Source of the DNA: the human T2T-CHM13v2.0 reference genome, Homo sapiens
NCBI RefSeq assembly: GCF_009914755.1
Contig: NC_060929.1
Reading direction: 5' to 3' (one strand)
Length of the DNA: 64,000 bases
In this document: positions 1-64,000 of the stretch, one piece after another
How positions within the stretch are numbered: the first letter of the stretch is position 1
Layout: the number at the start of each line of letters is the position of its first letter
Notes under the pieces: model-generated
Seen by the model: only the letters and a program-made list of their open reading frames with translations
Databases searched by the model: none
What the model was told of the DNA's origin: nothing
Made by a program: the position numbers and the translations under genes

Positions 1-480
1 TTTGAAGGCTTTACTCTACCATGTTCTAGCTTCTAGTTTTACTTCTGGGAAGTCTAATGTCATTTTGATTCTCGATCATTTATACAGGACATACTCTTAA
101 TTCTCTTTGGAAGCTTTAAGATCTGTTTTCCCAGTAACTGAAATGTCATCATATCATGACTTGGTATGAGTCATTTCTCACTTATGATGCTAGGCTCTGA
201 GAGAGCTCATTCAAGATGGAAACTTGTGCCTTTTACTTCAGAAATATTTATTGTTTTTGTCATTATTATTATAATCATTACTAAATTTTCTATATTCTCT
301 TTTTATTCTGCAAGTCCTGCTATTTGGATACTGGATATCTTACAATGATCCTCTAAATCACATACTTGGACTCTTCTATTTTCAACCTACCTGTTTTGGG
401 TTTTACTTTTTGAAATATATCTTCAATATTGTCTTCAAAAATTATATACAATTTTTTAACAGGTATCACATTTTTTGTTT
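1..480 (-). mobile_element. Old L1M fragment (antisense)
   Basis: T-rich degenerate sequence (gaagtctaatgtcattttgattc, gaagctttaagatctgttttc) typical of antisense old L1; boundaries approximate. Confidence 0.45.
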
Positions 481-559
481 TTCAAGAGTTATTTTATCTT
501 GTGATTTGCTTATTTCTTTTGTATAGATTTATGTTATTAAATAGATGTAATATTTTATA

Positions 560-615
560 TGTGCAGTGGGGTTTTGTGTATCAATTATACCTCAATAAAG
601 TTTTAAAAAAAGAAA
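560..615 (+). mobile_element. Old L1 3' terminus
   Basis: tcaattatacctcaataaagttttaaaaaaa matches the L1MC/L1ME-type 3' end with A tail. Confidence 0.55.
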
Positions 616-627
616 CTAGAAAAAATA

Positions 628-1692
628 CAGTTGACCCTTGAACAATGTAGGAGATTGGGAGGCTGACCCCCTGTGCAGTAGAACATCCACATATAACTTT
701 GTACTACCCCAAAACTTAACTACTAATAGCCTACTGTTGACTGGAAGGCTTACCCGTAACATAAACAGTCTATTAACACATTTTGTATGTTATGTGTACT
801 ATATATTGTATTCTTAAAATAGGCTAGAAAAAAGAAAATGTTATTAAAAATATCATAAGGAAGAGAAAACACATTTTTACATTACTGTATTGTATTTATC
901 CATACTGTAAGTTTATGTTGCCTATTTACAAGATACGTTGTCTATTTGCAATGGCAGGCAACCGCAGCTGCAAATCTTATCCATGATACCTATCAAGCAA
1001 TCCAACTTTGCCTAGTAATGTCATTACTTTTCTCTGCTTCTTGGGAGCACGTCTAGCATCACTAGAGGTACTTCGTATGGGTCCTATGTTGTTATTCAAG
1101 GTTTATGGCATTACACTATACATGAAAAATACACCAGAACCACAAGAGGTCACTTTTTACTGTGATTCACATTTTACTGGAGAGCTGAACTGCTCACAGG
1201 GAGATGATGAGCATCACATGGCATTTTAAGAGGATACTTGGCAACACTTGAGCTCATGGCAAAAGCAGCAGGAGGTGGCCACAAAATTATTACAGTAGTA
1301 CAGTATGTACTACAGTTAATTTTATACAGTTATGATTTAGTAATACTTTAGGTTTCTTTACATTTATGTTTCTTTACATTTCTCTTGACTGTGAATGGCA
1401 TCATGTACAGTCTGAGTGCATAAGTTTTAATAAATTTTAACTTTGGTAATGGATCTGTGCATGTTTTATGGTAGTAAATGATAAAATAGACTAATATCTA
1501 TGTATAATTTACACATTGATGTCACACATAATGCTTTCTTGTTTTTTTTTCTGTATTTTTAGCCAATGCAGTTTGTTTGCAAGTTTCTTCAAATTGTCAC
1601 AAATCTCCAAAAAATTTCCAATATATTTATGTAAAAAAATATGTATAAGGGGATTCATGCCATTCAAACTTGTGTTGTTCAAGGGTTAACTG
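628..1692 (-). mobile_element. Tigger2-family non-autonomous DNA transposon (Tigger2b-like, about 1.07 kb)
   Basis: TIRs cagttgacccttgaacaa (628) and ttgttcaagggttaactg (1692), TA target duplication on both sides. Confidence 0.9.
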
Positions 1693-1756
1693 TAGAGACC
1701 ATAATGGTCTAAAAAACACCTAACTTTCCATGTACTCATGAGTAGCTATCTGAAGA

Positions 1757-2337
1757 TTTGCTCCTTTTTAAAATTGAGTTATTGATTTTTTAAGTAATTC
1801 AGTTGTAGGAGTTTCTTATATATTTTGGAAACTAACTCCTTTTCACATATATGGTTTGCAAATATTTTCTCCCATTCCACATGTCAGTTGGTTCCTTTGC
1901 TGTGCAGAATCTTATTAGTTTTATATTGTCCCACTTAGTTATTTTTGTTTTTGTCTTCTGTGCTTTCAGTGTCCTGTCTATGAAATCATTGTCAAAACCC
2001 ATGTAGTGAAGGTTTTAGGTTTTATGTTTAAGGCTTTCATCCATTTCGAGTTGATTTTTGTATAAGGGTTCAATTTTATTATTTTGCCTGTGCATTATTT
2101 TATATGTATATTCTTTTGCAGTTTCCTTGGCACCATTTGTTGATGAGACTATGCTTTCCTCATTGCATATTCTTGGTACCCTTGTCAAAGATCAGTTGAC
2201 CATATATGCAACAGTTTATTTTGCGCTTTCTATTCATTTCCTTGGGTCTATATGCATGTCTTAATGCCAGTACCATACTATTTTGATTACTGTAGCCTTG
2301 TAATATATTTTGAAATCATTATGTGTGATGCCTCTAA
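1757..2337 (-). mobile_element. L1MA ORF2 segment, inverted 5' part of the element at 2338-3990
   Basis: Antisense ORF2 motifs (tttgcaaatattttctcccattc, gccagtaccatactattttgattactgtagc). Confidence 0.85.
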
Positions 2338-2373
2338 TGAGTTAAGGTCATGAATAGACATGTCCAAAGAAGA

Positions 2374-2746
2374 TGCATTAGTCCATTTTCCCACTGATAT
2401 AATGAACTTACTGATGCTGGGTACCTTATAAAGGAAAGAGGTTTCATTGACTCACATTTCTACATGGCTGGGGAGGCCTGAGGACATGTACAATGATGGT
2501 AGAAAGGAAAGCAGGTACATCTTACATGGTGGCAGGTGAGAGAGAGCGTGTGAAGGAGGAAGAGTTGAACACTTATAAAACTATCAGATCTCGTGAGAGC
2601 CCACTCACTATCACAAGAACAGTATGGGAGAAACTGCTCCTATGATCCAATCACCTCCCACCATGTCCCTCCCTTGAAACATGGGGATTGTGGGGAATAC
2701 AATTCGAGATGAGATTTGGGTGGGGACACAGAGCCAAACCATATCA
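2374..2746 (-). mobile_element. THE1D-like solo LTR (ERVL-MaLR)
   Basis: tgcattagtcc...ccaaaccatatca termini, 5 bp TSD gaaga. Confidence 0.88.
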
Positions 2747-3239
2747 GAAGATATACAAATAGCCAAGAGGTATGTGAAAAGTCATTAACATTGTTAATCA
2801 TCAGGGAAAGGCAAATCAAAACCATGATAAGATATCTCCTAACACCTGTCAGTATGGCTATTATCAAAAAACCAAAAGAAAACAAGTGTTGGTGATGAGA
2901 TGAAGAAATTTGGACTTTTGCATATTGTTGGTGGGAATGCAAAATGGTGCAGCTGCTGTGGAAAACAGTATGAGATTTCTCAAAAAAATAAAAATAGAAC
3001 TACCATATGATCCAGCAATCCTGCTTCTGTGTATTTACCCAGAAGAATAGAAATAATGATCTCAAAGAATATTAGCACTCTTTTGTTCATTGCCTTACAC
3101 AATAGTCAAGATGTGAAAACAACCTGAATGTCTATTGACAGATGACTGGATAAAGAAAATATAGCATATACATAGAATGGAATACTATTCAGCCTCAAAA
3201 AACAAGAAACTTCTGTTATATTCAACAATATGAACAAAT

Positions 3240-3386
3240 CTTCTTTTTCTTTTTCCTTCTCATCTCCTTCTTCCTCCTTTCCTCGTCCCCCATCTCTCCT
3301 CCTCCTCTTCCTCCTTCTCCTCCTTCTCCTTCTTCTTCTCCATTTTCTTCTCCTTCTTCTTCTTCATCTTCTTCTCCTTCTTCTTC
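3240..3386. repeat. (CTT/CCT)n polypyrimidine microsatellite derived from the Alu tail
   Basis: About 147 bp of almost pure C/T directly adjoining the tail end of the antisense Alu. Confidence 0.9.
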
Positions 3387-3669
<283 letters not shown>

Positions 3670-5726
3670 AGTATATGGATAAATCTTGAGAACATTATGC
3701 TAAGTGAAATAAGCCAGTCACAGAAAAACGAATACTGTGCTGTTTTATTCTACTTATATGTGATATCTAAAATAGTCAAATTCATTCAAGTGGTTGCCAA
3801 GGGCTAAGTAGGGGGGAAATGGGAAGTTACTAATCGATGGGCATAAAGTTTCAGTCAAGCAAGATGAGTAAGTTCTAGGGATGTGCTGCATGACATGGTA
3901 CCTATAGTCAACAATAATGTATAGTTCATGTAAAATGTGTTAAGAAGGTAAATCTAATGTTAAATGTCCACAATACAATCAAATTAAAGAAAGTTTACTC
4001 CAACAAAATAAGGAAATAAACCAAAATGAGAAAAAATCAAATGCAAGACATGGAATAGTGTCGCCAAACAACAGCTCCAGCAGGCCTGCAGTACGATCAG
4101 AACGAACTAATAAGGAAATTATCTAAAAACGTCTTCAATTCAAAGACCAATATGCATTTGGCTTCATTTTTTAAAGCTAAAATACATACAACTAGAACCA
4201 GCTTATTTTTATTGCTCTGTAAACTAGCATGGGACTACGCATTTCCTATGAATTTATAGATGAAATGTGACAAATGGCAAACTCTAAACGTAAAAACAAA
4301 CAAAAATTGGTAAAGCTAAACACTGTTTCAACCTTATGTTTTACAAATGCAAGTTATTTCCCTCAATTCGACACAGAGTTTCTGTTTGCTTGTTTTCCCC
4401 AACATGTTTGCCTGTGTAAGCTCATTCCACACTGTAGGCCCACAATTAATGCTAAGACATGACCAAGTGAGCCTTTGTCACTTGCTCACTCTGTCCCTCT
4501 ACTATGGTCCTGCCTCTGACCCTCTTCCTCCTATTAGTGTCTACAGATTTCTCCCTCTGCTAATACCTGCCCTCTGCAATTCCTCTAACACTAGGAAAAG
4601 TGTTTGGAATGTCAACAACTTACACATCCTAGGAGCACATCTTTGACAAGAATCAGATTATTCCCTCTTACTCTCTTCTTCCCCCAAGAGAAGACAGATC
4701 CTTCCAAAAATTGGTGCTACTACTTAAATGTCATCATTTCAAGAGTTCCTCTGGCTGTTATTCTCAAAACTCTTGGGAAAGTAGAGTTGTGAGAATGATT
4801 AGAAACCTTGACAATAGAAATTATATCAGTTTCTTTTTAATTTCTTGATCAATGAAAAAACAAACAAATAATGCAAGGAATTGGGGGTTTGGCTGTCTTC
4901 AAGAGGACTTAATGTAGACAGATCTGATTACCTTAAAAACCATCCTGTCTCTTACTTTATCTTTTAGTGAGTTTGTCATGTTGATTTTAGATGATGTTGA
5001 TTTAGATGATTTAGATTGATTTAGATGATGTTGATTTAGATGTAGCCAAGGGCTGCAGCATCAACTTAATTTCATTTTGTTATCCTGTCAATTTAGGGGT
5101 GTCTTTACTTTTTAAATAAATATAGTATGGTTTAGTTTTAAATTTCAATTTGGGATAATTTATACCTGTTTAGGATAATTTATACCTGTTTATGTGCCAG
5201 TGAGGTAGGTAGTTTTTAGTTCTTGCGAGATGGGGAGATTTTAAATGATATCAGGTGTTGGTGTTGCAATTAATTTTCTATTAGTAAATCCAATGGAATC
5301 TTCTTCCTTGGCATAAAATTAAGTTAAAAAACAGTTGGAAGTTCAATACTGTGTGGCTCAATATAATATATGTGAGTATTAATTTGAAGAGTTACCACCC
5401 TTCAGTAACTGTTGAACTCAGAGTCAAAAAGCCTTCTTTGGTTAGAAACTCAATATGTAACATTAAGAAAATCATTTAACTTTTCGAGATATCAACTTCT
5501 TAGCAGTAAAACTAAAGGGTTGGACAGAATTATCTCTAAGAACAATTTCTAGAAATACCTGATTTTACACTTTCTATGCTTGTGATTGAAAAAAAGTGAT
5601 AAAAATAAGAAAGTTAAAAAGTCTTACTTGAAAAGTGAATACAAGTGACTGACCTCAAATTCATTATCAAGGTATAAATGATTCATGTGTTGCCCGAGGA
5701 AATTATTGTGATTAAGAAAAAAATGT

Positions 5727-6142
<416 letters not shown>

Positions 6143-6460
6143 CTAACCCTCATCCATTGTTTATTAATAAAAGCTATTACATGTAGAGGCTTATTATGAG
6201 CTCTTTAAGGAACATTTTCCAATTTAATTCTCATATCTATATGAATATAGTATTATCACCAAGATTTTGAGGAGTAAAACGAAGCAAAGTGAGCTTGGAT
6301 AATTGTTCAAGATCATAAAATTAGCTAATGACAGATTTTTTTCACCTGGAACCATCAGACTTCACAGCCATCCTGTTAACCATGGTGTTACCCTGCTTTT
6401 ATTTCTCCATCAATGTTCTAGTAAATGTGCTACAACTTTCTCCTTTTTCTAGTCACTGTC

Positions 6461-6830
6461 TTATGGACTGAATGTTCATGTTCTCCCCAAATGTACATGT
6501 TGAAACATCACCCGTTGTGATACTGTTAGGAGGTAGGGCCTTTGGGAGTTGATTAGACTTAGATGAGGTCATGAGGGAAGAGACGTCGTGAATGGGTTTA
6601 GTATCCTTATAAGAGTCCCTAGAGTGTTTTCTTCTCTCTGCTCTCCATTACGTGAGGACACAACAAGTCCATAGTCTGCAGCCAGGAAGGGAGCCCTCAC
6701 CAGAACCTGACCATGCTGGCACCCTGTTCTCAGACTTTCAGCCTCCAGAACTGTAAAAAATTAAATTTCTGCTATTTATAAGCCACCCAGTCTATGGTAA
6801 TTTGTTATAGCAGCCTGACCTGACTAGGAA
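6461..6830 (+). mobile_element. MLT1A-like solo LTR
   Basis: tatggactgaatgtt start, ccagaacctgaccatgctggcacc, tttgttatagcagcc end. Confidence 0.85.
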
Positions 6831-6885
6831 ATTCTGTAAAACGTTGGCAAACTCTTTTTTTCTTCTTAGCAACATTCTCATTGTT

Positions 6886-6919
<34 letters not shown>

Positions 6920-7275
6920 GCCCTGCCATTTAAACACAAATGAAAATGTTAACCATAGAATAAAGATATTTCTTTGCCATTTATATGTGAAACAAGCAGA
7001 AAATTAAATCAAAAGACTCTCTTGACATTGTTTATTTAAATTTTTTTTTTTTCATGAACCACATGAAGCTACTTTATTAGGTACAGAGTCAATGGTGAGT
7101 TAGAGATTAGTAAGTTTGCAGAAGGTACAGGTTACTTCCCCACTCAAACCATTAAAACAATGCAGTATCTAGTTCCAAAAGAAAAGATGTTATCTCATAG
7201 CCAGTTGACAAATTTTACTGGTACCTTTCAAGTGAAAAAACAACCATAACTAAATCTTAGTTTTTATGTCATTCA

Positions 7276-7390
7276 TGTGTTATGGGTTAAATCATGTCCC
7301 TCCAAAATGACAGGGTGGAGTCCTAACTCCCAGTACCTCAAATGTGACTTTATTTGGAGATGGAGTCTTTGCAGTACAATTAATTTAAAA
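7276..7390 (+). mobile_element. MLT1B/C 5' fragment
   Basis: tgttatgggttaaat...gtcctaactcccagtacctc...tatttggagatggagtctttgcag. Confidence 0.7.
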
Positions 7391-8839
7391 GTTTTCTAGG
7401 TCATGGACTAAATTTGGAAAATGACAAGATTTAAGTAGCTACTGCTTTAAGATTTAGTACCATACTTTCTACTATCCCAAAATAGTTTGTTCTTAACCTT
7501 TACCTTCTACCTCTGAATATGTTATAAACAGTCCACTTACATTTTCAAAATTAACAGCTATCATGAGTACATTAAAAGGGCACCATTGTGAAGTTTGTTT
7601 TATGTTTCTTTCCATTAAAATGTATTATTTTCAACTTCTTGCTGTTTTACTTCTTTTCCCTGGTGTGGAACACAATTACCACCATATTCTTATGAGTGCT
7701 TTAAAGCCCTCTTTCTAGCTAAAAGCCACACTATATTGTTAACTCCACGAGGTCCAATAACATTTTCCCAAACATGCTGTGACTGTCACCACTGGAGAGA
7801 AAGGCTTTTAGGGAAAAATGTGGAGTTCTTATGCAGCACATTCCTTTCTTTCTTTTATGCTTTCCTAATTTCAGGTAATTATTGAGTTGAAGTTTATTAG
7901 CTAATTGTATACATGCTGTGGTATTCAAGTACTTTCATTTATGTGGTTGACAGTAACTAGAGTTTTCTTTCATATAGGTATTTTCTTCAGATTTGGGAGG
8001 TGAAACTCTAATTTTGGTACTTGGAAGCCTAGTGTGACTCTAACTAGAAGTTAATCAGTTGCATTTATTAGAGAATTGTTCCATGCAACTTGGGGAATTA
8101 AAATAATTTTTCTATACTAGGATATCATCCAGTGAGTGCTACACTGAGATGCCCACAAACCATGGACATTGTTTTGCCTGTAACACTGGGGACAAAGTCA
8201 GGAACAAAAACTTGAACCACTTGAATCAAATAAATGGGTTCTGGTTCAATATAGTGGTGACGTTTGAACATTTCTAGTTCTGCTCCTCTCAATCGTTTCA
8301 GAAAACATATAACTCGTTTCAGTTAAAATTAATTTCTTGGGCACATACTTGAAAAACCCTTAGCTTAGTTTGAATTGACTTATTGATCACTAAAAAAGAG
8401 ATTTTATAAATTGAATTTAATTTCCCTGGTACCTTCAGCAAAGCTTCGTGGCATCCCTTATTTTGAGTTCAAAGTGCCATTTGGTGTAAAGCCCTGTATG
8501 AATAGATCTCTTTGGTAGGGATGAAAGTTTACCAGACAAGATTAAAACTTGTTCATTAATTCTCAAAATTGTCCTTGGACTAAATAATTGCCAGTGCTTT
8601 TCCTAGGATTTCATTTAAAGTTTGGTCATGTGACAAAGTGTACTTCCAAGACCATGTCCTGGGAGCTGAGAGAAACCACTCAAAAGGAGCCCAGGGGTTC
8701 TGACCAAGATCAGGTGAGAGAACACAGTGATTTCAGACATATGAGACAACCTATGGTTCTTCTTCTTCTTCTTCTTTTTCTGCTTTATACTGGATATATA
8801 ATATATTGCATGAAATGATTTATTTATTTTCAATTAAAA

Positions 8840-9126
8840 CTTTTTTTTTTTGAGTTGAGGTCTTGCTCTGTTGCCCAGGCTGGAGTGCAGTGGTATGATC
8901 ATCACTCATTACAGCCTTGAACTCAAGAGATCCTCCCACCTTAGCCTCCTGAGGAGCTGGGATTACAGGTGCATGCCACTGAGCCTGGCTAATTTTGTAC
9001 ATTTTTTGTAGAGATGGGGTCTCACTTTGTTGCCCAGGCTGGTCTTGAACTCCTGGCCTCAAGCAATTATCTCACCTTGGCTTCCAGAAGCACTGATATT
9101 ACAGGCATGAACCATTGCCCATGCCT
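8840..9126 (-). mobile_element. AluJ
   Basis: Poly-T followed by divergent antisense dimeric Alu. Confidence 0.92.
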
Positions 9127-9129
9127 GCA

Positions 9130-9990
9130 TATATTTGAAACTTATAATTTGATCAGAAGCCCACCTCTTATTCCCAAAAGATTCCTCATGCCTGTCTGTC
9201 ATTCTCCCTCCCAATTCTCTACCTGCCCCATTCCCAGGAAACCAACAATTTGCTTTCTGCCATGATAGATAAAATTTTCTCGAAGTTTATATTGATGGGG
9301 CTCAGGGCATGCCACCCCCAAATATGGCATGTTGGCATTTGAAAAAATAGCAAAAGCAAGAAAGTCACTCTCAACTTCCCCTCGCCCTTCCTCCCCTGAA
9401 GTAGGCCATAAAACCCAGATGATCTTTTCCTAAAGTAGGTCATGAAACTCTCATTCTAGAGATGCCAGTCCTATATTTCATATCCAGAGGAAAGATACAT
9501 CCTTATCCTTGAAAACACAGAGATATCAAAAAGAATCTGAACAAACAGGCCCAAGATCCCCCTAGTTGATCACCATTAGGTCATACCCCTTTGCCCAATC
9601 ATACTTCTGCACAATTGTCCACTGTTCCTCAAACCTAAGCCTAAACAATACACACATTTCCCTATTTCTTTGAATCTTCATTTCTCAAGGCTCCCATGCC
9701 ACATTATTAAATATATTTGTATGATTTTTCTCTTGCTAACCTGCATTTTTGCTATAGGAGCCTCAGCCATGAACTTCGTGATGCATGAGGAAAAGATGTT
9801 ACCTTTTCTCCCTGACGATAAAAATGGAATCATACAGTATATATTCCTTTTTGTTTGGCTTTTGTCACTCAGAATAATTAGCTTTAATTTCACTCATGTT
9901 ATTGAGTGCATTAAGAGTGCTTTTATTGCTGAATCACATTCAACTTTATGGATATACCATGATTTGTTTATTCATTTACCTATTGATGGA
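9130..9990 (-). mobile_element. Old L1 (L1MC/ME) 3' region, split by an LTR
   Basis: aaatggaatcatacagtat...tggcttttgtcactcag, ggatataccatgatttgtttattcattt motifs. Confidence 0.7.
9293..9817 (+). mobile_element. ERV1 MER4-group solo LTR (MER31-like)
   Basis: tgatggggctcagggcatgccaccccaaatatggca start, aagaatctgaacaaacagg, attaaa signal; inserted in L1. Confidence 0.65.
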
Positions 9991-10250
9991 AGCCAGAAAG
10001 AAAATGAGCACCTTAGCCCTACAACCACAAGGAAATAAATTCCATTAACAACCTGAATGAGCTTGAAATAGAAATCTTGAGCCTTAGATAAGTTTGCACA
10101 TATCAACCTCTTTTTTTCAGTCTGGTGAGACTCTAAGCAGAGAACTCAGTTAACCTCAGTTAACCAGAGTCCCAATTCATGGGAACTGTGAGATAATAAA
10201 TTTGTCTTGTTGTAATGCTCTATGTCTTTTGTGATTTGTTATGCAGCAGA
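9991..10250 (+). mobile_element. MLT1E/F-like LTR 3' part
   Basis: caaccacaaggaa...aacaacctgaatgagcttg...aactgtgagataataaattt...tttgttatgcagca. Confidence 0.75.
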
Positions 10251-10259
10251 AGTCAAGAA

Positions 10260-11510
10260 ATGCTGCCACGAGGAAGGAACACATGAAGGTGTAGACTTCT
10301 CCAAGGTGACACTAGGACAGAGGCAATAGCCTGCTCAGACACCCAGTGGTAGAAGGGAACACAGAGTGTTCAAGGGAACCAAAAGTATGCTCTGGCTGGA
10401 TTGCAGCTACTCAAAAGGAGAAGGAACTGGGATGAGGCTAGAGATGTAGTCAGACCCTATAAATTTTTTTTTTTTTTTTGAGCATTGAGACCTCAGGAAC
10501 AGGTTTTAATGGGTGTTTGCTGGTGGAGGAGAGGGTGGAGTGACTTAACATGATGAGACTTACTGTGTTGGAAAGATTATTCTCACTGCAATGTGGAGGA
10601 TGGGCTTGGAGAGGGCAACAGTGAATGTGGAAACCAGTAAGAAATGCAGTGTTGTAGTCTCAGGGAAAGAAGTTGGCAGTATGAATTTGGGCAGTAACAG
10701 TGGAAGCTAGAAGTGAACAAATTTGAGAAATATTTAGGAAGAACCTTGGAGACAACCAGCCACATGGAGGTATTGGGTAGAGAGTTGCATGTACTGATTC
10801 AAAATACTCTTTTCAAAATACTCTTCTTTTGGCTTCCTTACCACTTTCTTACCTTGTATACCTTTGGTTACTGAATTGAATTTAATTTCCCTGGCACCTT
10901 CAGCAAAGCTTCGTGGCATCCCTTATTTTGAGTTCACGGTGCCATTTGGTGTAAAGCCCTGTATGAATAGATCTCTTTGGTAGGGATGAAAGTACTGATT
11001 CAAAGCTAAAAAGGTAAGCCCACACTGGAGAAAGACTCATTGGCCTGTAGAGGGTAACCAAAGCTGCAGGCGGGTATGAAATAATCTAAGATACTGAATG
11101 TTTCAACACTTAGTTTCTGCAAAATAATCTTGTAAAGGAGACTTTCAGTAACCAAAGATACACAAGGTAAGAAAGTGTTAAGGAAGCCAAAAGAAGAGTA
11201 TTTTGAAAAGAGGATTTTGAAAATGAGGAAATGATCCACAGTAAAAATAAATGCTGAAAAGTCAAATAATATGAGATTTGAAGATGTCAGTTGTATTCTG
11301 AAGCTCTTAGAAAGAACTGCTTTGGTGTGATAATGAGGGTGATGAGAAAAACAGGAACACTGTAATTTGGCCAGCATGTGGGAAAGTTTGTGGAAAAGAG
11401 GATGGAGAGGCTCTAGCTTAGAGAGAAGAGAGGTCAATGAGACTTTTTGTTTGTTTTTTGCTTGTTTGTTTAAAAATAGAAAATACGTAAATAAAGAGAT
11501 CTAGTTAAAG
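10260..11510 (-). mobile_element. L2 fragment, hosting a templated insertion
   Basis: Purine-rich antisense L2 motifs (gaaagattattct...ggaaaccagtaagaa...tgagaaatatttagga). Confidence 0.65.
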
Positions 11511-12754
11511 AGTGAACCATTAAGTAACTCATTATTGCTGTGTTTTTATTGCTTAGTGTGACTATTTATCCCATGGAAAATGAAAAAGTTTTTATTTAAC
11601 AGCATAGTCTTCAAAGGCATTCAAGCTATTCTTCTTCTACCTTATTTTTTAATACCCTGCCTTAAACTTAAATCACAAATGATTCCCAGGAAGGTATTTT
11701 TGCAATAAATAAGTAAATACAGAAACTCATTTGGAGCTCACAGTATTTGTTTTTATAGTTGTTCCATGGCATGAGTTAATCAGTTAACAAGGCAGTAACT
11801 TTTAATAGGAACCCCTTTCTTCTGAATACTGTCTAAGCATTTGTGATAATTGTTCAGGCTCTAAAAGAAAAAATTGCTGCTCCCCAGGAGTTCAAAATTG
11901 AATGGATGAAGTGATGAATAAAAGCACTGAAAGGTTTGTGGAATACTAATGCGAAGAAAAACTGGAGGATAATTTATCTTTCCTGTAGTATCATTAAATC
12001 TCACTTTAAAAACGAAATCCTTGTCCTAAGAAGTTTATACAATTTTTTTTCATGACATATACGAGAACTAAAGCCAAGAAATTCTATTATTACCACCCTT
12101 AAAATTGGGCTGTATCCATGCCACACACACAAAAATGTTTTTAAGAAAGCATGATAGTCATTTGTTCATTGATTAGTAAACTTTATGTATGAAGTCAGTC
12201 TAGCGACGAACTTTTTTGTTCCAGTAGGATAACTGCAATCTTCACCCTCTCAAGTTTCTATTTTTCCTCCTGAAATTACTATTATCATTCAGGCAGCAGC
12301 CAGGACTTTTCTGTATATCCTACCCTCAGGGTCTGCTTGATATTGTAAAACTGCTGAGTCATCACTTACATTGTGTTTCAAAATAAACTTGACAAGTACA
12401 GCAGAATAAAATACAGCTTTGAAATAAATAAACCTGGATATTTTGATACCAAGTCCAAAGTTTACATCATAGGAGACTAATAATAGATGAAGAGAACTGA
12501 AGGTCCCCAGTCAGCTCTGTTAGGCTGCCTAACTCATACCATATCAAGTACCATCTTTCCCAATTCTAGAAGCCAAGTGAGAGTCAAATTGGCTCCTAAG
12601 GTCACTCAGTGACTATTCATGAATGTGTTTTCTGAGCATTCGCTGTGCTGGGCAAATCTTCCTGTGGGTACCCTGAAAAGTTTTTTCATGGTTAGCATCT
12701 AGCTCATAGTCTATTGATCGTCTAGCAGGGGAGACAGACAAGTGTACAACTCAG

Positions 12755-13530
12755 TTATTTTTAGTGTATTTGCAGAGTTGTGCCCCCATACCCATAATCT
12801 AATTTTAGAATATTTTCATCACCCCCAAAGAAACCTTGTACCCATTAGTAGTCACACCCCTTAACCCTTGGCGACCACCAATCTATTTTCTGTCTCTAAA
12901 TTTTTCTTTTCTGGGCATTTCATGTAAATCATATCATAGAAGACATGGTGATATGGTTTGGCTGTGTCCCACCCAAATCTCATCTTGAATCTGTTGTGGA
13001 AGGGACCCACTGGGAAGTAACTGAATCATGGGGGAAGGTCTTTCCCGTGCTGTTCTTGTGAGAATGAGTAAGTCTCATGAAATCTGATGGTTATTATAAG
13101 GGGGAGTTTTCCTGCAAAAGCTCTCTTTTCTTGTCTGCCACCATGTGAGTCGTGCCTTTCACCTTCTGCCATGATTGTGAGGCCTCCCCAGCCATGTGGA
13201 ACTGTAAGTCCAATAAACCCCTTTCTTTTGTAAATTGCCCAGTCTCAGGTGTGTGTATGTCTTTATCAGCAGCGTGAAAATGGACTAATACATATGGTCA
13301 TTTTTGACTGGCTTTTTTCACAGAGTTCATCCATGCTTTAGCATTTATCAGTACTTCATTTCTTTTATTATGTTTCATGTACGACATAATGTTCCGTTGT
13401 ACACATAACCACTGCATCAGTTGCTGCACATTTGTATTGTTTCTACTTTTTGGCTATTATAAATATTGCTGCTATGAACACTTTTGTACATGTTTTTGTG
13501 TAAACATATGTTATCATTTCTTTTGGCTAG
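12755..13530 (-). mobile_element. L1MB-type 3' region split by THE1
   Basis: ttttagaatattttcatcacccccaaag, ctttttggctattataaatattgctgctatgaac. Confidence 0.75.
12949..13292 (+). mobile_element. THE1B-like solo LTR
   Basis: tgatatggtttggctgtgtcc...tggactaataca; TSD catgg/tatgg. Confidence 0.9.
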
Positions 13531-13654
13531 ATAGCTATATAACACATGACAATTTTTAGCAACTACCACTGAGAGCTTTAGACCTCTATAGACCTGGTGG
13601 TTTGGAAAGGTCTCATTCTCCCAACCCTTGCCCTCACGTATAATCTATGCTGGG

Positions 13655-14122
13655 TATATGAGGTTTCTCCAGAGAAACAGAACTAATAGTATATATGTAC
13701 AGGAAGAGATTTATTAGAGGAATTGTCTTATGTGATTATGGAGGCTGAGAAGTACCACAATCTGCTGTCTACAAGCTGGTGACCCAGGAAAGTTGGCAGT
13801 GTAATTCCAGTCCAAGTCCAAAAACCTTGAAAAAAAACAAAGGAGTCAAGGGGGTAAATTTTAATCCAAAGGCAAGAAAAGACCAATGTTCCAGCTCAAG
13901 TAGGTAGGCAGGAAGCACAAAAGGGCAAATTCCTCCTTCCTCCACCTTTTTGTTCTATTCAGGTCCTCAATGTCCACCCACATTGGGGAGGGCAATCTGC
14001 TGAGTCCACTGACTCAAATGTGAATGTCATCTGAAAACACCCTCATAGATATACCCAGAAATCATTTTTAATCTGGGCACTCTATAGCGTAGTCAAGTTG
14101 ACACAAAAAATTAACCATTATA
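13655..14122 (-). mobile_element. MLT2 (ERVL) solo LTR
   Basis: tctccagagaaacagaac...gtgattatggaggctgagaag...agtcaagttgacacaaaaaattaaccat. Confidence 0.85.
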
Positions 14123-14449
14123 CTTTGCTAAGATTCATCAGAATTAGAGTGAGCTCTATGCCAAGAACACAGTGTGGTGAACTTTTTTCTGTTTTTGCAC
14201 AGATCATTTATATATATTTTACCTGGTTCTACATGGGTTTATGTAGTCAGTACATAGGAAGCTACAACAAGCTAATTGGAATTAATATAATTCTTAGAAT
14301 ACGTTGAGGAAACTTGGTGTTAATGAATGGTTTCATTAAGAATAAATGAGTCATCTAAAATAATTTAATTGAAATAAATATCTATAATTAACTGAGAAGT
14401 TTTGGGAGCAGAATATTATAGTCAAGTACCAAAAAAAAAAAAATCCTAG

Positions 14450-14677
14450 TAAAATAATAGACTCTAGAAATAGAAAGACCTACTTTTGAGTTTCAGCTTT
14501 TTCACTTGTTATTTTGCTTTGAGCAAGTTGTTTAACCTCTGTAAGCCTATCTCATCATTTCTAAAGCAGGATTAATAACAGTACCTATTTTTTAGGATTG
14601 TTGTTAAAATTAAATAAGATAATACTTGTAAAGATTGAGTGTAGAGCCTGGTTTATAACAAGAGCTCAAGAAATAGG
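14450..14677 (+). mobile_element. MIR
   Basis: ttgagcaagttgtttaacctctgtaagcct core; taataacagtacctat...aggattgttg. Confidence 0.75.
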
Positions 14678-14938
14678 CTTTTCTCAGCAGCCACCAATGT
14701 GCTCTGTCCTTCTGAGGACACTAAGGCTGCCTTGGAGTGAGACCTTCACTTTAGTAGATAACTAACACCTCACTCGCCTGACAGCACCAACCCCGGACTC
14801 GCCTGAACCATGGCCTCCATCTCCAAGATTTTGCATCTACTAAGCCCTCGTTCTGCACAATGACAAGGTGACCATCACAGAGGATAAGATCAATGGCATC
14901 TTTAAAGCAGCTGGTATAAATGTGGAGCCTCCTGGCCT
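14678..14938 (+). pseudogene. RPLP1P: RPLP1 processed pseudogene, 5' UTR plus first ~43 codons, 3'-truncated and disrupted
   Basis: Pyrimidine-tract start cttttctcagc, 5' UTR gtccttctgagg...ctaaggctgc, ATG at 14810, decayed MAS.S...CIY*ALVLHNDKVTITEDKINGIFKAAGINVEP resembling recalled RPLP1; runs uninterrupted across the recalled exon1/2 junction. Confidence 0.9.
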
Positions 14939-16041
14939 TCCGTGGTTGTTGAAATAATGAGTATTTTACAGGGATTCTAGTGGATTGCTCAATGCAATTC
15001 TTCAGCATGAGTATTACTGTTTATGTCAAAAAAGCCATCTTTGACAATTTGATGCTATCAGGTAAAATTGCCCTGTTTCATTGCTGCCTTCTTTTGAAAA
15101 GTGATGTTTATGACGTGCAAGTTGCTTAATTATATGGCTGACTTGGTTTCTGAGGTCTATCAAAGACTTTCTGTTTTTGACTTAGGAATTGTTTGAGAAT
15201 ACCTTTCATGTGAAATAGTGTAAAATCATTTACTAAGAAATATGTAAAATATCTACATAGAAAAAGTTCTAGAAAGTATAGAATAAAATGTTTACAATAG
15301 CTTTGTAGGAGAAAGTTGAATAGCAGAGATGGAAATGGTGGCAAAGGCTGAGAAGACAGAATTTTAATTGTTACTGTATATATTTCTACACTGCTCTTTT
15401 TGATTGTTAAACAATGATCTGCTATTAGCTTTGCAGCTGAGAACATGTGTGCCTTGAGAAACTCATGTGGCATTTTTTGCACATGCATTTTTTCCTTTTT
15501 CTAGGCATCACTGTTCCTGTTTTACATATAAAATACACCAAAAGAGATGCCTCCCTGAGTAGAGAATGCTTTTATTATTTTCCTCTTTTTCCTACTAAAA
15601 ATATTTGTAAAATGAGAACACTAGAACATTGGGGTTAAATAAGAATCAATAATGGCACTAAATTCTCAAGATAGAAATTCATAGTATCCATTAATCACAG
15701 AGTACGTGTATCTTATTTATAAATCATCTCCAAATAATCTTACTTTGGTAGAGTAAGTGGATTTTGCTTTAGTAAACATTTAGTGTGATATGTTTCCAGA
15801 ATAAGAATTTCAGCAATGGACTATATTGTGCATTCATGTTACCTATAGAGAGTGACAAATCCAATCAAAGCTTATTGTACTTTTTATTATTCCCATAATA
15901 AGAAATACAATAAAGTAGAATATAAATGGCCTGAGGCACTCACTGCTTTATATAAATAAGATTTTTAATTAAGGAAGAAAATACATAATTACTTATTTTA
16001 ATTTAATCATAGTTTTTCATCATTTTATACCTTTACATCAG

Positions 16042-16136
16042 CCGCTATAAATTCATGTCTAAAATACCATTGCACCAAATGAAAGCCTGGAAATGGTGAA
16101 GTGGATGTTGCTGAAGAAATTGAGATGTTATTTCAG
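16042..16136 (+). pseudogene. Exon-like segment, 95 nt
   Basis: tttatacctttacatcAG acceptor, tttcag|GTacat donor; one frame reads AINSCLKYHCTK*KPGNGEVDVAEEIEMLFQ. Confidence 0.45.
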
Positions 16137-16738
16137 GTACATTCTTCAGGAAGAAAACTCCTTTGTCTTGTTTTAGATGATGGTCTTGAAACATCTGATT
16201 TTTTAAGCTATAATTATGTGACTTTTTATTCTTTTAATGTCACAAAGTAATATTGCAATCTCCAAGTGACTCTGAATATGGCAATTTTAGATTTTATAAT
16301 AATTTTTTTGATAGCTGAATTCTAAATGTATCAATTAATTAGAAAAAAGTCACCCTAGTTTTGGAGACAAATCAAAATAATAGGAAGGAAACCTTAAAAT
16401 CATATTTAAAGATCTTCAGACAACTTTTAAGGATACTATTATTATTTAAAAACAATTGAAAATTATTTTTAAATACCTTAAAAGTATTTTTTCATAATCT
16501 AATTAATATTTAGCAAATGATTCCAAGAATGAGACAATGATACAGGTATTTTAGGACATACATTCATTCATTCATTCATTCAAAAATGTTTACTAGGCAT
16601 CTACTATGTATCAAGTTCTATTCTAAATTCTGGTAACACAGTGGCAAATAAACCATCAAAAGAAATGTTTGACTACCATTATATTTCAGACACTATGCTT
16701 GGTACTGGGGTATAGTAATGAATTAAAAAGAAAAAATT

Positions 16739-17083
<345 letters not shown>

Positions 17084-17182
17084 CTAACTCATACATTCAA
17101 AAATATGAAAGATAAATGAGTAAAACAGATAGTATGTTTGACAGTGATAAGTACTCGTAGGTAACATAAATAAAGCAAAGTT

Positions 17183-17184
<2 letters not shown>

Positions 17185-17217
<33 letters not shown>
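17185..17217. repeat. (TG)n microsatellite
   Basis: About 16 perfect GT units. Confidence 0.95.
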
Positions 17218-17220
<3 letters not shown>

Positions 17221-19134
17221 TTTTAGATAGGGTGTCAGGGTAAAACTAATTGAGAGCATGATTTCTTTAATAAGCACTTGAAAGAAGCAGGCAGAGCTCT
17301 ATCTGGGAGATTATCTGGTATCTAGTTGAAGAGACTCCTAGGCAAAGGCAATAGAGGTGGCAAAAGCCCTGAGGAAAGATTGTGAACGAAATGTTCCAGG
17401 AAGAGCCAGGAGGTAAGATGGTCACTGTGAAGAGAGCAAGATGGAGTGGATAGGAAATAAGGTTAGAGGTGCAGTGCAAATTGGTTACCTTTGTAACAGA
17501 TTGTATATGATCTTATAGGTCATTGTAAGGATTTGAGCTTTTACACTAAGAGAAATGAGTCACTGGAATTTTTTTAAGCAAGGAGATGACACGACTTATG
17601 TTTCAACAGGATCATTTTGACTTCTGTTTCAACAGTATAAATTTGTCTGTTGCCTTCATAAAATAACCTTAATTATTGTTTGGAGATGATGTTGGCCTTG
17701 ATTGTGGTGGTAAGTTGGTAGACACCTAGAAATATTTTGAAGGTGAATCCAACTTCAGCATTTATATGGAGACAACTCTATGTAAATAATGTGACAATCT
17801 TTATACAGAGGATGACAGGAAAAAAATGACTCTATGATGTTGGGCTGATTGTCTTCAAGTAAGTGTCTGCCATTTAACTGAAATGGGAAAAAATTATAGC
17901 AGTGCAAGATTACCCTCTGTAGCGCCACCCCCAAGAGTGGTGTTTAGTAATTCAGTTTTGCATGTGTTAAATTTGGACGCCTTTGGACATTCAAGTGGAG
18001 ATATCAGGATATATGGTGAAAGATTCAGGCTGGTAAAATCATTGAACATCATTTCCATGTACATAATAATTAATGCCATAAAATGAAATAATTTAAGGAG
18101 TTAATATAGATGGAAAAGAGAAGACTTCCAAAGACTAAACCTTGGGTACTCCGATATTTAGAGTTTGGAGAAATAAGGAATCCCAGCAAATGAGACAGAG
18201 AAGGAGTCACCAGAAGTGTAGGAGGTAATCCAGGTACATATTATGCCTTGGAAGCCAAGAGAAAAAGTACTTCAAGGAAGGGAGAGTAGTCAACCATGCC
18301 AAATAACACTAGATAAAGTACTATGAGGACTTGAGACATAAACATTAGATTTAGCAAAATGCAGGGGTTTTTTTAAAATGACCTTGATAAGAACAGTTTT
18401 ACTGGACTGATGGGGATAAAACTTTGAGTGTATTCAAGAGAATGGGGTGGAGGGGAAGAGAAATTGCAAGAAATTGCAGGTGTTGAGTACAGCATGGACA
18501 ACTCTGCCAAGGAGTTATATCTTAAAGAAAAGAAAAGAAAAGAAGGAATAGTAGCTGGAGGTGGAAATGAAGTCAAGATATAAAATATATGGCTATACAT
18601 AATGTTTAAAAGTATGCTTTTGAATCTTTTATTACTGCATTTTGATTATAGCACCTCATACAAGTCACATTATAACCGATAATTAAGAAAAAAAAAGAGA
18701 TCATAGTCTGATTCAAATGTAGAAAATGGGCAAGCAATGATTGAAGAGACTTTATGCCTAAGAGGCTCACCTGCCAATGAACATGATTTTTACAGTTGTA
18801 TTATGATTATGATGAACTGATAGGCCTCAGAAACGTCAAGTGATTTGCTACACACTTTATAAGAAAATCAACTAGCAAGAAGCCATTATATTAGAAAGAG
18901 CCTTGACCTTGGTGAAGTGGTAACAGACTGCAAAGTCATAATGTCATTTTCACTTAAATTGGAATTAAGACTTTAGGAGGAAAATGCTCCTATGGGAGGA
19001 AAGACTTTCCAGAAGGAATTACAAAAAGCCTTATGTATGTTATGAATCTTTACTCTTTGCGAAGAAGTGTTCTTGAAATAAGAGATGGGAATCATAAAAC
19101 TTGGATATTTTATAAGCTGGATTTATTATTATGT

Positions 19135-19962
<828 letters not shown>

Positions 19963-20094
19963 CTATCTATTGCCAAATGTAGGAAAATATAGTGAAAAAA
20001 ACCTTGCTTAGAGTTTGAGTTCCAGTCTGAAAAACAAAAACAATGTAGCAATTGGGCAGCCGTGGATGACTAACAATATAAACCGAAGAATCCA

Positions 20095-20290
20095 GCAGTA
20101 TTATTATATTATTAAATTCAATTATTAAGAACAGACTATGTGATTCTTTCCCTGCATCATCCCAAATCTCCAGAATAGCCTATCTGCAGTGTATGTATTA
20201 TAGCTCCTATTTCATAGATGAGGTAACCAAAGCTTAAGGGAGTAAAAATAATGAGTGAGACAGAATTCTGGCAGATCCGAACAATTTCTA
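20095..20290 (-). mobile_element. MIR
   Basis: cctatttcatagatgaggtaaccaaagcttaaggg antisense core. Confidence 0.6.
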
Positions 20291-20607
20291 TGAAACACCT
20301 CCCTTCCATTAAAGTACAGAAGAAAATAGCACATGAGAAAGTTATCAAAGTTATCTACCAATGTGTATGAAGATATGTTCCTAAAACTCATTTAATAAAT
20401 TTTTTGTTATTAACAAAAGGCATGTTTATGATTTTCTCACACTTCATTTTTTAAAATACAAGAACTTTGCTTCATGTTTTATATGAGGGTAAAGAGATTT
20501 AATCTATAGAGCCATTAAACAAGTACTGAATTGGTGCATGACCTGTATGAAATCATCATGTGGCTCTAAAAATAAGACTTTTTAAAAACTGATACCATAA
20601 TTTCTAG

Positions 20608-20703
20608 AACGATTGCTCAAAGAAATGAATGGTCCTCAACCCCAAACAACCAAAGAAAACAGAAAAGCCTGACAGAGATCTTTATTAAAATGTATCACCT
20701 CAG
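20608..20703 (+). pseudogene. Exon-like segment, 96 nt
   Basis: ataatttctAG acceptor and strong cag|GTAAGA donor; length is a multiple of 3. Confidence 0.45.
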
Positions 20704-20981
20704 GTAAGAAAATATAAAATGTGACAAAATCAGAATAAATGAACATAAATAACAAAAAGTAAGACAAACATGATTTTAATAGCTTTATTAAGTAGAAAAT
20801 CTGGAAATAATTGAGCCCTAAAACATAAAAGAGAGATAAAATGTATTGTGACTTTTGCTTACTTAGTCAGATGTTTGTGTTTTGAAGAAAATGAAAAAAA
20901 AAATTATAAGAGAAAATATTCTGCTTAAAAAAATTAGTGGAAAAATCAGAGGATTTTTGGCTATGTACCAGTCCTATATAG

Positions 20982-21696
20982 CAGGAGTCCCCAACCCCGG
21001 GGCAGCAGCCTGCTAGGAATCGGGCCACACAGCAAGAGGTGAATGGTGGGCGAGCGAGCTAGTGATATGGTTGGGCTGTGTCCCCACCCAAATCTTACCT
21101 TGAATTGTAATAATCCCCACTTGCCAATGGCAGGGCCAGGTTCAGATAATTGAATCATGGGGGTGGTTTCCTCCATGCCATTCTCGTGGTAGTGACTAAG
21201 TCTCACGAGATCTGATGGTTTTATAAATGGGAATTCCCCTGCACACAATTCCTCTTGCCTGCTGCCATGTAAGACAAGACGTGCCTTTGCTTCTCCTTTG
21301 CCTTGTGCCATGATTGTGAGGCCTCTCCTTTGCCTTGTGCCATGATTGTGAGGCCTCCCCAGCCATGTGGAACTGTAAGTCTATTAAACCTCTTTCCTTT
21401 ATAAATTACCCATCTCAGGTATATCTTTATTAGCAATGTGAGAACAGACTAATAGAGCTAGCGTTCCTGCTTGAGCTCCGCCTCCTGTCAGATCAGCTGC
21501 GGCATTAGATTCTCATAGGAGCTCGAACCCTGTTGTGAACTGCGCGTGTAAAAGACCTAGAGTGTGAGCCCCTTATATGCCCGATTATGCCTGAGGTGGA
21601 ACAGTTTCATCCTGAAACCACCCCTCGACCCCGATCCTTGGAAAAATTGTCTTCCATAAAACCTGTCCTTGGTGCCAAAAAGGTTGGGGACTGCTG
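20982..21696. mobile_element. MER1B (hAT-Charlie) split by THE1
   Basis: TIRs caggagtccccaacc / ggttggggactgctg, 8 bp TSD ctatatag/ctatacag. Confidence 0.9.
21063..21456 (+). mobile_element. THE1B/C solo LTR with internal 32 bp tandem duplication
   Basis: tgatatggttgggctg...gactaataga; TSD gctag. Confidence 0.9.
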
Positions 21697-21828
21697 CTAT
21701 ACAGTATCTGTATATGTGTTTTAATGCTTAGGTTATTGACCTTTTGCATTATCTTATGAATCTCGCACATATCAATGTTTAGTGAAGAAAAAGAATTTTT
21801 CTTCACTAAATTTTTCTTCAGTTAACAG

Positions 21829-22158
21829 GCTTCAGCCTTGATGGAAAAATTTCCTTATGTTCAATTCTTCAAAATGATCTATTTATATGAGTGTCATATG
21901 GCTAAGTTCCTTTCTTGTCCTAGGAGGGCAGACATCTTTATCTTTTTGTCAGTTAGGAGAAAGATAAAAGATGAAGCAGCTGGAGAGAACCGTGGCTGTG
22001 GAGGAGTGGTTACTATTCTTTGGCTCCAGTCCTCTTCATCTCTAGCCACTTCCTCCCTTGTACCTCTGCTGTCTTATCCCAAAGAAAACTGCTCACTGAG
22101 GCAAGTGGCATTTTCAAGAAGATATTGCAATGGCATCCACAAAGCCTATTCATGTTGA
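21829..22158 (+). pseudogene. Exon-like segment resembling the RGS22 N-terminal conserved block (3' end uncertain)
   Basis: ttcttcagttaacAG acceptor in frame with ASALMEKFPYVQFFKMIYLYECHMAKFLS; compare recalled RGS22 KERLPAFLESDCYFEYRLAKLVS. Confidence 0.4.
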
Positions 22159-22289
22159 GAAATGAGGGAGAATGTGCTTCACACAGTGGTCCCGTCATAT
22201 AGTCTTTTATGAGCCAAGATAAAACTGTCATTTCCTCTTCTTTAATAGCAAAAATTATTTGTAATAATTTCATGCATTATTGTGAAACA

Positions 22290-22945
22290 AACAGCATAGT
22301 AATTAAGATAATAAACTTAGGTACTAGACAGAACTGGTTTCTAGTTGCAGGTTTTTCAACTTTCTAAAGTGATGCATGGCAAAGGATTTAATCTCTCTAA
22401 GCCCAAATTTCCTCTGGTGATAGGGTTTATGAGAACAAAGGACATCATAATTGGAAAGCACCAATTTCAGTGCCTGTAGAAAGTGTATGATAACAGTAAA
22501 GTATTGTTATTGTTTATCTTTTTTTTTTTTTTTTTTGAGACGGGGTCTCACTCTGTCGCCCAGGCTGGAGTGCAGTGGCGTGATCTCGGCTCATTGCAAA
22601 CTCCACCCTCGGGTTCAAGCAATCCTCCTGCCTCAGCCTCTCTAGTAGCTGGGATTACAGGCGTGCACCATCACACCCAGCTAATTTTTTGTAATTAAAA
22701 TCCCAAAGTGCTGGGATTATAGGTGTGAGCCACCGATCCCAGCCTGTTATTGTTTATCTGTGTGACCTTAGATAAGTTACTCAATCACTCTGTGCCTCAG
22801 TTTTCTTGTCTGTAAAATGGGATAATTATATTATCTGCTCCATAGAGCTATTGTGACAAAAAAATAAAGACTATATCTAAAGCACTCAGAACAGTGTTTG
22901 ACATGTCCTAAGTGTTCTGTAAATGTAAGTCACCATTATTGTTGT
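22290..22945 (+). mobile_element. Two MIR fragments flanking an Alu
   Basis: tttaatctctctaagcccaaatttcctc and gtgaccttagataagttactcaatcactctgtgcctcagttttcttgtctgtaaaatggg cores. Confidence 0.8.
22520..22744 (-). mobile_element. AluS with internal left-arm deletion
   Basis: TSD tgttattgtttatct on both sides; jumps from ctaattttttgta to tcccaaagtgctggg. Confidence 0.9.
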
Positions 22946-23857
22946 TATACCATTATTGTCAGCAGTATCATTTATTAATGTAATAATAATAAAATTAGAT
23001 TCTAATTGTGTTCATTTATAATTGATATATATTAAGGGTGGCTAGCTAGCATTATATAGGTATGATTTGGAGGCTGCTAGAAAAAAATCTCCCTCCCACT
23101 CCACCTCAATCCACACGTCTTGCTTAGAGAACTCCCAGCGACTAAAAGCTCACCATGAGACTCTGAATGTAGAAGTCTCTTCGCCAAAGGATCTCCCTTA
23201 AAATGAGAGTTTACAAAATGTAAAAATTCTAGTTTCAGAAATAATAATACCCAAATTAAATTATAATATGGATCAATTTATCAGGTCATTTTACTTCTTG
23301 GTAGCAAGAACATGGTAAAATTCAAGAGCAATGAGATTTCCAGAGTGTTGAAGCAGGCTCTGTAGCCAGAATAAAATCAGAGCAAGAGGCAAATAATGTG
23401 TGGAAATTGACAAAGATAAGCACTGTCACTTTAACATTTGAGTGGATTTTATTCAAATGACTGCAAATATTGAAAGTGCCATTCTTGTTCTTCCCTTGAA
23501 GCAAAGGTAACTCCAAAAAGGTTTGGGTAAGGAATCAGTGGCAAAGCATGATTTATGAAAAATTTCCTTAGAACACTGCAGGAGGCAAGCCCAATGTAGA
23601 ATGTCTTTCCTCAGAAACAGTGAAACAAATGGATGCATTCATTTGAATGTTCCATAATGGGAAAAAGAGACTGGTGATAAGAAATGGCTGCCTGATTATT
23701 CTTTTGAGGAATTAAATGTAATAGAAAATGTGCATAAAAAGAAATATTTGAAAAGTTTTGGCTTATGAAGAGGAAAATGTTCTCAGCAAAAAGTCACTAA
23801 GTTATAAAATCATTTGCTAACTAAAAAATGAAAGACGGAATTGGAAACTCGGTAAGG

Positions 23858-24300
23858 TTATATAGTTTGGATGTTTGTCCCCTCCAAATTTCATGTTGAA
23901 ATGTCATCTCCAAAAAAGAAAAAAAAAAAAAAGAACTGTCACCTCCAATGTTGGAGATAGGAGATGTTTGGGTCATGAGGTGGATCCTTCATGAGTGCCT
24001 TGGTGCCCTCCTTGCGGTTATGAGTGAGTGCTCACTCTGAGTTCATGCAAAAGCTGGTTGTCTAAAAGAACCTGGCACCTCATCCCCTCTCTCTTGCTCC
24101 CTCTCTTGTCACATGATGTGCCCAGTCCTCCTTTGCCTTCCGCCATGAGAAAAAGCTTCCTGAGGCCTCACCAGAAGTTGAGCAGATGCTGGTGCCATGT
24201 TTGTACACCCTGCAGAACTGTGAACCAAATAAACTTTTCTTATTTATAAATTTCCCTATCTCAAGTATTCTTTTATAGCAATGCAGAATGGATTAACACA
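23858..24300 (+). mobile_element. MSTB-like solo LTR
   Basis: tatagtttggatgtttgtcccctccaaa...gaggcctcaccagaag...ggattaacaca. Confidence 0.85.
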
Positions 24301-24787
24301 TCAGGAATATATTAAGTATTAATATTTGCATGACATTGTTGGTTTTAGTGATTTTACCCAGCAGCAAATTTATGTAGGGTTGGTTATAAGCAACGTAGTG
24401 AATCTACATTACACAGACAACAAATATGAACTTTTTAAAGAAAATAGTCCCATCACACAGAATTTTTGAAGTTGACTAACCTTGGAAATTCTTTTTCTGG
24501 CACAGGTACAAAATTATCAAGATTGACTTTCCATGTGTTCACATTAACCACATAATAATCAATCAGGAGATAACAGTTTTTGAATTCAGTTTAACTTTAT
24601 AGGCTTAGCCACTGTAACAGGACCTTTATTTTGCAGGGTTATAGCCTATAGAAAAGTGACTATAGGTGATGAAATATGTAATCAATACATATTGATTACA
24701 TAGAATAAGGACCTGCCAATAGAAAACTGATTTAGATTATCATACAGGACAAGAGTGCCCAGTGCTTGTTTGAGACCTTGGGGTGGG

Positions 24788-24955
24788 TGAAGGTTGGGGT
24801 GGCTGTGGCAATTTCTTAAAACAAGACAGAAATGAAGTTTGCCACATTGATTGACTCTTCCTTTCACAAAAGATTTCTCTGTAGCATGTGATGATGTTTG
24901 GTCACATTTTATGCACAGTGGAATTTCTTTCAAAATTGAAGTCAAACTTCTCTAA
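24788..24955 (-). mobile_element. Isolated internal Tigger1 fragment without TIRs
   Basis: Aligns by eye to 26732-26895 of the full-length Tigger1. Confidence 0.85.
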
Positions 24956-25309
24956 GACTCTAATGGTTGAGGATGGAAAACCGAACTGGGATTGGGTGGA
25001 AGTAGATGCAAGTTCCATGGAAATTGTCACTGACTTAAAAATTTTACTTAAACATAGTTCTGTTACAACATTTTCTGTAAAGGATTTTACTAAAACAATT
25101 AAGCACCAGTTCAAACATGTTTGCAATCATTTAACATGACCTTAGGAAGTCAACACACACGTAATATTTCTTGTTATCTCTAGTATTGAAACACAAAAGT
25201 TAAAGCCAAACTTGTAAGTCAAGTTAGATCATCATCATCGTTATCTCTATGAAAAAAAAAATAGAACAACTTGATTTCTATCTCACTCCATACCCCAAAG
25301 TCTTGTTTT

Positions 25310-25613
25310 GTTTTGTTTTCTTTTCTTTTTTGAGATGGGGTCTCTTTCTGTTGCCTAGACTGGAGGGCAGTGGTGTGATCTCGGCTTACTGCAACTTCTG
25401 CTTTCTGGGCTCAAGTGATCCTCCTGCTTCACCTCCAAAGTAGCTGGGACCATAAGCTCGTGCCACCATGCCTGGCTAATATTTTGTACTTTTGGTAGAG
25501 ACCAGGTTTCACCATGTTGCCCAGGCTGGTCTTGAACTGCTGAGCTCAAGCCATCTGCCTGCCTCAGTCTCCCAATGTGCTGGACTTACAGGTGTGAGCC
25601 AGCAAACCTGGAC
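25310..25613 (-). mobile_element. AluJ
   Basis: Antisense dimer with (ttttg)n tail; ctgggctcaagtgatcctc. Confidence 0.9.
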
Positions 25614-25675
25614 CTACACCCCTAAGTTAATTCATGATGGATCATGGACCTAAATATAAAACAGCACTGTAATGC

Positions 25676-25985
<310 letters not shown>

Positions 25986-26426
25986 AGTACTGTAATGCAT
26001 TTAGAAGAAACTTCTGGTAGGTAGAAATTTCTTGGACGGAACACTAAGAGCAATACTATAAAAGCAAAAAAAAAAAAAAAATTGATTGGATTTCATCAAA
26101 ACTGAATAGGTTTATCAAAAGTCACCACAAAGAAAATAGACAAGCCATAGATTGGGAAAATTATTTGTGGCATATATATGGCAGAAGACCTGTGTCTAAA
26201 ACATAAAAAACCAACCTATAAGTCAACAATAAAAATACAAACAATTCAATAAAAGGATGGAAATAGAGATACTTCACAAAAGAACATATACAAAATACCA
26301 ATAAGCATATGAGAAGGTGCTTAACACTGTTAGTTTCCAAGAAAATTCAAAATAAAATGACAATTAGATACCATTTCACACCCACTAGAATGACTAAATA
26401 AAAAAAAAAAACAATAATCCTTAATA

Positions 26427-28807
26427 CAGGCATAACTCAGAGATATTGCAGGCTCAGTTCCAGGCCACTTGCAATAAAGCAAATATCCCAATGAAGCAAG
26501 TCACACAATATTTTTGGTTTCCTAGTACATAAAAAGCTATGCTTAAACTTTACTATAGTCTATTAAGTGTGCAATAGAATTATGCCTAAAAAATGTATGT
26601 ACCTTAACTAAAAACACTTTATTGCTGAAAAATGCTAACATTCATCTCAGCCCTCAAAGAATTGTAATCTTTTCACTGGTGGAAGGTCTTGCCTCGATGT
26701 TTATGGATGCTGATTAATCAGTGGTGATTGCTGAAGGTTGGGGCAATTTCTTAAAATAAGACAATAATGAAGTTTTCCCACATTGATTAATTCTTTCTTC
26801 CATGAAAGATTTCCCTGTAGCATGTGATGCTGTTTTTTTGGTTACATTTTACCCACAGTAGAATTTCTTTCAAAATTAGAGTCAATCATCTTAAACCCTG
26901 CCACTGCTTTATCAACTAAGTTTATGAAATATTCTCAACCTATTTTTTTTGTTTATCATTTCAACAATGTTCACACCGTTTTCACCAGGAATAGATTCAA
27001 CTCAATAAACCACTTTCTTTGCTTTTCTGTAAGAAGCAACTACTCATCCAATCAAGTTTTCCTGTGAGTTTGCAGCTATTCGTCACATCTTCAGGATCCA
27101 CTTCTAATTCTATTTCTCTTGCTATTTCTACCACATCTGCGTTACTTGCCCCACTGAAGTCTTGAGACACTCAAAGTCATCCATGAGGGTTGAAATCAAC
27201 TTCTTCCAAACTCCTGTTAATGTTGATATTTTGACCTTCTCCCATAAGTCACAAATGCTCTTAATGGCATTAGAATGGTGAATCTTTTCCAGAAGGTTTT
27301 CAATTTACTTTTCTTAGATTCATCAGCAGAATCACAATCTCTGTCAGCTATCACCTTACCAAATTTATTTCTTAAATAATAAGATTTCAAGGTAAAACTT
27401 ATTCATTGATCCATGAGTTGCAGAATAAATGTTGTGTTAGCAGGCATAAAACCAACATTAATCCCCTTGTACATCCCTATCAGCGCTCTTGGGTGATCAG
27501 GAGCATTGTCAATGGGCAGTAATATTTTGAAAGAAATTTTTTTTTCCTGAGCAACAAGTCTCAACATCGGGCTTAACATATTCACTAAACTGTGCTGTAA
27601 ACAGATGTGTTGTAATTTAGGTTTTGTATTTCATTAGTAGGGCAGAGTAGATTTAAAATAATTCTTAAAGGTCCTTGGATTTTCAAAATGCTAAATGAGC
27701 ACTGGCTCATTAGTGACTTAAAGTCACCAGGTGCATTAGCCCCTAACAAGAGATTCAGCATAGCTTTGGAGCCAGACATTGACTTTTCTTCTCCAGCTAT
27801 GAAAGCCCTAGATGACATAAGCCTGTTTTATCTAAATTGAAAAGTTGTTGTTCAGTGTAGCCATTTTCATCAATTATCTTAGCTAAATCTTCTGGACAGT
27901 TTGCTGTGAGTTGTACATTAACACTTGCTGCTTCATCTTGCACTTTTATGTTATGAAGATGGCTTCTTTCCTTAAATCTCATGAAACCACCTCAACTAGC
28001 TTCAAATTTTTCTTCTGCAGCTTCTCTCTCTTAGCCTTCATATAGTTGAAGAGAGTTAGGGCCTTGCTCTGGATTGAGCTTTGCCTCAAGGGAATGTTGT
28101 AGCTAGTTTGATCTTTTTATGCAGACCACTCAAACTTTCTCCATATCAGCAATAAGCTTCTCTTGTTTTCTCATCATTAGTGTGTTCACTGGAATGGCAC
28201 TTTTAATTTCCTTCAAGAACTTTTTCTTTGGTTTCATAACTTGGCTGTTTCGTGCAAGCAGTCTACCTTTCAGCTTATCTTGGCTTTTGACATGCCTTCC
28301 TTGCTAAGCTTAATTATTTCTATCTTTTGATTTAAAGTAAGAGACATATGGCTCTTGCTTTCACTTGAAAACTTAGAGGTCTTTGTAGGGTTGCTAAATG
28401 GCTTAATTTCAGTATTACTGTGTCTCAGGGAATAGGGAGGCCCAAGAAGAGGAACAGAAATGGGAAAATGGCTGATAAGTGGAGCAGTCAGAAAACATAA
28501 CCTTTATCAATTAAGTTCACCATCTTATATGGGCGCTATTTGCAGCACTCCAAAATAATTTCAATAGTAACAATAAAGAACATTGGTCACAGACAAACAT
28601 AACAGATATAATAATGATGAAACATTTGAAATATTACAAGAAGTCTTAAAGTGCGACACAGAGACATGAAGTGAGCACATGCCATTGGAAAAATGGCATC
28701 AAAAGACTTGCTCAGCACAGCGTTACCACAAATCTTCAATTTGTAAAAAAAAACACACTATCTGCAAAGTGCAAGAAAATGATGTGTAATGAAATGAAGA
28801 ATGCCTA
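26427..28807 (-). mobile_element. Full-length Tigger1 (pogo-like) with decayed transposase
   Basis: caggcata...atgcct TIRs, TA flanks, about 2.38 kb; minus-strand ORF fragments [14 protein letters not shown] and [16 protein letters not shown] (pogo DDE). Confidence 0.95.
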
Positions 28808-28877
28808 TATGGGCTAGGCTATAGGGCAACTGAAATTCTTATACATTGCTTGTAGGAGTTTAAAATGGTCGAGTCGT

Positions 28878-29217
<340 letters not shown>

Positions 29218-29849
29218 AAAATGGTCCAGTTGTTGTAGAGAACTGTTTGGTAGTTTATTATAAAGTTAAATATACGTCTACTCCATGATCCAGTAATTCT
29301 ACTTATAGGTATTCATTAAAGAGAAATGAAAACATAAAATCACAAAAAGACTTGTACAAGAATATTGGTAGCAGTTTTATTGATAATAACCAAAAACGGA
29401 TCACTCAAATGTCCGTTAAAATATTAAAGGATAAAAAAATTGTAGTATAGTCATATGGCAAAATATACAGCAATAAAAAAGCACTACCTACTACATGCAA
29501 CAACATGAATTAAATCTCATAAGCAAACATTATGTTCAGCAAAGAATGTGAGGCACAAAAAAGTACATACTCTCTGACTCAATTTGCTAAAGTCAGGCAA
29601 GTTTATAATAATACAAATTTAAAAGTGTTTGCCTAAGTGGTGGAAAGGTGGTGTATGGGAAGAGGGATGGTTAAATGGACTGGGAAGGAGTTTGAAGGAA
29701 CTTCCTGGAGCTATGGAAATGTTCTACATCTTGTTTTAGGTGGTGCTTTCATGGCTGGATAGAATAACCAAAATCTTAAAATCTGTGCATTTTTTACTTG
29801 TTAATTATATATCAATATAAAATGATTCCCAAATGGATTCTCATATGTT

Positions 29850-30070
29850 GGATTCCTATTGCATACCAGGCATTCTGCTTATGCCTTTGAAAGTGGTATC
29901 TATAAATAAGCCTATCAGTTCCTTATGGGAATGGGTATATAAATTTTTCTTATTTTAACATAGGAGGAAATTGGAACTCTTTAGATCAACTCCATGAAAC
30001 TTATATGGTTAGTAAACATCGGAAATGTTATTTAAATCAAGGTCTAATGTCAAAACCCATGCTGTTCCTA
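29850..30070 (-). mobile_element. MIR
   Basis: ataccaggcattctgct...tattttaacataggaggaaattgga. Confidence 0.6.
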
Positions 30071-30504
30071 GAATGTCACACTTGCATAGTCAATGCCACT
30101 TACAGTCTCTAATGACAAAATAAACAGACTTGGTAATTTGTGGGTGCAGTTGAAATAGATGGAGCTATGGAGAATGAAATTCAAAGACTGTGACTTGATG
30201 TCAGAAATTTTGTTTGTAAGAACCCATGTGTCATAGAGAGAAGCACAGAGTGATTCTTAGCATATTGCCAAACTTACAATGCCCATTAGCTAAATAATTT
30301 GAATGTGAACTATTTTAAGAAACTGAGTTATTTGGTGCACGTGCCTGTCAGAATAAATCACTTTATAATTCTTTTATTTGATAGAATTACAATTGTCAAA
30401 AAGATTCAGACAAAAAAAGGTATTTTTTCTCCTTCAATTGTTCCCTGCTAAAATAGCATTTTACTAAGAGAAAACAACAATAGAAATATGGAGAACAAAT
30501 ATGA

Positions 30505-30720
30505 CTTTTAAATACTACTGGAGTAGATGATATAGCTAGAGAGGCTCTCAGAGAGTATCTCTCTATACATGAGTTTGCCTTGCTCTTTATCACAGTATTC
30601 AATTTTTTTTCGGTATCAGAGATCCATTTCTTTTAGGGTTTGATGATATTTTGCTCCTCACGAATACCTTACTGAAATGCAAATACCTCTCAGGAGTGGA
30701 CCATTAAACTTTATCAACAA
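30505..30720 (+). pseudogene. Exon-like remnant with RGS helix 3/4-like reading
   Basis: LLNTTGVDDIAREALREYLSIHEFALLFITVFNF; boundaries unclear. Confidence 0.35.
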
Positions 30721-30820
30721 AAACAGGAGTTTCCGGATAAGGAAGTAGAAAACAAAAAGCAATTATGTTAGTCAGGATAGGATAAGCTATGTGGTGGTAA
30801 TAAATAAATCCTGAAATCCT

Positions 30821-31218
<398 letters not shown>

Positions 31219-31279
31219 TTATACATGTACTAACATGGGGATCCAGGTTGTTTTTACCTTTTTGTTTTATTCTTTTGCC

Positions 31280-31573
31280 TTTTTTTTTTTTTTGAGACAG
31301 AGTCTTGCTCTGTCACCTGGGTTGGAGTGCAGTGGCCGAACCTTGGCTCACTGCAACCTCCACCTCCTAGGTTTAAGCAATTTTCTGCCTCAGCCTCCCG
31401 AGTAGTTGGGATTACAGGCGTCTGCCACCACACCCGGCTGATTTTTTGTATTTTTAGTAGAGATGGGGTTTTGTCCTCTTGGTAAGGCTGGCCTTGAACT
31501 CCTGACCTCATGATCCACCCACCTCCGCCTCCCAAAGTGCTGGGATTACAGGTGTAAGCCACCGCGCCCGGCC
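31280..31573 (-). mobile_element. AluS
   Basis: Antisense full dimer; TSD ttttgcctt. Confidence 0.92.
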
Positions 31574-31603
31574 TTGTTTTGCCTTCTTAAAAGGTGGCAT
31601 TCC

Positions 31604-31902
<299 letters not shown>

Positions 31903-32576
31903 AAAAGGTGGCATTCATGGCCTCTGGCAAAGAACGGTGAGTATCACCTTTATTCACATTATGTTGATCAGAACTCAGTATCCCTGTCCATTTTATGGAA
32001 AATGAGAAAATATTTTTCTACATGTGTAGGCATAGAAAATGATGTTATAAATACACACAACCTTCCACAGCAGAGTTATAGTGGTGAGAAAAACACAGAA
32101 AGAGAGGCTTGCAAATTCAAATGTGAATTTAGTCAATTTCAAGGAACATCTAGGATGGCTAATCTTGTATAAAAATGTAAACTTTAGAAACCACAGCTAC
32201 CTCATTCCATATGTATATGTTCTCTTAGTGTATTCCTTAGACCTACAAGTGTCTACTGCCCTTTTGATTGTGCCATCTTGTTAACTCTCAAACCTTATCC
32301 TTAGGAGAGATCTGATGTGCTCTTTTCTATTAAGGCATAGGAAAGTCACCATCAGGACTGTGACCAAGCATACTTCCCTACTTTTTCACATTCCTAAGAA
32401 GTACATAGCTAGAATTATGTGGCATTCCCTCAAGTAACATGAACTTAAGAGAATGCTACTTATTTTAAATCTGTAAAACAAAAGCAACCAAAAAATCATT
32501 TTATTTGCAGATTCTGTATGCTCTATAAATCTCGTATTTTACAAGCTCCTTTGGATCATGAAAATAACTTCCTAAA

Positions 32577-35500
32577 TGAAGAGTCTGCAAGGCCCCTGCC
32601 CACCTGCTCCTGAGAACACGCTCATCGCCTGCGGGCATCGCCTCCGCTCCCTGGAGCCTCCAGGAGATCTCTGACCCACCAGGGGCAGGGGAGGGCATTG
32701 GTGGGGGGCTGGGGGCATGCGCGGGGAGGCCGGGGCTGGGCCCAGGGGTGGCCGCCGGCCCCTTCTGTGTCTGGGGTGGGAGGGCTTTGGCAGGGCCCTT
32801 TTGGGGTGTGTGGCCCAACCCAGCCTGGGTGGTGCTACCCTGAGGGCCCGGGCAGTGCAGGGAGAGCCCAGGTCTGCAGGTGGGCCCTTGAGCAGCAGGT
32901 TTCATCATTCATTCATCCATTTAGTGGCTGTTTCCTGAAAAACCTCTGGGACTTCGCCCCAAACCTCCCGAGTCTTAGAGGGTAATGCAGCCGGAGATTG
33001 GCTGCTCCCAGGGCTGGAGTTCAGGGTAGGTGCAGTCAGCTCAGAGTCACCGCTGGGCAGTGAAGTCTGGGGAGACTTCCTGGAGGAGGTGGCATTGTCA
33101 CCGTGCCCCAAAGCATTTGAGCCCCTGGACTCGGGACCCCTCGCCGCCCAAGGGCCTTGCTGGCCATCACTCTTCTCCCCCACAGTTTGTGCTGTCCCAG
33201 AAGAGCACAGCTGTTGAAATGTGCTCCCCATCTCCCCTGACAAGCTCCACCATCTTGCCCCATCCTCCCCTGCCAGCCCCGCGGGGGCGTGTGGGACAGG
33301 ACACCCAAAAGTCCCTCTCCTTCCTGCCCTCAGCATCCCCTCTCAGCTCGTGCACACCAGAGGCTGGATCTGGAGGATGGGGCAGAGAGGCCTCCGGGTC
33401 CTGTTGTGGGGACGGCTGGCACCGGCCTTGGGCCTTCCCCGGGTGATCCCACTGAAGCACGTGGCCTTCTCTGACCCCATGCCTGACTGTGAATGGGTGA
33501 GGCTCTGAGGACCACAGAGACCTGTCCCTCAGGCCCTGCCCAGGCCCTGCCCATCCCTCCTGCCTGGGGCTCTGGGGCTGGGTCGGTGAGAGCAGATCGG
33601 GCAGTATCTGGGGAGTCCCAGCTCTGCCCTCAACTTGCCCTGAGGTGACAAAGCCTCGGCTGAAGAGGAGTGGGACCCACTGGGTCTGCAGTAGGTAAGG
33701 TCCAGGGCCCGACCACGCCTGGGGGCTGTCCCGGCTCCGGCCTCGGCCCGGGCCCCCCACCCCCCCGACCAAGCTGGCCTTCCTGCCTGCACCCATCTGG
33801 GTCTTGTGTGCCCCTGAGCTGGGGCAGTGCCCCCTGCCAGCATCCCAAGAACAGGAACGGACCGCAGAGGACCAGATGTGACTGCACAGGGGCCTGGACG
33901 CCAGCTTCTTCCCTCCCGCCTGCTTTCTCACCTGGAACCGTGGCCATCTCAGAGGAAATGGGCCTGTCTCCGGACTTTCTCACCCGCATCGCGGGGAGGG
34001 CCCTCTGGGCTGCCTGCAGTGCACCGTGTGTCCAGCAGGGGGCAAGCGCCCGGCCCCGGAGCCGCAGCCCACTTGGGGCCGCGCAGGGTCCTCGCCCGAC
34101 CTGTGTCTGAACACGCAGGAGCGGCCGGGCCAGGCAGTCCCAGCGCATTTTAATAGTGGAATGTAATTCCTGGGCAGCAGAAAAATGAAAGTGAGATCTA
34201 TGAATTATTACAAATGCTCTCAATCTGCTGTGCCGTGCAGCGGGGCCCTGGGCTGGAAAGCCTTTTTTTTCTCGTGTTTAAGTTGGCGTGGAAGATGAAA
34301 TAGTCACAGAGACACAGTGGCCCCTCCAAGCTGTTATTGCCAGCTGTGTGTTTCCTGTAAACACTTTTCTGATTTATAACCTCACTCTGCTTTATAAATG
34401 GAAAAACCAGAAATACCTTCAGGAGCAGCCTTTCACCGCCCAAGAGGCCTCTGCGTCTGCACGTGGCCGCCGGGGCAGGGTGCCGGGGCTTCTGGTCAGC
34501 CTTCCTTCCCAGGGCCAAGGCCTCCACCCAGGCCTGGCGCGAATGTGGGTCCTGGAAGGGTGACCCACGGTGCCTGTTTGCCTGGGACATACGGGGTTTC
34601 CAGAACTCGGGGTATTCGATGCAAACCTGGCAGTTTCCCGGCAAGCTGCTTCCCTGGACTCTGGCGGTTCTTCTTTTGGTCGACAGACGCTGTGGATGGG
34701 TTTTCTGTTTGTTTTGGAAGGAGAGGAGGTACTCAAACATCCGGCGATTGTCTTTGCTGGCCTGTGTCCGAGAGGGGAAGCTGATGCCCGTGGCTGGAGG
34801 ACCTCGTGTCGTACCTAGAGTCCCTTCAGGACGGCCGACTGCCAGCCATGGGCCACCCGGGAGCTCACCCCACAGCCCCGCCTCGGTGCCCACACCTGGG
34901 CCAGGTGGCCATGGGGTCCCCAGGCCTCGTGCAGTTGAGGGAAGGGACTCGCTGCAGCCTCCATGCTGGCGTCTGGCCTCAGAAAGAGGACACAGGAAAC
35001 GTTGGCCACTGACTCCTGATATCACAGTAACCCAGGGCGTCTGAGATGCTATCCTGTTCAATGGGGAACTGAGTCACTTGTCCCAAGTCCTGCAGTGACC
35101 CAGAGCCGTGCAGGTCCAACCCGGAGCAACAGAGCCCTTGGAGCAGGCGGTGTGGATGGCGGCCCCGTCACAGCCAGGATGCGGGGTCAGCTGGGGTGTG
35201 GGTTGTCAGCATACTGGGGTTGCCTAGGGTTATTTGGGGAGTGGGTTGTCAGTGTCCTGGGGTTGTCTAGGATTGTCTGGGGTGTGGGTTGTCAGTGTTC
35301 CAGGGTTATTCTGGGTGTGGGTGTGGGTTTTCAGTGCCTCGGGGTTGTCTGGGGTGTGGACTGTCAGTGTTCTGGGGTCGTCTGGGGTCTGGGGTGTGGG
35401 TTGTCAATGCCCTGGAGTTTCCTGGGGCGTTGCCTCCTCTCCCCGGGGCAGATCTTCGTAACATCAGGAATTCGCAGGCACATGTGTCTGGGCGTTGGGA

Positions 35501-35603
35501 AGCAAACAGTCTGTGCACAGTCTGTGCTGGATTTGCTCTGCGGATTCTTGAATTATCTGGAGAATACGAGCTTCCTGAAAAAATAATAATAAAAAAATAA
35601 AAA
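32577..35603 (+). pseudogene. Retrotransposed GC-rich non-TE sequence (retrocopy or orphan transduction), source unidentified
   Basis: Perfect TSD aaaataacttcctaaa at 32561-32576 and 35604-35619; A-rich tail 35578-35603; abrupt GC switch (50/60 GC in line 33721 versus 14/60 in line 32461). Confidence 0.92.
35190..35427. repeat. G-rich minisatellite (ggggtgtgggttgtcagtgt...ggggttgtct units)
   Basis: About 6 degenerate units of 33-43 bp inside the retrocopy. Confidence 0.85.
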
Positions 35604-35822
35604 AAAATAACTTCCTAAAGAAAGAGACATAAAGAGAAGACAAAGCAGACTGACTATGAATAAATCACAATCTTAATTAATATTTGTTTTCTTTAAATAT
35701 TCTTTACAGGAAAGTTATTTTCCAAGTTTTCTCATCAGAACTTGCAACAATGATGACATGCATCACTGAGAAATCAAGAGATGGAGAATAAAATTTTTCT
35801 TTGTGTTTGAAAATTACCTTTA

Positions 35823-38800
35823 TGAAAATTAAATTACACACTTTTTAATATCCGGTGGATTAAAAAAGAAACCAAAAAGGAAACAAAAAATTTTTTGAGA
35901 CAAATGAAAATGGAAACACAGCATGTCAAAACTCAAGGGGTGCAGCAAAAGCAGATCTAAGAAGGAAGTCTATAGCAATAAATGACCACATTAAGAGAGA
36001 AAAAAGATCTTAAACAACCTACCTTTACACCTTAAAGAACTAGAAAAAAAAAAAACTAAGCCCAAATTCACCAGAAAGAAAAAATAATCATAAATATTAG
36101 AGGAGAAATAAATAAAATGGAGACTAGAAAAATAATAGATCAATAAAACTGTGTTTTCTGAAAATACAAACAAAATTAGCAAACCTTTAGATAAACTAAG
36201 AAGAGAAGAGAGAAGATTTAAAGAAATAAGATAAAAAATTAAAGAAGAGACAATCCAACTGATTCCACAGAAATAAAAAAGATCGTAAGAGGCTATGATC
36301 AACTATGAACAATTATATGCTGTAAACTGGATAATCTAAAAGAAATGGGTAAATTTCTAAAAACACAGGTTACCAAGACAGAATCATGAAGACAAAGAAA
36401 ATCTTAACAGACTAATGATGAGTAAGGGAATTAAGTAATCAAAAACCTCCAAAAAAGAAAAGCCCCATAATTCATGGCTTCACTGGTGAATTCTACAAAA
36501 CAGTTAAAAAATAAGTAACATCAATCCTTCTAAAACTCATCCAAAAAATTAAAAAGAAGAGAACATGTCCAAACTTATTATATTAGGCCTTTATCACGCT
36601 GATATCAAAACCAGACAAAAACACTACAAGAAAAGAAAATTATAAGCCAATATTCCTGATAAACATCATTGATGCAAAAATCCTCAACAAAATATTAGCA
36701 AACTGAATTCAACAGCATGTTAAAAGGATTATACACCATGATCAAGTAGGATTTTCCCTGGGATGTAAGGATATTTTAATGTATGCAAATCAATAAGTAT
36801 GATTACACCATATGGATGGAATAAAGAAAAAATCCTATGATTTTTTCTGCAATAGATGCAGAAAAAACATTTGACACAGTTCAACATCCTTTCATGAAAA
36901 AAACTGTTAACAAATTAGGTATAGAAAGAATGTACCTCAGCATAACAGAGGCCACATATGACAGGCCCACAGTGAACATTATACTCAATGGTGAAAAGCT
37001 TTCAGCTTCCTCTAAGATAAGGAACAAGATGAGGATGCCCAATCTTATCACTTCTATTTAATGAAGTACTGAAGGCAAGAAAAAGAAACAAAATGCTCCA
37101 AATTGGAAAGAAATAAAGTTGTCTCTGCAGATGATATAATCTTATACATAAAAACCTTAATGCTCCACCAATAAAATGGTTAGAACTAATTAACAAATTC
37201 AGTGAAGTTGTACAATACAAAATCAACAGTGTGTTTGATTTTAATGTTTCTGTATACTACCAATGAACTACCCAAAAGAGAAATTTTAAAAAAATGCTAT
37301 TTCCAATAGCTTCACAAAAATACAAATAAGTTTAACTGAGGCAGAGAAATATCTGTATAATGAAAACCGTAAAACATTGATTAAAAAATTGATGAAGACA
37401 CAAATAAGTGGAAAGATATCCTATATCCATAGATTGGATGAATCAATATTGTTAAAACATCTGCACTGCCAGGTACAGAAAGACAAATGTTGCATGTTCT
37501 CACTTATTTGTGGGATCTAAAAATCAAAACAATTGCATACACAGAGAGAGAGAATAGAAGGATGGTTACCAGAGGCTGGAAAGGGTAGTGGATGGGGGTA
37601 AGTGGATACGGTTAATGGGTGCAAAAAATTAGTTGTAAAAAATGAAGACCTAGTATTTCATAGCACAATAGAGTGACTATAGTCAATAATAATTTAGTTA
37701 TACATTTTAAAATAGCTAAAAGTTATTTAGTTATTTACAAACTGGGCTGTTTGTAACACAAAGGATAGTTGTTTAAGGAAATGAATATCCCATTTTCCAT
37801 AGAGTGGTTAGTACACATTGCATGCCTGTGTCAAAACATCTCATGTACCCCCAAAATACATACACTTACTACGTACTCACAAAAATTAAAAATTAAAAAA
37901 ATAAAGAAAAATTCCTGTACTATCCAAAGCAATCTACAGATTAAATGTGATTCCTATCAAAATTCTAGTGATTTTTCCACGAAAATAGAAAAGAAATCCA
38001 AAATTCATATAGAACCACAAAAGATCCCAAATAGCCAAAGCAATCTTAAACAAGAAGAACAAAGCTGCAGGCATCGCCCTACCTGATTTCAAAACATACT
38101 ACAAGGCAATAGTATCAAAACTACATAGTATTGGCATAAAAACAGACTCATAGACCAAAGCAACAGAATAGAGAGCCCAGAAATAAATTCATGCATTTAC
38201 AGTCAAATGATCTTCAGCAAAGGTGCCAAGAATACACAAGGAGGGAAAGGGCAATCTCTTCAATAAGTAGTGATGGGAAAACTGGAAATCCACATGCAGA
38301 AGAATGAAATCGATCCATATTTCACAATACATACAAAAATCAACTCAAAATGAGTGAAAGACATAAATGTAAAACCAAAAACTGTAAAACTACTGAAAAA
38401 AAAACATAGGAGAATAGCTCCACATCATTTTTATGAAAAAAAAAAAAAAAAAAAAAAAAAAAAACAAAAAAACCATAGGGGAATAGCTCCATGTCATTTT
38501 TATGGGCACTGATTTTTTTGGATGTGACCCAAAAAGCACAGGAAATAAAAGCAAAAGTAGACAAATGGGATTACATCAAACTAACAAGCTTCTGCACAGC
38601 AAGGGAAACAATAAACTGTTTGAAGGGATCACCTATGGGATGGATGAAAATATTTGCAAACCATACATCTGATAAGGGGATAATATGCAAAATACATAAG
38701 AAATTCAAATGACTCAATAGAAAGAAAACAAATAACCTGGTTTAAAAACTGGTAAAGGATCTCAATGGGTATTTTTCAAAAGAAGACAAATGGCCAAAAG

Positions 38801-39708
38801 GTATATGAAAAAATGCTGAACATCACTAATTATCAGAGAAATGCAAATTAAAACCACAATGAGCTATCACCTCACACCTGTTAGAATGACTATTATGAAA
38901 AAAGTAAGTGTTGGCAAGGATACGGAGAGGAGGGAATCCTTGTACACTGCTGTTGGAAATGTAAATTAGTACAGCCATTATGGAAAATACTATGGAGGTT
39001 CCTCAAAAATTTGAAAATAGAGTTACTATACGATCCAATTATCTTATTTTTGGATATGTATCTAGAAGAAATGAAATTAGTATGCTGAAGATATAGCTGC
39101 ACTCCCATGTTGGCTGAAGCATGATTCAAAATAGCCAAGCTGTGAAAACAACCTAAGTGTTCATCAGTGGATGAATGAGCTGCATGTACAATGAAATACT
39201 ATTCAGCCTTTAAAAAGAAAGAAATCTTATTATTTGGGAAAGCATACATGAACCTACAGGACATTATACTAAGTGGAAAAAAAGACAAAGAAAGACAAAT
39301 ACTGCATGATGTCATTTATTTGAGGGATCTAAAAAAGTCAAACTCATAGAAGCATAGTGTGGTTGCCAGGAGCCAAGGTGGGGGTGGGGCAATGAGGAGA
39401 TGTTGGTGAAAGGGTACAAAGTTTCAGTTAGACAGGGTAAATAAGAGTGTACTCTTATACAGCATGGTGACTACATTTAATAACAATATATTGTATACTT
39501 TAAAGTTGCTAAGAGATTAGATCTTACATGTTCTTACAACAACCAAAGTATGTGAGGTCTTGGATATATCAATTAGCTTGATTTAACTATTTCACAATGT
39601 ATATTATATCAAAACATCACGTTATATACCATATATGTACAATTTTTATTTGTCATTTATATGTTAATAAAAAATAATAATAAGTAATCTGAGTCTTTAA
39701 GAAAAAAA
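35823..39708 (+). mobile_element. 5'-truncated L1MA (about L1MA5-8) ORF2 and 3' UTR
   Basis: ORF2 remnants ([26 protein letters not shown]); TSD gaaaattaccttta/gaaaattatcttta. Confidence 0.92.
37471..37912 (+). mobile_element. Nested L1MA2/3-like 3' UTR inserted in the older L1
   Basis: gaaagacaaatgttgcatgttctcac...cacaaaaattaaaaattaaaaaa; host ORF2 resumes after a degenerate TSD. Confidence 0.85.
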
Positions 39709-40425
39709 GAAAATTATCTTTACAGGATAAGTTTTCAGTTTATCAACAAAAAGAAAGATTTAAGCAGAACTTTTACTTATCTCTGGAATATCTTTTTATC
39801 AAGATAAGGAGATGAAAAATAAATTCTTCATGGAAACCAATTTCAAAAGGCTATACCACTCTTTTACAGGAAATACTGTTTCACACCATTACATGTAATA
39901 AGAATTGATTGTCACCAGCTCAGTTTGGTAATACAGTTGCAATATAGTTGCAATAATTACTTCTGACACTGTCACAAGCATCAAAATGTTTAACAAATAT
40001 TTCACAAATGTGAAGATAATTCTAATAAGTGATTTTTCACGATATTTCTTTGTTATTTGGTAACTGTAGCAAAATGCCAGATGATTCTCATTACCATAGA
40101 AGTCAATTGGCAGGTGACAAATAATTTTTACAAAGTTATTGAATCAATGTCAGAATCAGAGTAAAAAAAATTGTGATGGACTTGCTATGAGTAGAACTAC
40201 TGATTGTTTCTGACATCATTGCTTTCCGAGTTTGAGGTTTAAATAAGTAATAGAATTGTAAGGGTTAGAGAAATGGCCTCAAAATTAAAAGGCGAGATTT
40301 ATATGCATTCTGAATAGAAACCAGAGGAAACTGGAGAAACCACCACCATTACAGCAACATCCAGCTTTTGATTACTTATAATCATAACCATTTGATTGCT
40401 ATTTGATAGAAATAGTCTTTTACAG

Positions 40426-40876
40426 CAAGTCAATTTGATGAAAAATTCCTGTCACATTGAGTATTTCTTTCAGGACACGTGGCTTTGATGACTTTGATCC
40501 CCTTTCTCTTTCTTTTTGTCTTGGTGGCCATGATGCAATAATCTGTAAGAATAGGGAGATGATGAGGCTGAATAGAGCAGCTGTATGATTGACCATCACA
40601 GTGGTCAGAATCCAGAGGACTCAATCAGCTCACTGGGGTGAGGATTAGCACGCAGGAACTGCTGATTGATGGGCACTGCCTCTTCTCAGCTCCAACACAA
40701 CACGACCAATCCTGCAACCATGACATCTGAAATATGAGATTGTGGAATGAACATGACTTGAAGTGAGGGTGCTTTCCTGAAGGAAAGAGAAAATTAGGGA
40801 GAAAGAAAAAATAGTCTTGATTATAAGCACTGTGATTAGGACCATGATAACCACAGCTCAAACTGAAGCATAAAAG
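40426..40876 (+). pseudogene. Exon-like remnant spanning an RGS-like domain
   Basis: gtcttttacAG acceptor, aaaag|GTattt donor; QVNLMKNSCHIEYF / FR...LSFCL...MRLNRA / CLFSA...LWNE across frameshifts. Confidence 0.4.
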
Positions 40877-41914
40877 GTATTTGGCTTTTGTTTTTTAAAC
40901 ATATGAACACGGCAGATGCCGCTTTGACTTGCCTCAGCAATAGCCTTTACTCGGTGTTAAGTCTAGCCTCCTTATATACTTAGCAATTTAAATGTGTTGA
41001 ATAAGATTTTTAAAATAAAAGGATACTTAGTACTCAAGAATATTAATACATGTGTTTCCTAAAGGTTACGGGGAAAAAAGATAATGTCCCAGTTGTATGT
41101 TCTGAACTAGTACAAGTCTAAAGAAAAGCTAAATGCAGTTTATCTTCTTGTTAAGAACTCAATGCTTGGCACACATTAGGATAAATCGTGTTATTTCAGG
41201 TCAGTATCTCCCCGGAAATCGTTTTTCCAACCCTACCTGCAAACACACAACTTTCTCTATTCCCGAATACCGCACATTTCATAAATGGAGAATTATCTTA
41301 CTCTAATTTAAATCAAACTGGTAAGCATACAAAGTTAGTATTTCTCCTGTTTTTGTCTAATAATTCCCTCCTGGTGTGAGTTTTAATATGTGGGAAGTAG
41401 AGAGGAAGGGGGTTAGATTTTGGAGTCAGTTAAAGGAGAGAAGGAAGTCAACAAAACAAAATTTTGCTTTCTTTAGTTTTTTCCTAAGCACATGATTTTT
41501 GGTATTGTTTTAAGAAGACAAAGGACTGATACCATAAAAGTCCATTTGAATGTTTTAATTCTAAACATACAATTTCTAGATCTACCAAATGCTAATCAAT
41601 GTTGGGAATAAATTCATAAAATAAGGGAGTAAACTCCTAGAATGAGAATATTTTTTTTTTTTTAGTGCAGAGAAGGGATTTTTAAGGTAGAACGTGAATA
41701 TGTTTTCAGCACCATTTTTTTTAAACGTGGGAAATTAAATTATCTGGAATTTGGTCACAGAGGAGCAGCTTGTATGCAAACTAAGTCAAGACTATTTCTC
41801 AATAATTTTCTAAGTGTTATTTATAAGTGGAACACACAAAAGAGAAAACGGTCCTTGTCTTCTCAGATCAACTCCTCAGATATACCACATTTTCCACTGG
41901 CAAGAAGTCATTCT

Positions 41915-42050
41915 GGCTGGGTGCAGAGGCTCAGGCCGGTAATCCCAGCAACTGGGGAGGCTGAGGCAGGAAGATCACTTGAGCCCAGGAGTTTGAGATC
42001 AGCCTGGGCAAAATAGAGAGACACCATCTCTTAAATAAAAAAAGAAAAAG
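41915..42050 (+). mobile_element. FLAM_C (free left Alu monomer)
   Basis: Single monomer with gatcacttgagcccaggagtttgag and A tail. Confidence 0.85.
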
Positions 42051-42079
42051 ACTGTACCAGAAGCAGTCTTCATGGCAGT

Positions 42080-43020
42080 GAGAGGAGCACAGTGCAAAAC
42101 GAGAGAGATAATGAGTGACAAGGCTTTGTATAAACCTAGAGGCTATGTTAAGAATTATTTTGCTTTTGTTTTAGATTTCGTTTTAGTTGTTTTTTTTTTA
42201 AATTCCAAGAACACTAGTACATTGTTTAACATTTTTTGTTTGTGTTTAAGGAAGAATATGGGTCAGATTTGGGTTTTGGAAAGATAACTCTGCTGATGCT
42301 GAGGAAGGTAATTCATTAAAAGGGAGCAAACGTACATAAGGGAAGAGTGTTTGGGATATTATAATAATCAAGGAGGAAGATGTTGCCTACTTGGACTAGG
42401 CTGGTGGCAGTAGAGATGGAGAGAAGGGGATAGATTTGAAAAATACTTAGGGCATAAATCAGCAGACTTTGGAGCTGGAGTTGATATAAGGGTGTGGGAA
42501 GACTTCAAGGGCAAATTAGAGGTGCTTGTGATTTCAAAGAGGGACTGTTAGATGAAGTTTGAAGGTGGGGATGGGGAAAGAAGATCTTGAGTTTAGATCC
42601 AGACACCTTGGTATTGAGGTGCCTATAAAGGTTCAAAGAAGACATACAGAGCAGGGACTTGTTTGTACTCATCTGGAACTTAGAGAAGTAATCCAAACCA
42701 AAGATAATGCTTGTGATTCAAATCTTACAGACAAATCATAGCAGTGGGAATGAATGATACAATCCGTGGAATGAAAAGAGAAGAGGGTCACATATTGAGA
42801 GACTTCATTACTTCATGCCTGGATAAAAAGGGAATGAACTTGGAAAAAAGTCTGAGGAGAAGCACGCAGACACATAGGGAGAAAACTATTACATACCAGA
42901 AACCAAAAGAAAAGAGTATCTTAAAAAGTAGCAAGAAGTCAAAATGTCAAACACATCTGAGAAATCAAGATTCAATAGTGTGCATTGGATTTACTGACAT
43001 ATATAGTCCACTTATGGCTT
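42080..43020 (-). mobile_element. L2 fragment
   Basis: ggtcagatttgggttttggaaagataactctg, ggtggcagtagagatggagagaag motifs. Confidence 0.75.
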
Positions 43021-43312
43021 TGGGGAGAGGGAGAAGAGATTCGTTTATGACGTGGGTTGTTGGATGAGATATATTCTAAGGTCCCTTTCAACTGTTAGAT
43101 ATGTTAAATTTTTGTCATGAAAGATACATTTCCAAATTATTTTATGGTAAGATTTTTAAGTCACCTGCCCCTTCAAAAATGTTTTCTAAATTTGGGATAA
43201 TATTTATTAGAAAAAAGTGCAAATTTGTGTAAGAATGTTCATAACTTTTCAAAGACAATGGTTAAAGTGAAAATGTTAATATCTTTTGTTTTCATGTTAA
43301 TAAAATCTCCAG

Positions 43313-43696
43313 CTGGGCTGCTTCTTCCTGTAAACAACAATTCACACAATGTTCAAATTGTAATCCAATTCCAATCTGGAATTGGTCACAGAGGAGCAGC
43401 TTGTATGCAAACTAAGTGAAGATGAAGGTTAGACCAGTTCTTGCTCATAAGAAATGCAGGAAGACTCAGGGATCAGGGTCCTGGAATCTCACTGTTGAGG
43501 GAGGCTGAATGAAGATGATTTTAAACATCTTTATTCTTTACTTAATCTGGGAAATCAATGGAAAATATCAAATTCTGGTCACTGTACTAAGTTACAGTTC
43601 TTCAGAAATGAGAGATAGTTTCCCACTGATACATTTGTCTAAGGCTTGGAAAACCTTAATAACATTTTGGACATTGTCAGAGATTGCTTTCTATTG
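43313..43696 (+). pseudogene. Exon-like remnant with RGS EN-L-FW motif
   Basis: tctccAG acceptor, ttg|GTaaat donor; NLELVTEEQLVCKLSEDEG, LNEDDFKHLYSLLNLG, GLENL(+1)ITFWTLSE. Confidence 0.45.
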
Positions 43697-44994
43697 GTAA
43701 ATAGCAGCAAGGGTCTATTCTTGGCTTGGTAACTGATTGGAGGCCTGATTTGCAATGTGGCTCCCACCATGCTCTATGCTATAATTTCTCTGCCTATAAA
43801 ATGTGTTACTTACACTCATCTCCATTGCAGAGTTCTGTGGATGCAGTTATATCAGTGATGGTCATAGATAAATAGTTATAACAATTCAAAGTCTATCTTA
43901 AAACATAAGCATCTATAATTCTCTTTTCCAGGTTGACACTCTTAAGAGTGTCAGGTGGCTGGATTATAATTGTTTTCTCTATGGCTTCTTCATGGAGTAT
44001 ACCTCCAGAATTTCTGGATCTTCAGTTCAATTAGATGCCCTTGCAAATAAAATGATTATTCTGTCTTTCTGCTGAGCATGAATGTCACAACCCGCACCTG
44101 CTCTGTGAATAGCAAGTCAACAATGGGAGCTGCCTTTCACTCTTCCCTTGGTGCCATTGCTGGTTGTCCTCAAAGAGCTTTGGCTTAGAGGATTTGCATG
44201 GGTTTACCTCTCTTTCTCTTGGCTACTCCCTGTGATTCCTCTCATCAGTGGTATCTTAAATCTGTACTCTCAGCAGTTTTTTCTCCTACAACTTCCAAAG
44301 GAAACTCTGGACAACTGTCTGTGGCAGTGGCAGCTCTGCTTTTCATAGCTTCTCAAACTAGTAGTTTACTCTCAGAGTCAGCTTCCCTCAACTGTGAGAT
44401 TCCATGACCCCGATCCCTGGGTCTTCCTGCATTTCTTATGAGTGAGAACCGGTCAAACCTATTGAGTTTTCTGCTCTTGGTCCTCCCTAGTAGTTACTTA
44501 CACTGCCAGCCTGTGCAGGGTATCTGGCATCCCTTTCTCCCTACATGGCAGTTCTTGGCTAAATCCCTAACCAGTTAGGTAACTCAGAATCACTCTCAGT
44601 TATATCTGGAAGTAATAACAAAAAGGTCCTTCTAGAGCTCTTGAAATGGTTTAATGGCTACATTCTCTTAAAAATAGCCCTTCCAAGTTACTCATTGAAA
44701 ATCCTCCTAGGGGTGGGGAGAAAAAAACATCTTCAATACTTCCTACATAGTCACTCTGTTGATTTTCCTATTACACTTACCTGTGTCCTAACATTAGTTT
44801 ATTCAGGGCAAGTTTTCTTAGTCATCAATATTCTTTCAAAAGGCAGAGTTTGGACAACTTCCAGGCAGTGTCCCAATTCAGTATAGAGAGGTCTTAAAAA
44901 CTGTCCCAGCAAGAGAATCTGCTTCACAGGCCATTTGATAATAATACACGATGTGGCTTAGGAATAGTTCTGGATATTCTGCAGTGCAATACAA

Positions 44995-45210
44995 GGAAGA
45001 TGGCATAGCATAGTAGCTGAGTATGAGATCTGACATTACAATAACCTGTGCTAAGTTTCTGCCTCTTTTATTTACTGAGCATGTAACTTTGGGGAAGTGA
45101 GTTTACCTTACCAGGTTCTAGTAACCTTGTCTGTAAAATGAGGTGATAATACCTGTCTTACATGGATGTTACCAATAGCCTATAGTAAGCAGTCCACACA
45201 TTTTAATGTT
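44995..45210 (+). mobile_element. MIR
   Basis: gcatagcatagtag...gtaactttggggaagtgagttt...ctgtaaaatgaggtgataat. Confidence 0.75.
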
Positions 45211-45880
45211 GTAAGTTTTCCCACAGTACTTGCAATTGAACAGTTTCCTAAAAACTATTCTGATCTTCCTCATGAGTCAAAAAGTGAATCTAATAAATCA
45301 ACCTGGTAACTTTAATGCAATTTAAATGGTCCCTTTAGGTACTGCTTGCTTTCCTTTGATAAAAATAATCAGTTTCTCAGAGTTCCACTCTCTTCCCTGC
45401 ATCCCTCCAAGATGGCATCAGATATGTGAAGGTGGTAAAATGAACTATGTCCTCATCACAGTAGAGAAGAAAAGGTCCAGAGAGCCATGTACTTTTCTCT
45501 GGTCTCCATAGTGATGGCTTTCTGGATCCTGCTTGTCCTGCTGATATCCTAGCTCAGGTCTGGGCATTTGCTGGCCTTTCTCTAGGTTTCATTATTTCCC
45601 TGTGGAGCACCCCACATGAATCAGCCTTACCTTGGATCTTGCTTGCACTCTGGGCACCCTTGAACTCCTCCAGTGACTTCTGGGCTCAAACCTAGAAAAG
45701 GGAACTGCATGTCTTCTTCCTTATCTCTCAAGGTCAGAAAGGACAGACTTCTCCTGTACCTCCTCTAGATCCGGCCTTCCTTGTTCACAGATTCAGCCTT
45801 GTGACTAAAATCTAATGCCAGGTTCGATGTAGATATCAATTTGAAAATTACTTATTGGTAAAGGAGCCCAAATTGGGAGG

Positions 45881-46593
45881 TGTCTTAATCCCTTTGCATT
45901 GCTATTTTAAAAAATTCTGGCCGGATGTAGTGGCTCATCCCAGCACTTTGGGAGGCCAAGGCAAGCAGATCACTTGAGCCCAGGAACTCAAGACCAGCCT
46001 TGGCAACATGGCAAAATCCCATCTCTACACAAAAAATAAAAAAATTAGCCAGGTGTGGTTGTGCATACCTTTAGTACCAGCTACTCAGGAAGCTGAGGTA
46101 AGAGGATCTCTGGAGCCAAGGAGGTCAAGGCTGCAGTGAACTGTGATTGCACCACTGCACTCCAGCCTAGGTGACAGAGCAAGACCCCCTTTATTTTTTC
46201 AAATACAACGACTATAAAAACACTTGAGGCTGAGTAATTTATAAAGAATGATTTGGATCATGGTTTTGTAGGCTATACAAGAAGCACAACACCATTATCT
46301 GCTTCTGGTGAAGGCTTCAGGGATATTCCACTCATGGTAAAAAGTGGAGGGGAGCAGGCATCATATAGCAAGAGAAAAGGAAAAGTGGAGGAGGGGAGGT
46401 GCCAGACTCTTTTTAGCAGCACATCTCATGGAAACTAAGAGTGAGAGCTCACTCATTCCCCCCAGAAGAACATCAAGCCATTCATGAGGGATCTGCTTCC
46501 ATGGCCCAAAAGACTCCTACTAGGACCCATTCCAACACTGAGGATCAAATTTCAACATGAAATTTGGAGGAGGAAAATATCCAAACTATATCA
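45881..46593 (-). mobile_element. MSTB-like solo LTR split by AluJ
   Basis: tgtcttaatcc...ccaaactatatca, TSD ggagg. Confidence 0.85.
45919..46200 (+). mobile_element. AluJ with small 5' deletion and atypical tail
   Basis: ggctcatcccagc (gcctgtaat missing), ggaggtcaaggctgcagtg. Confidence 0.88.
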
Positions 46594-47474
46594 GGAGGTA
46601 TTTCAAAATATAATATCTTTTTTATTCTTTTCCTATTAGACTTCCAATTTCCCATATCAAACTTCCAAGAAGGTGGATTTTAGGTCTCTAAATCAGATCT
46701 ATTTCTCTGTTCATCTCTGGTTCCTTCAAACTTGACCAGATAATTCTGGATATTAATGGGAAAGTCTGTATCCTGCCATAAAAGTTGTTACATCCTACAA
46801 TCTTAATTCTTTCCCAGCAATGAGCCCATTTCTCTTGCAACTGAAAAATTGTAGAGTCAGGAAGAAACCTCTGGAGGATTGGGTATTAACAGTGGGAGAG
46901 GTGAGTGGTATCTCACCTAAAGGCAACAGGAGTTGTAATCTGGCCACTAGCTTTTTCTAGGACTTCTTTCTCTCTTTGTCTCTAAATTGAGAGAAAAATA
47001 GCTGAACTGATCTGGGTACTTCAGGATCACATGATTCCTGCCTGGATGTCTACATTATTAATTATGGATTTTCTTTCTGAGTTGGCTAATAAGGTTTTAA
47101 AAATGTTTACTGGTCTCAATTTTATGTCCCAAGTTTTCATGACAGAATTGGGCTTCCCTCTGTTGAGTCAAAGGAGGGAGATTAAAGATGACTTTTCATT
47201 ACCTGACCCTTTCTTTCTTCAACTGACTATCCCTTATCTGCTGAGCATTACATGTCTTTCGCAGAGCTACCACCTTGATTTCAAGTTGATTAAGATTTGA
47301 AATTAGTCCAAAGTGCAGACTTTTTCTGCACTTTGGTAAATATTTTCGAAAGAACAAACACAACAGCTTTCTTCAGCACTATGAAATTCCTGCTTTCTCC
47401 CAAGTATTGTTTTTTTTTCTTTCCTATTCACCTTTGTTGGTTTTTTTCCTTGTGTTCAACTGTATCCACTTGAG

Positions 47475-47807
47475 ATCAGGAGTCAAACATTGTTGTTTAG
47501 TACATGAATCGATGGGTACTTCACTTGGTTTCCTAATGAGAATTCACTCAAGTCTAGGATAGAATTTTGAAAGCCACCTGCTGTTAAAATTATTTGCAAA
47601 AGTCTAAGTAGTTCCCTTTCAGTAAAGTTTAATAGAACTCCTAAAAATGCTGGGAAATTTTTCATTAATAGTTATGATGGAGAAAACTTGTAGCATTCCT
47701 AGTATATGCCTAATAAGGCCACCAGAAATGATGCAATGGCTTTTTCTCCTTATTTCTTGATGTTTGGGCAAGAATGCCAAGGTTCTCAATTTGATTGAGT
47801 CAAAGAG
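47475..47807 (+). pseudogene. Exon-like remnant (5' end uncertain)
   Basis: RILKATCC*NYLQK at 47561, ends at gag|GTGAGG donor. Confidence 0.3.
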
Positions 47808-50800
47808 GTGAGGTACAGAAAAACCTCACAGATTGTATAGTTAACCTTGAACCAAGTAATGATGGTCAGACCAAGTTAGTGAAAAGGTCATTTGATAGTC
47901 GTAACCCCACTTATTCTACATTTGGAGTACAGTAAAGTATGGCTCTCACAGCCAAATGTTCCTTGTGAATGAGAACAAATCATAGAAGACATAAATTCAG
48001 GACAGAGATCCGATTTCCTCCCCAGTATCTACTTCCATCTCCAGGAATAAGGGAATGGTCAGATAAAGCATGTAGATTAAAGTGCAAGTATTTTTTGGAA
48101 TATAAAAATTCATTTCTGAGAGTAGGAGTGTTGCCAGATAATGCCCTGAAATATTTATCTATGCACTTTCTTTTTCCACTACCTAGTCAGAGTCATACAG
48201 TGCCTCAAGGCAAAGTATAAATAAAAATAAATAATAAGCTAAATTTAAAATAAGACAATAAAAAAGCAAGAAACAGCCTGTCTTAGTCCATTTTTTGTGG
48301 CTGTAATAGAATACCACAGATTGGGTAATTTATAAAGAGAAGCAGTTTGTTTGGCTCATGGTATAGAGCTTGGGAAGTCCAAGATCAAGGGCAGGCCTCT
48401 AGTGAGGGCCTTCTCACTGCATCATCCCATAGCAAAAGGTGAGAGAGCAGGAGAAAGGGGACCAAACTTCATCCTTTTATCAGGAACCCATTTCCACAAT
48501 AACAACATTAAACTTCACGAGGGCGAAGAACTTGTGACACAATAACCTCTTATTAGGCCCACCTCCCAACACTGTTGCATTGGGATTAAGTTTCTGATAT
48601 GGTTTTGATATTTGTACCCTCCGAATGTCATGTTGAAATGTGATCCCCAATGTTGGAGGTGGGGCCTAGTGGGAGTTATTGGATCATGGGGATGCATCCC
48701 TCATGAATGGCTTAGCAGCATCCCCATGGTGATAAGTGAGTTCTTGCTCAGTTAGTTCATGTGGAATCTGGTTGTTTAGGAGTCTGGGACCTCTCTGTTC
48801 TCTCTCTCTTGCCCTCTGTCTCTCTTGCCATATGGCATGCTGGCTCCCCTTCACCTTCCACCATGACTGTAAGCTTCCAGAGGCCCTCATCAGAAGCAGA
48901 TGCCAACACCATGCTTCCTGTACGGCCTCCAGAACCATAAGCCAAAGAAGAATCTCTTTTCTCTATAGATTACCCAGCCTTGGGTATTCCTTTATAGCGA
49001 TGCAAGAATAGACTAATCCAGAGAATTGATACTGAAGAGTGGGGCATTGCTATAAAGATTCCCAAAGATGTGGAAGTGGCTTTAAAACTGAGTAATGTGC
49101 AGAGGTTGGAGAAGCTTGGAGGTCTCAGAAGAAGATAGAAAGTTCAGGGAAAGTTTAAAACTTCTTAGAGAGTGGTTAAATGGTTTTGGCTGAAGTGCTG
49201 ATAGAAATATGGACATTGTGTTTTCTTTTTCCAAGATGGTGGATAGGAGGCAGTGTTAGAGTGCCTCTCCCACTTGGAAGGAGAGAAGCATGAAGAGAGT
49301 CACACTGTGAACTTTTGTTCCAAGAACTACTGCAGGAATTTACCAGGAAAACTGAAAGAATTTACACATCCTTTAAAAGAAGTAGCATGCCAAGGCAAAC
49401 TCTGTGAGACAGGCAAAAAACTGTGAGTTCCCAGAGTGGAAGATGGGGAGAGCCTGCCCTTGAACATACATCCCCACTGAGGAATCTGAAAATCCAGATC
49501 ACAGGAGAAGGTTTCAACCTTACCTACAGCTGGAATGAATTAGAGAGTGGCATGAAATATAAAAAAGTAGAAGCATCAGTGGAAAGAATCTTGTAGGTAT
49601 TCCCAGTCTCCAGCTGGAGCCCAGGGAAGCCATCCTTGATTATATATCACAGGGATCCCTGGAGAAGGCAGCCAGTGAACTTAAGGAGGGGTTGCAGGGT
49701 GAAAGAAGCTCCCAACTAAATTTTGTGATAATTTTGAGTGGGCGTGAATTCCCTTAAACAGAACCCAGGGAGCAAATAGAAACTGCTGCAGATACAACTG
49801 TGGGAGCTGGATGCTGGCATTATGGGCAGACAAAGAGGGGCAGGGCCTGAAGACCATGCTTGCTTTCTCATCAGGGAAGCTTATGGCCTGGGGCAGGTCT
49901 GGGTTCTTTGTGAAGGTTGTCTGGATCTAAACTCGGCACTGTTAGCAGGGTGCTGTTGGTGTGAGACTGGCCTTGCCAACTGCTTGGTAGCTGAGTGAGG
50001 CCTACAGCTACCAGTTATTCCCCACTCCCCATGCGGACTCTACTGCACAGTAGAGGCAGCCATACTCCCCTCTGTAACATAACCTCATTGGCCTGAGAAC
50101 CACACTCCCACACCCACAGTGGCTATGGTAAGCCCTGCCCAGGGAGAGTTTGAGCTCAGCCCTGCCTAACCCTGCCCCGACCTAGTGGTCTTTCTTTACC
50201 CACCCTGGTTGCTAAACACAAAAGACATAAACTCTTGTGAGCTTTATGGCCCATCCTGTCACCTGAGAAACTAGAAACTTCCCCTGGCCAATTTAGGGCA
50301 AGTTTAAATAGCACTGCTAATAGCTCAGCTGATGCTCTCTTAAAAGCACCACCTCCTGGCTGGAGGACAACCAACTCAGTCCATTACAGTAACCCTTGGC
50401 AGAATAATACTTTATTTTTTCCTGCTCCCAGGAAAAAGAAAACAGCAGGTAAGACTGCTGCCTGCAACACCCTGGCTAACCAGAGGTTCTGAGTCTGTCC
50501 ACATGACAATTTCACTGCTAGCATAACCATCATTTGAGAAAGCCAGCACACTAAACCTATCTACAACCAAGGAATCTCACAGAATCTGCATAATTCCCCT
50601 GCCGCCTCCATCAGAGCAGGTGCTGATATCCATGGCTAGGAGACCTGAAGACTAATCACATCACTGGACTCTTTACAGATATTCCCTGCACCAGCCTGGA
50701 ACCTGGCAGCCCCACTGGGTGGTTAGGCCCAGAAGAGCAATAACAATCACTGCAGTCTAGCTCTAGGGAAGCCCCATCCCTAGCGGAAGGAGAAGAGTAC

Positions 50801-53106
50801 CACATCAAGGGATCAACCCAATGGGACACAAGAATCTGAACAGTGGGCCTTGTGTTCCAGATCCTTCCACTGGTGGGAAGTTTCTTATAGCAGAGGCACA
50901 ACTGCAGTGTTGGGCACAGTAGGGAAAGTCTGCACCTATACCTCAACAGGCAGGCAGCCTCTGGGATACCCCAACAGACAGGCAGCCTCTGGGATCATGA
51001 AGGAGCTTGGCAAAGGAGTCCTTGTTCACCCCTGGCACTCCACTTCAGACACATTTAGAGCTTTCTTCACAGGAACACACCATAGAGGCACCTATAGACA
51101 GCTTTCCTGGAACAATCTAGGGTGAGCGCAGCCCCACAAGAAGAGCACATCCCAGATTCAGGCCTGCATGAGAGGCACCATCACAATTCCTCCCTACTTG
51201 GAACATCAATATTCCTACAGATGAAAAGAGGTGCCTGTCTGACCTGAATAGCTGAAACTCTGGGAGAGGAGTAAGTCTGCTAAGTAAACAGTTTTCCTCC
51301 TTGCCTGGTTGGGGAGCTGAGGTGTCTCCCACTCTTCACCTTATCAAACCTCAATACACCTAATTGAGAGCTCCCCCAGCCACCCTCATCAAGGCTGCAA
51401 CCTCACTCCACCACTGGGTATTAAATCTACACACCTACCTTAGCCACAACTGGTGCCTAGCCTGGGATACCTCCCTTATTTGCCTACAGCCTGAATCATC
51501 AACTCAAATAAAATACTGGGTGATAAAAGACAAAGAAGGACGTTATATAATGATAAAAAGATTTAGTCCAACAGGAAGATATTACAATCCTAAATACATA
51601 TGCACTCCCAAATTCATAGAACAATTATTACTAGACCTAAGAAATGAGATAGACAGCAACACAGTAATAGCAGGGAACTTCAATACTTCTCTGACAGCAC
51701 TAGACAGGTCATCAAGACAAAGTCAACAAAGAAACAATAGACTTATACCCTAGAACAAATGAACTCAGCAGATATTTATAGATCATTCTACCCAACAACT
51801 GCAGAATATACATTCTATTCATCAGCACATGGAACATTCTCCGGGATAGATCATACGATAGGCCACAAAACAAGTCTCAATAAATTTTAGAAAATTGGAA
51901 TCATATCAAGTATCTTTCCAGTTCACAGTGGAATAAAACTGGAAGTTAATTCCAAAAGGAAACCTCAAAACCATACAAATACATGGAAATTAAATAATCT
52001 GCTCCTGAATGATCCTTGGGTCAACAATTAAATCAAGATGGAAGTTGAAAAATTCTTTAAACTGAGTGATAACAGTGACACAACTTATCAAAACCTCTGG
52101 GATACAGCAAAAGTGGTGCTAAGAGGAAAGTTCATAGCATTAAATGCCCGTAACCAAAAGTCTGAAAGAGCACAAATAGACAACCTGATGTCACACCATA
52201 AGGAACTAGAAAAACAATAAACTAAACCCATACCCAACAGAAGAAAAGAAATAACAAAAATAAGAGCAGAAGTAAATGAAATTGAAACAGCAAAATACAA
52301 AAGACAAATTAAAAAAAAGTTGTTCTTTGAAAAGATAAAATTGATAGACCATTAGTGAGGTTAAACAAGAAAAGAAGAGAGATGATGCAAATAATCTCAA
52401 TTAGAAATGAATTGGGAGATATTAAAATTGATGTTACAGAAATACAAAAGATCATTCAAGGCTACTATGAACACCCTTATGCGCACAAACTAGAAAATCT
52501 AGAGGAGGTGGATAAATTCCTGGAAATATGCAACCTTCCTGGATTAAATCAGGAAGAAATAGAAACTCTGAATGGACAAATAACAAGCAGCGAGAATGAA
52601 TTAGTAATTTAAAAACTGCCAACAAAAAAGTTCAAGACCGGATGGATTCACAGCTGAATTCTATCAGACATTCAAAAAAGAACTGATACTAATCCTGCTA
52701 AAATTATTCCAAAAGATAGAGAAAGAGGGAATCCTCCCTAAGTCATTCTATGAAGCCAGTACTAGCCTAATACCAAAACCAGGAAAAGGCATAACATAAA
52801 AAGAAACCTACAGGCAAATATCCCTGATGAACATAGATGTAAAAATCCTCAACAAAATGTTAGTTAGCTGAATCCAGCAGCGTATCAAAAAGATCAAGTG
52901 GGTTTCTGCCGGGGATGCAGAGATGATTTAACATACACAAGTCAATAAATGTGATACATCACATAAACAAAATTGAAAACAAAAATCATATGATCATCTC
53001 AACAGATTCAGAAAAAGCATTTGACAAAATACAACCTCCCTTTTTGATGAAAACCCTCAATAAAATTGGCATAGAAGGGACATACCTCAAAGTAATAAAA
53101 GCCATC

Positions 53107-53476
53107 TGATATGGTTTTGTTCTGTGTCCCCTCCCAAATCTCATCTCTATTTGTAATCCCCACATGTTGAGGGAGGGACTTGTAATCCCCATGTGTCAAG
53201 GGAGGGAGGTGATTGGATTATGGGGACAGTTTCCCTCATGCTGTTCTCATGATAGTGAGTCAGTTCTCATGAGATTTGATGGTTTTATAAATGTTCTTCC
53301 TTCACTCTTTCTCACTTGCTGCCATGTAAGATGTGCCTGCTTCCCCTTCTGCCATGATTGTAACTTTCTGAGGCCTCCTCAGCCATGCAAAACTGTGAGT
53401 CAGTTAAACCTGTTTCCTTTATAAATTACTCTGTCTAGGGTAGTACTTTATAGCAGTGTGAAAATGGACCAATACC
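53107..53476 (+). mobile_element. THE1D-like solo LTR nested in L1PB
   Basis: tgatatggtttt...ggaccaatacc; TSD ccatc/ctatc. Confidence 0.88.
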
Positions 53477-54377
53477 CTATCTATTACAAACCCACATCCA
53501 ACATCCTACTGAATGGGGAAACATTGAAAGCATTCCCCCTGAGAACTGGAATAAGACAAAGATATCCACTTTCCTCACTTCTATTCAACATAGTATTGAA
53601 GTCCCAGCCAGAGCAATAAGACAAGAGCAAAAAATAAAGGGCATCCAAATTGGAAAAGAGGAAATCAAACAGTTGCTGTTCACCAATGATATAATTGTAT
53701 ACCTAGAAAACCCTAAAGACTCACTCATAAAGCTCCTAAATCTGACAAACAAATTCAGTAAAGTTTAAGGATACAAAATCAATGTATATAAATCAGCAGT
53801 ACTGCTATACATCAACAACGACCAAGCTGAGAATCAAATCAAGAACTGAATCTCTTTTACAACAGCTGCAAAGAAATAAAATACTTAGAATTATAGTTAC
53901 CTAAGGAGGTAAAAGGTCTTTACAAGGAAAACTACAAAACACTGCTAAAAGAAATCACAGATGACACAAACAGATGGAAACACATCCCATGCTCATGAAT
54001 GGTTAGAATCAATATAGTGAAAATGACCATACTGGAAAAAGCAATCTACAGATTCAACACACTTAGAATCAAAATACCATCATCATTCTTCAAAGAACTA
54101 GAAAAAAAAATCCTAAAATTCATATGGAACCAAAAAAGAGCCTGCATAGCCAAAGCAATACTAAGCAAAAAGGACAAATCTGGAGGCATCACATTACCTG
54201 AATTCAAACTATACTACAAGGCTATAATTATCAAAACAGCATGGTACTGGTATAAAAATAAGCATGTAGACCAATGAAACAGAATAAGGAAGCCAGAAAT
54301 AAAGCCAAATACTTACAGCCAACTGATATTCAACAAAGCATACAAAAACATAAACTGGAGAAAAGACACCATATTCA

Positions 54378-54761
<384 letters not shown>

Positions 54762-57700
54762 TCACCATATACAAACATCGATTCAAGATGGATTAAAGAC
54801 TTAAATCTAGGACCTGAAACCATAAAAATTCTAGAAGATAACAATAGTAAAACTCTTCTAGATACTGGCTTAGGTGATCAAATTATGAATAAGACCCCAA
54901 AAACAAATGCAACAAAAGCAAAAATAAATAAATGGGACCTAATGAAACTAAAAAGCTCCTGCACAGCAAAAGAAATAATCAGCAGGGTAAACAGACTACC
55001 CACAGAGTGAGAGAAAATATTCACAAACTATGCAGCCAACAAAAAATTAGTATCCAGAATCTACAAGGAACTCAAACAAATCAGCAAGAAAAAGAACAAA
55101 TAATCCCATCAGAAAGTAGGCAAAGGATATGAATAGACAATTCTCAAAAGAAGATATACACACAGCCAACAAGTATATTTAAAAAATGCTCAAAATCACT
55201 AGTTATCAGGGAAATGCAAATTAAAACCACAATAAGATACCACTTTACTTCTGCAAAAATGGCCAAAATTCAAAAATCAAAAACCAGTAGATGTTGGTGT
55301 GGATGTGATGAAAAGAGAACACTTTTACACTGCTGGTGGGAAGGTAAACCAGTACAACCACTGTGAAAAACAGCATGGAGTTTCCTTAAATAACTAAAAG
55401 TAGAACTACCATTTGATCCAGCAATCCTACTACTGTGTATCTACCCAGAGGAAAATGTTATTATATGAAAAACACATGCACATGCATGTTTATACAGCAC
55501 AATTCACAATTAAAAAAATATGGAACAAACCTAAATGCCTATCAACCAACAAGTGGACAAAGGAAATGTGGTATATATACACCATGGAATACAACTCAGC
55601 CATAAAATAGAATGAAATAATGGCCCTTACAGCAACTTAGACAGAGTTAGAGGCCATTATTCTAAATGAAGTAACTCAGGAATGGAAAATCAAATATCAT
55701 ATATTCTCATGTATAAGTGGGAGCTAAGCTATGAGGATGCAAAAGCATAAAAATGATAGAATGGACTTTGGGGACTAGGCATGGGGGTGGGTAGGTGGGA
55801 GGGAGTGAGGGACGAAAGACTACATATTAGGTACCGTGTACACTGCTCAGGTGATGGGCATGCCATAATCTCAGAAATCACCACCAAAGAACTTATTCAT
55901 GTAACCAAAAACCACTTGTTCCCCAAAACTATTGAAATAGAATAATAATAATAGAAGGAAATATGGACAGTGAAGGTCAGGCTGACAAGGTCTCAGATGG
56001 AAATAAGGAAGTTATGGGAACTGGAGTAAAAGATACCCATGTTACTCCCTAGTAAAGAGCTTGGCTTCATTGGGCCCATGTTCTAGGGATCTGTGGAAGG
56101 TTGAACTTAAGAGTGATGACTTAGGGTATCTGGCAGAAGAAATTTCTAAGCAGCAAGTCATTCAAGATGTGGCTTGGCTGCTTCTAACAACCTATAGTCA
56201 GATAAAAGAAGCAAAGAAATGACTTAAAATCTAAACTTAGATTTAAAAGGGAGGACGAGTGTAAAAGTTTGGAAAATTGGCAGCCTGGCCCTGTGATAGA
56301 GAAAGAATCTAAACAGACTGGGAAGCAACTACTTGCTAGAAGGATTAGCATGGCTAAAAGGGATCCAAGTGCTAATATCCAAGACAATGGGAAAAAGGCC
56401 TCAAAGGGATTTCAGAGATCTTTGAGGCAGCCCCTCCTATCACAGGCCAAGAGGCCCAGGAGGTAAGAATGGTTTGAGGGGTCAGGGCCAGGGTGTGCTG
56501 CCCTGCTCATCCTCAGGACACTGCTCTCTGCATCCTGTCAGCTTCAGCAGCTCTAGCTTCAGCCTCCGCTCACAGGGCCCCAGATACAGCTCAGGTTGCC
56601 ACTCTGGGGGTGGCGGGTGCAAGCTGTAAGCCTTGGTGGCTTCTATGTGGTATTAAGTCTACAGGGTCACCAATGCAAGACTGAAGGAGGTATGGAAACT
56701 TCCACCCATATTTCAGAGGATGTATGGGAAAGCCTAGGGCCCCAGGCAGAAGCCTGCCATAGGGCAGAACCCTCACAAGGAATCTCTACTAGGACAATAC
56801 TAAGGGAAAATTTGGGGTTGTATCCCCCACAGAGAGTCCCCAGTCCCTACCAGGTCACTGCCCAGCAGAACCGTGGAAAAGGGCCCGTTGCTCTTCACAC
56901 CTGAGAATGGTAGAGCCAGTGGCAGCTGCAATCCTGAGTCTGGAAAAGCTGCAGACACTCAACCCTAACCCATCAGAGGTGCCACAAGGGCTGCACACTT
57001 CAAAGCCACAGGGATGGAGCTGCCAAGGCCTTGGGAGCCCATCCCTCACACCAGTGTTCCCTGAACACAGGACATGAAGTCAAGGATTATTTTGGAGCTT
57101 TAAGATTTAATAACTGCCCTGCTGGTTTCAGACTTATGTGGGGCCTACTGGCCCTTTCTTTTGTTCAATTTCTCCCTCTAGGAATGAAAATATCTCCTCA
57201 ATGCCTGTATCACTTTGTATGAAAATATCTCCTTTTGGAATGAAAATATCTCCTGAATGCCTGTATCACCATTGTACCTTGGAAGTAAATAACTTGTCCT
57301 TGATTTCACAGGCTCATAAGTGGAAAGCGTTAAGTCTCAGATGAGACTTAGGACTTTGGACTTGATGCTGGAACAAGTTAATACCTTGGGGGACTATTGG
57401 GAAAGGATGATTGTATTTTGCAATGTGAAAAGGACACGATATTTAGGGGACTGGGTGGAATGGCGTGGTTTGGGTGTTTTCCTCCTCCAAATCTCATGTT
57501 GAAATGTAATTCTCAATATGAGATTTGGAGTAGTGGCCAGTATTGGATCATGAGGACAAATCCCTCATGAATGGCTTAGCACGATCCTTGTGGTGATGAG
57601 TGAGCTCTTACTTAGTTCATGTGAGAACTGGTTGTTTAGAAGAGTCTGGGACCTCCCCCTTCTCTCTCTCTCAGTCCTGCTCTTGCCCTGTGACATGCCT

Positions 57701-57962
57701 ACTCCCCCTTTGCCTTCTGCCATGGCTAGAAGTTTCCTGGGTCCCTCACCAGAAGCAGATACTGCCACCATGCTTCCTATACACCCTGCAGAACTGTGAG
57801 CCAAAATAAAACCTGTTTTCTTTATAGATTACTCATCCTCAAGTATTCCTTCATAGCAAGGCAAGAACAGACTAACACAGTTTCCAACACAGAAACTGTG
57901 AAGAACACATTCCAATTATAGCATAGTCTATGCTGAGATTTTTACTTTAAGAACAGGCTTTT

Positions 57963-58266
<304 letters not shown>

Positions 58267-59289
58267 AAGAACAGGCTTTTTCCTTTCCATTTGAGCAAAG
58301 TCACAGGTCATGTGGGAGAAGGAGTCTCCTTACCTGCTCCATCACTAGGGTATGAACTTCCCATCTACTGCCTATATGTCGTGTGGGGTGGCCTATCAGT
58401 GGGACAGTTACTTGTTCCTCTAGGTATTGTCAAGCCAGGATACTCTTAAGTCAATCTCAATTATCAGTGGATCTGAGTATCTTTAATACCCAACAGGCTG
58501 ATGATAGCCTGCAGCATGACTGCCAGAGAGAAATCAACTTCCTTCATGTCAATGATTAATATTTTATTTACAGTGTCATTATAGAAAAGCAAAACTAGTT
58601 ACCTTAGATGACCCACCAATGCACACTTCAGAGAGAAATCCAAAATAACTAATTCAATGATAAGTTCCTAAATATTCAGGAGATCATTAATTTTTTGTCA
58701 TTTCAGTATAACTAAGTGCTAATGGAAATATGGCTATACAACTAATATCAAATAACCATGGAGGCCAATTGTTATTATTATTATCTGATATTATAGCAAG
58801 AGACTGTTTTGATTTTTGAAAGATATAGATGATTTGATATTTAAACAGATACAAACAGTGCCTGTTTTATCCCTACTCTCCCTCAAAATAATATAAGATG
58901 CTGATGTATTGATATTGGATATGAAAATGGTACATTTATGAACAGATTTTGATTTTTGCAGGCCCATGGCACATTAGTTCAAAATAAAAATTTTCATAGA
59001 GACAAATCTATTTAGCTCAGTTGGTGAGGGATACAATGATAGCATGTGGAAATCCAATGACTCCCAGCTAGTATAGTTTGGGAAATATTTCACTCAGGAG
59101 CAGCTCAAGCATGTATGCACTGGTGCAAATACACCTACAGCCTAGGTGTAGGGGAGCACACCTTTATGTTAGCAAACTGAAACCCATCCTCTGTGGACAA
59201 TTCTATGCAAAAACAAAAGTGCAGTAGCACCAAATGAGCATGCTGGCCTCTCGGTGCAGGCTGGCTGGCAGCCAAGTCCAGCCTGCTGA

Positions 59290-59529
59290 GAGAGAAAATT
59301 GAAGGAAGAAATAAAGCAACTGCACAAGATGAAGTCTGAAGGTAGATGTGGAGACTCTTCTGGGAAATCTGTGGAAAAGGTCAAAATTTTGCTCGTGGGC
59401 ACTTTTAGAGCTGGACCCACTGCTGGCGGTCCTAGTTTCATGAAAGTTCAGGTCCTTTTTGTGGGGAGAAATACACACACATGCAAGCTAACTCAGAGTG
59501 TGAGCACTGAAGTGTGCTGTTAGGAACAG
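59290..59529 (+). pseudogene. Exon-like remnant (5' end uncertain)
   Basis: KEEIKQLHKMKSE...LLVGTFRAGPTAGGPSF then frameshifted FLWGEIH; gaacag|GTattc donor. Confidence 0.35.
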
Positions 59530-61070
59530 GTATTCGCCAGCAGCCACTGTTTTGTTTTTAGTATCTGTCATTCGCAGTCGATCTGGATTTCAAAAATGAT
59601 TCACTGACCACCAGGGTCTGTGACTCCTTAAAATTAATGCAGTCTGTAGATGTGCTTCATTCTGAGAAGGTACAGAAGAGAAGTGACATAATTGCAGAAA
59701 GATGTTCTGAATAAGAGTGCAAAAGATATACTTTTCTGGCCACAGGCTTTGGTACCCAAGTCTTAGTCAAATATCTCTCACTGCTTCATTGTTTGTCACA
59801 GGGCTCCTTGCTAAAGAACACAGAAGTCCATTTTCCTCTCAAGGCTCTTCTCAACTCACAAACTCATGATGACTTGTCTCTTTGACAATTGCTACAGTTC
59901 GTTTAATGGATGATTACTGAGTTCTTAATGTGTGCTGTATAACTTTTTAGTATCTTTTTTCTTAACATATGCTTTTATAGTTGTCATTTTCCTGATTATA
60001 TCCCATCTAGGGCTATGAGGTGCATAGCTCTAGGTGACACCACTCATGTTGTATTCTGTGTAAATGATCACCTTGTAGTTGTGTCATGCAAAGTCCTTGC
60101 TATTTTGACCAAGAGGACAAGTTCTTTGGAGGCAGAACCAATGTGTGTTGCTACTTGAATTTACTTCTACGGTTAAAGAAAAGATGCTGCACATGATAGT
60201 TGCTCAGTTAATGGAAGTAGATTATTATGACATTGATGATTATTTTGAATTTGTTTCCGTCAGTGAAAGAATCACTTCAAGTATGTGCATAGGTTGTTAA
60301 GGTTATTTGGTCTCTGAAAATTTATCAATCAATACCCTTTCATGACCATGTTATTTTTATTTCTTATCTTGAGAATGTAAATAGTTAATATGTTTGGGAA
60401 AGATTTCACTGTGATATTTGCTTTTATCAAGGAAAATAATTGCATTTAAATCAAGCACTGTTTAAAAGTGATATAACTATAGATCACTAATGTTTACACT
60501 AGCCAGAAAGAAATATCTTTGATTTTGCCCAACTATGTATGCAATCTAAACTGTTTTTATACTAAATAAAATAGAAGTATTAACTTTTTTATCACTGTGC
60601 ACATGAATATAGCTCCTTATTTATGCTTCATTAATGTTAAGATTGATAAAACACACTTAAGGGCCTCTGAAGAAATCTGTGCCCCAATGTTTGCGTAGAC
60701 CACTTGGAATGAGCTAGTCCTTGTCCTGCCTTCAAAATTGATTTTATATTCCATGATGACATTTTCAGTTATCACATATATGTGAGACAATATCATACTT
60801 CATATTTGGAAACTATATAGTTTCACAAATTAAACTTTACAATTTATTTAATTTGCAGACATGGTCTTGAATTAATGTAACTAGAAATTACAACTATAAA
60901 TAAATAAAAGGAAAATATCAATCAAAGACCCAATTTACAAATACATATTGTTCAGCAAAGTGTTAGGTCTTAGATTGGTACACAGATGATTTAAAAACAT
61001 GGTTCTTATGGTCAAAGAACACACAATTTGAAAATTAATGAAAACAATTACAACTGGTTGAAAACAATAT

Positions 61071-61683
61071 ATGGTAATATGTTGCTTACCAATGGGGTTA
61101 CAAGCTGAGAAACACATCCTTAGGCAATTTCACTGTCATGTGAACATCATAGAGTGTGCTTACACAAACTTAGATAGGGTAACCTACGACACACCTAGGC
61201 TATATGATAGTCTATTGCTTCTAAGCTACAAATCTGTACAGCATGTTACTACACTAAATACTGTAGGCAATTGTAGCAGAAAGGGAAGTATTTGTGTATC
61301 TAAACATATCTAAATACAGAAAAGGTACAGTAAAAATACAGCATATTAGATAAAAAATGGTACACCTGTATAGTAGAAGAAGTACACCCTAAAACAATGA
61401 TAAAAAGTATAGTATAAATGTAAACTGTAACATAGTCATTTATTGTCATTATTGAGTATTATGTATTGTAAATATTTGTATGTGCTATACCTTCATATGA
61501 CTGTCAGTGTAGGTTTGTTTACATCAGCAGCACCACAAACATGTATTGTGTTGCCCTATGATGTAACAACTGCTACAATGTCACTAAACCATAGGATTTT
61601 TCATCTCCAGTGTAATCTTATGAGATCATGGTTATATAAACTGTCCATTGTTGACCAAAACAATGTTATGTGGTGCTTTATTG
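61071..61683 (-). mobile_element. Tigger3/Golem non-autonomous element (Tigger3c-like)
   Basis: gaacatcatagagtgtgcttacacaaac...cacacctaggctatatg; degenerate TIRs; about 610 bp. Confidence 0.85.
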
Positions 61684-61869
61684 TACTGATATTAAGGCTG
61701 TGTTTTACATTTAGGATTGTTGTAAGTACTCCCCCCCAAAAAAGTTAGAAGATCAATGAAGAATGGACTGAAGCTTGAACTGGGCCTTTAAAAATAAATT
61801 GAAAGTGAACGTACCTCTCAGTCTCCATCATTACTGGACTAACTAAGTATTGAATAAGCAGCAGCATTT

Positions 61870-62200
61870 GTCCAACCTAGGGCCTACACTCATGACATTC
61901 CCTTTACCTGAAATGTTTTCCTCTTGTTCCTGCCCACTGTGTCTTACTATCCCTGATCATCATCCTTAAGGTCTCAAATTAGTTCCCTATTATACTTCTT
62001 CATTTTACTCTACATTCTCCCTTTGTTGCATTTATCAAGACTGTCATGAAATATTTACTTATGCAATTATATTTTAATGATTGTGTTTTTGCTAAAAAAT
62101 GTATATTCCAAAGGCTGAGGATCAAATATATTTTGTTTTCTACCCATCACAGTGCCTAACACATTAGGCACTCGATGCCTCATATGAATGAATGAATGAG
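61870..62200 (+). mobile_element. L2 3' end
   Basis: cagtgcctaacacattaggcactc...tgaatgaatgaatg tail. Confidence 0.75.
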
Positions 62201-62359
62201 TCAAGCATAGTGGATACTGGGGGAAGAAAGATAAATAAACCCTTATATAACTCTTGGAGAACACACAATATAACAAAGAAGAGCAGGTACTCATACAACA
62301 GTTAAGTTTTAGGGCTAGCTTTTCTAGAAATGTTTTAAAATAAAGACTATTCACTTAGG

Positions 62360-62554
62360 AGAGGATTTATAGCATTCCTGACTTGTGAAGATCACTTTGT
62401 CCCACAACATATAATTCAAGCTACTTACTATAAGCCTGAATGGTTGCACTACAAGATCTACTTGCAGATTTTAAAGAATTATGAATTGAATGCCTTTGAT
62501 AGAGTAAATGCATTTGAAGCACAGTACCCTTAAAATGAATTACAATCTGAGATG
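62360..62554 (+). pseudogene. Exon-like remnant with RGS C-terminal helix-like reading (5' end uncertain)
   Basis: A*MVALQDLLADFKEL*IECL at 62434; gatg|GTactc donor. Confidence 0.3.
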
Positions 62555-63369
62555 GTACTCTAGGAAGAATGGAGAGATTCAAAATGCCCTTTGTTCTTTG
62601 ATGTTTTTTCTTTATCCATATGTAATTATTCTAGTCTTTTGTCTTTAGAATTATTGTTCTATGCTTCACATTTCAGGTTGTTTATTACCAGCAGTTACGT
62701 GGATTTACTATTTTATGAAGCCAAAGAGATGGCAATTAACAGGTTTAGAACACTGGTGATTTTATTTTTAGATGCATTTTCCTAATATTAATCACTATAT
62801 GTAAATCATCACATTATTCAGTTGTAGTGGTTTTAATTGTGCTAGATGAAAGAAACAATGATAATTAAGAAATGCATATGTATATGTGAAAAAATATAAA
62901 TAGCAAATTGTAATAGTTGTCTTTAGTGAAGGCTTAAGAGGAATTTAACTCAAACAACACTAAGCATTTTAATACAAAGCGAATTAGAAAAATTGATGTC
63001 TTCTCCTGTTTAAAACAAAAATAAGAACCTGAATAAAATGTTATCCATGATTGTAACACGAAATAAAGATTTGCTCAAGGGAGAAAATTATATTGGAGAA
63101 TTTAAGTCCACAAAATACTTGACTGTTGCTACTTAACACAAGAAACTTGCTTGCCTATGGATAAGCATAATAGCATCAGTATCGCTGGTATAGGAAATGA
63201 AGCTTAGTCATCAAACATTCTGCATGTGAACCTTATGTATGGATTTTAGGGTGTCCCACAATAAAGAGATATTTAATTGAAGAATACTCTCTTCTTCCTT
63301 TTTTTCACCTTTTGGTTGAGGAATAAATAAATGTCCCTCTTTTTACTTTTAGTTCAAATTAATACATTT

Positions 63370-63925
63370 GGTTAACAATGGCTTCTAAAAAGTTAAATTT
63401 ATTTTCTTGTGTAACAATCATTCTGGAGAAAGGCAACATAGGGTGAGTGTAGCTGCTCAAGAAAGTGATGAGAGACCCAGACTTCTTCTTTCTTTATGCT
63501 CTGCCATGGTGTGGCATGTTCTAAAACCTGTTAATTGCCATCTCTTCGGGTTCATAAAATAGTAAATGCGCATAACTGCTGGTTATTTTGTGACAGTTAT
63601 TAATTTTTGTAATATAATAACTTGAAATGTGAAGCATGAAACAGTAATTCTGAAGACAAAAGACTAGAATAATTAAGTATGAATAACGAAAAAAATCAAA
63701 CATGCTCCAACAGCATCTCAAGATGGCTGTTGCATTTGAAGGCAAAACATCCACATTTCAGGTAGGAGGAAGTGGGGAGAGAAGAGATTTTTCCCCATTG
63801 AGCCTACATTAGGGAATGAAACCTCTGTCCAGGAATTGTTGTCTCCATCTTATTGACCAGAATCGTATCACAAAGCCACCTCCAACTGCAAGAAAGGCTG
63901 GGAACTTGAGAATTCTATTTTTTAG
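63370..63925 (-). mobile_element. MLT1J/K-like LTR interrupted by an inverted local copy
   Basis: gacccagacttcttc...ctctgccat | tcaagatggctg...catccacatttcagg...ttattgaccagaa...caactgcaagaaaggctggg. Confidence 0.7.
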
Positions 63926-64000
63926 CCTTATTGGAAAAGATGATAAAAGTTGTTGGGGGGGTGGTTTGGAATGGGTGTTGTCGAGCCAATTTAACAGAAT

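What the first reader, a model, noticed from the sequence alone, without database searches (positions are those of the whole stretch)
10791..11004. Two-donor templated insertion flanked by a 13 bp duplication
gtactgattcaaa occurs at 10791-10803 and 10992-11004. Between them lie (a) 10798-10875, an inverted copy of 11144-11221 (4 mismatches in 78), and (b) 10874-10993, a direct copy of 8409-8528 (3 mismatches in 120). Junction microhomologies are ttcaaa, aa and gt, and there is no poly(A). This matches serial template switching (MMBIR/FoSTeS or Pol theta-type repair) fixed in the germline; the low divergence suggests a simian-age event.
Basis: partly seen in the sequence, partly recalled or inferred. 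Interest (0 to 1): 0.7.

Follow-up and report, generated by a model that had tools for sequence, protein, structure and literature searches.

The report
Nested template-switch DNA repair scar
A 201-base gain in human non-coding DNA is built from copies of two nearby sequences and was likely pasted in by one DNA-repair accident in an ape- or monkey-era ancestor; a similar two-piece copy lies 32 kb away, so this kind of scar looks ordinary and is likely without function.

Summary
Neither donor has another close full-length copy in the genome search. Template switching is supported; the Pol theta label fails on tract length.

1. The last 7 nt of the insert fit both donors. They sit inside an 18/23 inverted similarity (8522-8544 / 11125-11147) joining the two donor ends (p about 0.02-0.03 after 30 comparisons). 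Piece B is therefore probably an excursion nested inside the inverted piece, with a hidden fourth switch.
2. 11205-11516, which starts inside donor A, was carried to chr11 by a two-step L1 3' transduction whose two source L1s are absent. That copy has the donor allele at 11213, so the insertion is probably older.
3. A second two-donor composite lies at 43374-43518.

Divergence of 3.6% (1.5-7.2) points to an ape or catarrhine age. No gene or RNA family overlaps. Verdict: a new member of a known class, of low to moderate interest.

The parts
10791..10803 (+). Target 13-mer, first copy; its last 6 nt are the overlap with the inverted piece
10798..10875 (-). Piece A': inverted copy of 11144-11221 (74/78); its 14-bp tandem units are identical
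10874..10993 (+). Piece B': direct copy of 8409-8528 (117/120); bracketed by TGAA at 10872-10875 and 10987-10990
10987..10993 (.). 7 nt that fit both donor B's end (8522-8528) and the reverse complement of 11141-11147; likely trace of a hidden switch
10992..11004 (+). Target 13-mer, second copy
8409..8528 (+). Donor B; no other match in the genome search
8522..8544 (+). Left arm of the 18/23 inverted similarity, straddling donor B's end
11125..11147 (-). Right arm of the 18/23 inverted similarity, straddling donor A's start
11141..11221 (+). Donor A (11144-11221, extendable to 11141); native, in the orientation of the old repeat relic around it
11194..11221 (+). 14-bp tandem duplication inside donor A; units differ at 11213
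11205..11516 (+). Stretch copied to chr11 behind an L1 3' end. It starts at a TTTC/AA-type site (11204|11205) and ends about 21 nt after AATAAA (11490). No L1 stands here now.
10540..11480 (.). Old, highly decayed dispersed-repeat relic hosting the target and donor A (the name L2 is recalled, not from a call)

Best explanation
This is a 201-bp gain made of an inverted copy of 11141-11221 interrupted by a direct copy of 8409-8528 and flanked by a 13-bp duplication, likely produced in one germline event by a low-processivity repair polymerase that switched templates repeatedly (MMBIR-like), and likely without function. Shown: the pieces, the overlaps and the nested reading (A', TGAA, B', TGAA, AGT). 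Inferred path: a + strand 3' end at 11147, with kilobases of single-stranded tail behind it, snapped back onto 8522-8544 through the 18/23 inverted similarity. It copied about 115 nt of B and re-entered the proper template 4 nt behind its exit (2-bp overlap), then copied on to 11221. It then paired through 6 bp with 10798-10803. The chimeric piece, cut off at the edge of the mismatched part of the 23-mer (11141), was sealed in inverted orientation by a last 2-bp switch to 10791, re-copying 13 bp. The polymerase, and whether the lesion was a broken fork or a resected break, cannot be read from the sequence. Inferred age: ape to catarrhine ancestor, before an L1 landed at 11204|11205.
For: Structure and overlaps. 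The similarity linking the two donor ends has the top score (13) among 30 end-pair/orientation combinations. Random position pairs reach 13 in 15 of 20,000, 21 of 20,000 and 23 of 40,000, about 0.02-0.03 after x30; many null hits are A/T runs. That 23-mer has its best non-self match in 264 kb exactly at donor B's end (18/23; next best 17/23 twice). Duplex energy is -12.6 kcal/mol. Exit (11147) and re-entry (11144) lie 4 nt apart, as expected for a transient excursion. Donor A is native: the right flank with A in place aligns to an unrelated relic at score 340, against 277 with A flipped and a null maximum of 248 in 500. Snapback onto newly made ssDNA with several switches and a return is the published MMBIR model (PMC4888836 passages), and BIR leaves a long single-stranded nascent strand (PMC9262586 passages).
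Against: The 23-mer was picked after seeing it, and the corrected p is only about 0.02-0.03. A second end-pair that no junction uses (A-right against B-left, direct) scores 11, so AT-rich ends give such matches by chance. The model needs a cut and a fourth switch that leave only 7 nt of trace. No outgroup was available, and in-genome tests of empty against filled site were inconclusive: post-junction P = 0.295; against a long relic the filled site scored higher, 614 against 531; relic profiles never spanned the junction. B's status as donor rests on the architecture alone. A single event versus several events cannot be shown.
Confidence: 0.5

Rival explanations
1. Three linear switches. Most simply, the right end of a resected break with a 13-nt overlap primed on donor B (2 bp), snapped back onto its own strand at 11144 (2 bp), then joined the left end (6 bp). 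The 23-bp similarity is chance.
For: Fewest steps, and all three visible junctions are explained. Both templates are the strands that resection leaves single-stranded, forward strand left and reverse strand right (PMC7615360 passages). Short first and longer last microhomology matches PMC7165422.
Against: Leaves the 7-nt double fit and the in-register 9-nt match unexplained (p about 0.02-0.03). The strand fit is weak evidence: by my count 3 of 4 random two-piece arrangements would pass. Donor B is 2.3 kb away, slightly beyond the 1-2 kb resection quoted.
Confidence: 0.3
2. Nested path from one break end: the right end snapped back onto 11141-11142 and made 5 nt, which created the 7-bp match to B. 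It copied B, returned to A and joined the left end.
For: Explains the 7-nt double fit and the 4-nt inner repeat with no cutting step. Short primary synthesis creating a longer microhomology is described for Pol theta.
Against: Does not explain the further 9-nt in-register match. Later tracts of 78 and about 115 nt are far above typical Pol theta tracts.
Confidence: 0.08
3. Two or more separate mutations: B was first inserted at 11144-11147 on some haplotype, and that haplotype later served as donor for an inverted copy; or B was inserted into an existing A'.
For: Each layer has its own short flanking repeat (13 bp outer, 4 bp inner). Divergences of 4/78 and 3/120 do not exclude different ages.
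Against: Needs a lost intermediate allele, or a second hit inside an 81-bp target whose end happens to match B over 7 nt.
Confidence: 0.06
4. The event is tied to the L1 that once stood at 11204|11205: its endonuclease made the break, or the same rearrangement removed the L1 and left the 14-bp tandem as a target-site remnant.
For: The lost source site lies inside donor A, on the border of the tandem units and 16 nt from A's end. Two rare events overlap and their divergences do not differ (7/196 against 15/300, Fisher p = 0.51).
Against: The second source site of the same chr11 element is also empty, with no visible scar, so loss of unfixed sources suffices. The chr11 start fits a nick in the allele that already had two units. 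The chr11 copy has donor-state G at 11213 while the insert has T, which most simply puts the insertion first.
Confidence: 0.04
5. Independent dispersed-repeat copies, a retroposed (TPRT) insertion, or an assembly artefact.
For: A 13-bp flanking repeat is in the size range of L1 target-site duplications (under 20 bp), and donor A lies in an old repeat relic.
Against: No poly(A) and no TTTT/A-type site at either end of the 13-mer. The donors are local and near-unique, and relic relatives are far below 95% identity. Seven differences argue against an artefact.
Confidence: 0.02

Closest known systems
FoSTeS/MMBIR serial template switching (PMC4888836, passages; PMC11293582, passages)
   Same: Several short local templates in both orientations, junction overlaps of 2-6 bp, and a return to the original template; snapback onto new ssDNA is part of the model.
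   Different: Only 201 bp, old and apparently neutral. One switch probably used a 23-bp imperfect similarity that is almost erased from the product. The pathway cannot be proven from sequence.
Local n-jumps and cycles of templated insertions (Li et al., PMC7025897, passages)
   Same: A copy-and-paste string that returns to the host and re-replicates a host segment, with local templates and mixed orientations.
   Different: Defined in cancer genomes with copy-number data and mostly larger segments; this one is constitutional and sub-kilobase.
Short-range template switches in great apes (Walker et al., PMC7954356, passages and first part of section 8)
   Same: Germline inverted local copies fixed in hominids; 4,017 events; piece A (78 nt) is within their range (median 12, maximum 128).
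   Different: Their model allows one reverse-complement segment. Here there are two donors, one direct and 2.4 kb away, so their method would not describe it.
Pol theta locally templated insertions, TINS (PMC7165422, passages; germline TMEJ in PMC7615360, section 9 and passages)
   Same: Direct-repeat piece from the other end and inverse-repeat piece from the own strand; short first and longer final microhomology.
   Different: Primary tracts are rarely over 10 bp and distal templates are under 0.1% of repair; here the tracts are 78 and about 115 nt and one donor is 2.3 kb away.
Templated sequence insertion polymorphisms (Onozawa and Aplan, PMC5110952, abstract and first quarter of text)
   Same: Insert size near their experimental median of 191 bp; microhomology at junctions.
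   Different: TSIP donors are distant. Class 1 needs poly(A) and a TTTT/A site, both absent here.
L1 3' transduction with 5' inversion (PMC10760644, passages), for the chr11 copy only
   Same: L1 3' end, tail, downstream flank of the source, A run, 17-bp duplication at an endonuclease-type site.
   Different: Two successive flanks from two chr5 sites 15 Mb apart, neither of which holds an L1 in this genome.

Membership tests
FoSTeS/MMBIR-type rearrangement | Several templated segments joined in one allele, mixed orientation | tested here: met
FoSTeS/MMBIR-type rearrangement | Microhomology of a few bp at junctions | tested here: met
   6, 2 and 2 bp; 2-5 bp quoted in PMC4888836
FoSTeS/MMBIR-type rearrangement | Resumption on the original template | tested here: met
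   13-bp re-copied target
FoSTeS/MMBIR-type rearrangement | Single event at a stalled or collapsed fork, with the pathway's enzymes | not testable with these tools
   no outgroup genomes, no genetics
Pol theta TINS | Insert repeats flanking DNA directly or inversely | tested here: met
Pol theta TINS | Synthesis tracts short (rarely over 10 bp) and templates next to the break | tested here: not met
   78 and about 115 nt; donors 140 bp and 2.3 kb away
Pol theta TINS | POLQ dependence | not testable with these tools
   needs genetics
TSIP class 1 / TPRT insertion | Target-site duplication | tested here: met
   13 bp
TSIP class 1 / TPRT insertion | Poly(A) tail and TTTT/A insertion site | tested here: not met
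TSIP class 2 | Donor from a distant region | tested here: not met
   both donors within 2.4 kb
Local n-jump / cycle of templated insertions | String returns to the host and re-replicates a host segment; local templates | tested here: met
   against definitions
Four-point short-range template switch | One reverse-complement segment from within a fork's reach | tested here: not met
   two donors, one direct
L1 3' transduction (chr11 copy) | L1 3' end upstream of the carried DNA | tested here: met
   L003:1239-1319 matches the ORF2p C-terminus, E 1.6e-7; high-copy, and its halves are adjacent but inverted in other copies. Pfam gave no hit.
L1 3' transduction (chr11 copy) | A tails, short duplication, endonuclease-type site, poly(A) signal near the end of each carried piece | tested here: met
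   17/17 duplication; sites and AATAAA positions
L1 3' transduction (chr11 copy) | Source L1 directly upstream of the donor flank | tested here: inconclusive
   no L1 3' end at either chr5 site; the source is inferred to be lost
L2 element (host relic) | Match to a curated L2 model | not testable with these tools
   no repeat library is held; dispersed relatives shown; the name is recalled

The most novel reading that the evidence does not exclude
The scar and the vanished L1 are one story. An active L1 sat at 11204|11205 and founded a two-step transduction lineage. Its endonuclease nicks triggered the multi-switch repair, or that repair removed it, leaving the 14-bp tandem as its footprint and the nested insert 400 bp upstream. 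This would be a germline case of a source retrotransposon excised by template-switch repair, detectable only through its offspring on chr11.
Probability: 0.05. Interest if true: 0.7.

Novelty: new member of a known kind. Interest (0 to 1): 0.27.

Why it matters
As a locus it probably matters little: no annotated gene, no Rfam match, and the longest stop-free frame across the insert is 97 codons. As an example it is useful in two ways. First, it suggests that reading only the visible junction microhomologies can miss a switch guided by a longer imperfect similarity between donor ends. That is testable genome-wide and bears on whether small germline templated insertions come from end-joining or from BIR-like synthesis. 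Second, the chr11 transduction is an in-genome time capsule of the donor and records two L1 source sites that are now empty, so the order of events can be inferred from one genome. A scan of 264 kb found four local near-unique copy events, two of them with two donors, which suggests a large, little-catalogued class.

Tried and rejected
1. Showing that the empty site is ancestral by colinearity with old repeat relics was inconclusive. One relic gave local scores of 177.5 (empty) against 156 (filled), but post-junction P = 0.295. A longer relic scored the filled site higher. Iterative profiles were overrun by Alu and after masking hit only the left flank. No relic elsewhere in the window aligned.
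2. No segmental-duplication paralogue lacking the insert was found (these searches score only the best candidates).
3. No further daughters of the transduction lineage were found.
4. TPRT origin of the insert was rejected.
5. No RNA family (7500-12500) and no long reading frame.
6. A direct similarity between B's left end and A's right end (score 11) is used by no junction and is treated as chance.
7. The 14-bp tandem as a retained L1 target-site duplication is disfavoured (see rivals).
8. The L1 subfamily was not determined by any search; its resemblance to L1PA4/5 is recalled.
9. Literature: a search on LINC02106/PARP8 (15 of 396 listed, titles and abstract starts only) showed nothing on this locus. 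Searches gave class-level papers only, and searches gave none. Supplementary tables of Walker et al. and Mao et al., which might list this site, were not examined.

Full report
Observation. The net gain is 201 bp, and there is no A run over 4. In searches of the whole genome, donor B matched only itself and the insert, and 11005-11200 matched only itself and the insert. These searches score only the best candidates, so they give lower bounds.

Which copy is the donor. The right flank, including A, belongs to an old dispersed repeat. It aligns to an unrelated relic about 200 kb away (E 0.0056). The pairwise score is 340 with A in place, 277 with A flipped, and at most 248 for 500 random window pieces. 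The left flank hits the same kind of relic. So 11144-11221 is native and 10798-10875 is the inverted copy. The family name L2 is my recall. Direct tests of empty against filled site were inconclusive, and the filled version scored higher. B as donor follows only from the architecture.

A hidden link between the donors. The repeat scan listed an imperfect inverted pair, 8522-8544 and 11125-11147 (18 of 23: 7 exact, 5 of 7 mismatched, 9 exact). It lies across the far end of donor B and the near end of donor A. The last 7 nt of the insert therefore fit both donors, and the insert can be read as an inverted copy of 11141-11221 interrupted by B, with TGAA on both sides.

Chance test of that link. 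Among the 30 combinations of six ends and two orientations it scores highest (13; next 11). Random pairs reach 13 in 43 of 29,853 and 24 of 28,091 under a loose rule, and in 15 or 21 of 20,000 and 23 of 40,000 under tighter rules, about 0.02-0.03 after multiplying by 30. The 23-mer has no better non-self match in the window or in 200 kb of neighbouring DNA, but it was chosen after the fact. I take this as moderate evidence.

Mechanism. On the minus strand the insert reads: 7 nt of 11141-11147, the reverse complement of B, 11144-11221, then the left flank. The distal 9-nt match can only have helped if the priming strand carried 11125-11147, that is, if it was the native plus strand ending at 11147. 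I therefore favour this path (all steps inferred, confidence 0.5): a plus-strand end snapped back 2.6 kb onto its own single-stranded tail, copied B, and re-entered 4 nt behind its exit. It ran to 11221, paired with 10798-10803, and was then fixed in inverted orientation with a final 2-bp switch that re-copied 13 bp. This follows the MMBIR model as reviewed in PMC4888836 (passages), with the long nascent ssDNA of BIR (PMC9262586, passages). The linear three-switch path stays a serious rival (0.3). It uses the strands left by resection (PMC7615360, passages), but by my count three of four random arrangements would pass that check. Canonical Pol theta insertions are too short and too close to the break (PMC7165422, passages). 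Confidence in the broad class, locally templated repair synthesis, is about 0.95.

An L1 time capsule. Window 11205-11516 has a copy on chr11 (285 of 312 columns, 15 mismatches, 3 gaps). There it follows a 5'-inverted L1 3' end (ORF2p C-terminus, E 1.6e-7). It is followed by an A run, about 90 nt from chr5:67.03 Mb (93 of 95) and another A run, and the whole is flanked by a 17-of-17 duplication at a TTT/AAAA site. Both carried pieces start at endonuclease-type sites and end about 20 nt after an AATAAA. Neither chr5 site holds an L1 3' end now. This reads as a two-step 3' transduction (definition in PMC10760644, passages) through two sources that were likely never fixed.

Order of events. The chr11 copy begins at the border of donor A's tandem units and has G at 11213, like the donor, while the insert has T, which makes its two units identical. 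The simplest order is: tandem duplication, templated insertion, T-to-G change in the donor, L1 landing, transduction. A slip or a back-mutation in the insert would void this order.

Age. Insert against donors gives 7 of 196 = 3.6% (95% interval 1.5-7.2); chr11 against window 15 of 300 = 5.0% (2.8-8.1); the second piece 2 of 95. Human divergence from eight primates spans 1.3-9.83% (bioRxiv 2023.03.07.531415, section 6). The event therefore likely falls after the New World monkey split and before the human-chimpanzee split. Errors at birth (1.2% inferred for short germline insertions, PMC7615360 section 9) would make it younger, and two adjacent differences (10937-10938) may be one event. L1PA6-PA3 span 26.8-7.6 million years (PMC4083085, passages); the subfamily here is only a recalled resemblance.

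How ordinary. A scan of 264 kb for local, near-unique copies of at least 40 nt and 90% identity gave five pairs, and one search added one at 89%. They resolve into four events: this one; a second two-donor composite at 43374-43518 (direct from 41742-41791, inverted from 44378-44460); an inverted 47-nt pair; and a direct 82-nt pair. Direction was not established for the other three. Walker et al. report 4,017 single-switch events in great apes (PMC7954356), and Li et al. define local n-jumps and cycles (PMC7025897, passages). TSIPs use distant donors (PMC5110952, first quarter read). PMC11293582 (passages) shows inverted repeats starting such switches at large scale. I found no paper on this locus in the listings; supplements that might list it were not seen.

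Function. No annotated gene (hub note), no Rfam match in 7500-12500, and the longest stop-free frame is 97 codons. The 78-bp arms could pair (-77 kcal/mol as a duplex) if single-stranded or transcribed; nothing here shows that they are.

Verdict. The feature is real and is a new member of a known kind. Interest 0.27.

Noticed in passing
window 43365-43518: Second two-donor composite: 43374-43422 is a direct copy of 41742-41791 (96%) and 43426-43508 an inverted copy of 44378-44460 (89%). A 9-mer repeats at 43417-43425 and 43510-43518, and a 9-bp hairpin stem with a 3-nt loop sits at the left junction (43365-43385). No other genomic match. Same direct-from-left, inverted-from-right arrangement as the main finding.
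   Followed up: partly
L003 1177-1917 (G000:C11:38149528-38150268) and window 11205-11516: 5'-inverted L1 with two successive 3' transductions and a 17-bp duplication; the first carried piece comes from this window.
   Followed up: yes
L009 1501-1595 (G000:C5:67025874-67025968): Source of the second transduced piece; an empty site with no L1 and no visible duplication.
   Followed up: partly
window 19844-19890 and 20764-20810: Near-unique 47-nt inverted local pair, 96% identical, about 0.9 kb apart; likely a single-donor templated copy.
   Followed up: partly
L013 761-841 and 1629-1710: Near-unique 82-nt direct local pair, 96% identical, 0.87 kb apart.
   Followed up: partly
window 8391-8414 and 11204-11227: AT-rich direct similarity (score 11) between donor B's left end and donor A's right end, used by no junction.
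   Followed up: partly
window 11246 and 11490: The transduced transcript ran past a first AATAAA at 11246 and ended after the second at 11490.
   Followed up: no
window 11352-11361 against L003 about 1645-1654: Cluster of five differences within about 10 nt between the window and the chr11 copy; possibly one complex change.
   Followed up: no

What the first reader, a model, noticed from the sequence alone, without database searches (positions are those of the whole stretch)
32561..35619. Young 3 kb GC/CpG-rich orphan retro-insertion with no TE body and no clear CDS
Seen in sequence: perfect 16 bp TSD, an L1-endonuclease-like site (tg/aaaa), an A-rich tail, and a very GC-rich body with many intact CpGs in AT-rich surroundings. 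It is not Alu, L1 or SVA. Its overlapping ORFs on both strands look like GC artefacts, and it contains a (cattc)n tract and a minisatellite, as intronic or long-UTR DNA would. No canonical AATAAA precedes the tail. Inference: recent L1-mediated retrotransposition of an unspliced transcript, a 3' UTR, or an orphan 3' transduction from a GC-rich locus; it may be hominid-specific or polymorphic.
Basis: partly seen in the sequence, partly recalled or inferred. Interest (0 to 1): 0.8.

Follow-up and report, generated by a model that had tools for sequence, protein, structure and literature searches.

The report
Old retrocopy of chr4 noncoding transcript
This 3 kb GC-rich block is an L1-made DNA copy of an unspliced, apparently noncoding RNA from chromosome 4p16.3, inserted into chromosome 5 probably over ten million years ago; it is an ordinary kind of event, notable mainly for carrying enhancer-like sequence.

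Summary
A perfect 16-nt duplication (32561-32576 and 35604-35619) sits at a TG/AAAA nick site. It brackets a 3,002-nt body with GC 0.62 and a 25-nt A-rich tail, in DNA of GC 0.31-0.40.

The donor is now known: chr4:1,544,917-1,547,927, minus strand, in the same assembly. It aligns as one colinear block with no intron-sized gap. Homology stops exactly where the tail starts. In the donor, a GU/U-rich stretch follows that point, as at a real cleavage and polyadenylation site. So this is an L1-mediated retrocopy of a polyadenylated, unspliced transcript end, probably truncated at its 5' end.

It is not young. Of 2,964 aligned bases 125 differ (4.2%), or 2.4-2.7% outside CpG sites. By recalled primate divergences that suggests roughly 10-20 million years, so a polymorphic insertion is unlikely.

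The 30 kb upstream of the donor show no L1 or SVA, which argues against an orphan 3' transduction. No coding signal was found: 0 of 9 ORFs match Pfam.

The donor lies in a gene-poor stretch at least 104 kb downstream of the FAM53A coding exon. Ape genomes, transcript data and repeat annotation were not available. This is an ordinary kind of element. Its one modest point of interest is that the copy carries enhancer-like sequence and overlaps a RefSeq enhancer feature.

The parts
32559..32564 (.). L1 endonuclease-type nick site, TG/AAAA on the top strand (5'-TTTT/CA-3' on the bottom strand)
   Evidence: the TTAAAA consensus overlapping the 5' TSD is described in PMC2831318 (passages)
32561..32576 (+). 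5' target-site duplication, AAAATAACTTCCTAAA. Its last 3 nt (AAA, 32574-32576) also match the donor, so this is microhomology at the 5' junction and the TSD is 13-16 nt
   Evidence: (D4)
32577..35578 (+). Retrocopy body, 3,002 nt, colinear with chr4:1,544,917-1,547,927 minus strand
   Evidence: 93% over query 1-3001; one HSP, 3,050 columns, 125 mismatches, 14 gap openings; 125 of 2,964 aligned bases differ; largest gap 33 nt
33744..34255 (.). RefSeq 'enhancer' feature (hub annotation; its evidence type is unknown to me). It differs from the donor at 18 of 511 aligned sites
   Evidence: hub annotation in the finding
34140..34420 (.). AT-rich core inside the GC-rich body that looks like a conserved noncoding element. 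It occurs only here and in the donor (95%), with a weak sub-threshold Rfam match to DLG2-AS1_2
35191..35419 (+). G/T-rich minisatellite, period about 40-43, about 5.7 copies. It was copied from the donor and holds the largest indel (33 nt) between the two
   Evidence: (D1); distant arrays on chr12
35579..35603 (+). Degraded poly(A) tail, 25 nt (21 A, 4 T). It begins exactly where donor homology ends
35604..35619 (+). 3' target-site duplication

Best explanation
A polyadenylated RNA polymerase II transcript was made from the minus strand of chr4p16.3 and ended at chr4:1,544,917 in this assembly. It was unspliced over at least its last 3 kb and has no detectable coding capacity. L1 ORF2p captured it in trans. 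The enzyme nicked chr5 at 5'-TTTT/CA-3', primed on the poly(A) tail and reverse-transcribed about 3 kb. The cDNA was joined at its 5' end through a 3-nt microhomology, leaving a 13-16 nt target-site duplication. This is the processed-pseudogene pathway applied to a noncoding, intronless template. The insertion is middle-aged, roughly 10-20 My, which is an inference from divergence. It has since decayed at about the same rate as its donor. Shown here: the donor, colinearity, the junctions, the tail and TSD, the divergence, and the absence of L1 or SVA upstream in this assembly. Inferred: the identity of the transcript, 5' truncation rather than a true transcription start, the age in years, and any present function.
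For: The genome search returned 5 matches. They were self, chr4 (93% over all 3,001 nt) and three 69% minisatellite matches on chr12. The alignment is one colinear HSP. It has 14 small indels, the largest 33 nt and inside the minisatellite, so no intron was removed. Homology ends at ...GCTTCCTGA, followed by the tail. The donor continues TGAAAAGTGTGATTTTGTGTT, which is GU/U-rich like a downstream cleavage element. The donor also has AATACA ending 10 nt before the cleavage point; the naming of this as a variant signal is recalled. At the 5' junction the donor and the target share AAA. The TSD is far beyond chance. The TSD of about 15 nt, the tail of 5-30 nt and the TTAAAA-like site fit the published signatures (PMC2831318, passages). 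Rfam found no known RNA family above threshold in the donor or the copy. Of the 9 ORFs in the insert, 0 match Pfam. The 3 kb just upstream of the donor has no second copy apart from a 66% minisatellite-like match on chr21, and the body has no third copy, so this was a single event. CpG-to-TpG/CpA losses are symmetric, 18 in the copy and 23 in the donor, p=0.53.
Against: No canonical AATAAA or ATTAAA is present in either copy. The retrocopy reads AATACG where the donor reads AATACA. Because CpG sites mutate fast, the ancestral hexamer may not have been a signal at all. No transcript, cap site or promoter for the donor was seen, as no expression or annotation data were available. The sequence just upstream of the donor's 5' end is neither a CpG island nor TATA-like. 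A 3-nt microhomology is weak evidence, with a chance of about 1 in 64 at uniform base composition, and higher for AAA at an A-rich site. A source L1 that was polymorphic and has since been lost cannot be excluded from one assembly.
Confidence: 0.75

Rival explanations
1. Orphan 3' transduction. An L1 (or SVA) that once lay upstream of the chr4 segment read through its own poly(A) signal and was polyadenylated at chr4:1,544,917. Severe 5' truncation then left only flanking sequence in the chr5 insertion.
For: The structure itself would look identical: unique sequence only, a poly(A) tail, a TSD and an EN site. Orphan transductions are defined as unique DNA downstream of an active L1 that is mobilised without the L1 (PMC7058536, passages). 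A weak or non-canonical poly(A) site is typical of read-through ends (recalled).
Against: The 30 kb upstream of the donor in the sense direction (chr4:1,547,928-1,577,927) have GC 0.52-0.74 in every 1-kb bin. Only short stretches, none longer than about 450 nt, fall below GC 0.48; the one I examined (L006 about 2470-2880) is unique in the genome. There is no run of 10 or more T on the plus strand and no CCCTCT or AGAGGG array. Of 111 ORFs of at least 120 aa from L002, L006, L007 and L009, 0 hit a reverse transcriptase, endonuclease or L1 ORF1 family. Six of the 111 had some hit, all repeat or low-complexity artefacts or the Alu-linked DUF5559. The only interspersed repeats seen are two Alu-like SRP matches 8-9 kb upstream. 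The transduced piece would also have to start at least 3 kb from the L1.
Confidence: 0.12
2. A 5'-truncated retrocopy of the long 3' UTR or terminal exon of a spliced gene. This could be an unannotated gene or lncRNA, or very long read-through from FAM53A on the same strand. It is a sub-case of the best explanation that differs only in the identity of the transcript.
For: The donor is on the same strand as FAM53A. Long mRNAs often give copies limited to their 3' end (PMC2831318, abstract and passages). The junction microhomology suggests truncation. CpG-rich bins (o/e 0.56-0.77, GC 0.61-0.74) lie 27-30 kb upstream at chr4:1,574,917-1,577,916 and could be a promoter.
Against: The FAM53A coding exon is 104 kb away. 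No Pfam-recognisable exon lies in the 30 kb upstream. No gene table for chr4 was available to me.
Confidence: 0.1
3. A DNA-level interchromosomal segmental duplication, or a very recent or polymorphic insertion whose divergence is inflated by alignment error.
For: At 93-96% identity over 3 kb the pair would meet the usual segmental-duplication thresholds (recalled definition). The minisatellite inflates the mismatch count: 16 of 256 sites there against 100 of 2,576 before it.
Against: The tail starts exactly at the end of homology. The TSD and EN site are present, and the donor has neither a tail nor the TSD. Leaving out the minisatellite still gives 3.9% at all sites and 2.4% at non-CpG sites.
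Confidence: 0.02

Closest known systems
L1-mediated processed pseudogenes and retrocopies, including the 5'-truncated, 3'-end-only 'short pseudogenes' of Terai et al. (PMC2831318)
   Same: A poly(A) tail directly after the copied RNA end, a TSD of about 15 nt, a TTAAAA-like nick site, loss of the 5' part of the template, and microhomology at the 5' join.
   Different: The template is not a known mRNA. It shows no coding signal and no spliced-out intron, so the usual hallmark of 'processing' is absent. At 3 kb it is much longer than the 691-nt median reported there.
Orphan L1 3' transductions (PMC7058536)
   Same: Unique non-TE sequence with a tail, a TSD and an EN site, and no TE body.
   Different: No source L1 lies upstream of the donor in this assembly. 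The event is old and in the germline, not somatic.
Interchromosomal segmental duplication
   Same: Two unique copies of at least 1 kb and at least 90% identity on different chromosomes.
   Different: RNA-mediated: the tail, TSD and nick site are present only at the chr5 copy.

Membership tests
L1-mediated (TPRT) retrocopy made in trans | Target-site duplication flanking the insert | tested here: met
   A perfect 16-nt repeat; 2 matches in the window against a shuffle mean of 0.01
L1-mediated (TPRT) retrocopy made in trans | Poly(A) tail that starts exactly where homology to the source ends and is absent from the source | tested here: met
   A 25-nt tail (21 A). The donor continues with TGAAAAGTGTG...
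L1-mediated (TPRT) retrocopy made in trans | Nick site resembling 5'-TTTT/AA-3' at the 5' edge of the TSD | tested here: met
   TG/AAAA on the top strand, which is TTTT/CA on the bottom strand; 5 of 6 consensus positions
L1-mediated (TPRT) retrocopy made in trans | A separate parental locus lacking these signatures | tested here: met
   chr4:1,544,917-1,547,927 (-), the only other copy in the genome
Processed pseudogene in the strict sense | Introns of the parent removed | tested here: not met
   The donor is colinear and the largest gap is 33 nt
Processed pseudogene in the strict sense | The parent is a protein-coding mRNA | tested here: inconclusive
   0 of 9 insert ORFs and no donor ORF hit a real domain family. 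A pure 3' UTR would look the same, and no chr4 gene table was available.
Orphan L1/SVA 3' transduction | Source L1 or SVA in sense orientation immediately upstream of the transduced segment | tested here: not met
   None in the 30 kb upstream in this assembly. Lost or non-reference elements could not be tested.
Known TE family (Alu, L1, SVA, ERV) | Many dispersed copies, or TE protein or RNA signatures | tested here: not met
   Two copies in the genome; no Rfam or Pfam TE signal inside
CpG island | CpG o/e of at least 0.6 with GC of at least 0.5 (recalled criterion) | tested here: not met
   GC 0.617 but o/e 0.39 in both the copy and the donor

The most novel reading that the evidence does not exclude
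The source RNA was a long, unspliced, polyadenylated transcript running through an enhancer in the chr4p16.3 gene-poor regulatory landscape. That landscape lies downstream of FAM53A, and by recall between NKX1-1 and FAM53A. The same wider domain holds the validated forebrain enhancer hs526/HAR104. On this reading, retroposition duplicated a working regulatory element into the PARP8-ISL1 desert on chr5, where RefSeq now records an enhancer (33744-34255). This would be an RNA-mediated enhancer duplication specific to apes.
Probability: 0.12. Interest if true: 0.55.

Novelty: new member of a known kind. Interest (0 to 1): 0.27.

Why it matters
The finding resolves an odd GC/CpG-rich island in an AT-rich gene desert as a dated, single-event retrocopy with an identified donor. 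Three things give it practical value. (1) The pair is a clean case of L1 copying a noncoding, intronless host transcript. Retrocopy catalogues built from mRNA parents would miss this class. (2) The two copies form a natural experiment for comparing decay of the same sequence in a GC-rich subtelomeric setting and an AT-rich interstitial one. So far CpG loss (18 vs 23) and strong/weak base changes (57 vs 49) are symmetric. (3) An enhancer annotation falls inside a retrocopy. That raises two possibilities: regulatory sequence was moved by RNA, or the annotation reflects sequence properties inherited from the donor. None of this is surprising to a specialist.

Tried and rejected
I took the hs526 coordinates (hg19 chr4:1,613,479-1,614,106) from Table 1 of PMC5952923.
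- That is not the donor by coordinates, being about 66 kb off. No call converts hg19 positions to this assembly, so the distance is approximate.
- Two query-syntax errors were corrected and resent.

**Checks that led nowhere**
- The bacterial promoter and terminator scan has no bearing on a human locus and is disregarded.
- The Rfam match of 34161-34417 (-) to DLG2-AS1_2 scores 28 bits against a gathering score of 70. E is 0.0018 in the 5-kb search and 0.0002 in the 601-nt search.
  - The model has no base pairs and the alignment is gappy.
  - The donor search did not list the match at E<=0.1.
  - I treat it as chance, or at most a trace of a shared ancient repeat.
- Searching the flanks for paralogous 'empty sites' failed. 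The left flank is unique. The right-flank matches begin at least 203 nt past the TSD, in an old dispersed repeat.
- Literature searches for retrocopies of lncRNAs or unspliced transcripts gave nothing specific. No search for this locus as a described retrocopy was possible by coordinates.

**Considered and rejected**
- SVA VNTR identity for the 37- and 38-nt minisatellites upstream of the donor. I rejected it because there are no hexamer arrays, the first array sits in a bin with 5 CpG per kb, and the units do not resemble the SVA VNTR as I recall it.
- A coding reading of the overlapping ORFs.
Full report
**1. The observation**

- Reading 32300-35900 shows AAAATAACTTCCTAAA at 32561-32576 and again at 35604-35619.
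- The repeat finder reports the pair as family D4. A pattern search finds exactly these 2 matches in 64 kb with up to 1 mismatch allowed. In 100 shuffles the mean was 0.01, and 0 shuffles reached 2.
- The bases before the first copy are TG, so the top strand reads TG/AAAA, which is 5'-TTTT/CA-3' on the bottom strand.
- The second copy is preceded by a 25-nt A-rich tail, 35579-35603, with 21 A and 4 T.
- The body 32577-35578 has GC 0.617 and 111 CpG (o/e 0.39). The 3-kb flanks have GC 0.395 and 0.308, with 28 and 9 CpG. The body holds 111 of the window's 474 CpG (profile).
- A minisatellite of period about 40-43 lies at 35191-35419.
- The '(cattc)n' tract is only about 20 nt, and TRF did not report it.
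- Nine ATG ORFs of at least 80 aa lie on the two strands, and 0 of 9 match Pfam at E<=0.01.

**2. The donor**

- A search of the window's own assembly with 32577-35577 returned 5 matches. They were the query itself, chr4:1,544,917-1,547,924 minus strand (93% over query 1-3001), and three 69% matches of the minisatellite to arrays at chr12:132.46 Mb.
- blastn gives a single HSP: window 32574-35578 against chr4:1,547,927-1,544,916, with 3,050 columns, 125 mismatches and 14 gap openings.
- A global MAFFT alignment gives 2,839 matches and 125 mismatches, which is 95.8% substitution identity. There are 14 indel events, the largest being 33 nt inside the minisatellite and two of 11 nt.
- There is no intron-sized gap, so the copied stretch is contiguous genomic sequence.
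- The AT-rich core alone (34130-34430) also finds only itself and the chr4 locus, at 95%.

**3. The junctions**

- At the 3' end, homology runs to ...GCTTCCTGA and the tail begins there.
- The donor continues TGAAAAGTGTGATTTTGTGTTATG. It has no A-run that could explain internal priming. It does have a GU/U-rich stretch within about 25 nt, the usual position of a downstream element of a cleavage and polyadenylation site (established knowledge, recalled).
- Neither copy has AATAAA or ATTAAA. The donor has AATACA ending 10 nt before the cleavage point, a hexamer I recall as one of the minor poly(A)-signal variants. The retrocopy reads AATACG there, so the ancestral state is uncertain.
- At the 5' end, homology begins at AAATGAAGAG. 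The AAA is also the last 3 nt of the TSD. This gives a 3-nt microhomology, so the true TSD is 13-16 nt.
- The chr4 copy has no tail and no TSD, which fixes the direction as chr4 to chr5.
- These are the published signatures of L1-mediated retroposition: a tail of 5-30 nt, a TSD peaking near 15 nt, a TTAAAA-like site overlapping the 5' TSD, and frequent loss of the 5' part (PMC2831318, abstract and passages).

**4. Age**

| Region | All sites | Non-CpG sites |
|---|---|---|
| Whole body | 125 of 2,964 (4.2%; JC 4.3%) | 72 of 2,690 (2.7%) |
| Before the minisatellite | 100 of 2,576 (3.9%) | 55 of 2,330 (2.4%) |

- Paralogue divergence accumulates on both copies, so it can be compared with species divergences.
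- From memory, and not from any call, human-chimpanzee divergence is about 1.2%, human-orangutan about 3% and human-macaque about 6.5%, with non-CpG values somewhat lower.
- That places the event near or somewhat before the great-ape ancestor. I put it at roughly 10-20 My. The uncertainty is wide because subtelomeric GC-rich DNA evolves faster.
- Of about 123 inferred ancestral CpGs, 82 are shared. The copy lost 18 by transition and the donor lost 23. This is symmetric (p=0.53), as is the strong/weak base exchange, 57 vs 49 (p=0.50).
- The 'many intact CpGs' therefore reflect moderate age and a CpG-rich source. They do not indicate youth.
- At this divergence a perfect 16+16 nt TSD is expected about 65-68% of the time.
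- An insertion this diverged is very unlikely to be polymorphic. 'Hominid-specific' is plausible, but no primate genome was available to test it.

**5. What lies around the donor**

I fetched chr4:1,534,917-1,577,927.

- Every 1-kb bin has GC 0.52-0.74. Only short stretches, none longer than about 450 nt, fall below GC 0.48.
- I looked at one such stretch, 2.4-2.9 kb upstream of the donor. It is unique in the genome and looks like another conserved noncoding island.
- Rfam at E<=0.1 over the 46 kb of loci L002 and L006-L009 (which overlap) gave 4 matches. All fall in two Alu-like places 8-9 kb upstream.
- TRF found minisatellites of period 37 and 38 upstream.
- There is one A or T run of at least 10 nt, which is the tail of the plus-strand Alu. 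There is no CCCTCT or AGAGGG array.
- I scanned 111 stop-to-stop ORFs of at least 120 aa from L002, L006, L007 and L009. L008, downstream of the donor, was not scanned.
  - Six of the 111 had a Pfam hit at E<=0.01: Mucin-like, MF_alpha, Spt5 CTD repeat (twice), Gag_p6 with Mucin-like and DUF2080, GndA, and DUF5559.
  - All sit in tandem-repeat or Alu sequence, and most had no stretch passing on its own.
  - None was a reverse transcriptase, an endonuclease or L1 ORF1.
- So no L1 or SVA lies within 30 kb upstream in this assembly. That disfavours an orphan 3' transduction as defined in PMC7058536 (passages). A source element that has since been lost cannot be excluded.
- The 3 kb directly upstream of the donor has no second copy except a 66% minisatellite-like match on chr21. 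Since the body has no third copy either, no other retrocopy of this transcript end is seen.
- The FAM53 family search places the large FAM53A coding exon at chr4:1,652,216-1,652,986 (-), 104 kb upstream on the same strand.
- By recall, NKX1-1 lies on the other side, so the donor sits in the NKX1-1-FAM53A gene-poor interval.
- That wider domain contains the validated forebrain enhancer hs526/HAR104 (PMC3826498, table passage). Its coordinates are hg19 chr4:1,613,479-1,614,106 (PMC5952923, Table 1).
- By coordinates hs526 is not the donor. No call converts hg19 to this assembly, so the distance of about 66 kb is approximate.

**6. Mechanism and its rivals**

- Best reading (0.75): L1 ORF2p acted in trans on a polyadenylated, unspliced, apparently noncoding Pol II transcript end. 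The cDNA was truncated at the 5' end and joined by microhomology.
- Rivals:
  - orphan L1/SVA transduction (0.12);
  - the long terminal exon or 3' UTR of a spliced, unannotated gene or lncRNA, or far read-through from FAM53A (0.10; this differs only in the name of the transcript);
  - a DNA-level duplication or a very recent event (0.02; refuted).
- Not shown: the transcript itself, its start, and any function of the copy.

**7. Comparison with known kinds, and novelty**

- The element meets the tested features of an L1-mediated trans retrocopy: TSD, tail, nick site and a parental locus.
- It fails the strict processed-pseudogene feature of intron removal, and its parent is not a known mRNA.
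- It fails the defining feature of an orphan transduction in this assembly.
- It is a new member of a known kind. mRNA-based retrocopy catalogues would miss it, though by the usual thresholds (recalled) it would appear as a 3-kb interchromosomal segmental duplication.
- My literature searches for retrocopies of lncRNAs or unspliced transcripts found nothing specific. That is a statement about those two searches only.

**8. The boldest reading not excluded**

- The RefSeq enhancer feature (33744-34255) lies within the copy and overlaps the start of an AT-rich core (34140-34420) that looks like a conserved noncoding element.
- That core differs from the donor at 11 of 280 sites. This is no less than the rest of the body, so there is no sign of constraint.
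- If the donor element is a working enhancer and the copy kept that activity, this would be an RNA-mediated enhancer duplication (probability about 0.12).
- The only Rfam match inside the body, DLG2-AS1_2 at 28 bits against a gathering score of 70, is too weak to use.

**Verdict.** 'Young' or 'polymorphic' is not supported. This is an ordinary class of event, with interest 0.27.

Noticed in passing
window 34161-34417 (-): There is a weak Rfam match to DLG2-AS1_2 (a lncRNA conserved region; the model has no base pairs). It scores 28 bits against a gathering score of 70, with E 0.0018 in the 5-kb search. It covers the AT-rich core and may be chance or a trace of a shared ancient repeat. It was not listed for the donor at E<=0.1.
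   Followed up: partly
window 35806-36250: An old dispersed repeat begins about 200 nt after the 3' TSD. The search found 2,879 first-look candidates and scored 40, one of them the query itself and the rest at 72-77% identity. The insertion point itself and the left flank (31950-32576) are unique in the genome.
   Followed up: partly
window 31500-31885: Alu-like Metazoa_SRP sub-threshold matches, with the associated mir-1268 and mir-3135 model matches, lie about 700 nt upstream of the insertion. This agrees with the masked stretch 31617-31910 in the hub annotation.
   Followed up: no
L002:63-1323 (chr4:1,543,479-1,544,739), just downstream of the donor's poly(A) site: Long ORFs open in several frames give Pfam hits to repeat families: Spt5 CTD nonapeptide repeat at 103 bits, Mucin-like, and a 10-residue Gag_p6 match. 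This looks like a short-period tandem array read as protein and not a gene.
   Followed up: no
L006:2470-2880 (chr4:~1,550,400-1,550,800): An AT-rich island of about 400 nt (GC 0.37-0.45) sits in GC-rich surroundings 2.4-2.9 kb upstream of the donor. It is unique in the genome and looks like a conserved noncoding element. Similar short AT-rich islands lie near chr4:1,554,567-1,555,016, 1,569,417-1,570,616 and 1,577,067-1,577,516.
   Followed up: partly
L003-L005 (chr12:132,463,498-132,463,978): Arrays about 69% similar to the G/T-rich minisatellite of the insert (35180-35400) lie in distal chr12q. This suggests a dispersed subtelomeric minisatellite family.
   Followed up: no
L009:7000-10000 (chr4:1,574,917-1,577,927): This is the most CpG-rich part of the fetched donor region, with o/e 0.56-0.77 and GC up to 0.74. 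It lies 27-30 kb upstream of the donor on the transcribed strand and could be a promoter island. It was not examined further.
   Followed up: no
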